IMG/VR virus record: IMGVR_UViG_645058835_000004
Coordinates: 1-39,344 of that record
Length of the DNA stretch: 39,344 bases
DNA from: a virus
Taxonomy: Duplodnaviria > Heunggongvirae > Uroviricota > Caudoviricetes
Direction: 5' to 3' (one strand)
Shown here: piece after piece, positions 1 through 39,344 of the stretch
Layout: every line of letters begins with the position of its first letter
How positions within the stretch are numbered: the first letter of the stretch is position 1
Made by a program: the position numbers and the translations under genes
The notes under the pieces: generated by a model
What the model was told of the DNA's origin: nothing
Database searches by the model: none
What the model saw: the letters and a program-made list of their open reading frames with translations, nothing else

Positions 1-258
1 ATGCAAACCGTTATTTTTGGTCGTTCGGGTTGCCCTTACTGTGTGCGTGCAAAAGATCTGGCTGAGAAATTGAGCAATGAACGCGATGATTTTCAGTATC
101 AGTATGTAGATATTCGTGCGGAAGGGATCACTAAAGAAGATCTACAACAAAAGGCAGGTAAACCCGTAGAAACCGTGCCGCAGATTTTTGTCGATCAGCA
201 ACATATCGGCGGCTATACCGATTTTGCTGCATGGGTGAAAGAAAATCTGGACGCCTGA
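1..258 (+). CDS. grxA: Glutaredoxin 1 (host gene)
   Basis: 85-aa ORF with the CPYC dithiol active-site motif (GCPYC) and the overall sequence of E. coli GrxA; GC-normal host DNA. Confidence 0.9.
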   Translation: MQTVIFGRSGCPYCVRAKDLAEKLSNERDDFQYQYVDIRAEGITKEDLQQKAGKPVETVPQIFVDQQHIGGYTDFAAWVKENLDA

Positions 259-287
259 TCGTCTGACAAGCCCTCGCGTTGAGGGCT

Positions 288-665
288 TTACTGATTTTTT
301 CTGTGCTGTGGTTTAAACAAACTACTGATAAATAAGAAACACAGTGCCCCCAGCGCACACCAGAACACCGCGCTTAGTAACCATGCCAGCTCTTGCCAGA
401 ATGAGCGCGTCGGTGAAAAAAACAGCCGCATAATGAGCATCGAACAGGGTGCCGCCAGCATTGCGCCAAACAGAGGTTTCAGGACTTCTCTACGCTGTGA
501 AAAGAAGCTGGCCACTGCTCCAGGAAGAATGAAAAATAGCAAGCCGATTTCAGGATGCCCGGCAGCCCGAAAAGCGCCTTTCATGTGCGTCGCCAGAAAA
601 AGGCACACCACAATGAAGAGGACAAAACAGCAGATTGCCCCCGCCCAACGTTGTTTATGTTTCAC
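288..665 (-). CDS. ybjM: Inner membrane protein YbjM (host gene)
   Basis: 125-aa hydrophobic ORF with several predicted TM segments; size and position (between grxA and ybjL) match E. coli ybjM. Confidence 0.7.
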   Translation of the reverse strand: MKHKQRWAGAICCFVLFIVVCLFLATHMKGAFRAAGHPEIGLLFFILPGAVASFFSQRREVLKPLFGAMLAAPCSMLIMRLFFSPTRSFWQELAWLLSAVFWCALGALCFLFISSLFKPQHRKNQ

Positions 666-934
666 TCGTTCCTCCTGACACTGCGTCTATCGAACACATT
701 TTTCGCCAGTGTGGCGTTCAGTAAGATAAAGCCGCTTCGCATTCCATGCTAATATAGGCCAACGCAATTCATATAGCCGTTGATACCTAATGTGATTACA
801 CTAGTAAAATATATTGTTACTTTACTATCGTTTAGGTGCGCTGAATGAATCTGCGCCCTGAATTCTGGTAAAAAACATTATCGTAAATTACCATTTCTTT
901 CAACAGCTTACTAGTAAACAAGAAGTTAGCCTCC

Positions 935-2620
935 GTGAATATAAACGTCGCCGAATTGTTAAATGGGAATTACATTCTGTTATTATTTGTGGTCCTCGCG
1001 CTTGGGCTATGTCTCGGAAAGTTACGACTTGGTTCGATCCAACTGGGTAATTCCATTGGCGTTTTAGTCGTATCGCTGTTATTAGGCCAACAACATTTCA
1101 GCATTAACACCGATGCGCTTAATCTTGGCTTTATGCTGTTTATTTTCTGCGTCGGGGTCGAAGCCGGACCGAACTTTTTTTCCATTTTTTTTCGCGATGG
1201 GAAAAATTACCTAATGTTAGCACTGGTGATGGTTGGCAGTGCGCTGGTGATCGCCTTAGGGTTAGGTAAGCTGTTTGGCTGGGATATTGGCCTGACGGCC
1301 GGTATGTTAGCAGGCTCTATGACGTCGACACCGGTTCTGGTCGGTGCTGGCGATACACTGCGTCATTCCGGCATGGAAAGCAGGCAGCTCTCACTGGCAC
1401 TGGATAATCTGAGCCTCGGGTATGCCTTAACCTATTTAATCGGTCTGGTGAGTTTGATTGTTGGTGCGCGTTACTTGCCGAAATTGCAGCATCAGGACTT
1501 ACAGACCAGCGCCCAGCAAATCGCCCGCGAACGTGGCCTGGACACTGATGCCAACCGTAAGGTTTATTTACCGGTGATCCGCGCCTATCGCGTCGGCCCG
1601 GAGCTGGTGGCCTGGACCGACGGCAAAAATCTGCGTGAACTGGGTATTTATCGACAAACCGGCTGCTACATTGAACGTATTCGACGTAACGGGATTCTGG
1701 CAAATCCAGACGGTGATGCCGTGCTACAAATGGGCGATGAAATAGCGTTGGTAGGCTATCCCGACGCCCATGCCCGACTCGATCCCAGCTTCCGTAACGG
1801 TAAAGAAGTTTTCGATCGTGACCTTCTCGACATGCGTATCGTCACTGAAGAAGTGGTCGTTAAAAACCATAACGCTGTAGGTAAACGTCTCGCACAACTG
1901 AAGTTGACCGATCACGGTTGCTTCCTTAACCGCGTCATTCGTAGCCAGATTGAGATGCCGATAGATGACAACGTCGTGCTTAACAAAGGTGACGTTTTAC
2001 AAGTCAGCGGTGATGCCCGTCGCGTAAAAACCATCGCCGATCGCATCGGCTTTATCTCGATTCACAGCCAGGTCACTGACCTGCTGGCATTTTGCGCCTT
2101 CTTTGTTATTGGGCTGATGATCGGGATGATCACCTTCCAGTTCAGCACATTCAGTTTCGGCATGGGGAACGCTGCCGGGTTGTTATTCGCCGGAATTATG
2201 CTGGGCTTTATGCGTGCTAACCACCCGACCTTCGGTTACATTCCGCAAGGTGCATTAAGCATGGTGAAAGAGTTCGGCTTGATGGTGTTTATGGCAGGCG
2301 TTGGTCTGAGCGCCGGTAGCGGTATTAATAACGGCCTGGGCGCGATTGGCGGTCAGATGTTGATTGCCGGATTAATTGTCAGTCTTGTGCCCGTGGTTAT
2401 CTGTTTCTTGTTCGGTGCTTATGTATTGCGAATGAACCGCGCACTGTTGTTCGGCGCAATGATGGGCGCACGCACCTGCGCGCCGGCAATGGAGATCATC
2501 AGTGATACAGCTCGCAGTAACATCCCTGCGCTGGGCTATGCGGGCACCTACGCAATCGCCAACGTCCTGCTGACGCTGGCAGGGACAATCATCGTCATGG
2601 TATGGCCAGGATTAGGATAA
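935..2620 (+). CDS. ybjL: Putative transporter YbjL (AAE-family membrane protein with central soluble regulatory domains)
   Basis: 561-aa ORF with N- and C-terminal hydrophobic halves flanking a soluble central region; size and synteny match E. coli ybjL. Confidence 0.85.
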
Positions 2621-2732
2621 AACTGAAGTTGCCCTGAAAATGAAATTTTTTTGCACAACCGCAGAACTTTTCCGCAGGGCATCAGTCTTAATTAGTGCCA
2701 CTGCTTTTCTTTGATGTCCCCATTTTGTGGAG

Positions 2733-2775
2733 CCCATCAACCCCGCCATTTCGGTTCAAGGTTGATGGGTTTTTT
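2733..2775 (+). terminator. Rho-independent terminator downstream of ybjL
   Basis: Perfect 10-bp stem CCCATCAACC / GGTTGATGGG (2733-2742 and 2760-2769) with a 17-nt loop, followed by TTTTTT (2770-2775). Confidence 0.5.
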
Positions 2776-2855
2776 GTTGCCTGAAATTTATGCCATTCAA
2801 AATCATGATGTTAGAAGCACTGTTTTTTAATGATGGCGACAAATTGGCGGCAGCG

Positions 2856-3074
2856 TCAAAGAGAGAGCGCCACCTGTCCTGATTTCATTGGATGCGGCTG
2901 AACCGGATTTGACTCTTTTGGCGTTGCAATCGAACGAACAAAAGTTTCATGGGTAACAAAAGTATGGCTGCAGTTAATGTTCTGGCACTGGTTGTAACGC
3001 TCTTTGGTCAATGAAGATACCTGAAAACTGCTGCGAGTATGGGCGGCACTTCCACACAGTGGGCAAATCATCAT
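2856..3074 (-). CDS. ogr: Late-gene transcriptional activator, Ogr/B zinc-finger family
   Basis: 72 aa from the internal ATG (MMICPLCGSAAHTR...QCQNINCSHTF): CxxC...CxxC zinc finger and length match P2 Ogr / 186 B; located at the D-proximal prophage end as in P2. Confidence 0.8.
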   Translation of the reverse strand: MMICPLCGSAAHTRSSFQVSSLTKERYNQCQNINCSHTFVTHETFVRSIATPKESNPVQPHPMKSGQVALSL

Positions 3075-3164
3075 TTTTCGAGTTCTCCCCATTTTTGCTA
3101 AATTCACAATAATGATACCGCATTATTCCATTTTGAAAACTTAAAAGTTCTCCATTGCGAAGAA

Positions 3165-4265
3165 TCATTCCATTTCGAAATCATCAATCTTCACTTCAAG
3201 CTCCAGACTGGTCGTAAAACCGTTATCCGGGCTGACAGTATGCGTCAGGGTGGTAATAGTCCATTCCGCATCATCTATCGGCTGTTTAAAACCACTGACC
3301 TTCACAGGCATTTCCGTGTAGAGATCTGCCCGCCCTTCCGCCAGTTGTAGCGAGAATGACGCAACGCCGCGTTGCAGGCGTTCCCACTGCATTTTTGCCG
3401 CTCGTTCGGCGTTGCTCCGGTTGGCATAAGTGCGATTAAGTACCAGCACGTTTTCATCCGTCCCCACCAGGTAATCGCCCTGCTTCGCTTCCGGCTCTTT
3501 CTTCTGCTTCTTAGTCCTGCGCTTACGCTTCACCGTAGTGCTTTCTTTCTTCGCGGGTTCGCGGGTATGCAACCAGCTGGCAATTACCCCCGTGTAAGCT
3601 CCGCGATCTGCCAGGGTAAAGCGGTGACTGTCGCCGTCCTTACGTATGATAGTGATCACCGGCAGTGGTTTACCGCTGGCGCTTTTACCCTGTCCCTGCC
3701 GGATGAATAACAGATTGCCATTTTTCACCGATGCAATGGCACCGTACTGGCGCGCCAGCCGCATCAAAAAACTGCCGTCACTCTCATTAGTCTGGTCTAT
3801 ATGCTCCACGGGTTTATCCGACAGGTCTTTACCCAGTGCCATCTTCAGTTTGTGACGCGCAGCTATTTCCTTCACCACTTCCCCGACCGTGGTCTTGTGC
3901 CACGATTTTTCACGACGGGTATTCAGCGTTTCCCGAAAATCAGCGCTTCGCGCCCGGATAGTCAGGCGGTCCGGTGCGCCAGTGTGTTCAATCTCGTCCA
4001 CCGTGAATGCCCCTTTCGGGAAAAGCGGCTGCCCCTTCCAGCCCAGCGCCAGCGTAATGACCGCACCACGGCGCGGCAGCACGATTTTTCCGTCGGCGTC
4101 GTCCAGCTCCAGATCAAGCTGGTCCGCTTCAAAGCCCCGGTTATCCGTCAGCGTAAGCCCCATCAGGCGGTTGTCCAGCACAGTGGTGATATCCCTGCCC
4201 TCAATACTGATGCTGAATGCTGGAGTTTTGTTGCCTTTGTTAAGCAGTTCAGAGCTGAAATTCAC
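3165..4265 (-). CDS. Tail protein gpD (late control gene D family)
   Basis: 366-aa ORF, GTG start overlapping the U stop (GTGA); position after U as in P2; sequence read as gpD-like. Confidence 0.85.
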   Translation of the reverse strand: MNFSSELLNKGNKTPAFSISIEGRDITTVLDNRLMGLTLTDNRGFEADQLDLELDDADGKIVLPRRGAVITLALGWKGQPLFPKGAFTVDEIEHTGAPDRLTIRARSADFRETLNTRREKSWHKTTVGEVVKEIAARHKLKMALGKDLSDKPVEHIDQTNESDGSFLMRLARQYGAIASVKNGNLLFIRQGQGKSASGKPLPVITIIRKDGDSHRFTLADRGAYTGVIASWLHTREPAKKESTTVKRKRRTKKQKKEPEAKQGDYLVGTDENVLVLNRTYANRSNAERAAKMQWERLQRGVASFSLQLAEGRADLYTEMPVKVSGFKQPIDDAEWTITTLTHTVSPDNGFTTSLELEVKIDDFEME

Positions 4266-4747
4266 GACAGCAGCCCTCCCACCGTTTTACTGATATCACT
4301 TAAGGCAGACGTTACCGTGTCCTGCAGATTATTCAGTTGCGCACTAAGATCACCGAACATATCGGACAGGGATTCATCCACCCGTTTGAGCGACAGAGTG
4401 AACTCAATCCGGCGCGGCATACCATCGCGGAAAAACTCCGTTTTAGTCTGATTTAGTCCCTCAATCACATACATGCCGTAAATCGTGCCGCTGCCTTCAA
4501 TCAGGGGCCATGCTTTCCCCTGTTCTGCCATCTGCTCCAGAGCCAGCAACGACAGCCTGCCACCTGTTATCTCCGGCATAAGAACACCAGAAAGCGTCAG
4601 CATGTCGTTGTCCGGTCCCAGAAACTGCGTGGACGGACGTCGATTTACCCGGCTGTTTGCCGCATGTCGCCAGCTGCGTTGATACTGCAGTTCCTGATAC
4701 GGCACGGTGCGCAGCATAAACACGTACAATCCCAGCACCATCATCAT
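4262..4747 (-). CDS. Tail protein gpU
   Basis: 161-aa ORF between T and D, overlapping stop/start couplings; P2 gpU-like. Confidence 0.85.
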   Translation of the reverse strand: MMMVLGLYVFMLRTVPYQELQYQRSWRHAANSRVNRRPSTQFLGPDNDMLTLSGVLMPEITGGRLSLLALEQMAEQGKAWPLIEGSGTIYGMYVIEGLNQTKTEFFRDGMPRRIEFTLSLKRVDESLSDMFGDLSAQLNNLQDTVTSALSDISKTVGGLLS

Positions 4748-7700
4748 GCGTCGTATCCCCCCTGATCGCTGTAGTTACTCCTGGCTTTTGCCTTCAGCCT
4801 GCGTTCACGTTCATCAAGCTGGCGGGCCACCTCCCGCGCAATATCCTGCGCACTTTGTCCTGGCTGCGTCTGGATGATGATCTGCGTCGGTGCCTCAATG
4901 CTGTAAACGGGCGGCACAGTGGCTGCGCGACTCACCATCGCTTCTCCACCTTTCGCGGGAAGTGCCAAAGGGTGCAACGGTGGAAGCTCTGCTGGCGCGG
5001 CAGCAACGCCCATCATTCCGGCAACAACGGCAGCCAGTGCAGCTGTATTTCTCCGGCTGGTCACGTTTGCCGGACCGTTGACAATTTCAGGCCCGTTTTC
5101 ACCGACGATGCCAAACTGCCCGTACGGGATATACCCACCGCTGTCATACATCCCCGCAAAGCCATATCCCCATGACGGGAAACCACCCGATGGCATCATC
5201 ACTTTACCGTCTGCATTCACCGTCGCAGGTTGCTGACGCGTCACGCTTTCCGGCAGTTTTGCCTTTGCGGCCTCTTTACTGACAATGCCGAGTTTCTCCA
5301 GCAACCAGGAAACGCCGGATTTCAGGGAGTCCAGCGGATGCATGACCATATTCAGCCCTTCCGCCAGTGCCTCCCCGAATCGTCGCCCCATTGCCGCTGC
5401 GCTCTGCAGTTCGGCAGAGGTCGACTTAACGGGCGTCAGCAGATCAGTAAACCAGCCCCACAACGCCTGCACTTTGTCGCCAATCCACTGAAACACAGGC
5501 TTAAGTGGTTCGAATGCTGCACTGACGGGACCTGCCGCCGCTTTGAATCCTTCCACCACGCCACCGAGAAATGCGGTGATGGGTTGCCAGTATTTCCAGA
5601 CAACCAGCGCCACGCCCGCCAGTGCAGTAACCACAAGACCTATCGGACTGAGCAGAGCACCTAACAGACCAGATACGGCATACAGGGCAATGCGCAACAT
5701 CGCCAGCGGGCCGGATGCGAGCACACGCAGCACCGCGCCTGCGGCAGCCAGCCCACCGCGTAGTGCTGCCAGTGGATTCATAAACATCACAGCAACAGCA
5801 CGTAAACCGGATAATCCAGACCGCAAAAGTGCAACCGGCGCACCTGCTACAGTTTTCAGGACATTCCCCGTCAGTGATGCCGTGCGACGCAAAGATGACA
5901 ACGGAGCAGTAAGTAAACCCGCTGCGTTGCCCGATGAAGCAAGCCCGCGTCGCAGCAGTGCCAGTGGTGCGCCAGCCAGCCAGGACAACGCGCTGCTGGT
6001 TCGAGTTACTGCTGCCGTAACAGAAGGTAACGTTTTGATACCCAGCACAGAGAATCCCAGACGGATCACTGCCAGCGGCCCCAGCACTGCAGCCAGCGCC
6101 ACCGCTAAGGTGCCGAGGCCTACGGTAACCGCAGCCACAACAGCCGCTACTTTCATCAGTGTGCCTGTCAGTTCCGGGTTGGCTTCCACCCAGCGGCGCA
6201 ACGCCCCCGTAATGCTTTTCACCGTGTACAGAATATCCATCAGCGGCTGGCGCAACGTTTCGCCCAGGCTGCTGAAGGTGTTCTGCGCTCCGGTTTTGAC
6301 CAGCAACCACTGAGCAGAAAGTGAGTCTTTGTTGATGTCGGATTCTTTCTGCATGGAACCGAGCGCATCATTGCCCGCTGTCAGCTTTAGCTGGCGCTGC
6401 AGTTCCGGAAGGTTGTTTGCCAGTTTCGCCGCGTCATCACCAAACTCTTTACCAAACAACATGGTCATGGCAGACAGACGCTTGTCCTGCGGCAGTGCGT
6501 TCACCTTCTCCAGCACACGCTGGATAGTTCCCATCGCATCCTTCGTCATCTGCTTTTCAATCACTTCAGGATTGAGTTTCAGCAGATTCATCCCTTCAAA
6601 GAAACTCTTGCTTTGCATGGTGGCAATGGACAATTCACGCACCATCGCGTTTGCTGCACTGGCTGCAACCTCCGGCGCAGCGCCCAGTGTCAGAAAGGTG
6701 GAACCCAGTGCCGCCGCTTTACGATAATCCAGACGGTCAGCCACACCGCCCAGACGTTGCATCACATCAATGATGTCCGCCCCTTTCGACATGGCGTTAT
6801 CATCCAGATAGTTCAGCGCATCGCCGAGCTGTTCAATATTGCGGGTAGGTATTTTGTAGAGCTGGGCGATTTTCCCCAGACTTTCTGACAGTTCATCCGC
6901 TGGCAGCTCAAAGGCTGTTGCCGCCTTTGCTGCCGTACTGGCGAAGGCCAGCAGGTCACGTTTCTGGTCTTCCCAGCTGTCGTCAGGGTTTGCGACGTTC
7001 ATGCGCGCACCACCTTCAACCAGTGCAGCGAAGTCCACCGCACCGTTTTCCATCGGCAACTGTTCGCTGGCAGCCTTGATGGCATCCTGCATTTCATAAA
7101 AACGTGCAGTGCGGTTGCCATTATCGTCACGCAGACCATTGACCTGCTTTGCCACACCTTTCATGGCATCTTCCATGCTGGTATAGCTTTTTACTGCCGC
7201 CATCACTGGCGTCCCCATTGCCAGCCCTGCAGCCGTGGTGGTGGCTCCGGCTCCTGCGATGCGATCGCGCACCTCCAGCGAACGGGCATAACTGGCACGC
7301 GCTGCATTCATCCTGCGCTGAGCTTCCCCCAGTCGCTTCAGCCGCGCCTCCTGTTTCGACAGTTCCTGGTTATAACGTGATGTTTCACGGGCTAAACGGG
7401 CAGTTGCTCCCGCATCATCTTTCGCAGAAATTCCCGCCCGGTACAGTTCTGCACGCACAAGCGCCGTTTGCTTCTGCAAATATTTTTGTTGTTCTTCCAG
7501 ACGTTGGACTGCCAGCGTTTGCCGACCTAAAGCTACAAGGTGCCGTTGTGATGGTTGTTCCATCGACTCCAGCTCAGAGCTAAGCAAATTAGCCTTCTGT
7601 CTGGCATAGTTCAGCCTGTCGCCTAACTTCTTGTTATCGGCCTGCAGCTTGCGAAATTTTTCCAGGCTGTTACCCGCCTGATTGAGTTGCTTTAATGCGT

Positions 7701-7821
7701 CACGGGAGTTTCTGATTGCGCCAGCCAGCTCTTTCGAACTGGCCTGTGCAGCACGGAATGGGCGGGTGAGTTTGTCAACCGCATTAAGAATGACCTGCAG
7801 CCGCAGGTTATTATCACTCAT
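4744..7821 (-). CDS. Tail tape measure protein gpT
   Basis: 1025-aa ORF, N-terminal coiled-coil-like region then Ala/Gly-rich hydrophobic repeats; follows E/E' as in P2. Confidence 0.9.
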   Translation of the reverse strand: MSDNNLRLQVILNAVDKLTRPFRAAQASSKELAGAIRNSRDALKQLNQAGNSLEKFRKLQADNKKLGDRLNYARQKANLLSSELESMEQPSQRHLVALGRQTLAVQRLEEQQKYLQKQTALVRAELYRAGISAKDDAGATARLARETSRYNQELSKQEARLKRLGEAQRRMNAARASYARSLEVRDRIAGAGATTTAAGLAMGTPVMAAVKSYTSMEDAMKGVAKQVNGLRDDNGNRTARFYEMQDAIKAASEQLPMENGAVDFAALVEGGARMNVANPDDSWEDQKRDLLAFASTAAKAATAFELPADELSESLGKIAQLYKIPTRNIEQLGDALNYLDDNAMSKGADIIDVMQRLGGVADRLDYRKAAALGSTFLTLGAAPEVAASAANAMVRELSIATMQSKSFFEGMNLLKLNPEVIEKQMTKDAMGTIQRVLEKVNALPQDKRLSAMTMLFGKEFGDDAAKLANNLPELQRQLKLTAGNDALGSMQKESDINKDSLSAQWLLVKTGAQNTFSSLGETLRQPLMDILYTVKSITGALRRWVEANPELTGTLMKVAAVVAAVTVGLGTLAVALAAVLGPLAVIRLGFSVLGIKTLPSVTAAVTRTSSALSWLAGAPLALLRRGLASSGNAAGLLTAPLSSLRRTASLTGNVLKTVAGAPVALLRSGLSGLRAVAVMFMNPLAALRGGLAAAGAVLRVLASGPLAMLRIALYAVSGLLGALLSPIGLVVTALAGVALVVWKYWQPITAFLGGVVEGFKAAAGPVSAAFEPLKPVFQWIGDKVQALWGWFTDLLTPVKSTSAELQSAAAMGRRFGEALAEGLNMVMHPLDSLKSGVSWLLEKLGIVSKEAAKAKLPESVTRQQPATVNADGKVMMPSGGFPSWGYGFAGMYDSGGYIPYGQFGIVGENGPEIVNGPANVTSRRNTAALAAVVAGMMGVAAAPAELPPLHPLALPAKGGEAMVSRAATVPPVYSIEAPTQIIIQTQPGQSAQDIAREVARQLDERERRLKAKARSNYSDQGGYDA

Positions 7822-8250
7822 CGTTGGCCCCGCTTCTCTGAATCGCTTTATACCGCCATTCCAGCACTTCGGTCAGCGGCATAACGTCAGTAACGGATGG
7901 CGGCCAGTGAAAAATGGTGGCGATATCTGCCACCAGATCGTCAACCGTCAGGCTGTCGGTAAACCGGCAAGCACCGACTTCTTCAACAAAAAAGTGACAA
8001 CCTCAACCGACATGGCAGTGAGATCTGCCGGGTCCATCTCTGCAATTTCCTGTGCAGTCAGTGCCGGACTGGAGATACGGGGGATCACGGTCATCATCGC
8101 GTTCACATCCATATCCATAATGGCCTGCAGGCGTGTACCGCGCAGCGCACCGGAATGCGGTTTACGCAGCACAATTTCGGTGATTTCTGTTTTACCGCGC
8201 TTGATGGGGGTATCCAGTTGAATAGTCTTTTCAGTCTGCTTATCGCTCAT
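7814..8250 (-). CDS. Tail assembly chaperone gpE+E' (programmed -1 frameshift product)
   Basis: mRNA heptamer U UUU UUG (plus-strand CAAAAAA at 7987-7993) in the gpE frame; hand translation of the -1 frame runs open to a TGA at 7814-7816, just downstream of the T start codon (7819-7821). Confidence 0.7.
7948..8250 (-). CDS. Tail assembly chaperone gpE (zero-frame product)
   Basis: 100-aa ORF between FII and T, ending ...VTFLLKKSVLAGLPTA; contains the slippery heptamer. Confidence 0.8.
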   Translation of the reverse strand: MSDKQTEKTIQLDTPIKRGKTEITEIVLRKPHSGALRGTRLQAIMDMDVNAMMTVIPRISSPALTAQEIAEMDPADLTAMSVEVVTFLLKKSVLAGLPTA

Positions 8251-8304
8251 TTTGCTGTCCTGTAAATTGGGTTCTGGCGCGGTATCCCGCGCCGTTCAGA
8301 TACA

Positions 8305-8820
8305 TCAGAGGCCGAGGGCGTTGCGGTGCGCTTCCATCAGGTCCACACCGTCCACAATTTCCACCATGTTGATAAGGTCCACTTCATAGAGCACCTCACC
8401 ATTTATAGTCAGCTTCGCGTAGCTGTTGGTACTGGTCACTTTGGTGGTGTTGCTTTCGCCCGTCTTCCACTCGCCGGAATCCACTTCTTTGTGACGTCCA
8501 CGCACCACAAGCTCCACAGCCTGCACTTCCCCGGTATCGTCACGCTGGATAGAGCCGGTAAAGCGCAGCTGGATGCCATCCACCGTAGCTTTGCCCATCT
8601 GTTTAAACAGCAGCAGTTCAGTACCACCAATGGAAAATTCTGTGTCCAGCGCACTGTCATCAAGCCCCAGATCCACATCCACTGCACCCGGCATTCCGCC
8701 GCCGCGATACTTCTCATATTTGCGGGTGAATTTCGGCAGCGTCAGCGACTCAACGATCCCCTGCCAGTTGTTCCCGTCATTAAACAGGTTCAGGTGTTTT
8801 AATTTGCGTGGTAAAGCCAT
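8305..8820 (-). CDS. Tail tube protein gpFII
   Basis: 171-aa ORF immediately downstream of the sheath gene; P2 FII-like. Confidence 0.9.
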   Translation of the reverse strand: MALPRKLKHLNLFNDGNNWQGIVESLTLPKFTRKYEKYRGGGMPGAVDVDLGLDDSALDTEFSIGGTELLLFKQMGKATVDGIQLRFTGSIQRDDTGEVQAVELVVRGRHKEVDSGEWKTGESNTTKVTSTNSYAKLTINGEVLYEVDLINMVEIVDGVDLMEAHRNALGL

Positions 8821-8829
8821 GTTGTCCCC

Positions 8830-10002
8830 TTACGCGCTGACCTGGCTGGAGAAATTCACCAGGTACTGATCGGTGATGCGCTGACGCAGCATCAGGTTTT
8901 CAAGTGGCGGCACTGGCGTGTAGTCGTAATCGATGGTGAGTTTTCCGGCTTTCAGGGTGTCTTTGTCGTTCACCGACTCGTCCAGCCAGCAATCACCACC
9001 AATGAGATACCCCTGACTTACCAGGCTGCGCATTTTGGCGCGGATACCCTCGATAATGTCGCGCGCCAGCGACGGGTTCAGCGGTTTGTCCACCGCCCAC
9101 ATGTGCGCTTCTGCCATTGTGTCCGTCAGCACCTGCGCCGTGCGAGTGTAGTTTTCGAAAGCAAAAAGCGGATCATCGCTCAGACAGCGGGAACCCCAGA
9201 AGCGGAAACCATCCTTGCGCACAAGCGTGGTGACGTCGTTCTGGTTAAGCAGTCCCGCATCGGTTGCCGGGTCCTGCAGATCCCAGAACACATCAGCAGA
9301 AATTCCGGTGACACCGTTCACGCCCACGTTGGACAGGCTTTTGTGCCATCCGGTCTGCTCGTCAATTTTGGCGCGCAGACCAAGCGCACGGGCGGTGGCA
9401 TATGCCGTTGCTTCGGCATTCAGCACCGTGTCCCAGCCAGTAAAGTCAGGCCAGATCAGCATCCCTTCGCGCTGGCTAAAGTTTTCACGGTAAGTGATCG
9501 CCTCCTGTACCGTCTTGCAGCCATACGCTGACAGGTAAGCAAATCCACGCAGGCTTTGCGCCACGCTCAGCAACTCAGTAGCTACCGCCTTGGTGTCGTG
9601 GCCTGGCACGCCGAGAATGCGCGGTTTAACGCCGAGCTGTGTCTGGGCAGATAACAGGGCTTTCATGCCTGTTTTTTTACCCTCGGCGGTCACTGCGCCA
9701 ATGATATTGGTTGTGGTTTCTTCTTCCGTTTCACCCTGCGGCACACGCACAACAACGGTCACGGGTTTTGCCTGGTCAGCGATGGCATCCAGCGAGCGGG
9801 CCAGTGTGCCGGACTCACCCGCTTTACCGCTGGCAGTCAGCACATCAGTGACCAGCACGGGTTTATTAAGAGGAAACATTTTTGCATCGGCATCATCGCC
9901 CGTGCAGACCATACCCACGATGGCGGTGCTCACCGTGGTAATAGATCGGGTGCCTTCGTTGACTTCAACAACGCGCACCCCGTGGTGGTAATCCTGAGCC
10001 AT
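8830..10002 (-). CDS. Contractile tail sheath protein gpFI
   Basis: 390-aa ORF starting [13 protein letters not shown]...; first gene of the FI-FII-E-T-U-D operon. Confidence 0.9.
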
Positions 10003-10077
10003 AAGGCAGTCTCTCCGGTTGTAGAGGGGGTCTGCCTATGTTCTGGTTGATACACGCAGGGTGCACGCGATGGGGGT

Positions 10078-10095
10078 TGTATGGAAAATGGCACA
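10078..10095 (-). promoter_or_regulatory. Candidate Ogr-dependent late promoter element (PF) upstream of FI
   Basis: TGT-N12-ACA dyad (TGTatggaaaatggcACA); with the element at -64..-47 the TSS falls near 10031, about 29 nt before the FI ATG. Confidence 0.5.
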
Positions 10096-10103
10096 ACGAC
10101 GGG

Positions 10104-10129
10104 GTGAAAAAATCCCCGCAGGCGCGGGG
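10104..10129 (-). terminator. Rho-independent terminator after the tail-fibre operon (downstream of G)
   Basis: GC stem CCCCGC/GCGGGG (10114-10119 and 10124-10129) followed on the minus strand by UUUUUU (plus-strand A-run 10105-10110); begins 8 nt after the G stop. Confidence 0.5.
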
Positions 10130-10136
10130 CAGGAAT

Positions 10137-10739
10137 TTAAATTTCTGGTAGTTTGGGCCAGTTAATATCAGGGGCTGTGCTGATATCTATTGCTGCTACT
10201 ACGTCGATATAGTCAAGAACGGAATCGAGCTTTACTGTTTCTTCCGCAGTTAATTTTCTTCCGGCCTGCAATTTTAGTTGAATCAGAACAATGGAAGACA
10301 TGGCATCATCAATCAGTGACTGGCGTTGCAGTTCAGCCGCATCCACTGCTGCGTTATGTTGCGCTTTGGTATCCGTCACCCATTTCTCACCATCCCACTT
10401 ATCGTATGGTGTTAACGGAGCAATAGTGGTTGTCTTTTCAGGGTAATCTCCCGGCACTGTAATTTCTTTTGAGTCCCCCGTTTCGGTGTTATAGACGATT
10501 TCACCGCGATGGTCTGGCACATATTCCCATGAGTTTAAATCCGCAGAGCGGCAGATGGCATAACCAGCTTTATATGTTCCTGGTGCATCTAAACAGGAAC
10601 ATGCCGGAATACCGACACCAACAGCAAGATATTCAGTTGATGTGGAAATATATTCTCGTGTTTCACCATTATAATTATAGACAGTAATATCCCCCGCCTT
10701 CGTGGCAATAAACTCGCTATTTAATACGGCATTATCCAT
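10137..10739 (-). CDS. Tail fibre assembly protein gpG
   Basis: 200-aa ORF downstream of H with start/stop overlap; P2 G-like. Confidence 0.8.
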   Translation of the reverse strand: MDNAVLNSEFIATKAGDITVYNYNGETREYISTSTEYLAVGVGIPACSCLDAPGTYKAGYAICRSADLNSWEYVPDHRGEIVYNTETGDSKEITVPGDYPEKTTTIAPLTPYDKWDGEKWVTDTKAQHNAAVDAAELQRQSLIDDAMSSIVLIQLKLQAGRKLTAEETVKLDSVLDYIDVVAAIDISTAPDINWPKLPEI

Positions 10740-12391
10740 TATGCAGCCCTCACGATGTAATTAAATGAAAGGTTACGAGGGCGCATTGATATCCATGCCC
10801 CGGTAAAATTATCCTCCGCTGTCCTTTGAGTACCCGTTATGGAGTTATCTGCTGATGCAGGAACATAATCGCTATTATTTCCTGCTTTAGGATTAGCTGG
10901 GTTTCCAACAGTTATAACAGAATCAGCAGTAGCAAAAGCGATACCTACTTTGACATTAGTATTCAGATCGTAACCGTAATAATCCTGCAAAGCTGTACGA
11001 ATAAATGTTGCAGCCTGACCACTTAGCAATGAACGCCCCGTATCAATCCCTCTAGAATCATCCCAGCCACGAATAAACTCACCACGTAAATCAGGCAATT
11101 TATTTGTCGGATAAACCTTTGCCAGTTTGGGATATTCTTCAGCCGAAAAAGCCGCTCCGTTGCATTTCAGCCAGCCTGTCGGTGGAGTGGCAGAAGGCCA
11201 CGGAACAGGGACACCAACAGGTAATGCAGAGCCATCCCCTAAACCAAGATAATCAAGAACGCCCTGTGCGCTGGGCTTGCTAAGAATGGCACGCCCAACA
11301 CTTGTCAGTGCAGTTAAGGCAGCCCGATCTTCCCCTGTAAAATAAGGGAGTTTATCTTTTGATGTAGAAAGCCCTGCCAACGCCGTTAAAGTAGCATCCT
11401 TTGGCTGTTTCCCCGCAAGGGAGTTAGTTATTGTCGTGGCAAAGTTCGGGTCATTCCCCAGCGCCGCCGCCAGTTCGTTCAGTGTATCAAGTGCAGCAGG
11501 TGCAGAACCCACCATTGCCGCAATCGCCGATTTCACAAAAGCCGTGGTGGCAATCTGTGTATTGTTGACCGACTGTGCCGCCGTGGGGGCTGTCGGCGTC
11601 CCGGTAAGTGCAGGACTCGACAGCGGCGCTTTGAGTGCCAGCGCATCATTAATGGTGGTGCTGAATTTCGGGTCATTGTTTATGGCTGCGGCTATTTCTT
11701 TCAGCGTGTCCAGCGTGGCTGGCGCACCATTAATAAGGGCCTTCAGTGCCGCCTGAACAAACGCGGTGGTCGCAAGTTGCGTGGTATTATTCCCCACCGC
11801 TGGCGTTGGTGCTTTGGGGGTTCCGGTAAACGTCGGGCTGGCTTTTGGCGCGTACTGTGAATGCGGGTCCAGTGCGGCAAGATGTTTTGCCATCAGATCA
11901 TCCACGTACACCTTCAGCTCCAGTGCCTTGTCATCCACATACTTGCGGGTTGCCAGCACAACAGCAGGGTCGATTTTCAGGGTGATATTGTCCGTGCTGC
12001 TGGTTATCAGCACCATGCGCACGGTCTGGGTGCGCCCGCTGCCTTCAGCCAGTTGCGGTTTATAGCTTTCCGGGCAGTTCCCCACGGCAATCAATGCCCC
12101 TGACTCATCAAACAGGCCCACTTCACGTATCCACCAACCGCCCTCGTTTTCAGGGATCACCTGTTCAGCAATAATCTGGCTGCTGTTCTGCGGGTCGATA
12201 TAGAGCATATTCAGCGCAGCCCGGCGTTTCTCATTTACCAGTGCAGTCTGCTTTGCGTCCGGCGTCGGCAATACTCCGCCGCCATCGCCCACCGCCATAT
12301 GGGTAATTTTTAGCGGCACACCGAGCGCGGCGGCGCTGGCAAGTTTCGCCGCGCCAATATCCGTCAGCAGGGTATAAAATTTTGTGCTCAT
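10739..12391 (-). CDS. Tail fibre protein gpH
   Basis: 550-aa ORF with conserved N-terminal baseplate-attachment region and Ala/Thr-rich repeats (AAALGNDPNFATTI / AAAINNDPKFSTTI) typical of P2-family fibres. Confidence 0.85.
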   Translation of the reverse strand: MSTKFYTLLTDIGAAKLASAAALGVPLKITHMAVGDGGGVLPTPDAKQTALVNEKRRAALNMLYIDPQNSSQIIAEQVIPENEGGWWIREVGLFDESGALIAVGNCPESYKPQLAEGSGRTQTVRMVLITSSTDNITLKIDPAVVLATRKYVDDKALELKVYVDDLMAKHLAALDPHSQYAPKASPTFTGTPKAPTPAVGNNTTQLATTAFVQAALKALINGAPATLDTLKEIAAAINNDPKFSTTINDALALKAPLSSPALTGTPTAPTAAQSVNNTQIATTAFVKSAIAAMVGSAPAALDTLNELAAALGNDPNFATTITNSLAGKQPKDATLTALAGLSTSKDKLPYFTGEDRAALTALTSVGRAILSKPSAQGVLDYLGLGDGSALPVGVPVPWPSATPPTGWLKCNGAAFSAEEYPKLAKVYPTNKLPDLRGEFIRGWDDSRGIDTGRSLLSGQAATFIRTALQDYYGYDLNTNVKVGIAFATADSVITVGNPANPKAGNNSDYVPASADNSITGTQRTAEDNFTGAWISMRPRNLSFNYIVRAA

Positions 12392-12993
12392 GGATTCACT
12401 CTCATTGTGTCAATAACATGGACCGCCCCGCCTTCATGCGCGGTGCCGCCGGAAATAATTGTTTCGTTGATATACGGATAGATCGTGATTTCTTCGCCAA
12501 GATAGCTGGCGGCTCCCACCCAATGCGGGCCGCTGGTCTGCAGGTTGATGGACATGCCGATCATGTGACGGCTACATGGTTTGGCATCGCTTATCAGTCG
12601 CTCAAGTTCCAGATAGGTATCTTCAGTGATGCCCTGGTCCTGCACGCCGATATCCAGACGAAACGTGCCCGGTGCCTCTCCGGTCTGCCACCACTCAATA
12701 ATGCGGATCAGAAAGCCGAACGGCTCCACCACCCGCCGCACGGCACTGGTGGTTCCTTTATGCTGATGAATATAAAAAGCATCCTTCACCACCTGACGTT
12801 TGACGCTTTCTGTCCAGCCCTCGTCCCAGCGATCCACAGAGAACGCCCAGGCGAGATAAGGCAGGAAACTGACCGGACAGGTTGCCGGATTCCACAAGTC
12901 ACGCAGCGGCACCTGCAGATCAGAAATCCCGCTGCAGGTTTGCGCCAGTCGGCGCTCCAGTGGCGTTGAACCCGGTGGCAGCAGACTATTCAT
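12388..12993 (-). CDS. Baseplate protein gpI
   Basis: 201-aa ORF between J and H, translationally coupled. Confidence 0.8.
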   Translation of the reverse strand: MNSLLPPGSTPLERRLAQTCSGISDLQVPLRDLWNPATCPVSFLPYLAWAFSVDRWDEGWTESVKRQVVKDAFYIHQHKGTTSAVRRVVEPFGFLIRIIEWWQTGEAPGTFRLDIGVQDQGITEDTYLELERLISDAKPCSRHMIGMSINLQTSGPHWVGAASYLGEEITIYPYINETIISGGTAHEGGAVHVIDTMRVNP

Positions 12994-13894
12994 CCGTTCC
13001 CCCGTTGGTCATGCTCCACTGCGTACATGATGCCGCCTGCGTTTTGTTCAGGACCACATCCGCCAGCGGGGAAGCCAGTTCCACACGCTGAACACCCTCA
13101 ACATGCAGCGCGGCAAAAATGGCGCTACGGCGAATATCCCGACCCAGCCGCGTCTGACTGGCGATGTACCTCTGCAGGCTGGCTTTTGCCGCTGCCATTA
13201 CCGGCTCTGCTTCCGGCCCCGGATAGAGAAAAATGGTGGCTTCCACGCGGTACGGGATGATTTCCGCGCTGCGAACCGTCAGACGGTCAGCCACCGGGCG
13301 GACGTTCTCACTGTTCAGGGCTTTCTCCACCACATCCAGCAGGTCTTTTTCTGCTGTTCCGTCGCCTTCACGGCTTAGGACCGTAAGCACCACCTCTGCA
13401 GGTGCCGGACTGGTTGCACTGGCATCCGCCACCCGACCGTCGGCGCTTCGTGCATGAAACTCATAAGCGGCAGTTGGCCCAGCAACAGAAAGCCCTTCAA
13501 AGGCTGCAGGCACACGCAGGCGTAACGCTTCATCACTTTCCATCACAGCCGCAACGGGCGGTACAGCGTCATCATCAGCAGGTGTCACCGTCAGGCGTTT
13601 CACGTTGTAGTTAGCAGCGAGCTGGTCAAGATCGCCGCCCATCGCGTAAGCCACCATCACAGCCTGCGCGGCTTCGTTAATGCGCTGGCGCAGAAGCAAC
13701 TCACGGTAAGCGTTCTCCTGCAGCAATTTGGTGACGGGTTCAGATTCCAGTTCCAGCGTATGCATCACTGCTTCCTGCTCATCTTTCGGATGAAGCGCCA
13801 CAAATTCTGCCTTGCGTTCGGCAAGCAGCGTCTCAAAGTCCGGCACATCCACAATCTGCGGCGCAGGTAACTGCGAAAGGTCAATCACTGCCAT
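12986..13894 (-). CDS. Baseplate protein gpJ
   Basis: 302 aa from the internal ATG (MAVIDLSQLPAPQ...), matching P2 gpJ length; the longer ORF extends to 13933. Confidence 0.85.
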   Translation of the reverse strand: MAVIDLSQLPAPQIVDVPDFETLLAERKAEFVALHPKDEQEAVMHTLELESEPVTKLLQENAYRELLLRQRINEAAQAVMVAYAMGGDLDQLAANYNVKRLTVTPADDDAVPPVAAVMESDEALRLRVPAAFEGLSVAGPTAAYEFHARSADGRVADASATSPAPAEVVLTVLSREGDGTAEKDLLDVVEKALNSENVRPVADRLTVRSAEIIPYRVEATIFLYPGPEAEPVMAAAKASLQRYIASQTRLGRDIRRSAIFAALHVEGVQRVELASPLADVVLNKTQAASCTQWSMTNGGTDE

Positions 13895-14240
13895 TCTCTG
13901 CTCCTGTTGATACGGAAAGGGAAACAGGCACACCGTTATTCCGCCGCCCGGTCAGCTCCACCACCATTGAACCGTCAAAATTGCTGTTGATGGTGATGGA
14001 ATCCAGCGTCAGCCGTGGCTCCCAGCGACTCAGCGCCACATACACTGCCGACATGACCTGCAGACGTAATGCCGGATTTTGTGGCTGGTCTACCAGTGCC
14101 GACAGCAGGGAACCATATTCACGACGGGCAATACGGCTACCCTGCGGTGTCAGCAGAATGTCCCGCACCGACTGGCGCAGATGGTCAATATCAGTAATGG
14201 CTTTACCGCTGGTATTGTTCATCCCGCTATAAAGCGTCAT
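13881..14240 (-). CDS. Baseplate wedge protein gpW
   Basis: 119-aa ORF between V and J. Confidence 0.8.
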   Translation of the reverse strand: MTLYSGMNNTSGKAITDIDHLRQSVRDILLTPQGSRIARREYGSLLSALVDQPQNPALRLQVMSAVYVALSRWEPRLTLDSITINSNFDGSMVVELTGRRNNGVPVSLSVSTGAENGSD

Positions 14241-14815
14241 ACCGGGCCTCCGGTTGTGTCGCCGCCTTTCAGGACGCCAGTATGCTGATGTGCATCAACC
14301 ACAATTCCGTTAGAACTCATTGCACCGCCGCCCTGGGTAACGCCACCATTGATCACCACTTCGCTGTTAATACGCGAGCGGTCAGCCTCCAGCACAAACT
14401 CACTGGTTTTCAGGGTAATGTTGTTGGCAGCCTCAATGACCATGGATTTGATGCCCCTGACATACCAGCGCCCGGTAGCGGGTTCATATTCAAACCAGCC
14501 ACCGTCAGGATGTTCTGTCACACAGGCGTCCACCGACGCCGACGGTGGTGCGAACTGATTCGAATAGACAGCGGGCAGCGCAAAGGCGGTTTCCAGATTA
14601 CCGCCCAGACTCAGCAGCACCACCTGCTCACCTTCTGATGGTTTCCACCATGTGCGGGCATTGCCCGCGCGCAGTGTCAGCCAGTTAATCCAGTTGGTTT
14701 CAAGGTCGCCTGTTTTCACCCGGCAAAGCCAGTTCTCCCGGTCCACTTCGGTGACTACCCCAGTGCGGATCAGGTTGGTGATAAGGCGCATGATTTCGGT
14801 TAATTGTGCGTTCAT
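14237..14815 (-). CDS. Baseplate spike/hub protein gpV
   Basis: 192-aa ORF, N-terminus MNAQLTEIMRLITNLIRTGVV... resembles P2 gpV; first gene of the V-W-J-I-H-G operon. Confidence 0.85.
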   Translation of the reverse strand: MNAQLTEIMRLITNLIRTGVVTEVDRENWLCRVKTGDLETNWINWLTLRAGNARTWWKPSEGEQVVLLSLGGNLETAFALPAVYSNQFAPPSASVDACVTEHPDGGWFEYEPATGRWYVRGIKSMVIEAANNITLKTSEFVLEADRSRINSEVVINGGVTQGGGAMSSNGIVVDAHQHTGVLKGGDTTGGPV

Positions 14816-14861
14816 AATTTAATCATGCTGATTTAAGATTGATAAAAAAACTCTTTAGTTT

Positions 14862-14879
14862 TGTGCCAGTTATGATACA
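14862..14879. promoter_or_regulatory. TGT-N12-ACA dyad in the V / cargo divergent intergenic region (possible late promoter element; geometry ambiguous)
   Basis: TGTgccagttatgatACA; centre is ~55 bp from the V ATG, which does not leave a normal leader for either flanking gene. Confidence 0.25.
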
Positions 14880-14915
14880 AAGTGCATTTACTCATGGACT
14901 AAATAAAGGATTCCT

Positions 14916-16175
14916 ATGTTTAGATTATCTAGTGTCAAGATTGAAGGTTTTTGGGGAAGACTAAATGCATCATGTTCATTTAATGAAGATGTAAATATTA
15001 TTATTGGTCGAAATGGGACCGGTAAAACAACCTTTATGAATATTCTTCACTCAGTTCTGGCATTAGAACTTGAATCGTTAAATGAGAATAGTTTTGATAA
15101 TGTAACAATAAAAATAAAAGAAGGAAGCAAAACTAAAACAATAAAAGTTGTGAGTAAATTTGACATAACTAAGGCTTTGCCTACGTTTGAATATACAATT
15201 TCTAGAAAGAAATATATTATCAGATCCTTTGAAGATCGTAGGCTGCCTATATATATGAGGAGAAAATATCAGGAAGACGTTGAAAAACTTAAGTTAGAGC
15301 TAGATAAATTAGTTGCTTTATCTTCTCTATCAGTTTACCGACTTAGAAGCGGTGAAGATTTTGAAATCAGAGACAAATATGGCTCAAAATTAATCAACCC
15401 CGTTGATTACCGATTAGAACAATTATTGCAGAATCTAACAAAATATCAGCTTTACTTATCACAAAGAGCTCGTGATGTTTCTGCAAAATTACAGAAAGAG
15501 GTTCTTGCTTCTATTCTTTATAGTAAAGAAGATGGTATCGATGACACATTTAACTTTTCTTTTGATAAAGAAAAAGAACGTAGAAATTTAATAGCTGCAT
15601 ATTCTCAACTTGGAGCTTTTGATAGTGATGTCAGAAAGAAGATTAACTTTCACGTTGAATCTATTGCCAATACATTTGAAGAACTACGACTTGCAGAAAA
15701 AAACAACAGAAATATTTTAAATGTAGATTACAGATCATTTGAGGCATTACGAAAGACGCAAAGAATTATAAAGATGTCTTTAAAATCCGAGGAGGAAATA
15801 AAAAACATATTTCTTCCTATAAATCTATTTTTAGAAACATTACATGAGTTCATAACCGATAAAAAATTTAATTTTATCTCCGGTGAGCTAGTAATAGAAA
15901 ACGAGCATGGGCCGATTAGCCATAGTAATTTATCGTCTGGAGAAAAACAGCTATTAATTCTTTTTATTGAAACTTTGCTACAGCAAAACAAACCTTTCAT
16001 CTATCTTACTGATGAACCAGAATTATCACTACATATTGCATGGCAACGAAAAATAATACCTGCAATCAAACAACTTAACCCTAACGCACAAATTATCGCC
16101 GCTACGCATTCACCAGAAGTGGCCTCTAAATATCGAAATGCAATCTTTGATATGGAGAAATTGGTTCATGGATGA
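14916..16175 (+). CDS. ABC-type (SMC/RecF-like) ATPase, PARIS AriA-like candidate
   Basis: 419-aa AT-rich ORF: Walker A GRNGTGKTT (aa 31-39), signature-like LSSGEKQ, Walker B FIYLTDEPE, H-loop ATHSPE; opposite strand to the flanking tail genes. Confidence 0.6.
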   Translation: MFRLSSVKIEGFWGRLNASCSFNEDVNIIIGRNGTGKTTFMNILHSVLALELESLNENSFDNVTIKIKEGSKTKTIKVVSKFDITKALPTFEYTISRKKYIIRSFEDRRLPIYMRRKYQEDVEKLKLELDKLVALSSLSVYRLRSGEDFEIRDKYGSKLINPVDYRLEQLLQNLTKYQLYLSQRARDVSAKLQKEVLASILYSKEDGIDDTFNFSFDKEKERRNLIAAYSQLGAFDSDVRKKINFHVESIANTFEELRLAEKNNRNILNVDYRSFEALRKTQRIIKMSLKSEEEIKNIFLPINLFLETLHEFITDKKFNFISGELVIENEHGPISHSNLSSGEKQLLILFIETLLQQNKPFIYLTDEPELSLHIAWQRKIIPAIKQLNPNAQIIAATHSPEVASKYRNAIFDMEKLVHG

Positions 16176-17019
16176 TTTCCATTATTCTGCCGAAGCAGAA
16201 AATGTAATGAATTTATTTTACCAAGCTGAAGCCATGGTTTATGTTGAAGGCCCAGATGATATTTGCTTTTGGGAAATCATCTTTAATAAAGCTAGTTCAT
16301 TAAAGGTTGAAATCAAAGATGTTGGCGGCTGTGAAGAATTAAAAAAATATATTGATAGAGTTACTGATGAAGATCTTCAAATTATTATTGCATGTGATGC
16401 AGACTTCACTACATTTGAAAATGAAGAAAACGCTGATAGTCGTATTGTAAAAACTTATGGGCACTCCATCGAAAACACATTTATTGACAAAACAGGCATA
16501 TATAAGGCAATAAAAACTCTCGGGAAATTACCGCAAAAGATAATGAACGATGTCAACATCGATTCTTGGACAGAAGACTTTTATACCAAAATGGAACCCC
16601 TAATAAAACTTGATATATACAATCATATTTATAGAAAAGGCATTTCAGTTATTGGTGACAGTGCAGATCGTTTCATGAAATCTAGAAAATCAAATGAAAT
16701 TTGCGAGCAAAAAATCACGGATTACAAAAACACCATTATTGAAAAATTAGGTGTGGAACCAGATAACATCGATTCATCTTTCAAATCAAAATCGATAGAA
16801 TACAGAAAGTGGCTTAGAGGTCATTTTCTTTTTTCTGCAGTACATAGGTACATTAGCACAACTGCAGAAAAAAATGGAAAAAAAGTATCCTTATCATATG
16901 AATCACTATATTCCAATTTAATGAATACATTTGAATCTAATTTTACCAATACTCATATTGAGTTTAATCATTACCACGAAAAAATCAAAGCCATAAATAT
17001 GCCACACGAAATGAAATAA
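16138..17019 (+). CDS. Toprim/DUF4435-like nuclease partner, PARIS AriB-like candidate
   Basis: 293-aa ORF (alternative ATG at 16168 overlaps the upstream stop as ATGGATGA); N-terminal YVEGPDD glutamate motif and a later IIIACDADF (DxD) motif consistent with an OLD-type Toprim; AT-rich. Confidence 0.55.
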   Translation: MQSLIWRNWFMDDFHYSAEAENVMNLFYQAEAMVYVEGPDDICFWEIIFNKASSLKVEIKDVGGCEELKKYIDRVTDEDLQIIIACDADFTTFENEENADSRIVKTYGHSIENTFIDKTGIYKAIKTLGKLPQKIMNDVNIDSWTEDFYTKMEPLIKLDIYNHIYRKGISVIGDSADRFMKSRKSNEICEQKITDYKNTIIEKLGVEPDNIDSSFKSKSIEYRKWLRGHFLFSAVHRYISTTAEKNGKKVSLSYESLYSNLMNTFESNFTNTHIEFNHYHEKIKAINMPHEMK

Positions 17020-17044
17020 GAAAAAATACAGATGTATTTTTATA

Positions 17045-17491
17045 TTATTTAGATAACCATTCAAATAGGGTATCCTTGATTTGATAATATTCTTTATCGT
17101 GGATACCCAATAGCTTACGCTCTGCGTAACGGACCTCCGGTCCTTTGCGGCTGACGCGATCACGTAAGCCGTAGTGATGAACACGGGCAATGCGCTGTAC
17201 CTTGCCTTCAAACTGCACGCTGGCAGAATCGGCGCTGGCGGCAGTTTTCAGGTATTTTGTGGTGCGCAGCTTTGCAAACATCTGACGTTTGATACGGCCT
17301 TTTTTACTGCGCGCTGTGACCTTGCGCGGTTCATAACTGCTGCCATCAGGGTTGCGCTGCATCCTGATATTCTGCTGCTGTGTCCGGCGTAGTTCCTGCG
17401 CCAGCTGGCGCATCATGCGGCTTCTTGCGGCTGGCTCCAGATTCGCCAATAATGCACTCAGCCAGTCGTCCACCTTCTGCAATTCAGCCAC
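17045..17491 (-). CDS. Tail completion protein gpS
   Basis: 148-aa ORF downstream of R; P2 S-like. Confidence 0.85.
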   Translation of the reverse strand: MAELQKVDDWLSALLANLEPAARSRMMRQLAQELRRTQQQNIRMQRNPDGSSYEPRKVTARSKKGRIKRQMFAKLRTTKYLKTAASADSASVQFEGKVQRIARVHHYGLRDRVSRKGPEVRYAERKLLGIHDKEYYQIKDTLFEWLSK

Positions 17492-17915
17492 GTTTCACCG
17501 TCCACATTTCTTCAGGTTCATCGGGCTCTGCTACAGCTTCAACGCTCGACACACTGCCGTCAGTGCTGACCAGCACACGCTCCGTCAGTTGCAGGTTAAG
17601 GCTGATATCACAGACATCGTTGCGCAGAATATCCACCTCAAAGGTGAATAACTTTTCCCGTAACGCCGGATTATTGATGGCATCGGGCTGGTTATCCCGC
17701 AGCCACAGCAAAACCGGGGCCATCAGCAGATTCTGGTCGCCGCTGAAATCCTCAATCACCACGTTCAGGGTGTAACGGTACTCCCATGACATGGAGCTGG
17801 CCCCCGTGGCAACCAGCGAACCGTTATCCACAAACAGATGCAGTTTGTCCGGGTTATTGCGGACATAAGGCACCGCTTTATTGAGGGCGTGGCGCAGGGA
17901 CTGTGGTTTGTTCAC
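17484..17915 (-). CDS. Tail completion protein gpR
   Basis: ORF to 17936 begins with TTG; the in-frame GTG at 17915 gives an N-terminus (VNKPQSLRHAL...) aligning with P2 gpR (MLKPDSLRRAL...). Confidence 0.8.
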   Translation of the reverse strand: MNKPQSLRHALNKAVPYVRNNPDKLHLFVDNGSLVATGASSMSWEYRYTLNVVIEDFSGDQNLLMAPVLLWLRDNQPDAINNPALREKLFTFEVDILRNDVCDISLNLQLTERVLVSTDGSVSSVEAVAEPDEPEEMWTVKRG

Positions 17916-18168
17916 TGTTTCGCTCCTGACACGCAATAATCATGTCCACTTTGTCTGCACAGACTGCCCAGGCGGCCTCCGTTTCATCCAGCAACGCGTT
18001 CAGATCACCGTTAGTGCGCGGCGCTGCCTGATCCAGCCGACACGGCGTCACTCGCGGACAACCACTGACGGTAAGCTGCACCTCCGGTGAGTGTCGGACG
18101 TTCCCGCAGCCGGATAATGTCAGCAGGCAAAGGAGTATCAGCCCAGCGGTGTAAATCCTCGTTCTCAC
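17878..18168 (-). CDS. Outer-membrane spanin lipoprotein LysC/Rz1-like (overlapping the lysB 3' end)
   Basis: 96-aa ORF in another frame overlapping lysB; signal peptide with lipobox LLTLSGC. Confidence 0.7.
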   Translation of the reverse strand: MRTRIYTAGLILLCLLTLSGCGNVRHSPEVQLTVSGCPRVTPCRLDQAAPRTNGDLNALLDETEAAWAVCADKVDMIIACQERNSEQTTVPAPRPQ

Positions 18169-18439
18169 GTTTCAGTTCCTCGATCCGGTGTTGTCGTTGT
18201 CTCAGCAGCGCGCTGGTCTGTTCTGCTTCGGCATAGAGCCGCGCCTGCTCCCGGTTATTGGTTTCAGCCAGAATGGACAGACTGATCAGCTGGCTATTTT
18301 TCTTCGTTAGTTCGTGCGCTTTACTTTTCAGCGCCGCGCGCTGCGTTTCGATGGTGTGGCTGGCGCTGTTAAGCCGCCACGACTGCCAGCCCAGCGCAAC
18401 GAGTGCCAGCGCCGCCACTACCGCCAGCGCACGCGTCAT
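18011..18439 (-). CDS. Inner-membrane spanin LysB/Rz-like
   Basis: 142-aa ORF with N-terminal TM segment then coiled-coil-like charged region; follows the endolysin. Confidence 0.75.
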   Translation of the reverse strand: MTRALAVVAALALVALGWQSWRLNSASHTIETQRAALKSKAHELTKKNSQLISLSILAETNNREQARLYAEAEQTSALLRQRQHRIEELKRENEDLHRWADTPLPADIIRLRERPTLTGGAAYRQWLSASDAVSAGSGSAAH

Positions 18440-18951
18440 AGTCCAGCTCCTTTAAGGCACCAGGCCATCTCCCGCGCACGGCGGTTATCCAGCCCCTGAT
18501 TAAACACACCTTTCACATAAACCCAGCGCGGCAACTGTCGGCACGCATCCGCCCAGCGCCGCTGGTTGAGCAATTTCACCAGCGTGGAACTGCAGGCATT
18601 GCCAGTCCCCACGTTGAAGGCAAACGACACCGTAGCGTCATACACCTTCTGTGGTGGCTGTTGCTTCACACACCTTTCCAGTGACCGCTCCACACGCAGC
18701 ACGTTGGAGATAAGCCCTTCTGCTGCCTGTCGTTCCGTAATGGTTTTGCCGGGAATGACGCCCGACGTATTACCAATGCCGTCAGTCCAGACACCCGCGC
18801 TGCACTGATACGGCTGCAGACGACAGCCTTCGTAATCGGCAATCAGTTTCAGTCCCTCCACGGAGGTGTGAAGCTGCTGAAAACCCGGCAGCATGGCAGC
18901 AATAGCCAGCACGGTCCCGACAAGACAGCGTTTAACGATTGATGGATTCAT
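18436..18951 (-). CDS. Endolysin (phage lysozyme, gpK-like) with N-terminal signal-anchor
   Basis: 171-aa ORF; hydrophobic N-terminus then lysozyme-like core (EGxxLxxYxxxxGxWTDGIGxT). Confidence 0.85.
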   Translation of the reverse strand: MNPSIVKRCLVGTVLAIAAMLPGFQQLHTSVEGLKLIADYEGCRLQPYQCSAGVWTDGIGNTSGVIPGKTITERQAAEGLISNVLRVERSLERCVKQQPPQKVYDATVSFAFNVGTGNACSSTLVKLLNQRRWADACRQLPRWVYVKGVFNQGLDNRRAREMAWCLKGAGL

Positions 18952-19147
18952 AATCCTCCCGCGAGATCTGCCCGTCGCGCAGAAGCTGGTAGGCTTTGTG
19001 TTTGTAGTACCAGTTGATAGCCAGCATCAGCACACCAATCATCAGACCGCCCAGCGTTGAGGCATCCTTGATGGACAAATCGCCCAGCCAGGCCAGCACG
19101 ACGGCGATGCAATACGTGATAAAGGCGCTGATTCGCTCAAGCGTCAT
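18932..19147 (-). CDS. Holin
   Basis: 71-aa ORF with two hydrophobic segments and charged C-terminus, immediately upstream of the endolysin. Confidence 0.75.
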   Translation of the reverse strand: MTLERISAFITYCIAVVLAWLGDLSIKDASTLGGLMIGVLMLAINWYYKHKAYQLLRDGQISREDYESINR

Positions 19148-19150
19148 AAT

Positions 19151-19354
19151 TCAGTCCCATAGCTGGACGGTCTGCACGGTGGTGGTTGTCGGTATGTCCG
19201 GCAGCTCCACCTGCAGCCCGTGAGGTAAAAAGGGGCCGTATTCGGCAAGCCCCGGATTTGCCTTCAGTACCTGCTCCGTGACACCCTGCGTGCGCCCGTA
19301 ATGACGCCAGCAAAGCGCGTCCACCGTGTCATACTGATGCGCACGCACTTTCAT
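19151..19354 (-). CDS. Tail protein gpX
   Basis: 67-aa ORF between L and the holin, as in P2. Confidence 0.8.
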   Translation of the reverse strand: MKVRAHQYDTVDALCWRHYGRTQGVTEQVLKANPGLAEYGPFLPHGLQVELPDIPTTTTVQTVQLWD

Positions 19355-19818
19355 CAGATAAGCTCCACTGTGCAGTGCGGCGCATCCTGCACCCGGCTGA
19401 TGGCCCAGCGGGCGTCACGCCACAAATCACCGCTTGCTTCCGCCAGTTCCTCGCCCCGCTTCACACCGGATGCCGTGGCGTCATAGTCCTGATAACGCTC
19501 GTTGAGCATGGCGCGTGCCCAGCAGTAAACCGCGTTGAAATAGTGATGAATGCGCTCACTTTTGCCGTCCAACTGTTCCGCCGGAACCTCTGCCAGCGAG
19601 GCATATCCCAGCATCTGCTGACGTCTGCGAAACTCATACAGCTCTGCGTTGACCTCCGAAATTGCCGACAGCGCAACCTGCTTTAAACGCGGCTGCGTCA
19701 CCGTGCCGTCAGTGCGCATGACACAGCGAAACTCCGACAAGTCCACATCAGGCCAGAACGGCGTATTCCTGATGATTTCCGCCTGTTCCGGTGCCTGTTC
19801 TGGCGCAACAAACTTCAT
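19354..19818 (-). CDS. Head completion protein gpL
   Basis: 154 aa from the internal ATG (MKFVAPEQ...); downstream of M. Confidence 0.8.
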   Translation of the reverse strand: MKFVAPEQAPEQAEIIRNTPFWPDVDLSEFRCVMRTDGTVTQPRLKQVALSAISEVNAELYEFRRRQQMLGYASLAEVPAEQLDGKSERIHHYFNAVYCWARAMLNERYQDYDATASGVKRGEELAEASGDLWRDARWAISRVQDAPHCTVELI

Positions 19819-19913
19819 GCTGCTTTCTCCTGAAATAGAGGGCGGTGGACGGGGTTTTGATGTGGCAGTGCCTTTCGCCACCCCGTGCCGCCCGTGCGCG
19901 GGGGCACGTTCTG

Positions 19914-20564
19914 TCAGCGGCTGTCATTGCGCAGTCTGCGCTCCAGCTGCTGTTTGTCTTTTTTCACGCCACAGCGGGGATCGAGCTGTAACGCATGGTT
20001 GAGATGATTAAGGGCGGAAGCCGGATTGCTTTCACTCAGGACAGCGCCAATCGCTTTATGCAGACGCGCCCGTGACTGGTCCGGCATATCCAGACCGTCT
20101 GTCAGCTCCAGCGTCTGCAACAACAGATCGGCATCAAAGCCGGTGGCGGCAAGTATTGCGCTCTGCGCGGCGTCTGCCATTTCCTCTGCCAGCACGGTCT
20201 GCACGTTGCGGTTACCCAGCGGCATCACCCAGCCATGACGCAGGGCATGACGCCCGATCTCCAGCGCCCCGGCATAATCTCCGGCATCAATACGCCACAG
20301 CATCACGTACATCAGCACGTCATCCTGTTGAGCGCCTCCGGCAGCCAGAACACCCTCCGCCCAGGCGGCGTACTTCGGCAACAGCTCCACTTTGATTTCC
20401 GCTTTTTTGACCGTGGACTGAACGCCCTTGAGACGGCGGCGGTCTTCCGCCAGTTGCAGCAGCATCAGGTCATAGCCCGACGCGTGGCGAACGCTGCCGC
20501 CCTCACGGGCGGCCTGTTCAGCCTGAACGCGCAGGCGATGCTGCCGTGCGGGACTCAGGCTCAT
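19914..20564 (-). CDS. Terminase small (endonuclease) subunit gpM
   Basis: 216-aa ORF between N and L; sequence read as P2 gpM-like. Confidence 0.8.
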   Translation of the reverse strand: MSLSPARQHRLRVQAEQAAREGGSVRHASGYDLMLLQLAEDRRRLKGVQSTVKKAEIKVELLPKYAAWAEGVLAAGGAQQDDVLMYVMLWRIDAGDYAGALEIGRHALRHGWVMPLGNRNVQTVLAEEMADAAQSAILAATGFDADLLLQTLELTDGLDMPDQSRARLHKAIGAVLSESNPASALNHLNHALQLDPRCGVKKDKQQLERRLRNDSR

Positions 20565-20567
20565 GGG

Positions 20568-21626
20568 TTACGCTCCGGCTTCTGCTGCGGCGGCGCTAAA
20601 ATCGCCAATCTGGATGTTTTCCACCAGTGCAGCGCAGCGGTAGTCCTCAACCACATAGGCTTCGTTAACGGATTCAAAGTTTTCAATCCGGTCACGTTTC
20701 GGGTTGTCGATAACTGAACGGCGGCGGGTGTCTTCCTGCCAGTAGATGGACAGGTTATCCAGACGGGTGATCAGCAGCGCATTCGGCGGGAAGAACGGCG
20801 CACGCACGGCCTGCAGGCCACCCATGCGTTTCTGGCTGATGATCATATCTGCAGCCAGTTTTTCACTGTTCTCCTGCTCTTTGTTGACCAGCGGGAAATA
20901 CTTGTCAGACAACAGTTCACGACCGCAAATCACCACCAGATCGTCATCGTCCTGGTAGACCACGTCGATAAGCTCATTGACCGCATCCATCACTACAGCG
21001 TCCAGGTTGGCATATTCGCCACCTTTGCCGACTTTCACTGCGCCCGGTGTGGTTTCACCGCCCGTGGTGGTGCTGCCCATGACGTGATCCGGTGCATCCT
21101 CACGGATTTTCTGCAACCAGCCTTTGTTCACATCCTGCAGCAGCGGGTTTTCGCTACGGTTAGAGGTTTTCGCGCGCTTCACGCCGTTAAAGCCGATCAT
21201 GATGCGGTCCAGTGCCTGACGTTTCACGATGGCGTCACGGATACGCACCTGGAAATCCTGAAACTTCGCCCACAGATCCAGCTTCGCGTAGGTCAGCACC
21301 GTGTCAAAGTTGGTCTGCTCGCATTTATATTCCACATCGACCATCAGGGTCGGATCGACGGGTTCACGCTCTTTCGCGGAGGTATCAGTGGTTCCGGCAA
21401 TGGTACTACCAACACCCAGCCCCAGCAGCTGACCGGACTGTTCAGTCACTGGCGTGACGTTAATCAGCGTCAGGAAAGCGGCGGACTGCTGGATCTGGTC
21501 TTCCAGCGTCTGCTGTACAGACGGCTCCACGGTGAATTTGCTGGACAGTTCTTCAACTGCCACACCGTTCAGACGCGCCAGCTGCTGCAGGTAAGCGTTA
21601 AAAGCAAAGCGGGTATTCTTCTTCAT
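20568..21626 (-). CDS. Major capsid protein gpN
   Basis: 352-aa ORF downstream of the scaffold gene. Confidence 0.9.
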   Translation of the reverse strand: MKKNTRFAFNAYLQQLARLNGVAVEELSSKFTVEPSVQQTLEDQIQQSAAFLTLINVTPVTEQSGQLLGLGVGSTIAGTTDTSAKEREPVDPTLMVDVEYKCEQTNFDTVLTYAKLDLWAKFQDFQVRIRDAIVKRQALDRIMIGFNGVKRAKTSNRSENPLLQDVNKGWLQKIREDAPDHVMGSTTTGGETTPGAVKVGKGGEYANLDAVVMDAVNELIDVVYQDDDDLVVICGRELLSDKYFPLVNKEQENSEKLAADMIISQKRMGGLQAVRAPFFPPNALLITRLDNLSIYWQEDTRRRSVIDNPKRDRIENFESVNEAYVVEDYRCAALVENIQIGDFSAAAAEAGA

Positions 21627-21642
21627 CAGGTTTTGTGCTCCA

Positions 21643-22476
21643 TCAGCAATTGGTCAGAGTGTCAGCGGGGGCGTTACCGCCTGTTGCACGCTGGCGGTAG
21701 TCCTGGCGGCTGTCTTCATGACTCAGCTTATTCACCAGTTCGTTAAAGGCGGTTTGCTGCTCCTGCAGAGCAGTCTCCAGCTCAGACAGGCGTTCTTCCT
21801 GCTCAGACAGGGATTTTTCGGTGCGTGCGCTCAGGTTCTGCTGCTCAGTGGCGACCAGCTCCACGGCCTTATGCACATCAGAGAACCGGGCATCGTCGGA
21901 CTGCTCTTTTTTGGTGAACAGCGCCGTGACACGGGTAAACAGGGACGGCTTGTCCTCCTGGATTTCTTCCAGTTCGATCACCGTTTCCTCTGCAGCGGTA
22001 AAGAGATTGGCAGGATTCTGCTTGCGGTTTGCCAGCGGGTTATGGGCTGCACTGGCGCTGAATGTCAGCATTTCCGTACCCAGACTGGCAGGGTCATCAG
22101 TGGCAGCCAGGCCGACCAGGTAGGCTTTGCCCGTATCAGCGAACTTCGGGCTGACTTCCATAGAGGTGAATAATTTCTGGCCTTTTTTCACCAGTTCCAC
22201 CAGGGACTCCGTTGGCTCAACGTCGGCATACAGCGCCATCTTGCCTGCCAGCGGACCTTCCGTGATTTCTTCAGCAAACAGCGCCGTCACCTTGCCGTAG
22301 CGGTTAAAGGTGCTGTCCGGCAGATAAGACTTGATGTGCTCAAGGTTAATCAGCGCGGTATACACCGCCGGGTTGTAGCTGGCTGCCATCTGTTCCAGCC
22401 ATTCACGCTGGATTTCGCGTCCGTCGGTGGTGGCACCTTCCACCCCGATGCGAAAACGCTTTGCTTTCACTGTCAT
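21643..22476 (-). CDS. Capsid scaffolding protein gpO
   Basis: 277-aa ORF with coiled-coil-rich C-terminal half; first gene of the O-N-M-L-X operon, divergent from P. Confidence 0.85.
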   Translation of the reverse strand: MTVKAKRFRIGVEGATTDGREIQREWLEQMAASYNPAVYTALINLEHIKSYLPDSTFNRYGKVTALFAEEITEGPLAGKMALYADVEPTESLVELVKKGQKLFTSMEVSPKFADTGKAYLVGLAATDDPASLGTEMLTFSASAAHNPLANRKQNPANLFTAAEETVIELEEIQEDKPSLFTRVTALFTKKEQSDDARFSDVHKAVELVATEQQNLSARTEKSLSEQEERLSELETALQEQQTAFNELVNKLSHEDSRQDYRQRATGGNAPADTLTNC

Positions 22477-22554
22477 GAGCCGTGCTCCGTTAGAAAAAAC
22501 TTACTGGAGCCTTATGGTTGCGGTGATGGGGGCAGTGAAACAATGCGCGGTATT

Positions 22555-22572
22555 TGTACCGACAACCACACA
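22555..22572. promoter_or_regulatory. Candidate Ogr-dependent late promoter element in the O/P divergent region (geometry fits PO)
   Basis: TGT-N12-ACA dyad (TGTaccgacaaccacACA); as -64..-47 of a minus-strand promoter the TSS is ~22508, 32 nt before the O ATG. Confidence 0.45.
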
Positions 22573-22618
22573 AACCGCAGGCGGGGAAAGCCTTCATTCA
22601 AGGCTGTAGGTTTGTGCC

Positions 22619-24385
22619 ATGAACACCACACTGACACCCGCAGATCTCGATCCCCGTCGGCAGGCCATGCTGCTGTACTTTCAGGGATACCGCGTCGCCC
22701 GCATTGCTGAAATGCTGGGCGAGAAAGTTGCAACCGTTCACAGCTGGAAAAAACGCGACAAGTGGGGTGACTATGGGCCGCTGGATCAGATGCAGCTCAC
22801 CACCGCCGCACGCTACTGCCAGCTCATTATGAAGGAGCACAAAGAAGGGAAAGATTTCAAAGAGATTGACCTGCTGGCGCGCCAGTCGGAGCGCCACGCG
22901 CGGATCGGCAAGTTTAACAATGGCGGCAACGAAGCCGACTTAAACCCTAACGTCGCCAACCGCAACAAAGGCCCGCGCCGTCAGCCGGAAAAGAATGTCT
23001 TCACCGATGAACAGATTGAGAAGCTGGAAGAAATCTTCCATTCCTCCATGTTCAACTACCAGCGCCACTGGTGGGAAGCCGGAAAAACCAACCGCATCCG
23101 CAACCTGCTGAAGTCACGCCAGATCGGCGCGACCTTTTACTTTGCCCGTGAAGCCCTGATTGACGCCCTGCTTACCGGGCGTAACCAGATTTTCCTTTCC
23201 GCCAGCAAGGCTCAGGCCCACGTCTTTAAACAGTACATCATCGACTTCGCCAAAGAAGTGGAAGTGGAGCTGAAAGGCGATCCGATGGTGCTTCCTAACG
23301 GGGCCACACTGTATTTCCTCGGCACCAATGCCCGCACGGCCCAGAGTTACCACGGCAACCTGTATCTGGATGAATATTTCTGGATACCGAAATTCCAGGA
23401 GCTGCGCAAAGTGGCTTCCGGTATGGCTATTCACAAAAAATGGCGACAAACCTATTTTTCCACGCCATCCAGCCTGACACACAGTGCTTATCCGTTCTGG
23501 TCCGGTGCGCTGTTCAACCGAGGGCGCAACAAAGCCGATAAGGTGGACATCGACCTGTCCCACAGCAATCTGGCCCCCGGCCTGCTGTGCGCAGACGGGC
23601 AGTACCGCCAGATAGTCACTGTGGAAGATGCGGTGCGCGGCGGCTGTAACCTGTTCGACCTCGACCAGTTGCGCATGGAGTACAGCCCGGACGAATACCA
23701 GAACCTGCTGATGTGTGAGTTCGTGGACGATCTCGCGTCTGTGTTCCCACTCAGCGAGCTGCAGGCGTGCATGGTGGACAGTTGGGAAGTCTGGACCGAC
23801 TTTCATGCACTGGCCCTGCGCCCGTTTGGCTGGCGCGAAGTGTGGATCGGATATGACCCGGCGAAAGGTACGCAGAACGGCGACAGCGCCGGATGCGTGG
23901 TGGTGGCGCCGCCAGCCGTGCCGGGCGGTAAGTTCCGCATTCTTGAGCGTCACCAGTGGCGCGGAATGGACTTCCGCGCCCAGGCTGACGCCATCAAAAA
24001 ACTGACCGAACAGTACAACGTGACCTATATCGGTATCGACTCAACCGGCGTTGGTCACGGGGTTTACGAGAACGTGAAAGCGTTTTTTCCTGCCGTCCGG
24101 GAGTTTGTCTACAACCCCAACGTTAAAAACGCTCTGGTACTCAAGGCCTACGATATTATCAGCCACCGCCGTCTGGAGTTTGACGCCGGACACACCGACA
24201 TAGCGCAGTCCTTTATGGCAATCCGTCGCGCCACCACCGCCAGTGGCAACCGCCCGACCTATGAAGCCAGCCGCAGCGAAGAAGCCAGCCACGCCGATCT
24301 GGCCTGGGCAACGATGCACGCACTGTTTAACGAACCGCTGCAGGGCGAATCCGCCAATACCAGCAATATTGTGGAGATTTTTTGA
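22619..24385 (+). CDS. Terminase large (ATPase) subunit gpP
   Basis: 588-aa ORF divergent from O; sequence read as P2 gpP-like. Confidence 0.9.
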   Translation: MNTTLTPADLDPRRQAMLLYFQGYRVARIAEMLGEKVATVHSWKKRDKWGDYGPLDQMQLTTAARYCQLIMKEHKEGKDFKEIDLLARQSERHARIGKFNNGGNEADLNPNVANRNKGPRRQPEKNVFTDEQIEKLEEIFHSSMFNYQRHWWEAGKTNRIRNLLKSRQIGATFYFAREALIDALLTGRNQIFLSASKAQAHVFKQYIIDFAKEVEVELKGDPMVLPNGATLYFLGTNARTAQSYHGNLYLDEYFWIPKFQELRKVASGMAIHKKWRQTYFSTPSSLTHSAYPFWSGALFNRGRNKADKVDIDLSHSNLAPGLLCADGQYRQIVTVEDAVRGGCNLFDLDQLRMEYSPDEYQNLLMCEFVDDLASVFPLSELQACMVDSWEVWTDFHALALRPFGWREVWIGYDPAKGTQNGDSAGCVVVAPPAVPGGKFRILERHQWRGMDFRAQADAIKKLTEQYNVTYIGIDSTGVGHGVYENVKAFFPAVREFVYNPNVKNALVLKAYDIISHRRLEFDAGHTDIAQSFMAIRRATTASGNRPTYEASRSEEASHADLAWATMHALFNEPLQGESANTSNIVEIF

Positions 24386-25419
24386 TGGAAAAGAGTAAGA
24401 AGAACCGCGCTGCGGCGACGAAACAGATCCAGCTTAAAAGTCAAACTACAGCCGAAGCATTCAGCTTCGGCGATCCCGTTCCTGTTCTGGACCGCCGAGA
24501 ACTGCTGGATTATGTGGAATGCGTACAGATGGACCGCTGGTATGAGCCGCCCGTCAGCTTTGACGGACTGGCGCGCACCTTCCGCGCTGCCGTTCATCAT
24601 AGTTCCCCGATTGCAGTAAAGTGCAACATTCTGACCAGCACCTACATCCCTCACCCGCTGCTCAGCCAGCAGGCTTTTTCGCGTTTTGTGCAGGACTATC
24701 TGGTATTTGGTAACGCCTACCTGGAGAAACGCACGAACCGCTTCGGTGAAGTTATCGCCCTTGAACCTGCCTTGGCAAAATACACCCGACGCGGGTTAGA
24801 CCTGGATACCTACTGGTTTGTGCAATACGGTATGACCACGCAGCCATATCAGTTCACGAAAGGCAGCATCTTTCATCTGATGGAACCGGACATCAACCAG
24901 GAGATCTACGGCCTGCCCGGTTATCTTTCTGCCATTCCGTCAACTCTGCTCAACGAGTCCGCCACGCTGTTCCGCCGCAAGTATTACATTAACGGCAGTC
25001 ATGCAGGCTTCATCATGTACATGACCGATGCTGCGCAGAACCAGGAGGATGTGAACAACCTCCGCAATGCGATGAAAAGCGCCAAAGGTCCTGGTAACTT
25101 CCGTAACCTGTTTATGTACTCGCCTAACGGTAAAAAGGACGGGCTTCAGATTATCCCGTTGTCAGAAGTCGCAGCGAAGGATGAATTTCTGAACATCAAG
25201 AACGTCAGCCGTGATGACATGATGGCGGCGCACCGTGTGCCGCCGCAAATGATGGGGATTATGCCGAATAATGTTGGAGGGTTTGGGGATGTGGAGAAGG
25301 CCAGCCGCGTTTTTGTGCGAAATGAGTTAATTCCTTTACAAAAGCGACTTGAAGAATTTAACGAATGGTTAAATGAACCAATAATATCTTTTGACCCCTA
25401 CCAGTTGAACGCTGAATAG
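24385..25419 (+). CDS. Portal protein gpQ
   Basis: 344 aa from the ATG at 24385 (overlaps the P stop TGA); the listed ORF begins 3 nt earlier at a TTG. Confidence 0.9.
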   Translation: MEKSKKNRAAATKQIQLKSQTTAEAFSFGDPVPVLDRRELLDYVECVQMDRWYEPPVSFDGLARTFRAAVHHSSPIAVKCNILTSTYIPHPLLSQQAFSRFVQDYLVFGNAYLEKRTNRFGEVIALEPALAKYTRRGLDLDTYWFVQYGMTTQPYQFTKGSIFHLMEPDINQEIYGLPGYLSAIPSTLLNESATLFRRKYYINGSHAGFIMYMTDAAQNQEDVNNLRNAMKSAKGPGNFRNLFMYSPNGKKDGLQIIPLSEVAAKDEFLNIKNVSRDDMMAAHRVPPQMMGIMPNNVGGFGDVEKASRVFVRNELIPLQKRLEEFNEWLNEPIISFDPYQLNAE

Positions 25420-25463
25420 ATTATCCCTGTCTAACCAGTCAAGCATCGCCTGTGTGCGACTGG

Positions 25464-26009
25464 TTAAAATCTACGCCTAAATCCTAGTTTCTCACCCGGT
25501 GTCATTGCCCTACCGACCGCTCCTTCTAATAAATGAGTGTTGTTCTGTAAATGCTCGCGAGCCCACGGCTGCAAATTGAAAGCGAATCCGTCAATCATAC
25601 TGCCCACGTTTGCAGCTCTATAGGTTATGCGCTTAGCAACCAACCCCCCCATAACACCATCTTCAGGACCACACATTAGTGAGTTTTCGCCATCAATTAT
25701 ATAAGACCAGAGGTATCCCTTCTCCTCAGGAGTTAGCTTCTCCAAATAAGAGATACGTACTTTGTGCCTTTGTCTATCGCCATATAGGTCATGAAAAAAC
25801 TGATATACTCTTGCAACTAAAAAAGAGACAGCCAGTAAAAATGCTGGTCCTATGAAATTTCTATATTCTTTACGGAAACCATCAACCGCAACTTTAGAAG
25901 CTAAAGATTCTGGCAAAAAAAGGATCAAACTTAAACCACATGTAATAGCTACAAGAAGTGCCGTTGGAATCTTTCTAAAAAAATCCAATAATCCAGTAAT
26001 AGCATCCAT
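25464..26009 (-). CDS. Small membrane protein, moron between Q and cos (possible superinfection-exclusion-type protein)
   Basis: 181-aa ORF with two N-terminal hydrophobic segments and a soluble C-terminal domain; lower GC than the flanking backbone. Confidence 0.5.
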   Translation of the reverse strand: MDAITGLLDFFRKIPTALLVAITCGLSLILFLPESLASKVAVDGFRKEYRNFIGPAFLLAVSFLVARVYQFFHDLYGDRQRHKVRISYLEKLTPEEKGYLWSYIIDGENSLMCGPEDGVMGGLVAKRITYRAANVGSMIDGFAFNLQPWAREHLQNNTHLLEGAVGRAMTPGEKLGFRRRF

Positions 26010-26095
26010 TTATTTACACCTCAATATGCTCAAAAAACCGCGTCAAATTCTACCTCATAACCTTACTAAAAACACCGTATCCCCATCAGCGCGCG

Positions 26096-26114
26096 CTCGT
26101 ATCCCCGCCACGCC
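26096..26114 (-). other. Candidate cos site (cohesive-end region)
   Basis: Minus-strand GGCGTGGCGGGGATACGAG resembles the P2 cohesive end GGCGAGGCGGGGAAAGCAC as I recall it (14 of 19 identical); lies distal to Q; direct repeat CGTATCCCC 23 bp away. Confidence 0.45.
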
Positions 26115-26432
26115 TGCCCGCTTTATGTAGTGGTTTTCATGCACCTGCATGTTCTACGTAAAAGCCCGCTAGTTCTGGCGAGCCTTAGCAAAAACGATCC
26201 TTAAACGATCATGCGATTTCATGCAGCATAGTCATGCACTGTCTAAGAGAAGTGAAAGTCCCTGAATGACCACTTGAAAAACGAAACATACAGACTTACA
26301 AAGATGAAGCTCTACTGTGAGCGAGGAACATACATAGTTGCTCTGTAATAGCCAAATTTTAAGCAGGAAATCTCTTTTTTATGACAAAACTATAAAGAAA
26401 AACAGACCGTTTCATCGCTCGATGAAAATATA

Positions 26433-28010
26433 CTACAATACTTTTCTCTCGATGGTATTTTTAATGGTCAACATATCTTTAGGAATACTTTTTTTCCCCT
26501 CTATACGTATGGTAAACACAAAAAGAATAACTGCTGATCTCACAATTTTCATGAGTTGTAAGAGCTGTTTCTCAAACTTTTCTTTCTCAATAAATCTCAC
26601 CTCATCAAAAAATCCATAAGAATTATATAAATCAACTAACATGTCTTTCTCGTGAATAACTAACAGTTTATGTTCTAAATCATTCCTCCATTCTTTAAAA
26701 AAAGCAAGCTCACCATTTTTATCATTCAAATCCATAGCAATACTAAACAAACCCAGCAATCCTTTATTATTTATTTTGTTTATTTTAAGCTTTCTTTTTT
26801 CATCACTAATCCGCCAGAAGTTATGAAAGTATATATGTCCTCTATCTGGTTTTAAATCAAATAATTGACACAGAGCAACTGCTATTTTATCCAAGATACC
26901 AAAGCAAGCTCTAAATGCAACCCTTAACTTCTCAACATTTTCATACAATATTTCTCCATTATACAATTCAGAATAACATACCTCCGAATCCTCATCAAAA
27001 AACTCACTATCAACCTTATATTCAAAAAACATTTTTCGTGCTAAGGAATACTCAGCTTTAAGTCTATTTAACACCATTTCCATTGGCACTATAAAATCAC
27101 CAAACACACCTTCCTCGGTGGTAGCAATAGTTATATTATCTTTAGATGACGCATAACAATTGCAATATAGCGAATGATCAGACAACATTAGATTATTATC
27201 TATACAAAACCTCTGGTAGTTTGATAAAGTATCATACTCCTCCTGCGTGAGCCTTTCATCTGTACTTATATCCTCTATGCCATATACACATGATTCACTC
27301 AATATACTTTCGTTGTACTTTATTTTTCTTTGAAGAGCAACCTTCCATGAAGGAAAACATTTCCCTGACTTTATTGCACACTCATAACCTCGAATAACTT
27401 CTTTAATCATTTTATATGTATATGTTGTAGATAATTCATTAAGCAATTCTAATGCCTCAGATCTGTTTACCCACGCCTGAGGAATTGAGTTATCAATAGA
27501 TATTGCTTGTTCATAATAATCCATTGATTCAGATATACGATATTGTTTTTTTAATACATTAGCTAGATTAACTATTAAATCAGGGGGCACCCATCCATCT
27601 TCTTGTGAAAGTTTAAACGCTTTCCAGTAATTATTTTTTACATCATTCAGCTTAATGAAACTATCAATATCTGCATTGTCATTAGGATTAAAATCAAGAA
27701 CTGCGCTCATTCCATTTGCCAAGTTATAGTAATATAAGGATTCTTTCATTATAGTCAGAAATTCATTTTTATTGTTTATAAAGATATTTAAGCCTTCCTC
27801 CGCTATATTTTTTACATTACTAAAACTTCCGATATCAATAAGATTTCCGGCCAAATTAGATAATATAATTATTCTATTTTCTTTGATTGTATTTATCTCA
27901 TCGATACCGTTAAGAATATCCTTTACATTTTTATAGGCAGAATCAAATGAACCTGCATTAATAAGATCATCTACGAACCCCATTTTTGAAACAACATAGT
28001 TGATATCCAT
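26433..28010 (-). CDS. Cargo protein with TPR-like repeats and C-terminal HEPN-like RNxxxH motif (candidate abortive-infection/defence RNase)
   Basis: 525-aa strongly AT-rich ORF at the P2 old/tin-equivalent position; TPR-like helical segments; motif WRNDLEH (R442-H447, approx. 26670-26687). Confidence 0.5.
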   Translation of the reverse strand: MDINYVVSKMGFVDDLINAGSFDSAYKNVKDILNGIDEINTIKENRIIILSNLAGNLIDIGSFSNVKNIAEEGLNIFINNKNEFLTIMKESLYYYNLANGMSAVLDFNPNDNADIDSFIKLNDVKNNYWKAFKLSQEDGWVPPDLIVNLANVLKKQYRISESMDYYEQAISIDNSIPQAWVNRSEALELLNELSTTYTYKMIKEVIRGYECAIKSGKCFPSWKVALQRKIKYNESILSESCVYGIEDISTDERLTQEEYDTLSNYQRFCIDNNLMLSDHSLYCNCYASSKDNITIATTEEGVFGDFIVPMEMVLNRLKAEYSLARKMFFEYKVDSEFFDEDSEVCYSELYNGEILYENVEKLRVAFRACFGILDKIAVALCQLFDLKPDRGHIYFHNFWRISDEKRKLKINKINNKGLLGLFSIAMDLNDKNGELAFFKEWRNDLEHKLLVIHEKDMLVDLYNSYGFFDEVRFIEKEKFEKQLLQLMKIVRSAVILFVFTIRIEGKKSIPKDMLTIKNTIERKVL

Positions 28011-28297
28011 TCAATCCTCTTTAAACTAAGCTAATAATACCAATCATTATATGGATGAGATCAATATAGAACATGCCATCTCCGGCAAAAATCGTACTAC
28101 ATCAGACCAGTGCCCTTCAAATAATATAAATTGAACTTAGATACTTCTGCTTCAACCAGTGTGTTAAATCCATCGCTTGAACTCAGAACAAAAAGCGGAC
28201 GATCACTTATCAAAATGGCCGTCCACCTAACGCCTCGTTTCACTCGTTGCCCAAAATAGTCCCCCATCAGAATGAATCCTCTTGGGGGCAACGTTTC

Positions 28298-28531
28298 TTA
28301 ATGCAGCCAGCTGTCGTCTTCCCACACCTTCTGCATAATTTTCATCACTTGCTTCCTTTCTTCGTCCAGTTGCAGTCCGATCAGTTCCACACCGTTAGAG
28401 CTACCTTTGCGAATGCGAATTACCGTTTTGGGATACAGGGGGCGCAGATTGCGGTAAAGCTCGGATTCAAGGGCGTCCAGGGTAGACTGGCTAATCTTCT
28501 GCTCTTTATCGATCATTATTTCAATGCGCAT
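28298..28531 (-). CDS. DinI-family protein (Tum-like antirepressor module)
   Basis: 77 aa from the internal ATG (MRIEIMIDKEQK...WEDDSWLH) with DinI-like layout; second gene of a LexA-boxed operon. Confidence 0.75.
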   Translation of the reverse strand: MRIEIMIDKEQKISQSTLDALESELYRNLRPLYPKTVIRIRKGSSNGVELIGLQLDEERKQVMKIMQKVWEDDSWLH

Positions 28532-28541
28532 AAAAGTCACC

Positions 28542-28730
28542 TCAGCTGATGACATCCATTGAGCGGTTGTATTCGTGGGTTCTGATTTTTGCCATGAGTT
28601 CATCTGTCAGTTCAGAAACCCACTGCAGGGCCAGCCCCTTCTCTTCATCACTACACTCACTAGCCGCTACAAGCTTAAGAAAAAAATCAATGCGCTGGAG
28701 CTTCAAAGACTCCAAAAAATAGTCCTGCAT
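28542..28730 (-). CDS. Small hypothetical protein, first gene of the SOS operon
   Basis: 62 aa from the internal ATG preceded by GGAGG; the longer ORF to 28832 would read through the LexA box. Confidence 0.4.
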   Translation of the reverse strand: MQDYFLESLKLQRIDFFLKLVAASECSDEEKGLALQWVSELTDELMAKIRTHEYNRSMDVIS

Positions 28731-28771
28731 CTTTCCTCCTATGACACCACAAGCAATACTGTACGCATAAC

Positions 28772-28791
28772 CACTGTTTATATTTACAGTA
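28772..28791 (-). promoter_or_regulatory. LexA box (SOS operator) upstream of the DinI/Tum-like operon
   Basis: cACTGTttatatttACAGta, a perfect CTGT-N8-ACAG with AT-rich spacer, about 40 bp upstream of the small-ORF ATG. Confidence 0.65.
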
Positions 28792-28883
28792 TATAATAAT
28801 CTTACTGATGTAAAACGTTTTTTTACGTTCATCAGCCTGATATACCTGGTATTATTAAGAGCACGAATTGTTAACCCGCGTAA

Positions 28884-38312: not shown

Positions 38313-39344
38313 ATGGCAGTACGAAAACTCACCACAGGAAAATGGCTTTGCGAATGTTACCCCGCCGGACGTAGTGGACGTCGTGTGCGTAAACAATTCT
38401 CCACCAAAGGCGAAGCTCTGGCTTTTGAGCGTCACACGATGGAAGAAACCGAAGCAAAGCCCTGGCTGGGTGAATCAATGGATCGTCGAACACTGAAAGA
38501 CGTGGTTGAGCTATGGTTCAAACTACATGGTAAATCACTGACTGCTGGGCAGCATGTCTATGACAAATTGCTGTTGATGGTTGACGCTCTGGGCAATCCC
38601 CTTGCAACTGATCTCACCTCTAAAATGTTTGCCCACTATCGAGATAAACGCCTGACAGGTGAGATCTACTTCAGCGAGAAATGGAAGAAAGGAGCAAGCC
38701 CGGTCACTATTAACCTGGAGCAAAGCTATCTAAGTAGTGTCTTTAGCGAACTATCCCGCCTGGGCGAATGGTCGTATCCGAACCCACTGGAGAACATGCG
38801 AAAATTCACCATCGCAGAAAAAGAGATGGCATGGCTTACCCATGAGCAGATTGTTGAATTGCTGGCTGATTGCAAATGTCAGAACCCAATTCTGGCACTG
38901 GTAGTTAAGATATGCTTAAGCACAGGCGCACGCTGGCGTGAAGCCGTAAATCTTACCCGCTCACAGGTGACCAAATACCGAATTACCTTTGTAAGAACGA
39001 AGGGGAAGAAAAACAGAAGCATCCCTATCAGTAAAGAGCTTTACGAAGAGATCATGGCGCTTGATGGGTTCAATTTCTTCACAGACTGCTATTTTCAATT
39101 TTTATCCGTGATGGAAAAAACGTCTATCGTGCTCCCTCGCGGTCAACTGACACACGTTCTGCGCCATACGTTTGCGGCGCATTTCATGATGTCGGGTGGA
39201 AATATCCTTGCTTTGCAAAAAATCCTCGGACATCACGACATAAAAATGACCATGCGTTACGCACATCTGGCACCGGATCACCTGGAAACTGCATTACGGT
39301 TTAATCCGCTGGCAACACTACCAACATCAACAGCAACTGTTTGA
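38313..39344 (+). CDS. int: Tyrosine integrase (P2 Int family)
   Basis: 343-aa ORF with C-terminal catalytic region (RxxxxxxxF...LRHTFA...HxxxxMTMRYAHL); last gene before the expected attL, ends at the window edge. Confidence 0.9.
   Translation: MAVRKLTTGKWLCECYPAGRSGRRVRKQFSTKGEALAFERHTMEETEAKPWLGESMDRRTLKDVVELWFKLHGKSLTAGQHVYDKLLLMVDALGNPLATDLTSKMFAHYRDKRLTGEIYFSEKWKKGASPVTINLEQSYLSSVFSELSRLGEWSYPNPLENMRKFTIAEKEMAWLTHEQIVELLADCKCQNPILALVVKICLSTGARWREAVNLTRSQVTKYRITFVRTKGKKNRSIPISKELYEEIMALDGFNFFTDCYFQFLSVMEKTSIVLPRGQLTHVLRHTFAAHFMMSGGNILALQKILGHHDIKMTMRYAHLAPDHLETALRFNPLATLPTSTATV

Follow-up and report, generated by a model that had tools for sequence, protein, structure and literature searches.

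A P2/186-like prophage very probably inserted at the 3' end of the small RNA gene rybB, downstream of ybjL

The window, by which we mean the whole stretch of 39,344 nucleotides that was analysed (positions 1 to 39,344 of IMG/VR virus record IMGVR_UViG_645058835_000004), starts with the host genes grxA, ybjM and ybjL and continues in a P2/186-like prophage to its end (Table 1). The segment from 2621 to 2855 is exactly the gap between the last host coding sequence, ybjL, and the first phage coding sequence, an ogr-type gene with its stop codon at 2856-2858. An earlier note on this DNA, made from the sequence alone, had put the host/phage junction (attR) in this gap and had the phage side begin with the ogr-type gene, 235 bases after the end of ybjL, and both placements stand. 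In an ungapped comparison K-12 has only 12 mismatches to window 1-2778; the homology runs through rybB and breaks at 2779, with mismatches at 2779, 2780, 2783 and 2787, and from 2792 on the similarity is gone. The record of Klebsiella phage 4LV2017 labels the corresponding ogr-side junction 'attR'.

Table 1. Features of the window, with coordinates, strand and the basis of each assignment
Feature	Coordinates	Strand	Basis or remark
grxA	1-258	+	first gene in the window
ybjM	288-665	-	
ybjL	935-2620	+	last host coding sequence before the prophage
Sigma-E-type promoter of rybB (predicted)	2663-2691	+	consensus reading and K-12 identity
Predicted rybB promoter elements	-35 (A)GAACTT 2663-2669; 16-nt spacer; -10 TCTTA 2686-2690; start G 2697	+	
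rybB sRNA gene, complete, 79 nt	2697-2775 (K-12 coordinates)	+	79/79 identical to K-12 b4417
14-bp att segment ATGGGTTTTTTGTT	2765-2778	.	identical in attB, attP, attL and attR (alignments)
Full 27-bp att core at attR ATGGGTTTTTTGTTGCCTGAAATTTAT	2765-2791	.	direct repeat in some host lineages
P2/186-like prophage body, as far as the window reaches	2779-39344	.	gene order and ORF lengths as in relatives
Phage P' arm of attR, with candidate arm-type Int site pair TGGCGAC-N4-TGGCGGC at 2834-2851	2792-2855	.	
ogr/B-type zinc-finger late-gene activator, last phage gene before attR	2856-3074	-	PHROG 603, E 1.5e-28
cos-like cohesive-end site GGCGTGGCGGGGATACGAG	26096-26114	-	BLAST with the phage 186 end-to-end junction
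apl/cox-type excisionase and repressor	34763-34984	-	PHROG 575 'Cox-like excisionase and repressor', E 1e-31
186-type CI immunity repressor	35073-36029	+	Pfam PF07022 (two stretches), PF16452
Tyrosine integrase	38313-39344	+	Pfam Int_N PF24624, Phage_integrase PF00589; stop codon ends the window

Of all Rfam families the only one with a match in the gap is RybB (RF00110), on the plus strand at 2700-2778, with 105.3 bits against a gathering score of 40 (E 8e-21), and the match is full length, covering model positions 1-79 of 79. The gene rybB is well known in envelope stress, and its product is an Hfq-dependent small RNA. Its position is conserved, as it follows ybjL directly and on the same strand, just as it does in K-12, where it lies between ybjL and rcdA in the order rcdA(+), rybB(-), ybjL(-). 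The gene rcdA is the same as ybjK, which the earlier note had rightly expected on the far side in K-12, and in relatives rcdA is found beyond the prophage, on its far side. The 76 nt from the ybjL stop to rybB do not differ from K-12, and in them GAACTT-N16-TCTTA stops 6 nt short of the start; this motif we take to be the known sigma-E promoter of rybB, a gene for which sigma-E dependence is published.

With regard to termination, the RybB fold obtained with RNAfold has a 12-bp terminator stem followed by U6, with z = -3.3. A simple terminator scan over 2500-3200 found none, as it missed the RybB hairpin because of its long branched loop of 17 nt. The earlier statement that host synteny ends at a terminator is right in so far as there is a hairpin, but the hairpin is RybB's own and not that of ybjL. 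By ARAGORN the whole window is free of tRNA and tmRNA genes, in agreement with the earlier observation that there is no tRNA at the site.

In RefSeq/PGAP annotation of lysogens no ncRNA is given between ogr and ybjL although rybB is present (loci L002, 42684-42918, and L004, 36430-36665), and rybB is marked only in the curated K-12 record, as against the automatic annotation of the lysogens. It is thus an easy misreading to make, and we suggest that the interval be annotated as rybB plus attR and not as empty intergenic DNA.

The att core was examined in an alignment of the K-12 attB, the attR of the window, the attL of A37 and CE0021a, the attP of phage KP12, and the attR of 4LV2017 beside the Klebsiella rybB. 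All of the aligned sites share ATGGGTTTTTTGTT. Its 14 bases run from the final 5 nt of the terminator's 3' arm in RybB through the U6 tract to the GTT behind it, and they take in the last 11 nt of the gene as annotated in K-12 and then 3 nt beyond it. There is one copy in the window, as against 0.01 expected by chance. The 13 further positions are partly shared, being GCCTGAAATTTAT in the window attR and the A37 attL, GTCTGAAATTTAT in the KP12 attP and ATCTAAAACTTAT in K-12. Compared with the 27-bp core, the KP12 attP matches at 26/27, the empty site of isolate AHB1 also at 26/27 and already with GCCTGAAATTTAT, and the K-12 attB at 14/14 and then 9/13 (23/27 in all).

The empty attB sites are polymorphic, with the phage-type sequence in AHB1 and GCCTATAATTTAT in EC31. 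In the empty sites of both isolates the first core base is G and not A, by which an A-U pair of the RybB terminator becomes G-U.

The earlier note took the site to be intergenic, downstream of ybjL; on such a reading it would be a plain att site and any RNA gene nearby only incidental. The lack of a tRNA or tmRNA in the window is in keeping with this, as is the empty lysogen annotation between ogr and ybjL, and the last 3 of the 14 identical bases do lie past the annotated RybB end. However the core overlaps the terminator arm and U-tract of rybB, the same phage family is at rybB in Klebsiella, where the flanks differ, and rybB is named as the target in the literature (PMC3032704, PMC10121019, PMC4048246). 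In the case of Klebsiella the evidence is in the 4LV2017 record, in which a full Klebsiella rybB (103 bits) adjoins the 'attR' feature, so the same phage family uses rybB in that host; the sequence in the record is a prophage cut-out with the host gene still attached. We consider an intergenic site most improbable. The earlier note had itself allowed that another known att target in the interval would tell against its reading, and a complete rybB (RF00110), with its last 11 nt in the att core and a published record as a P2-like target, is what lies there, so the intergenic reading falls on the note's own terms.

Joining the attL phage arm, the core and the attR phage arm gives a predicted attP of 266 nt. 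This is found as one continuous stretch in Klebsiella phage KP12, 97% identical over 266 nt, between the integrase and OGR. The 18-bp paired motif noted in the attR arm is found again in A37, CE0021a and KP12, in the arm on the int side, and flanks the core on both sides in the KP12 attP; AACTTATTGTTTT is in tandem on the int-side arm. The pair TGGCGAC-N4-TGGCGGC shares a CGCCA core with the arm consensus YAYCGCCAYTY of 186 Int (annotated in NC_001317), and by analogy Int would be expected to bind the TGGCGRC arm pairs. A full-length alignment of the window Int with phage 186 Int gives 54% identity and brings the catalytic ARW-R, H-x-x-R and RY motifs into register (TGARWRE, HVLRHTF, MRYAH).

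The window ends at the int stop codon and attL is outside it, and the far side has to be read from related genomes. Over its last 1.5 kb the window is 100% identical to A37, where ATGGGTTTTTTGTTGCCTGAAATTTAT is found again 451 bp after the int stop, with the rcdA 3' end directly behind it. A look-up with the exact integrase gave 10 public contigs, all identical to the last 3,532 nt of the window, and in each of the 10 the int gene is followed by an 89-aa ORF, by the core at a distance of 451 bp from the int stop, and then by rcdA-ybjJ-ybjI. There is a perfect 27-bp repeat at attL in 7 of these contigs (host flank CCCAGCAATCC) and also in A37, whereas in the other 3 the right 13 attL bases are of K-12 type, ATCTAAAA(C/T)TTAT, with host flank CCCTGCAACCC. 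In 10/10 contigs the right part of the attL core agrees with the haplotype of the host flank. One contig with the 27-bp repeat, DADKQU010000002.1 (GCA_017159675.1), is also 100% identical to window 13416-17675, around the PARIS genes discussed below, and is probably the source of the window or nearly a twin of it; by our arithmetic the spacing between its two readable stretches differs by 6 bp from that in the window. Such a repeat would be expected at the attL of this prophage too, to judge from the contigs identical over the last 3.5 kb of the window. The earlier note had held that a core not repeated at attL would count against it; the core is beside rcdA in every related genome examined. 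No second or partial rybB was found above threshold in the attL locus (A37) or the attP locus (KP12).

Past the point where the window ends, A37 has between the int stop and attL (locus L003, 4546-4995) an extra 89-aa ORF and a leftover integrase 3' end, GTGGCGACAAAGTGGCGGCAGCGGTTGGCATTACCCCGTAATAA, which is the real int end in CE0021a and KP12. It seems from the sequences that the present int gained a new 3' end and that the old one was retained, probably because it holds arm-type sites. The phage-side arm plus core can also be read as a terminator of the phage's own, with a 9-bp hairpin and a U-run in A37 and KP12 (z about -2 and -1.5) that is absent in CE0021a, and this is a weak indication of such a terminator at attL.

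The AHB1-type empty site already carries GCCTGAAATTTAT, so the right half of the core comes from the host in attL and from the phage in attR, which places the crossover within the left 14 bp. Exact cut positions may be put forward by analogy with phage 186.

Taking these comparisons together, it is very probable that a complete P2/186-like temperate phage of about 37 kb was inserted into the 3' end of rybB by site-specific recombination with its tyrosine integrase, and that rybB was rebuilt in the process. The attP would lie between int and ogr with a 27-bp core, of which the first 14 bp, ATGGGTTTTTTGTT, would copy the rybB end, and strand exchange would occur within the 14-bp identity. At attR the phage copy would then rebuild rybB base for base, with the promoter, seed region, terminator stem and U-tract intact, and a copy of the core only (attL) would be left beside rcdA, outside the window. 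As the phage carries a copy of the rybB end the insertion would be harmless to the gene, and RybB expression would be expected to be unchanged. Were the exchange to occur in the final 3 bases of the 14-bp identity, it would fall just past the K-12-mapped RybB 3' end. Excision would presumably need the apl/cox-type protein. Phages insert into tRNA and tmRNA genes by the same logic, with the gene end carried by the phage, and the rybB prophage is a textbook-style case of a phage copy of a host RNA gene end allowing insertion without damage, which opens no new question.

It could be argued that integration alters rybB function, by weaker termination or by read-through antisense to ogr, with a regulatory effect on host or phage. 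The two genes are indeed convergent and only 80 bp apart, and after the GTT 4 of the next 13 bases differ from K-12, beyond which all of the sequence differs. However the RybB hairpin, the U6 and the three following bases are unchanged at attR in comparison with K-12, and some empty sites (AHB1) carry the same 13 downstream bases, so that this context is not specific to lysogens. We see an altered rybB as very unlikely. We would give marginally less credit still to two further ideas, that sigma-E transcription of rybB toward attR and ogr might modulate the excision complex or late-gene activation through read-through or antisense effects, or that the attB alleles (K-12 with 23/27, AHB1 with 26/27) might set lineage-specific lysogenisation rates; the unchanged RybB terminator speaks against modulation of excision or of late genes by sigma-E.

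With regard to the phage that was inserted, the gene order is D-U-T-E-FII-FI-G-H-I-J-W-V ... S-R-lysis-X-L-M-N-O / P-Q / cos / tum-A-dam ... cII-apl / cI ... int, and this P2-type set in canonical order with cos bears out the earlier identification of a prophage downstream of ybjL and places it in the P2 family. There are PHROG or Pfam matches for D, U, T, FI, H, N, P, Q, A, ogr, lysozyme, holin and GpU, and cII, fil, a DinI/Tum-like gene, dam and replication gene A are also present. Identical neighbours of the ogr-type gene are annotated 'ogr/Delta-like zinc finger family protein'. The 186 end junction matches the window with 79% identity over 63 bp, and the first 13 nt are those of the 186 cos (BLAST); a search of the window with a P2 cos sequence, allowing up to 3 mismatches, gave no match.

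The CI repressor is of 299-318 aa, with two Phage_CI_repr HTH stretches and a C-terminal domain, as compared with the 186 cI gene of 579 nt, for about 192 aa. The sequence suggests a CI with a duplicated DNA-binding domain.

If attL is 451 bp past the end of the window, the prophage unit is about 37.0 kb. This is large for the family because of cargo insertions; the A37 prophage is about 1.2 kb shorter and has other cargo, so that A37 is a relative and not the source of the window. The earlier note had described the element as apparently intact, and by sequence this still seems right: the structural, lysis, replication and regulatory ORFs have the lengths of those in annotated relatives or match profiles end to end, and with cos, full-length structural genes, int, apl and cI the prophage looks complete. 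One may still ask if it is cryptic, that is fixed, no longer mobile and intact in appearance only, given that about 37 kb exceeds P2 or 186 (30.6 kb for 186) with several cargo insertions, and given that the attL of this genome falls outside the window. Yet the full-length ORFs and the presence of cos, int, apl, cI and the DinI/Tum-like gene argue against decay, the closest contigs have two perfect att cores, and related deposited phage records have lengths of 35.6-38.9 kb, so that we think a cryptic prophage unlikely and prefer a complete phage.

Among complete RefSeq E. coli genomes none covers more than 78% of window 14400-39344. Records filed under Klebsiella phages (OM835953, OK4904xx and NC_047818) match about 80% of window 2779-27000 at about 95% identity.

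The site is in common use. The ybjL-rybB-ogr-D junction is present in 1115 of 5426 complete E. coli genomes (20.5%) and the empty rybB-rcdA junction in 4227 of the 5426 (78%), while the integrase region was matched in 1133 genomes. With about 1 in 5 complete genomes occupied, rybB ranks with the P2-family sites of heaviest use in E. coli.

It is also already known as an insertion site for P2-like phages or Felsduovirus, and the feature is in this sense an ordinary one. Archer et al. 2011 (PMC3032704) list P2-like prophages inserted at the 'rybB ncRNA' in three E. coli strains, Rybb*W in W, Rybb*B in B and Rybb*Cr in Crooks, the one in E. coli B carrying retron Ec86, and their Table 2 has the cyaR (ryeE) and ssrA (tmRNA) sites side by side with rybB. 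Hotspot #29 of Hochhauser et al. 2023 (PMC10121019) has only Felsduovirus prophages, integrated within rybB, in 109 genomes, and Hudson et al. 2014 (PMC4048246) describe a Klebsiella island, Kpn38RybB, that is precisely inside the RybB gene. In two other papers, PMC3632133 and PMC3333887, rybB and prophages come up but this site does not.

The published rybB prophages (those of W, B and Crooks, hotspot #29 and Kpn38RybB) are like the present one in target, in phage family, in position between ybjL and rcdA and in carrying defence cargo. They differ only in the cargo mosaic, which includes retron Ec86 in E. coli B and a retron St85-family gene in A37, whereas the cargo of the prophage in the window is PARIS, SieB, TPR-HEPN and PDC-M11.

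Coliphage 186 has the same order of ogr/B, attP, (small ORF), int, cI and apl, and the 54% identical Int discussed above. As in the window, its attP core copies the 3' end of a host RNA gene, tRNA-Ile ileY (NC_001317), so that the gene is rebuilt, and there are paired arm-type sites with a CGCCA core, those in the window being candidate sites. The difference is that 186 targets a tRNA gene and the prophage studied here the gene for an Hfq-dependent sRNA, and that the identity with the host is annotated as 36 bp for 186 as compared with 14-27 bp here. P2 and P2-like prophages at cyaR (ryeE), including the K-12 ogr-D' remnant, and elements at ssrA also have the end of a small-RNA gene as attB, and differ from the rybB prophages in locus and core sequence.

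The lysis cassette at 18011-19147 (-) has holin, lysozyme and LysB/LysC genes and does not have the 378-nt LysA-like gene ('DNZ54_00345 family') of A37 and CE0021a; in this it resembles phage 186. In the early operon, at 31328-33243 (-), there is a PAPS-reductase-like gene with SspD/BrxP/DndC-like matches beside the Dam methylase gene. Phage 186 has a homologue of the reductase, and in 186 it is a non-essential gene.

The anti-phage defence cargo is the more interesting content of the window. A PARIS-type two-gene defence module at 14916-17019 (+) lies between the baseplate gene V and the tail gene S, on the opposite strand to them, and comprises an AriA-like AAA_21/AAA_15 ATPase (419 aa) and an AriB-like DUF4435 protein. 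The position is empty in A37 and CE0021a, and at least 8 other contigs have the same insertion. A SieB-like superinfection-exclusion gene is at 25464-26009 (-), between the portal gene and cos, and on the other side of cos, at 26433-28010 (-), is a gene for a 525-aa protein with TPR and HEPN_LA2681, in the 'old/tin' cargo position of P2. Finally there are three genes between cI and int, in the lysogeny operon at 36030-38234 (+), for a 260-aa protein with weak DUF3644/HEC-08 similarity, PDC-M11A (E 2e-130) and the ASCH-domain protein PDC-M11B (E 5e-48), PDC-M11 being a candidate defence system. At this position CE0021a has just one gene, which bears the annotation AAA family ATPase.

Follow-up and report, generated by a model that had tools for sequence, protein, structure and literature searches.

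The window, i.e., the whole stretch of 39,344 nucleotides that was analysed, belongs to a P2-like prophage of E. coli, in which an insert of two overlapping and intact + strand genes lies between the baseplate gene V and the tail-completion gene S. The genes of this region are given below.

14237..14815, - strand: V, the baseplate spike gene, first of the VWJIHG late operon (Pfam Phage_base_V, 1.1e-17, with Apex).
14916..16175, + strand: ariA-like gene, 419 aa, 48.7 kDa, ABC/SMC-head-type ATPase (ORF, Pfam, PADLOC, PDB phmmer and fold).
16168..17019, + strand: ariB-like gene, 283 aa, 33.0 kDa, predicted DUF4435/Toprim nuclease (ORF, Pfam, PADLOC and fold).
17045..17491, - strand: S, the tail completion gene, last of the ONMLKRS late operon (Pfam Phage_tail_S, 2.3e-41, and annotation).

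ON470620 and RefSeq E. coli genomes also carry the gpV annotation for the left flank, and the structure of the ONMLKRS operon has been described (PMC3931495). The two inserted genes are transcribed in the direction opposing the late operons, and the 2.2-kb slot has no space for further genes. The GC content is 0.30–0.34 over 15001–17000 compared with 0.50–0.60 in the flanks, and the profile matches of the flanks place the insert at the position of P2 orf30 (PMC6823313, PMC3091744); the initial annotation, which had described an AT-rich insert in the orf30 slot between V and S, was correct on both points. Copies of the insert with 98% identity are present in 18 complete E. coli genomes and one deposited phage record. 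A chance origin of the ORFs was ruled out because they are long at 30% GC, have significant profile matches and are conserved across genera.

The first gene encodes the 419-aa ABC-type ATPase that had been proposed, and its motifs, GRNGTGKT (Walker A, K37), LSSGEKQ at 339–345 (signature), DEPE (Walker B, D366/E367) and ATHS (H-loop, H398), are invariant among 45 homologues, K37 and E367 included. In the HMMER alignment with AriA of E. coli B185, K37 pairs with K39 and E367 with E393, both of which are functionally essential for defence in the B185 system (PMC11464382). The best PADLOC model for the ATPase is AriA (1.1e-38), and the top match of a phmmer search of the PDB is AriA (8ux9_B, 6.6e-17), with PtuA behind at approximately 1e-7. 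The AF2 model has a pLDDT of 80.7, which corresponds to moderate confidence only; with this model, the top 15 Foldseek matches are AriA chains (E from 1.1e-18 to 1.1e-12, TM 0.50–0.62), and PtuA comes next (3e-12, TM 0.44). The AriA fold is that of a Rad50/SMC-like head into which helices are inserted.

The longest ORF of the second gene extends over 16138–17019 on the + strand and corresponds to 293 aa. The true start is almost certainly 16168, which gives 283 aa: it produces an 8-nt overlap with the ariA stop, has GGAG 10 nt upstream, and fits both the nearly invariant M1 in the family alignment and the start annotated in ON470620. The gene had been described as encoding an OLD-type Toprim protein of ~290 aa; the motifs named for it, the glutamate of YVEGPDD and a later DxD, are present and invariant, and its length is revised by the moved start. 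In the 283-aa numbering, the motifs are YVEGPDD (E27, D31), ACDAD (D77, D79) and IEN (E102), and these five acidic residues are invariant across 50 family members, with a family consensus of VEGxDDICFWE around the catalytic Glu. Their order and spacing resemble those of E26, D30, D88, E90 and E122 of AriB, as a pattern match rather than a residue superposition.

The DUF4435 match of the second protein reaches 89.8 bits and covers profile positions 4–234 of 238, which indicates a full-length domain, and the best PADLOC model is AriB (2.6e-24). Neither Pfam nor PADLOC finds an HNH domain in it, so that it is not Septu-like. Sequence searches of the PDB, performed with the single sequence and with a 50-member profile, returned nothing relevant and no AriB; among the PDB searches, the link to AriB comes only from the fold comparison, in which the AriB fold, a Toprim core with a helical dimerisation region, is the closest solved fold. 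The C-terminal regions of OLD proteins are the second-best match, and GajA ranks 14th (E 0.5).

The MacSyFinder rule for PARIS consists of an adjacent ATPase and DUF4435 protein with scores of at least 32 bits for AAA_15, 27 bits for AAA_21 and 27 bits for DUF4435 (PMC9122126). The window pair scores 66.5, 81.7 and 89.8 bits, respectively, and the two genes overlap by 8 nt. By profile, fold and catalytic residues, both proteins are members of the AriA and AriB families, and the PARIS-like reading of the initial annotation is thus supported by profiles, PADLOC, PDB sequence, fold and the invariant catalytic residues; its description of a split ATPase/Toprim architecture, unlike fused OLD or GajA, agrees with the two separate genes. 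The insert is probably a PARIS (AriA/AriB) anti-phage system, divergent in sequence, with both genes intact; it occupies the S-V (orf30) slot as a moron and reads against the late operons.

The ATPase also matches the PADLOC models of PtuA (2.8e-23) and mad3 (2.4e-21) and the NCBIfam PtuA model (6.2e-18, far under the cut-off of 500 of that model), and these matches would be expected if the pair were another ATPase and nuclease system, such as Septu, a retron-associated PtuAB, Gabija, a classical OLD or a MADS fragment. These ABC ATPases are all related, however, and AriA stands above PtuA in every comparison. Furthermore, the partner is a DUF4435 protein without HNH, the slot contains no helicase, reverse transcriptase or additional mad gene, and the ATPase and Toprim domains are on separate polypeptides, unlike in OLD and GajA. 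Septu, Gabija, OLD, MADS and retron-PtuAB were rejected on domain content and ranking, and the probability left to them is negligible.

In all 8 relatives looked up, which come from 8 genera, the ATPase gene is followed by a DUF4435 gene of 277–285 aa. The junction is an 8-nt overlap in 5 of the 8, and the others have an 11-nt overlap, a 14-nt overlap and a 9-nt gap. The relatives are found at three different P2 cargo sites and in a non-phage chromosome; within the same PARIS clade, the pair occurs in other P2-like prophages, at the known A-Q hotspot in Xenorhabdus and adjacent to CI in Yersinia. The two genes form a mobile unit that is conserved. PARIS has been reported from 5.2% of prokaryotic genomes and described as frequent in viral genomes (PMC9122126, PMC11464382). 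The suggestion that its presence here extends PARIS beyond the P4-satellite hotspots was therefore overstated, as PARIS is often viral, the orf30 slot is a classical one and relatives lie in other P2-like prophages.

Compared with the characterised PARIS of E. coli B185, the window system has the same two-gene cassette of an ABC ATPase followed by a DUF4435/Toprim gene, the B185 proteins are the closest solved folds for both window proteins (PDB 8ux9, 8v45-8v49), and the two systems share the Walker A Lys, the Walker B Glu and the five acidic residues of the Toprim site; both have a low GC content and are carried in E. coli by mobile elements of viral origin. However, the window AriA is 419 aa against 464 aa, i.e., ~45 residues shorter, the identity to B185 AriA/AriB is only 15–19%, and AriB has no sequence-level match. 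The positions of R28 and R31 of AriB correspond to P29 and I32 in the window protein by a simple offset from E26/E27, not by superposition, and the two arginines appear not to be conserved. In B185, these residues form salt bridges to AriA, which assembles there into a hexamer that binds AriB (PMC11464382), and on this offset mapping the AriA-AriB interface may differ from that of B185. The B185 system was described at a hotspot of a P4-like satellite (Rousset et al. 2022, PMC9122126; Burman et al. 2024, PMC11464382), whereas that of the window is located in the S-V late-gene slot of a P2-like helper prophage.

A mechanism can be proposed by analogy with B185 (PMC11464382, PMC12409363). In the lysogen, an ATP-bound AriA multimer would scaffold AriB monomers and keep them inactive. 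A protein of an infecting phage would bind AriA in an ATP-dependent manner, AriB would be freed and then dimerise, and its predicted Toprim site (E27/D31/D77/D79/E102) would cut host tRNAs, by which translation would stop and the infection would be aborted. The triggers in B185 are acidic anti-restriction or DNA-mimic proteins, e.g., T7 Ocr and T5 Ptr1/Ptr2 (PMC11464382, PMC12409363). Because the identity is so low, the trigger(s) and RNA target(s) of the window's clade may differ from those of B185.

A larger departure, in which a PARIS-like architecture senses a cue other than anti-restriction and/or cuts DNA or an RNA other than tRNA-Lys/Thr/Asn, is rather unlikely, although the low identity and the lack of a sequence-level PDB match for the second protein are in its favour. 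In 8 of 8 pairs, the AriB partner diverges faster than AriA by 12–20 identity points, which fits a changing specificity. The next closest folds of the second protein, moreover, are those of OLD-family nucleases, and OLD and GajA cut DNA.

Another reading takes the pair as mainly an addiction module of toxin-antitoxin type, in which AriA would be the antitoxin to the toxin AriB and which would stabilise the cassette or the prophage. PDB 8v45 and 8v46 are deposited as 'AriA antitoxin', the Pfam description of AAA_21, the best model for the ATPase, is that of a putative AbiEii toxin/type IV TA domain, and the cassette is compact and moves among mobile contexts. However, AriB of B185 has only mild toxicity by itself and trigger-dependent defence has been demonstrated (PMC11464382), and the other cargoes of the slot include a defence-type ApeA-like protein and a fused AriAB; an addiction module is therefore highly improbable here, and the PARIS defence system is preferred.

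The same ATPase and Toprim domains are found in related systems in other arrangements. In the S-V slot of another P2-like contig (L059), they are fused in a 598-aa protein (PADLOC AriAB 1.1e-25, which also scores on GajA models), unlike the two overlapping genes of the window. P2 Old, the OLD nucleases and GajA share the logic of an ABC ATPase with a Toprim nuclease; in OLD proteins (P2 Old, classes 1 and 2) both are on a single polypeptide, whereas they are separate in the window. P2 Old is likewise a moron of P2, and it acts in the exclusion of other phages. Gabija differs in combining a fused GajA with a UvrD-like helicase, GajB, and the window slot has separate domains and no helicase gene. 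Septu and retron PtuA/PtuB have a related ABC/SMC-head ATPase but an HNH effector in place of DUF4435/Toprim. P2 orf30 is alike in its S-V position and as horizontally acquired, AT-rich, non-essential cargo; however, it is 261 bp of unknown function, and the corresponding ORF of R18C is 741 bp, whereas a defence system of two genes can be recognised in the window slot. PARIS is well understood and the pair would be labelled by standard defence finders, so that the picture of bacterial immunity is unchanged. As a divergent clade at 15–19% identity to the one characterised system, it is a natural case for variation in trigger range and tRNA target within the family.

The edges of the cassette carry the following features.

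14816..14915, no strand: divergent V-ariA intergenic region of 100 bp, with V leftwards and ariA rightwards (from the sequence).
14862..14879, no strand: TGT-N12-ACA dyad TGTGCCAGTTATGATACA, the Ogr-box signature of the late promoter PV (from position and the conserved distance to V).
17020..17044, no strand: ariB-S spacer of 25 bp between convergent stops, with an 8-bp A/T-only hairpin at 17022–17041 and A and T runs beside it.
17045..17107, - strand: cassette-specific 3' end of S, the last ~20 codons, ending in ...IHDKEYYQIKDTLFEWLSK before the stop codon; right-hand boundary at which the exchangeable module recombines.

An AAGGA ribosome-binding site is located 7 nt before the ariA ATG, and the V-ariA intergenic region presumably carries the ariAB promoter. 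A scan of this region found no consensus sigma-70 promoter, and its matches were fewer than in shuffled controls. The PV dyad, which follows the TGT-N12-ACA consensus of the Ogr box (PMC3931495), is separated by 46 nt from the ATG of V and by 36 nt from that of ariA. One such dyad is present 45–48 nt from the V ATG in 12 of 12 S-V site classes, empty sites included, and the 75 nt upstream of V are otherwise just 32% identical across these classes. Further dyads of the window lie at the positions expected for PO/PP (22555, 22613) and PF (10078). As the 11 dyads in the window are close to the number expected by chance (39344/4096, ~10), the PV call rests on position, with four expected late-promoter sites matched, and on the distance to the V ATG.

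The spacer hairpin has ViennaRNA energies of −5.0 kcal/mol on the + strand and −4.4 kcal/mol on the - strand and is, by this predicted structure, a weak candidate for a bidirectional terminator. It was missed by the terminator scan, which requires at least 3 G-C pairs; the two terminator-like sites that the scan gave are inside ariB and are at chance expectation. The identity of S to other S genes is ~90–100% and then ~40% over the last 60–90 nt, and the gpS C-termini vary by cargo class past a conserved RYAER[KR]LLG. Judged from these alignments, every cassette comes with a putative PV of its own and likewise with its own version of the final ~20 codons of S.

The orf30 locus is listed as one of three classical moron regions in P2-like phages by Nilsson et al. 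(2004) and Christie & Calendar, as far as they are cited in PMC6823313 and PMC3091744. The occupancy of the S-V slot was surveyed in 80 loci whose gpS is closest to that of the window and was counted on 79. The slot is empty (71–74 bp) in 57 of the 79 P2-like loci, and 21 have inserts, which fall into ~11 size classes of differing cargo with a GC content of 0.31–0.35. A 306-bp 'gap' in one locus (L033) was regarded as artefactual, arising from truncation of the V match, and not as an insert. PADLOC and Pfam name only ApeA-like, AriAB, DUF6216 and a sub-threshold HNH_5 among the alternative cargoes and give no annotation for five cargo classes. The unannotated cargo proteins of the slot have 231, 245, 250, 271, 304, 481 and 503 aa. 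An Rx4H motif near the C-terminus is shared by three of the unannotated cargoes and the ApeA-like protein annotated by PADLOC. With many cargoes, mostly without annotation, the slot is a cheap site at which to search for further defence genes.

These data could be read jointly to mean that the S-V slot is a distinct, uncharted defence hotspot of P2-like phages, at which self-contained cassettes of cargo, PV and gpS tail are swapped, the cargo expression is coupled to Ogr and the unannotated cargoes are new defence genes; taken as a whole, this is doubtful. The main hotspot studies focused on the Q-A and Z/fun sites. A 2026 preprint on P2/P4 hotspots has already reported defence hotspots within the P2 late genes; all ten matches to 'PARIS' in its text are the city named in affiliations and acknowledgements, not the system. 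If the joint reading were true, the Ogr box 36 nt from the divergent ariA would tie cargo expression to the late switch of the prophage, and PARIS might, for example, be lowered or raised in the lytic phase of the P2-like phage itself, sparing its growth. The prophage of the window has cargo at three sites: the S-V slot contains PARIS, the Q-A region contains SieB and a HEPN protein, and the interval between repressor and integrase contains PDC-M11.

The left end of the window is E. coli chromosome, in which ybjL, ybjM and grxA are recognised at 99.9% identity; an ogr-like gene comes next, and the pair under study is flanked by the genes for gpV and gpS. Together these features identify the window as a P2-like prophage of E. 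coli. These flanks confirm the placement made in the initial annotation, between the tail-completion gene S and the baseplate gene V, which is where P2 has orf30 (PMC6823313; PMC3091744). The GC content forms a sharp trough of 0.30–0.34 at the two genes, with 0.50–0.60 in both flanks.

The candidate PARIS pair and its flanking genes
14237-14815, minus strand: gpV, with Phage_base_V and the Apex motif
14916-16175, plus strand: ORF1 (ariA-like), 419 aa as called
16138-17019, plus strand: ORF2 (ariB-like), 293 aa as the longest ORF
17045-17491, minus strand: gpS, with Phage_tail_S

The true start of ORF2 is most likely 16168, giving 283 aa, because this start produces an 8-nt overlap with the ORF1 stop that is identical in five of the eight relatives examined (the remaining three show an 11-nt overlap, a 14-nt overlap and a 9-nt gap), has GGAG 10 nt upstream, corresponds to the first residue of the ORF2 family alignment and agrees with the start annotated in the phage record ON470620. 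Where ariB and S converge, a weak A/T hairpin separates their stop codons.

The initial annotation had read the two genes as a PARIS-like ATPase and a Toprim/DUF4435 protein. In the Pfam search, ORF1 matched AAA_21 at 81.7 bits and AAA_15 at 66.5 bits, and ORF2 is a full-length DUF4435 protein (89.8 bits), in which the HNH domain expected of a Septu-type partner was looked for and found to be absent. The top PADLOC model is AriA for ORF1 (1.1e-38), with PtuA and mad3 ranking below, and AriB for ORF2 (2.6e-24 and 1.3e-9). The published detection rule likewise assigns the pair to PARIS. The identification was right, and ORF1 and ORF2 probably constitute a PARIS-family system.

Among solved structures, the best sequence match to ORF1 is AriA from E. 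coli B185 (6.6e-17), PtuA being weaker by about ten orders of magnitude. The AlphaFold model of ORF1 (pLDDT 80.7) gave the same ranking in the structure search, where the first 15 matches are all AriA chains (E = 1e-18 to 1e-12, TM about 0.6), ahead of the PtuA ATPases of retron and Septu systems, which begin at 3e-12. The catalytic sites of the pair are intact. K37 and E367 of ORF1 align with K39 (Walker A) and E393 (Walker B) of B185 AriA, both of which are needed for PARIS function (PMC11464382). The invariant acidic residues of the ORF2 family, E27, D31, D77, D79 and E102, resemble the metal-binding set of B185 AriB, E26, D30, D88, E90 and E122. No sequence-level match of ORF2 to any solved structure was found, even with a 50-member profile.

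By homology with B185 PARIS, an ATP-bound AriA scaffold would sequester AriB, and the binding of a phage protein to AriA would set AriB free; the AriB dimer would then cleave tRNAs, so that translation is arrested and the infection aborted (PMC11464382, PMC12409363). Complex formation, trigger, target and protection are thus proposed for the present pair by analogy, and confidence in this detailed mechanism is lower than in family membership. Caution is counselled by the identity of only 15–19% between this pair and the B185 proteins, and by the arginines of B185 AriB contacting AriA, which appear to have no counterpart in ORF2.

The gene pair is conserved. Eight relatives were looked up, with identities to the window's proteins of 43–77% for AriA and 31–58% for AriB. 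In all eight, the ATPase gene is followed by a DUF4435 gene encoding 277–285 aa; the genes overlap by 8–14 nt in seven and are 9 nt apart in Pasteurella. The catalytic motifs are retained, and the GC content of the pair is below that of its surroundings. A second E. coli allele and the relative in Edwardsiella occupy the S-V slot of P2-like prophages, that in Xenorhabdus the A-Q hotspot of such a prophage, and that in Yersinia adjoins the CI repressor of a P2-like prophage, while those in Pasteurella, Aeromonas, Shewanella and Marinobacter lie in plain or IS-flanked chromosome. Because the pairing is constant in eight of eight relatives while the contexts differ, the ariA/ariB pair is a mobile two-gene cassette.

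The conservation of AriA, the presumed sensor, exceeds that of the nuclease effector AriB by 12–20 identity points in all eight pairs (comparison loci L082-L092 against window 14916-17019), for example 77% vs 58%, 64% vs 45% and 50% vs 38%. The database search found more than 2,500 relatives of the ATPase against 51 of the nuclease, a gap that may come in part from the word-index sensitivity of the search. The second, diverged E. coli allele of this PARIS clade (L092/L093:5001-7101; AriA 63%, AriB 45% identity) is found in the S-V slot on at least 19 contigs.

Slot occupancy was determined in 80 viral contigs of P2-like type, collected with gpS as the anchor; both S and V are present in 79 of them. 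The slot is empty in 57 of the 79 (71–74-bp gap), carries an insert in 21 and is ambiguous in one. The inserts fall into 11 size classes, every one with a GC content of 0.31–0.35, and the exact PARIS pair of the window is present in three loci. Other cargoes are an ApeA-like protein (PADLOC 1.4e-13), a membrane protein with DUF6216, another predicted one of 250 aa without family match, a protein whose HNH_5 match is weak and below threshold, a 503-aa P-loop protein and several further proteins without a PADLOC or Pfam match. A fused AriAB-type protein of 598 aa (comparison locus L059:6439-8403), for which AriAB is the best PADLOC model (1.1e-25) and which also matches GajA models and AAA_15, occupies the same slot; therefore, one site alternates between split and fused PARIS-type systems.

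An Rx4H motif, a hallmark of HEPN RNases, was read by eye near the C-terminus of four unrelated cargoes (L013, L021, L023 and L026; inserts at about 6440-8340) of 584, 245, 304 and 481 aa, as RNNIVH, RDTGVH, RHSLFH and RNIIIH; only the 584-aa protein, the ApeA-like one, has a family match. The ApeA-like cargo is a single ORF in L013 and is broken into ORFs of 195 and 372 aa in L024:6445-8337, apparently a decaying copy because of a frameshift.

The left edge of all cassettes adjoins the V start codon. One TGT-N12-ACA dyad lies 45–48 nt from the V ATG in all slot classes, the empty site included, although across the classes the surrounding 75 nt otherwise average only 32% identity. The four P2 late promoters that depend on Ogr (PP, PO, PV and PF) have this dyad as their consensus (PMC3931495), and other well-placed dyads in the window occur at 22555 and 22613 between O and P and at 10078 upstream of FI. 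From the consensus, the conserved distance and these late-promoter positions, the dyad at 14862-14879 is identified as PV. The right edge lies inside S, where the last approximately 20 codons vary with the cargo class after a conserved RYAER[KR]LLG; exchange of a cassette therefore also changes the C-terminal end of gpS, a structural protein. These edges define an exchangeable module of about 14816-17107, in which the cargo is accompanied by the S tail and by its own copy of PV; it sits where the ONMLKRS operon ends and the VWJIHG operon begins. The ariA gene starts 36 nt away from this Ogr box, in divergent direction, and the promoter scan found no consensus promoter for ariAB. The mosaic 3′ end of S (window 17045-17107; L005-L059 at about 6385-6447) keeps a loose x-D-x-L-x-x-W-L pattern, with gpS lengths of 147–154 aa across loci. 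The Z/fun slot (10003-10136), between the tail-fibre assembly gene G and the sheath gene FI, is empty here; its sole content is the dyad at 10078, which fits PF.

The pair is a further member of an already known system in an already known slot: P2-like phages have three classical moron regions, and the orf30 site is one of them (PMC6823313; PMC3091744). The suggested extension of PARIS beyond P4 satellites adds only a little information, since 5.2% of genomes were reported to have PARIS and it is frequently encoded by viruses (PMC9122126; PMC11464382). Among studies of hotspots, the Q-A site was analysed by Rousset et al. 2022, Q-A and Z/fun by Vassallo et al. 2022, and both with a tail-CI site in the iLund4u preprint; further hotspots, 'within the late genes' and 'downstream of GpL', come from a preprint of 2026, which does not name S-V. 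A more novel but improbable reading would make the S-V slot a so far unmapped hotspot of defence genes, with expression of its cargo tied to the Ogr-dependent late switch. Of 5,426 complete E. coli genomes, 18 have the same insert, and among the matches listed its genes are annotated no further than 'AAA family ATPase' and 'DUF4435 domain-containing protein'. The insert also occurs in one phage record already deposited (ON470620), where the labels are 'putative enzyme with ATPase activity' and 'hypothetical protein'.

Two further AT-rich islands were observed, at the Q-A (old/tin) hotspot (25464-28010, GC 0.28–0.40) and between the CI repressor and the integrase (36030-38234, GC about 0.30).

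Proteins of the two further islands
within 25464-28010, minus strand: SieB-like superinfection-exclusion protein, 181 aa (PF14163, 2.2e-22)
within 25464-28010, minus strand: 525-aa protein with C-terminal LA2681-like HEPN domain (PF18733, 1.8e-38)
within 36030-38234, plus strand: 260-aa protein, weak DUF3644 match
within 36030-38234, plus strand: 356-aa protein, PADLOC candidate PDC-M11A (2.4e-130)
within 36030-38234, plus strand: 127-aa ASCH protein overlapping the 356-aa gene, PDC-M11B (4.9e-48)

No PADLOC model matched the SieB-like or the 525-aa HEPN protein. As the third island adds to the S-V slot and the Q-A hotspot, a single prophage carries cargo at three sites. The longest ORF of the CI-type repressor (35073-36029, plus strand) encodes 318 aa with two separate Phage_CI_repr matches, whereas the related phage ON470620 has an annotated repressor of about 199 aa; the long form could be an over-extended ORF call or contain a duplicated N-terminal domain.

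Follow-up and report, generated by a model that had tools for sequence, protein, structure and literature searches.

What is a small gene of opposite orientation doing between the portal gene and the cos site of a P2-like prophage, and does its product act against other phages? The window examined here (the whole stretch of 39,344 nucleotides in IMG/VR virus record IMGVR_UViG_645058835_000004) is a nearly complete P2/186-like prophage. An ORF of 181 residues with an ATG start lies on its minus strand (25464..26009) and converges with the portal gene Q, with 44 nt between the two stop codons. Our analysis indicates that the product is a divergent, predicted inner-membrane protein of the SieB family, which probably acts as a stand-alone abortive-infection or exclusion factor, and that its gene is carried as exchangeable cargo between Q and cos. 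The features on which this reading rests are collected in Table 1.

Table 1. Features of the window around the sieB gene, in order of position.
Feature	Position	Strand	Basis or remark
Capsid scaffold gene O	21643-22476	-	
Large terminase gene P	22619-24385	+	
Portal gene Q	24382-25419	+	Pfam Phage_portal
End of the Q 3' region, last ~25-35 nt	25385..25419	+	DNA similarity to most P2-like prophages stops
35-nt hairpin TAACCAGTC-N17-GACTGGTTA	25432..25466		Overlaps the sieB stop; dG about -16 kcal/mol, both strands
SieB-family (PF14163) CDS, 181 aa	25464..26009	-	ORF call, Pfam, alignment, AlphaFold2 model, dN/dS
Shine-Dalgarno GAGGTG	26017..26022	-	7 nt 5' of the ATG; read from the sequence
Candidate -10 hexamer TAGAAT	26047..26052	-	Conservation of the block GTTATGAGGTAGAAT; putative promoter function
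Conserved cos/packaging block	26085..26240		Right border of the Q-cos cargo slot
Equivalent of the cos cleavage site, 19-nt cohesive end GGCGTGGCGGGGATACGAG (minus-strand reading)	26096..26114		Alignment of the P2/186 ends
525-aa ORF, TPR-HEPN_LA2681	26433-28010	-	
Replication gene A	28884-31331	-	

The gene stands apart from the packaging genes in composition, with a GC content of 40.7% (51.0% in Q and 56.9% in P) and a GC3 of 33% as opposed to 61–71% in Q and P. It lies between Q and cos, since the ends of P2 and 186 align at 26096-26114, with 50 of 64 identities to the P2 cosR/cosL junction and 21 of 26 to the 186 left end. The exact P2 cos 19-mer was not matched in the window with three or fewer mismatches; five mismatches were counted by eye from the alignment. 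An earlier note on this DNA had described an oppositely oriented ORF wedged between the end of Q and a candidate cos, with a lower GC content than the packaging genes, and all three observations hold. The stretch between this gene and the 525-aa ORF is non-coding, and a DinI-like gene is placed between the 525-aa ORF and replication gene A. Translation signals are present, with GGAGG or GAGG at the Shine-Dalgarno position in other alleles. The block that contains the candidate -10 hexamer is retained even between alleles with no more than ~74% identity in their coding DNA. The hexamer has no good -35 partner, and a simple sigma-70 scan gave no convincing minus-strand promoter for the gene.

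The interval between Q and cos is a genuine cargo slot, as the earlier note had proposed from the position. In P2 and 186 it measures only 167–176 nt and holds a terminator. In relatives its contents differ: an AIPR abortive-infection gene occupies it in Salmonella phage RE-2010 and in a Klebsiella phage, a TIR gene in Escherichia phage 500465-1 and E. coli D7, and an ATP-dependent (OLD-like) nuclease gene in E. coli 1105, all in the orientation of sieB. On the right, the slot is bordered by a cos/packaging block that is found in 80 records of P2-like phages and also in ~1,280 complete genomes of E. coli. On the left, DNA similarity to most P2-like prophages stops 25–35 nt before the Q stop codon (the matches listed end at 25385-25395, query 586-596, apart from three SieB-bearing genomes), and the left edge of the exchangeable module therefore lies inside the 3' end of Q. 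Rousset et al. 2022 (PMC9122126) defined the P2 hotspot as the entire gpA-gpQ interval. The window gene belongs to this hotspot, lying within gpA-gpQ and beside cos in a region whose contents vary among similar prophages. The supplementary tables of the same paper include SieB-containing arrangements (e.g. WP_021548667), and the parts of the paper that were searched contain no test of SieB.

Of 5,426 complete E. coli genomes, 32 contain DNA similar to the sieB ORF, whereas ~1,240–1,280 contain the cos block or the 3' region of the portal gene next to it; about 97% of the P2-like prophages of E. coli thus lack the gene. Among 50,697 phage records, no P2-like phage encodes the protein; the only matches are YopH of SPbeta and a protein of an Akkermansia phage, at about 30% identity. 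The gene is thus accessory cargo rather than a conserved structural or packaging gene. This agrees with the earlier description of it as a moron and differs from the pattern that would have spoken against that description, namely homologues conserved in all related phages.

Where the gene is present, its setting is constant. P2-like loci were recovered from E. coli, Citrobacter and IMG/VR prophages, together with one more distant metagenomic relative, and in every one of them the order is A, a small ORF, (DinI), variable cargo, the cos block, sieB and Q, with ~76 nt between the cos block and sieB and ~45 nt between sieB and Q. Divergent alleles occupy the same slot in other P2-like prophages, with 71–78% identity in protein and about 74% in DNA, and the portal proteins that flank them are ~95% identical. 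Between these alleles dN/dS is 0.07–0.09, with synonymous sites near saturation, which points to strong purifying selection. Because of this ratio and of a Pfam match with an E-value of 2e-22, the ORF is a real gene and not a chance reading frame.

These data also bear on a reading in which the product is a membrane protein without a role in defence, serving the phage cycle (packaging, lysis timing or injection) or host fitness, so that the SieB name would mislead. The gene does adjoin cos and the packaging genes, and no defence-database model matches the protein. A cycle function sits poorly with a gene that is lacking from nearly all E. coli P2-like prophages and from all deposited P2-like phages searched, and whose slot is filled alternatively by TIR, AIPR or OLD-like nuclease genes. 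Close relatives, moreover, occur in integron arrays and in genomic islets unrelated to phage morphogenesis. We regard a non-defence role as very unlikely.

The earlier note offered no sequence-level identification, but one exists. The protein matches the Pfam family SieB (PF14163) with 79.7 bits and an E-value of 2.2e-22 over profile positions 5–146 of 147, well above the gathering cut-off of 26 bits; the SieB proteins of P22 and lambda match the same profile at about 100 bits (103 for lambda). A precomputed PF14163 match is recorded for 120 of the 120 homologues listed. Orthologues from E. coli are named "super-infection exclusion protein B" or "superinfection exclusion B family protein" in RefSeq, which has thus already applied the label to a near-identical protein. 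Pairwise BLASTP against P22 SieB and lambda SieB was not significant, and the relationship to these two proteins is therefore distant. A shallow profile (A1) gave hhalign probabilities of only 12% and 5% against P22 and lambda SieB, respectively. As neither approach was sufficient, a more diverse profile was built. Searched with a profile, 1.84 billion representative proteins yielded 2,128 clusters with E <= 1e-3, almost all of them 160–190 residues long. From these matches, 133 diverse sequences were aligned as profile A2. With A2, hhalign aligned P22 SieB over 112 columns with a probability of 90% (E 1.5e-6), from the first transmembrane (TM) helix into the C-terminal domain, placing LTPEEKGYL opposite LTLGERAYL; lambda SieB was aligned with a probability of 66% (E 5.6e-5). 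PADLOC-DB v2.0.0 holds no family matching the protein at E <= 0.1, and no significant match was obtained in PHROGs or NCBIfam. The window protein extends a known family by a divergent member, and the hotspot that carries its gene was likewise known before.

The two N-terminal TM helices noted earlier are seen both in hydropathy plots and in the structural model. Two hydrophobic peaks (residues ~14–33 and ~52–72) have Kyte-Doolittle means over 15 residues of 2.4 and 2.35, and the same two peaks are seen in the family-wide mean. The segment that follows TM2 is strongly basic (family means of 5.8 K+R versus 1.7 D+E) and the loop between the helices is neutral; from hydropathy and this charge bias, both termini are predicted to be cytoplasmic, with a periplasmic loop of only ~18 residues. 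The protein thus starts with an amphipathic helix (residues 2–13), followed by TM1 (~14–33), a short loop and TM2 (~52–72), which runs on as a long basic helix to residue 90. An alpha/beta domain (residues 92–175), which opens with an L-T-x-x-E motif, forms the C-terminus. This is the architecture of the SieB family: ~180–190 residues, an N-terminal TM hairpin, a basic juxtamembrane helix and an L-T-x-x-E domain. The earlier note's view that the topology fits superinfection-exclusion proteins is supported.

The AlphaFold2 model computed from the 133-sequence alignment is confident, with a mean pLDDT of 96.4 and a pTM of 0.81; the shallow alignment gave a poor model (pLDDT 65). The N-terminal half of the model consists of helices at residues 2–13, 16–31 (TM), 34–39 (short) and 43–90, the last being a single long helix that includes TM2. 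The C-terminal domain contains helices at residues 94–104, 118–125 and 148–156 and strands at 110–113, 129–131 and 141–146. Comparison with solved structures gave only sub-significant matches to winged-helix proteins (MarR, CodY, TubR and eS10), which weakly suggests that the C-terminal domain is winged-helix-like. No solved structure was found for any member of the SieB family. The top structural match in BFVD is a P22 ORF of 195 residues, Q38660 (E 1.3e-2, probability 1.0, TM-score 0.35), described as 'initial portion of N operon'; it comes from the sieB region of P22 and, judging from its length and source, is presumably SieB itself. Across the 133 members of the wide alignment only Leu92 and Glu96 are invariant, and Gly54, Leu89, Thr93, Leu100, Gly118, Leu123, Trp149, Ala150 and Leu154 are nearly so. 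Conserved residues of a catalytic type are absent from this alignment, which argues against an enzymatic effector.

The family assignment suggests what the protein may do. P22 SieB acts by abortive infection rather than by an entry block: macromolecular synthesis halts midway through the lytic cycle of a superinfecting P22-like phage, while that of P22 itself is spared (PMC10883804). P22 is protected by Esc, an in-frame, N-terminally truncated form of SieB that inhibits SieB and is controlled by the antisense RNA sas (PMC3224144, PMC12197685). By analogy, the window gene most likely serves to protect the lysogen against other phages. In the mechanism that we propose, the prophage would express sieB constitutively from its own weak promoter, for which the TAGAAT hexamer at 26047-26052 is the candidate. 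The protein would insert as a two-helix TM hairpin, leaving the N-terminal amphipathic helix and the C-terminal domain of ~100 residues in the cytoplasm. The latter would probably bind a phage-derived ligand, a product of the superinfecting phage, and sensing would shut down the infected host, with the membrane as the most plausible site of action and oligomerization as a possible means, which would be consistent with the dominant-negative behavior of Esc in P22. What we infer for the window protein is that the lysogen expresses it and that it acts against phages, together with its trigger and its effector step at the membrane.

A true entry block, modelled on P22 SieA or T4 Imm, would place the effect earlier: the membrane hairpin would hinder DNA injection and the infected cell would survive. 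A small predicted inner-membrane protein would suit this role, and about one third of the described phage-resistance integron cassettes carry TM helices, with one of them, Deva, appearing to block genome injection (10.1101/2024.07.02.601719). Moreover, the clade is distant from P22 SieB, so that the phenotype of the latter need not transfer. Against this, the only characterized members of the family act after entry, in the middle of the lytic cycle (PMC10883804), the periplasmic loop is short, and most of the conserved sequence is found in the cytoplasmic C-terminal domain. An entry block is accordingly judged unlikely.

Does the protein work alone? The TPR-HEPN_LA2681 gene lies upstream of sieB, on the same strand and in the same order, at a distance of 423 nt, and both genes are GC-poor. 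Together they could form a two-gene system, transcribed across cos, in which a HEPN RNase would have SieB as its membrane partner or its effector, and HEPN-related or DUF4145 genes do adjoin SieB-like genes at three other loci. Genomic context largely refutes such a pairing, which we find hardly credible. On the right of cos, six different cargos accompany SieB proteins that are 100% identical to that of the window: TPR-HEPN_LA2681 as in the window, DUF4145, DarT with a macro domain (DarTG), a KAP NTPase, an exonuclease with HipA-like and HIRAN genes, and a GNAT-containing set. Beside the divergent alleles (71–78% identical), little or no cargo is found there. This makes sieB independent of the TPR-HEPN gene and, more generally, of whatever defence cargo lies across cos; cos itself, moreover, separates sieB from the TPR-HEPN gene. 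A conserved partner of any other kind was rejected as well, the upstream neighbors in Pseudomonas, Vibrio, Citrobacter and E. coli being mutually unrelated. Among 124 flanking proteins from 43 non-P2 loci, no neighbor family recurs apart from near-duplicate contigs. The cos-proximal hotspot of P2 is thus really a pair of slots flanking cos, which exchange their cargo independently.

Relatives outside phages offer a reason for the lack of recurring neighbors. Proteins 42–59% identical to the window protein are encoded in Pseudomonas, Vibrio, Halomonas, Acidihalobacter, Methylophaga, Desulfarcum and many metagenomes, and the clade comprises about 2,100 clusters at 50% identity; enterobacterial prophage members are ~55% identical to integron members from Pseudomonas, Vibrio or Halomonas. 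The non-phage relatives are flanked by co-directional small genes with short gaps, which are unrelated between loci. An attC-like site, defined by a relaxed pattern, directly follows the stop codon in 18 of 42 non-P2 loci, as against ~1.4% in shuffled sequences. These elements are 51–140 nt long, start with (A/G)GCTAAC 2–8 nt past the stop and end with CGTTA(G/A). A core-like site of the GTTAGC type is found ~29 nt upstream of the start codon in about 17 loci. The strict attC pattern RYYYAAC...GTTRRRY was matched in none of the 42 loci; the sites in these relatives use GCTAAC/GTTAGC cores. Several of the elements (L044, L065 and L068) look like the classic class-1 attC layout. One Pseudomonas locus additionally contains a divergent tyrosine recombinase of 322 residues (Phage_int_SAM_4 and Phage_integrase) and copies of IS110, and some other close relatives of sieB sit in genomic islets unconnected with phage morphogenesis. 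Judging from these flanking sites, the clade travels largely as single-gene integron cassettes. Flanking by core-like and attC-like sites accounts for the neighbors that do not recur, and the single-gene lifestyle fits a protein that works alone and speaks further against a two-gene system.

Integron cassettes are known to store phage-defence genes, many of them encoding small TM proteins (10.1101/2024.07.02.601719). A T4-resistance cassette of V. vulnificus for a "small transmembrane protein" (10.64898/2026.03.17.712381) could not be matched to the SieB family. Within the literature searched, no paper was found that names SieB as an integron cassette, and no functional data on SieB from defence screens or integrons came to light.

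The window copy itself carries a hairpin at its 3' end (25432-25466), with a 9-bp stem, TAACCAGTC-N17-GACTGGTTAGAC. We rejected the reading of this hairpin as an intrinsic terminator separating sieB from Q, since it lacks a U-tract on both strands. Eight closer alleles of the P2 type also have a hairpin 3' of the stop codon, in which both arms of the stem vary (CCAGTC/GACTGG, CCAGCTG/CAACTGG and CCAGTT/AACTGG). In the window, the hairpin may well mark where the transcripts of the two convergent genes end. It also resembles attC in part (TAAC...GTTAGAC; GACTGGTTA(GAC)) and is possibly an attC remnant, though a clear upstream core site is lacking at this copy.

A bolder reading combines these observations. 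The clade of ~180-residue proteins would be a single-gene defence module, a membrane-tethered, winged-helix-like sensor that uses its TM hairpin to kill the cell or arrest it, and the P2 copy would be an integron cassette captured beside cos. We consider this combination distinctly unlikely as a whole. It would also have the sensor recognize, at the inner membrane, either a nucleic acid or a protein of the phage, a proposal that is equally doubtful.

For specialists, a SieB-family membrane gene is a fairly ordinary and already annotated type of prophage cargo, and as such holds little surprise. The analysis nevertheless turns an anonymous membrane moron into a stand-alone SieB-family candidate with a confident structural model and a defined genomic slot. 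Beyond the database label, it adds a two-sided hotspot beside cos, the structural model and the integron-cassette lifestyle of the clade. To our knowledge, the abortive-infection mechanism of the founding SieB proteins has never been explained, and a clade that is highly conserved and widespread provides a tractable entry point for structure-function work on SieB. The occurrence of the same clade as integron cassettes and as prophage cargo also connects two reservoirs of defence genes. Capture of a cassette beside cos, if true, would directly link integron cassette pools to phage cargo slots.

Among known systems, P22 SieB (192 residues) is the closest counterpart. It belongs to the same Pfam family, is of similar length and shares the L-T-x-x-E-x-x-Y-L motif in the profile alignment. 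Its layout is also similar, with an N-terminal hydrophobic region, a basic stretch and then a C-terminal domain; TM1 of P22 SieB was flagged at a Kyte-Doolittle value of at least 1.6, and its second hydrophobic stretch was judged by eye. Both are single genes of temperate phages outside the structural operons, and P22 provides the best viral structural match. The two proteins lack pairwise sequence similarity, however, and P22 sieB is located in the early-left region of a lambdoid phage, whereas the window gene occupies the Q-cos slot of a P2-like one. The P22 arrangement of SieB, Esc and sas also differs from that of the window gene, which has neither an Esc-type internal start nor a conserved antisense promoter. 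At the position equivalent to the Esc start (Met25 of P22 SieB, about residue 21 here), codons 19–23 contain no ATG, GTG or TTG, and the first internal methionine is residue 112. The only antisense promoter-like site, at 25964-25992, was rejected as a counterpart of the sas promoter, since other alleles do not conserve it and its occurrence does not exceed chance. Lambda SieB (184 residues as annotated in NC_001416) is likewise a prophage-borne single gene of the PF14163 family, but its profile alignment with the window protein covers only the TM region up to the LT-EE motif.

Two further systems resemble the window gene in its genomic behavior rather than in its product. Like the cargo genes old and tin of the P2 gpA-gpQ hotspot, the window sieB lies within gpA-gpQ, has a low GC content, is variably present and is swapped between otherwise near-identical prophages; old and tin are situated on the A side of cos, whereas sieB is on the Q side. 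The second comparison is with phage-defence integron cassettes, both the BRiCs of Kieffer et al. and those of sedentary chromosomal integrons. Unlike these, the window copy is prophage-borne and has at most a short hairpin resembling attC. Its relatives, in contrast, are bounded by core-like and attC-like sites at 42–59% protein identity and sit in co-directional arrays of unrelated small genes, and many of the described defence cassettes encode, as sieB does, small TM proteins (10.1101/2024.07.02.601719).

Outside P2-like prophages, SieB-like genes that share 42–59% identity with the protein of the window occur largely as integron gene cassettes. The loci carrying them include L014, L030, L040, L044, L051, L052, L061, L065, L068, L071 and L073, among others. 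In the non-P2 loci, a GTTAGC-type core is found ~29 nt upstream of the SieB-like gene start in about 17 cases, and an attC-like site, beginning (A/G)GCTAAC, directly follows the SieB-like stop codon in 18 of 42 loci, as compared to 1.4% in shuffles. No description of SieB as an integron cassette was found in the papers searched. Vibrio vulnificus, the source species of a T4-resistance "small transmembrane protein" cassette (bioRxiv, 10.64898/2026.03.17.712381), has a SieB-like gene (P0046; locus L015), which has a core-like site upstream; no attC-like site was detected at this gene.

The eight closer P2-type alleles all retain a hairpin over the sieB stop codon; its stem differs between them on both arms, and it lacks a following U-tract. 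Four of the alleles have it in the form TAAC...GTTAG(A/C)C, which resembles the R''/R' boxes of attC. The left border of the cargo module is located in the 3' end of the portal gene Q (25385–25419), where DNA similarity with most of the other P2-like prophages of E. coli stops 25–35 nt before the portal stop codon. Therefore, the last ~10 codons of Q are swapped along with the cargo module. The coordinates of the features discussed here are summarized in the table.

Features of the window and of two related loci (coordinates refer to the window unless a locus is named)
Feature	Coordinates	Strand	Remarks
Host flank	935–2778		Permease gene and sRNA RybB
Asp-Al_Ex/TrkA_C permease gene	935–2620		Host flank
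sRNA RybB	2700–2778		Rfam, 105 bits
Two-gene island	14916–17019	+	GC ~31%; within tail-gene region
Hairpin over sieB stop codon	25432–25466		Same position in loci L002, L010, L022, L023 and L025
TPR + HEPN_LA2681 gene	26433–28010	-	525 aa; TPR repeats and, at the C terminus, an LA2681-like HEPN domain (Pfam, 132 bits)
CI repressor ORF, as listed	35073–36029	+	318 aa; two stretches match Phage_CI_repr
Two ORFs	36030–37885	+	Low GC, ~30%; 3' of CI repressor gene, ahead of integrase-side ORF
DUF4145 gene	L001 7006–7746		E. coli P2-like prophage; other side of cos from SieB-like gene
DUF4145 gene	L031 6695–7723		Acidihalobacter chromosome; directly downstream of SieB-like gene

DUF4145 proteins adjoin SieB-like genes in two unrelated contexts. 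This adjacency may be a coincidence within defence islands.

The first prophage genes directly follow RybB, and thus the end of the prophage adjoins rybB. The CI proteins in related loci contain 186–216 residues, versus the length listed in the window; the listed start probably lies too far upstream, or else an N-terminal HTH is duplicated.

The prophage carries further defence-like cargo. The island within the tail-gene region encodes an AAA_15/AAA_21 ATPase (419 aa) and a DUF4435 protein (293 aa). Since PADLOC matches these to AriA (E 1e-38) and AriB (E 3e-24), the island is identified as a PARIS anti-phage system, which occupies a second cargo slot of the prophage. The two ORFs 3' of the CI repressor gene, encoding a 356-aa protein that matches the PADLOC candidate PDC-M11A (E 2e-130) and a 260-aa protein with a weak DUF3644 match, are another defence-like cargo site of the same prophage, its third or fourth.

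The TPR-HEPN gene (GC 30.6%) occupies the slot that classically holds old and tin in P2, on the same side of cos as gene A, but reads toward cos. The PADLOC matches of its product are weak (generic TPR, E 3.5e-4; Csx1/Csm6 CARF+HEPN, E 0.074). In the survey by Rousset et al. (PMC9122126), HEPN_LA2681 arrangements are among the contents of the P2 hotspot, and the additional tested systems include a P4-locus gene named "HEPN-TPR" (Table S2B).

Follow-up and report, generated by a model that had tools for sequence, protein, structure and literature searches.

A TPR-HEPN protein of the LA2681 family as a candidate single-gene anti-phage cassette in the cos-proximal hotspot of a P2-like prophage

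HEPN ribonucleases are recognised by the signature Rx4-6H with a polar residue (N, D or H) immediately after the arginine, and mutagenesis of RNase L, PrrC and RloC links this signature to metal-independent RNA cleavage (Anantharaman 2013, PMC3710099). The LA2681-like HEPN family was named in 2013 by the same authors, who described it as 'fused to TPR' and recorded in their Table 1 that its catalytic motif is conserved (PMC3710099). Two solo HEPN proteins encoded by prophages, HepS of the Salmonella prophage Gifsy-1 (PMC13043305) and Tha of Staphylococcus aureus prophages (PMC11087260), serve as precedents for abortive infection activated by phage structural proteins. HepS is held inactive, is activated by a phage protein and is an RX4-6H RNase that cuts tRNA anticodon loops (PMC13043305). 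A single polypeptide with an N-terminal regulatory domain and a C-terminal HEPN nuclease is also found in ApeA (Gao_Ape; HEPN_Apea) and in DS-11 (CBS+HEPN). ApeA-type genes are among those listed for the P4 hotspot, and DS-11 loses its defence activity when the HEPN catalytic residues are mutated. HEPN-MNT toxins, by comparison, are proteins of about 130 aa neutralised by an adjacent MNT antitoxin. TPR arrays serve as sensors in the Avs/NLR-like STAND proteins and in TPR-CHAT of type III-E CRISPR. In phage P2, the slot between cos and gpA at the right end of the genome holds old and tin, which are exclusion genes expressed in the lysogen. Experiments have shown this cos-to-gpA slot to be a hotspot of anti-phage genes (Rousset 2022; Vassallo 2022).

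The window analysed here is a stretch of 39,344 nucleotides of viral DNA (Caudoviricetes; IMG/VR record IMGVR_UViG_645058835_000004), in which a P2-like prophage is identified by neighbouring genes. The terminase (22619-24385), the portal (24382-25419) and the gpA-type replication gene (28884-31331, complementary strand) were taken from the list of open reading frames and follow the gene order of related prophages. A SieB-family gene (25464-26009, complementary strand; PF14163, E = 2e-22) and a DinI-like gene (28298-28603, complementary strand) were assigned with Pfam. The exact P2 cos 19-mer was not found in the window, even allowing three mismatches. The site was located by aligning the surroundings of the 19-mer analogue CTCGTATCCCCGCCACGCC (26096-26114, forward strand) with the P2 cos-flanking sequence printed in Table S2A of Rousset 2022. 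This analogue lies outside the gene studied here, between that gene and the SieB gene, and parts the SieB slot from the slot of the TPR-HEPN gene. The TPR-HEPN gene is therefore on the cos-to-gpA side, where P2 has old and tin. A preliminary description of this DNA had proposed the old/tin position in the cos-proximal hotspot, and the cos site together with the DinI/gpA flank confirms it. Position is all that is common to the two; the Pfam scan of the protein revealed no homology to Old or Tin.

The coding sequence is complete and occupies positions 26433-28010 on the complementary strand, with an ATG start, 525 aa and a stop codon at 26433-26435. Its GC-content is 0.306 (GC3 0.266); the window as a whole has 0.489 and the backbone of the phage about 0.55. 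At the base composition of the ORF itself, 525 stop-free codons would occur by chance with a probability of about 1e-22. The very-low-GC ORF of 525 aa noted earlier between cos and the replication region is thus reproduced in coordinates, length, composition and position.

The Pfam scan of the protein returned HEPN_LA2681 and TPR families only. The HEPN_LA2681 profile (PF18733) matched aa 309-504 (26499-27086, complementary strand) with 132.4 bits against a gathering cut-off of 27 and E = 1.8e-38, covering profile positions 9-204 of 204. An AlphaFold2 model of the full-length protein was confident (pLDDT 85.7, pTM 0.88). Fold searches with this model were swamped by TPR matches, so aa 245-525 were modelled separately. 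The HEPN part has the all-alpha, four-helix up-down core expected of the superfamily, and its closest structural matches are the HEPN-MNT toxins (PDB 8xdj, 5yep and 7ae2). Sequence and profile searches of the PDB gave TPR matches alone, and a solved structure was found for no LA2681 member. The preliminary description had expected a HEPN-like fold at about aa 430-525 with TPR repeats upstream. Both domains are present, and the boundaries need to be redrawn, as the HEPN domain spans approximately aa 307-507.

The predicted RNase active-site motif, WRNDLEH, is found at aa 441-447 (26670-26690, complementary strand), in agreement with the earlier numbering of R442 and H447. It is of the Rx4H form with an asparagine directly after the arginine (R442-N443-D-L-E446-H447), as in the motif definition of Anantharaman 2013. 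When 34 homologues with identity down to 38% were aligned, R442, N443, E446 and H447 showed no variation. In certain HEPN families the domain is no longer catalytic and serves for binding instead (Anantharaman 2013, PMC3710099), and by analogy the domain might serve here for ligand binding or as a scaffold, making the protein a TPR adaptor. The families without catalysis have, however, lost Rx4-6H, whereas all four residues are retained throughout the alignment and the motif is listed as conserved in LA2681. A non-nuclease role is thus highly improbable. The preliminary description had staked its reading on a HEPN fold, on conservation of the motif and on the protein not belonging to a known structural or metabolic family, and nothing in the results runs against it on any of these three points.

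The N-terminal TPR-like domain, aa 1-245 (27276-28010, complementary strand), comprises 11 helices in the model, or about 5.5 helical hairpins, and is proposed to be a sensor or regulatory domain. The tandem helix-turn-helix hairpins build a superhelix as expected of TPR proteins, and sequence alone reveals one TPR repeat only (aa 145-186). The N-terminal fusion to TPR is that given for the LA2681 family in Table 1 of Anantharaman 2013. Between the two domains lies a conserved linker, aa 246-306 (27093-27275, complementary strand), which is outside the Pfam HEPN model. Invariant columns of the 34-sequence alignment give it the motif L276-S-x-H279-x2-Y282-C283-x-C285...D291. Mean identity among distant homologues is 50% in the linker, 49% in the HEPN domain and 32% in the TPR part. 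At the level of domains, the composition of the protein as a TPR array, a conserved linker and a HEPN domain with an intact R442-N-x2-E-H447 signature can be regarded as nearly certain.

The 525-aa protein is identical to WP_000354145.1, which RefSeq annotates as LA2681 family. The full-length profile match, the conserved Rx4H motif and the TPR fusion all agree with this family (PF18733), and no structural difference from it was seen. Searched exhaustively with HMMER, the HEPN part by itself gave 716 clusters (50% identity, E <= 0.001). These clusters are mostly from Proteobacteria and are carried on prophages, transposons and islands. Nearly all full-length matches are proteins of 500-550 aa with HEPN at about residues 300-520. 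Judged from these sequences, the LA2681 family is small and architecturally uniform.

Members of the family have been recorded at the hotspot before. WP_000354145 is entered as 'HEPN_LA2681 + AAA_15/AAA_21' in the P2-hotspot arrangement table of Rousset 2022, which holds at least 21 'LA2681' entries; the protein is absent from the systems cloned in that study. Another E. coli LA2681 protein, WP_244588239.1, is among the novel defence genes predicted by DefensePredictor, where its log-odds are 9.1, and no validation record for this candidate was found. A literature search found no experiment on any LA2681-family protein. In a scan against PADLOC-DB 2.0, no model for the TPR-HEPN protein was found; the sole matches were to a generic TPR model (E = 3.5e-4) and, marginally, to Csx1/Csm6 (E = 0.074). 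NCBIfam and PHROGs scans gave no informative match. ApeA and DS-11 carry ApeA_NTD or CBS at the N-terminus, in contrast to TPR here, and neither PADLOC nor Pfam matched the protein to their families. Tha likewise is a prophage-borne HEPN effector, its trigger being structural proteins of the incoming phage, but it differs in host phylum and in family. The preliminary description did not recognise the protein as a named system; this holds for the systems of PADLOC 2.0, but not for the family, which was named in 2013 and is annotated in RefSeq. The protein, although uncharacterised, consequently belongs to a kind already known, its family, its TPR fusion and its presence in the hotspot having been recorded before.

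The identical 525-aa protein was found in 1049 blocks of the assembly collection, and every place that was read is a P2-like prophage with the gene beside DinI and gpA. Many E. coli P2-like prophages thus hold the identical protein in the same DinI-side slot. The portal-side neighbour across cos varies. It is SieB in the window and, elsewhere, AIPR, a retron (STM3845+RT), IS+GmrSD, a 585-aa RT, a PIN protein, a 671-aa AAA ATPase, an unknown 554-aa protein or essentially nothing. Homology among all prophages that carry the HEPN gene begins at window positions 26081-26090, at the edge of cos. Another P2-like prophage, L002, has SieB and DUF4145 without the HEPN gene; it matches the window at 25400-26239 and resumes from 28288. 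This comparison and the GC profile delimit an imported AT-rich cassette at 26240-28287 (complementary strand) in the cos-to-DinI slot of the P2 backbone, with breakpoints at cos and at the DinI stop. The match of L002 and the breakpoint shared at the cos edge indicate that the window has a mosaic structure, with two independent slots on either side of a shared cos segment of about 150 bp.

These results bear on the possibility that the TPR-HEPN protein forms a two-gene system with the product of the SieB-family gene (25464-26009). Such a pairing is suggested by the adjacency of the two AT-rich genes on the same strand of the window. However, cos separates them, which places them at opposite ends of the packaged genome, and the window joins them as a mosaic at the shared cos segment. 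In the 11 complete E. coli genomes that carry the HEPN gene, SieB is never its neighbour, and SieB is also found where the HEPN gene is missing, as in L002, which has it together with DUF4145. The two-gene system is extremely improbable and was rejected on the prophage survey and the mosaic structure. The preliminary description had called for a survey of the cos-proximal interval in related prophages, and the outcome was a constant TPR-HEPN slot with a variable neighbour across cos.

The flanks of the ORF move with it. About 140 nt upstream, which form the conserved 5' region, and about 125 nt downstream retain 73-78% nucleotide identity and accompany the ORF both in a lambdoid prophage of Salmonella and in islands of Yersinia. 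The conserved 5' region itself (28011-28150, complementary strand) is 76-78% identical to the DNA that precedes the gene in Salmonella and Yersinia, where its surroundings are unrelated. A Shine-Dalgarno sequence, AGAGGA (28015-28020), lies 4 nt before the ATG, and a TATAAT at 28046-28051 is perfectly conserved among the copies compared. This TATAAT is a candidate for the gene's own promoter; a scan for consensus promoters and terminators gave background-level results, and the sites it listed do not include 28046-28051. The sole other ORF in the cassette, of 64 aa (28097-28291), was considered as an antitoxin and rejected, since comparison with the copies from Salmonella and Yersinia showed it to be unconserved. 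The TPR-HEPN gene is a self-contained, single-gene, AT-rich mobile cassette.

More distant copies occur on a variety of elements. Alleles of 81-83% identity reside in a Salmonella lambdoid prophage, beside the antiterminator Q, and in Yersinia islands that bear an integrase or AbiE; a copy of 57% identity was found in a Pantoea island. Copies with about 41% identity to the protein were found in three places. The Cellvibrio copy is beside AbiE, Fic, a HigBA-like pair and ArdA on a relaxase-bearing element, the Vibrio copy is Tn7-like cargo adjoining a Cap4 nuclease, and the Pseudomonas copy is beside a PAAR toxin and an integrase. The gene accordingly lies in defence-hotspot locations, its neighbours across contexts including AbiE, Cap4, a retron, GmrSD, AIPR and PARIS. 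No conserved partner, antitoxin or MNT gene was found in any context examined, and the neighbours differ in each. The earlier proposal of a single-protein system is borne out, as the slot is kept while the neighbour changes and no partner recurs in distant contexts. The copy in P2-like prophages is itself one AT-rich allele spreading among mobile elements of the Enterobacteriaceae.

The same contexts can be weighed against a selfish role, in which the protein would be a toxin for prophage addiction, or would act against P4-type satellites or rival P2-like phages in co-infection. HEPN domains are frequent as toxins of toxin-antitoxin modules, which counts for this reading. It also draws on the HEPN-MNT toxins being the nearest structural matches and on the Cellvibrio, Salmonella and Yersinia copies sitting among toxin-antitoxin genes. 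Competition between elements has, moreover, been discussed for the cargo of the P2/P4 hotspots (Rousset 2022). Against this, HEPN-MNT toxins are neutralised by an adjacent MNT antitoxin, whereas no antitoxin or MNT gene accompanies the TPR-HEPN gene in the contexts examined and the upstream 64-aa ORF is unconserved. An addiction module requires an unstable antidote, and a selfish toxin is for these reasons quite unlikely.

The protein is under purifying selection. Compared with the Salmonella and Yersinia alleles, dN/dS is 0.15-0.18 overall, 0.15-0.23 in the TPR part and 0.135-0.143 in the C-terminal part, and all three alleles compared retain about 31% GC. The gene is nevertheless rare. It is present in 11 of the 5426 complete E. 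coli genomes, always with at least 99.6% nucleotide identity, while the flanking backbone is matched in 1281. Five IMG/VR contigs carry the gene, and a tblastn search of 50,697 isolated phage genomes (INPHARED) gave no match to the protein. The plasmid search gave 6 distant LA2681 proteins only, of 24-27% identity.

This distribution argues against a regulated RNase that turns over host or phage RNA during the phage's own lytic growth or induction, with no part in exclusion. The gene has the same orientation as the adjacent early genes DinI and gpA, so that read-through from an early operon is possible. On the other hand, it is missing from almost all P2-like prophages and from the isolated phages searched, the same cassette is found in non-phage islands and in Tn7-like cargo, and a conserved upstream region of its own comes with it. 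Such a function in the life cycle of the phage is therefore very unlikely.

The best explanation of the locus is that the protein is a self-contained sensor-effector RNase of abortive infection, and we put the probability of the whole chain at roughly 0.6. In the proposed mechanism, the lysogen would express the TPR-HEPN gene from that gene's own promoter, and the protein would be inactive. As there is no antitoxin gene alongside, the protein would have to be autoinhibited, as HepS is. Upon infection by another phage, the TPR domain may bind a phage product or lose a host ligand. This event would allow the HEPN domains to dimerise, or would rearrange their dimer, so that a composite, metal-independent site for RNA cleavage forms. 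The enzyme would then cut tRNA, rRNA or mRNA and translation would stop. The infected cell would yield no phage, and the lysogen population, hence the prophage, would be protected. HepS, likewise a prophage-encoded single HEPN protein without antitoxin or partner, offers the best functional analogy for such a protein.

The same evidence from domains and context would also suit direct immunity, in which activation of the HEPN RNase would lead to selective destruction of phage transcripts, or of an RNA needed by the phage, and the cell would survive. To our knowledge, HEPN RNases have no means of discriminating self from non-self without a guide, which counts against this possibility. Several defence candidates from E. 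coli prophage hotspots gave direct, non-abortive immunity in Vassallo 2022; the characterised solo HEPN prophage defences, HepS and Tha, however, act by abortive infection. Direct immunity is accordingly unlikely.

Returning to abortive infection, the sensing step can be given a more specific form. The protein may represent a compact class of one-protein immune sensor-effectors, in which the TPR domain would directly recognise a conserved phage protein and the linker, whose invariant H279-x3-C283-x-C285 may form a metal site with C369, would release the HEPN RNase. Avs/NLR-like STAND proteins and TPR-CHAT are also immune proteins with TPR sensors; the TPR-HEPN protein differs in having no STAND NTPase between sensor and effector and a length of 525 aa only. 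The coupling would be new in dispensing with a STAND NTPase or a second messenger, and the old/tin slot of P2 would then supply the first member to be named and validated; we offer this form tentatively, as a possibility less probable than abortive infection in general. The TPR domain is under purifying selection and not visibly diversifying, which is equally compatible with a conserved ligand, with a purely structural or oligomerisation role and with sensing of phages.

Against the proposal stand the rarity of the gene and the outcome for two further one-gene HEPN candidates from the P2/P4 hotspots. These candidates, pFR83 ('HEPN-TPR') and pFR103, are included in Rousset 2022 as 'additional tested systems' only, not among the validated ones, with a panel of 8 phages. 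Both pFR83 and pFR103 ('Putative HEPN') were considered as LA2681 members and rejected; the former has no Pfam match and the latter is DUF7380.

The survey of contexts strengthens the single-gene defence hypothesis, and the anti-phage function that we infer is that of a candidate. If validated, it would turn an annotated but functionally blank HEPN family into a defined single-gene anti-phage system and fill one more entry in the catalogue of the P2 hotspot. Being small and without a partner, the protein would be a tractable model for the gating of a HEPN RNase by TPR and for the phage component that is sensed. Such a result would leave current concepts unchanged, as HEPN effectors in prophage hotspots are expected.

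AT-rich cargo is present in the prophage of the window as at least four separate modules, namely PARIS, SieB, TPR-HEPN and a DUF3644-like protein with PDC-M11. With four or more such modules in one prophage, it is a useful natural example of stacked defences.

The P2 hotspot of the window is made up of two independent cargo slots that flank a common cos segment of about 150 bp. The positions concerned are 25464–26239; in the window, the slot between the portal gene and cos is occupied by SieB, and the slot between cos and the gene for the DinI-like protein by the gene for the TPR-HEPN protein. In prophages that differ in left-slot cargo, the shared homology begins about 6–15 bp from the cos 19-mer (breakpoint 26081–26090), which suggests that slot cargo is reassorted at or near cos.

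An open reading frame encoding 64 aa from a TTG start (28097–28291, reverse strand) lies directly upstream of the HEPN gene and is annotated as a gene in some assemblies, at a length of 56 aa. At the protein level this ORF is not conserved in the cassettes from Salmonella and Yersinia; it is probably not a gene. In a Tn7-like element of Vibrio parahaemolyticus (comparison locus L007), a gene for a 622-aa protein with no Pfam match (9619–11487) is located downstream of the LA2681 homologue, on the same strand and after a gap of 40 nt. This protein may be a lineage-specific partner of the homologue.

The linker of the TPR-HEPN protein (aa 246–306; 27093–27275, reverse strand) contains the invariant motif L-S-x-H279-x2-Y-C283-x-C285...D291, which falls outside the Pfam HEPN model. 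C369, within the HEPN domain, is likewise invariant, and together these residues may form a metal-binding or active-site-supporting element. The near-identical alleles from Escherichia coli (loci L001, L017, L019 and L028) differ at amino acid positions 12, 23, 36, 62 and 159. All five variable sites are in the TPR domain (27276–28010, reverse strand) and the C-terminal 280 residues show no differences, a distribution with a probability of about 0.02 under uniform substitution in what is a very small sample.

The second AT-rich island of the window (14916–17019, forward strand; GC about 0.30) is located amid tail and late genes. Vassallo 2022 noted a second P2 hotspot, which is probably the site of this island. 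The island encodes a 419-aa AriA-like ABC ATPase (PADLOC AriA, E 1e-38; Pfam AAA_21/AAA_15) and, in an overlapping gene, a 293-aa AriB-like DUF4435 protein (AriB, E 3e-24), and the pair looks like a PARIS system.

The CI-type repressor (35073–36029, forward strand) comprises 318 aa, as against 189–198 aa in related prophages, and features two Phage_CI_repr HTH domains N-terminal to the C-terminal domain, which looks like an N-terminal duplication. Between this gene and the integrase lies the third AT-rich island (36030–38234, forward strand). Its 260-aa protein may be a second HEPN-type protein of the window, since it matches DUF3644 weakly (PADLOC, E 2e-5) and contains the Rx4H motif R-N-K-V-I-H. 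The genes that follow encode a candidate defence pair in PADLOC, namely PDC-M11A (356 aa, E 2e-130) and then PDC-M11B (127 aa, with an ASCH domain; E 5e-48).

Follow-up and report, generated by a model that had tools for sequence, protein, structure and literature searches.

A two-gene operon on the minus strand of a phage sequence of 39,344 nucleotides (the whole stretch of DNA analysed, hereafter the window) is very probably the SOS-induction switch of a prophage of the Fels-2/186 type (Peduoviridae), with tum naturally split into tumA and tumB. The original prediction, SOS induction through a LexA-controlled two-gene antirepressor operon, is supported by the architecture of the locus, by homology to Tum of phage 186 and by the near-identical locus of prophage DuoHS. 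Judged from alignments and profiles, TumA and TumB are the two halves of 186 Tum. The operon adds one more example of a system that has been published and dissected by experiment, and in this sense it is already known: the architecture, the split, the need for LexA cleavage and the need for the 62-aa gene have all been described.

In phage 186, Tum is a stoichiometric anti-CI factor that is expressed from the LexA-controlled promoter p95 and prevents CI from binding its operators (PMC7708051, PMC3121763). We propose that in a lysogen of the window phage, host LexA would occupy an operator within a sigma-70 promoter, over its -10 and start region, and hold the operon off. Upon DNA damage, RecA would be activated, LexA would cleave itself and the promoter would fire, yielding both small proteins from one mRNA. 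TumA would then bind the 186-type CI non-covalently and block its binding to the operators, derepressing the early lytic promoter pR and launching lytic growth. TumB, a free-standing DinI homologue, would probably work on RecA filaments, where it could tune the strength or the duration of the SOS signal, and it would not be required for the switch itself. Given that CI carries no autocleavage domain, an antirepressor would be needed and TumA would be the only route from the SOS response to induction. Three parts of this scheme are what we infer: that TumA binds CI in the window phage, that it contacts the helix-turn-helix (HTH) domain of CI, and how TumB acts.

A P2/186-type replication gene A (28884-31331, minus strand; Pfam Phage_GPA, E 8e-128) immediately precedes the operon, and the order from gene A to the operon is the same in 186, PSP3 and Fels-2. 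The small first ORF had been predicted to follow a strong ribosome-binding site, and it does: tumA (28542..28730, minus strand), which encodes the 62-aa homologue of the N-terminal half of 186 Tum, starts at ATG 28730, 4 nt after the Shine-Dalgarno sequence AGGAGG (28735..28740, minus strand), with a leader of 31 nt between the end of the LexA box and AGGAGG. The predicted upper boundary at 28832 was not retained, this position being merely the upstream in-frame ATG of a mechanically called ORF of 96 aa. In fact, the promoter and the LexA box both fall inside the extension of this longer ORF, and thus the real tumA start is 28730. The tumA stop is a TGA (28544-28542) and the ATG of tumB, at 28531, comes exactly 10 nt further on, so that the DinI-family gene stands at the distance that had been predicted. 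This second gene (28298..28531, minus strand; 77 aa) matches the C-terminal half of 186 Tum and has its own Shine-Dalgarno sequence, GAGGTG (28538..28543, minus strand), which overlaps the tumA stop and lies 6 nt before the ATG.

The near-consensus SOS box expected at 28772-28791 is present on the minus strand and ends 41 nt before ATG 28730. The promoter, as read from the sequence, is of the p95 type: a -35 hexamer TTTACA (28809..28814, minus strand) is followed by a 17-nt spacer and by a -10 hexamer TACTGT (28786-28791, minus strand), which is formed by the first six bases of the LexA operator TACTGTAAATATAAACAGTG (28772..28791, minus strand). A generic promoter/terminator scan left this promoter uncalled, since TACTGT agrees with TATAAT in just 3 of its 6 bases. 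The operator itself was assigned by pattern, heterology index and conservation. TACTGTAAATATAAACAGTG agrees with the consensus TACTGT(AT)4ACAGTA at 17 of 20 positions, every core position being intact, and departs from TACTGT-N8-ACAGTA by one mismatch among the 12 specified arm bases. It is also the single occurrence of CTGT-N8-ACAG in the whole 39-kb window, where 0.47 are expected, a count that is by itself not significant. We scored 20-position heterology indices against an approximate matrix of 20 E. coli operators known from the literature: TACTGTAAATATAAACAGTG scores 4.6, the reference operators span 1.1-8.9, and none of 100 shuffled windows held a 20-mer at or below 4.6 (best 6.3). Ranked over the window, TACTGTAAATATAAACAGTG comes second, after a box at the int promoter (2.7) and ahead of a site at 10.7. 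A weak second LexA-like box, CAGTGGTTATGCGTACAGTA (28757..28776, minus strand), overlaps TACTGTAAATATAAACAGTG by 5 nt; its index of 10.9 is at chance level in the window, and the equivalent boxes of HS, Fels-2, SopEPhi, MLG42 and phi4.1, which retain the ACAGT arm, score 6.1-7.9.

We also compared the locus with 11 other Peduoviridae tum loci (186, PSP3, Fels-2, SopEPhi, SEN8, MLG42, Klebsiella phi4.1, ESSI-2, ESSI2_ev015, YenM324 and 613R3). All 11 carry a LexA box of the form TACTGT-N8-ACAGT ahead of the first gene, at a conserved position. The DNA that flanks the box has diverged and is otherwise unalignable between groups of these 12 loci, which span several Peduoviridae genera. A hexamer TTTACA, TTCACA or TTCCCA stands at a comparable distance 5' of the box in 11 of the 12 loci, YenM324 having none. 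Taken across these loci, the comparative evidence for the LexA box is stronger than the statistics of the single window.

The original prediction regarded the first gene as unknown. In fact, the 62-aa protein gave no alignment to 186 Tum by BLASTP, matched no family in Pfam or NCBIfam, and returned only noise (E > 0.3) in a profile search of PDB sequences; with these searches negative, its homology to the N-terminus of Tum was drawn from PHROG profiles and from hhalign. TumA matches phrog_698 (4e-38), phrog_8554 (2e-8) and phrog_1993 (2e-3), and residues 1-61 of 186 Tum match the same three families in the reverse order (phrog_1993 at 1e-22, phrog_8554 at 1e-11 and phrog_698 at 3e-5); TumA of PSP3 matches phrog_1993. 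A profile built from six TumA-family sequences aligned to Tum by hhalign without gaps, residues 4-43 to residues 4-43 (E 1e-4, probability 56%), and a nine-sequence alignment contains an invariant Cys26 and Ala34 in the shared core. A single-sequence AlphaFold model of TumA is a helical hairpin (helices 2-23 and 28-61, pLDDT 91.6). Together, the PHROG cross-matches and the hhalign alignment remove the first gene from the unknown class and support that TumA corresponds to the N-terminal, antirepressor module of 186 Tum. TumA is 98-100% identical to STM2728 of Fels-2 and to ECHS_RS04495 of HS.

TumB is easier to place. It covers positions 1-63 of 63 of the Pfam DinI profile (PF06183; E 9e-23; 80.8 bits, gathering threshold 24.2), shares 41% identity with residues 71-145 of 186 Tum (E 1e-24) and aligns end to end with the E. 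coli DinI structure 1GHH (E 5e-7), with which it has in common the MRIE start and a C-terminal W-E-x-D-x-W helix. The predicted alignment of the DinI-like ORF to both Tum and DinI was thus obtained, and of the two ORFs it is this one that aligns directly to 186 Tum, TumA being reached by profiles only. The score against the NCBIfam DinI equivalog NF007893 is 45.5 bits, below the cut-off of 111, and by these profile scores TumB is a phage DinI-like paralogue and not an orthologue of the chromosomal DinI. These assignments also redistribute the predicted Tum-type antirepressor: the operon does provide one, but the role lies with the 62-aa TumA, the DinI-like TumB being the accessory half.

Genetic data are available for a close relative. 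Over the promoter, the box and both genes, the window shares about 97% DNA identity with DuoHS, a prophage of E. coli HS. In DuoHS, either an in-frame deletion of 'tum' or a lexA(Ind-) allele abolishes lysis and virion formation upon mitomycin C treatment (PMC12055606). This study is the Phollow paper (Nat Microbiol 2025, PMC12055606), and the primers used for the deletion, NHR24 and NHR28, are given in its supplementary file 3. In the resulting deletion, the ATG of the 62-aa gene is joined directly to its TGA, and GGTGACTTTTATGCGCATTG, with which the DinI gene begins, is left in place; the primer cores match the window exactly and once each, at 28728-28750 and 28522-28544. Since the primers delimit the 62-aa gene, the gene required for induction in DuoHS is the homologue of the first ORF of the window.

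Could the palindrome be a chance match, or the site of another protein, in an operon outside SOS control? The loose CTGT-N8-ACAG pattern, expected about once in every two windows of this size, would allow it. Such a match would, however, have to agree with 17 of 20 consensus positions with its core intact, reach an index that no shuffled window reached, and recur at one fixed place in the promoters of 12 diverged loci; moreover, lexA(Ind-) blocks the induction of DuoHS, whose box is identical. We therefore give this explanation next to no credence. Slightly less improbable, though still very unlikely, is that the first ORF encodes an unrelated small protein and that the effect of the operon is limited to tuning the host SOS response by means of its DinI-like product, with no control over induction. 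The lack of a curated family or of pairwise BLAST similarity to Tum would fit this explanation, as would the finding that LexA-controlled DinI homologues of lambdoid prophages are dispensable for induction (PMC3121763). But the first ORF is linked to the Tum N-terminus at the profile level, occupies the same genomic position under the same promoter architecture as tum of 186 and PSP3, and retains its LexA box at loci that have tumA only. Further, in DuoHS (97% identical) the deletion of exactly this ORF abolishes induction with the DinI gene kept, and a CI without a self-cleavage domain requires an antirepressor.

The remaining alternative is that both ORFs belong to one 186-like tum gene, interrupted by a sequencing error or by a recent frameshift that made it a pseudogene, or else rejoined by programmed +1 frameshifting. 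The DinI frame is indeed open upstream of its ATG, as had been pointed out, for 24 codons that overlap the end of the first ORF, and the 62 and 77 aa of the two products come near the 146 aa of 186 Tum. Phage 500465-1 even gives one tblastn alignment across both halves, but its record contains compensating frameshifts typical of error-prone assembly, and we regard its apparent fused reading, with these frameshifts and a read-through DinI gene, as sequence-quality noise. Against a broken gene, Fels-2 and HS show the identical 10-nt junction, and about 1,100 complete E. coli genomes contain the locus. More diverged relatives also hold two ORFs, with spacers of 11 nt (SopEPhi, SEN8, phi4.1), 12 nt (MLG42) or 3 nt (PSP3, 613R3) and with TGA, TAA or TAG as stop codons. 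With such spacers the frame relation of tumA and tumB differs between relatives, being sometimes the same and sometimes not, and thus no single recoding event could be conserved. Translated upstream of its ATG, the DinI frame shows no sequence conservation, in contrast to the C-terminus of TumA, and tumB has a Shine-Dalgarno sequence of its own. As separate ORFs, tumA and tumB each experience strong purifying selection: dN/dS is 0.07-0.10 for tumA and 0.05-0.09 for tumB against relatives at dS of about 0.8-2, and for tumB values down to 0.03 were obtained. In ESSI-2, ESSI2_ev015 and YenM324, a tumA homologue with its LexA box stands without any DinI gene. The split is also on record elsewhere: according to a passage of Lemire 2011 (PMC3121763) that cites Bunny 2002, tum is split in two in Fels-2 and PSP3. 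Of the two possibilities raised by the original prediction, a split Tum is thus borne out by the PSP3 annotation, the separately conserved ORFs and the published cases, and a frameshifted Tum is excluded. As judged from the relatives, the split of tumA and tumB is natural, and sequencing error, pseudogene and programmed recoding are excluded; a broken tum retains hardly any probability.

Returning to the SOS-induction switch, its putative target, the 186-type CI immunity repressor, is encoded on the plus strand at 35073..36029, near an Apl-like gene (34763-34984) and CII (34221-34784). Pfam finds Phage_CI_repr twice and Phage_CI_C in this protein, and no S24 peptidase (Peptidase_S24) domain. 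The HTH domain of the window CI is duplicated. In phages whose TumA is at least 89% identical to that of the window, the CI HTH is 65-95% identical to the window CI and the C-terminal domain only 27-44%; in phages with distant TumA types, the HTH is about 47-48% and the C-terminal domain up to 48% identical. Across 11 phages, a small and phylogenetically non-independent set, it is therefore the HTH domain of CI, not the C-terminal domain, that tracks the TumA type. CI architectures differ even among phages with near-identical TumA (98-100%), in which the HTH is either single or tandemly duplicated. These comparisons suggest that TumA recognises the conserved HTH (DNA-binding) domain of CI, which would fit an antirepressor that prevents operator binding. 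If TumA docks on the CI HTH, it could cross-induce heteroimmune prophages of the Fels-2 type residing in the same cell.

Downstream of tumB, a GC-rich hairpin followed by the U-rich ACUAUUUU (28261..28288, minus strand) lies just 3' of the stop codon, as seen by folding. It is a possible partial terminator at the position of t95a in 186; the fold is not significant relative to shuffled sequences (z = -1.2) and is absent from the output of the terminator scan. The only report of that scan, a weak terminator-like hairpin across the tumA/tumB junction, is regarded as incidental. Further 3' of tumB and on the same strand come an AT-rich gene (26433-28010; 28-35% GC) for a 525-aa protein with TPR and HEPN_LA2681 domains, and then a SieB-like gene. 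In the 186 record, orf97 occupies the equivalent position and is co-transcribed from p95 through a partial terminator. By analogy with p95 transcription into orf97, SOS-driven transcripts leaving tumB may enter the adjacent defence-gene hotspot.

Elsewhere in the window, a LexA-type box, CACTGGTTATATATACAGTA, is found at the int promoter (38264-38283) and has the lowest heterology index of the window, the 2.7 given above. It lies inside a promoter-like site, TTGACA-17-AAGAAT, 30 nt before int, and is conserved in HS; the homology shared by about 1,100 E. coli genomes starts just upstream of it. Through this putative box, LexA may release antirepression and int expression in parallel. Defence cargo, PDC-M11A/B, lies between cI and int, and a PARIS-type AriA/AriB pair is found among the tail genes. 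A wider model, in which one TumA allele acts as a shared antirepressor of broad specificity, LexA co-releases int, and read-through from tumB reaches the defence-gene hotspot, is tentative and in our opinion rather unlikely to hold.

The locus is common. Across a region of 700 bp, it shares 97-98% identity with Fels-2 (97.5% for the Fels-2 locus), with E. coli phage vB_EcoM-813R9 and with many Klebsiella P2-like phages, and it is found in 1,083-1,125 of 5,426 complete E. coli genomes (about 20%), where RefSeq names the products 'hypothetical protein' (tumA) and 'DinI-like family protein' (tumB). A literature search for TumA and TumB as whole words returned unrelated uses only. We envision that the name tumA could be given to the 62-aa gene in all genomes that carry it. 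The operon explains how, in common prophages of E. coli, Salmonella and Klebsiella, DNA damage is coupled to induction free of any repressor cleavage.

The nearest known systems are those of Fels-2 (STM2728 and STM2726.1) and DuoHS (ECHS_RS04495, named 'tum', and ECHS_RS04500). They share with the window the LexA box, an identical 10-nt junction and the position after gene A; TumB is 99% identical, and there is one amino-acid change per protein. DuoHS also occupies the same chromosomal site, beside ybjL. Homology to Fels-2 and HS extends no further than the tumB stop codon, beyond which these prophages have a gene of 225-243 aa and the window has the TPR/HEPN gene. Their CI proteins are also only 27-32% identical to the window CI in the C-terminal domain, and the HTH is duplicated in the window CI.

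PSP3 has a split tum as well, with a consensus LexA box, a position after gene A and a closely similar TumB. Its record describes tumA as 'similar to 5' end 186 tum; UV induction of prophage', with tumB entered as 'similar to dinI and 3' end of 186 tum'. The upstream gene is identified as the antirepressor in a personal communication of G. E. Christie, which a passage of Lemire 2011 (PMC3121763) relays second-hand. However, PSP3 TumA belongs to phrog_1993 and is only about 14% identical to TumA of the window, and the two genes of PSP3 share one frame, with a stop and one codon between them (3-nt spacer), whereas in the window they are in different frames and 10 nt apart.

In phage 186, the LexA box is likewise set on a TACTGT -10, with the -35 element 17-18 nt upstream, downstream of gene A; the record annotates p95 with -35 TTCACA, -10 TACTGT and a LexA site. 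The N-terminal module of Tum is followed by a DinI-like module, in the same order as tumA and tumB, and the CI of the window is of the 186 type. Even a separate DinI-like protein is annotated for 186; it starts at an internal GTG, which corresponds in position to the start of tumB. The differences are that Tum of 186 is one polypeptide of 146 aa, where the window has two ORFs in different frames, that the N-terminal modules are only about 16-20% identical, and that orf97 of 186 is replaced by unrelated cargo in the window.

A more distant parallel is provided by the dinI-antirepressor(gfoA/gftA)-irsA operons of Gifsy-1/2/3 (PMC3121763), in which non-polar deletions of the dinI homologues are without effect on induction (PMC3121763). 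Although in these lambdoid prophages dinI comes first and the antirepressors and repressors are unrelated in sequence to those of the window, the same ensemble is found: a LexA-repressed operon that encodes a small antirepressor together with a DinI homologue, directed at a repressor that is not cleaved.

The lowest heterology index (low values marking better LexA sites) in the whole window belongs not to the tum operator (4.6), the LexA box ahead of the SOS operon tumA-tumB, but to a LexA-type box, CACTGGTTATATATACAGTA, upstream of the integrase gene int (38264-38283, + strand; int ATG at 38313). This box scores 2.7, and the next best site after these two only 10.7. It lies within the spacer of a promoter-like site, TTGACA and AAGAAT separated by 17 nt, and ends 30 nt ahead of int. 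An identical box precedes int in DuoHS, the related prophage of E. coli HS, and in about 1,100 E. coli genomes the common homology begins some 10 nt upstream of it. In Fels-2 and SEN8, by contrast, int adjoins the repressor gene cI and the box is absent. The int-promoter box suggests that integrase expression is SOS-controlled in the window's lineage; no paper in the literature collection searched by full text brings LexA and an SOS box together with the integrase of a P2-like phage.

The tum operator shares 5 nt with another LexA-like box, a weak one, CAGTGGTTATGCGTACAGTA (28757-28776, - strand). The heterology index of this weak box in the window is 10.9, which is chance level. The equivalent box scores 6.1-7.9 in HS, Fels-2, SopEPhi, MLG42 and phi4.1, and its ACAGT arm is conserved in all five. 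It may form a tandem operator of the kind found at colicin promoters, or may be no more than a conserved leader.

The antirepressor module of the operon also occurs alone. Three Peduoviridae phages, ESSI2_ev015, ESSI-2 and vB_YenM_324, carry behind a LexA box a homologue of tumA (70-74 aa, ending in a Gly/Ser-rich tail), and none of these three tum loci contains a DinI-like gene.

The prophage extends from about 2.8 kb to past the end of the window, which truncates int. It is flanked by the host gene ybjL, encoding an Asp-Al_Ex permease (935-2620, + strand), the same chromosomal neighbourhood as that of DuoHS in E. coli HS. The window is therefore a segment of E. coli chromosome with its prophage.

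Putative defence genes are found at several places along this prophage. Amid the tail and baseplate genes, and opposite to the tail genes in strand, lies a gene pair with a 38-nt overlap (14916-17019, + strand), encoding an AAA_15/AAA_21 ATPase of 419 aa and a DUF4435 protein of 293 aa. Because their best PADLOC matches are AriA (1e-38) and AriB (3e-24), the pair is, by sequence, a PARIS-type defence pair. Between cI and int, the lysogenic operon holds three cargo genes (36030-38234, + strand). One product (260 aa) has weak DUF3644-like matches, and the other two, PDC-M11A (E 2e-130; 356 aa) and the ASCH-domain protein PDC-M11B (E 5e-48; 127 aa), are a PADLOC candidate defence pair. An AT-rich cargo island (25464-28010, - strand; GC 28-36% vs about 53% for the phage core) occupies the interval from tumB to the portal gene, and its start coincides with the loss of homology to Fels-2 and HS at the stop codon of tumB. 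One product, of 525 aa, is of the TPR plus HEPN_LA2681 type (Pfam E 2e-38), and another, of 181 aa, is a SieB-like superinfection exclusion protein (E 2e-22); the island shares its strand with the SOS operon and occupies the position of orf97 in 186.

The CI repressor itself (35073-36029, + strand) has 318 aa. It carries the Phage_CI_repr HTH domain twice in tandem, the two copies sharing 59% identity, together with one Phage_CI_C domain, whereas the CI proteins of 186, HS and Fels-2 have a single HTH domain and 189-210 aa. The same double-HTH architecture is found in the Klebsiella phages ST11-OXA245phi3.1 and Kp4860-7, whose TumA is identical to that of the window.
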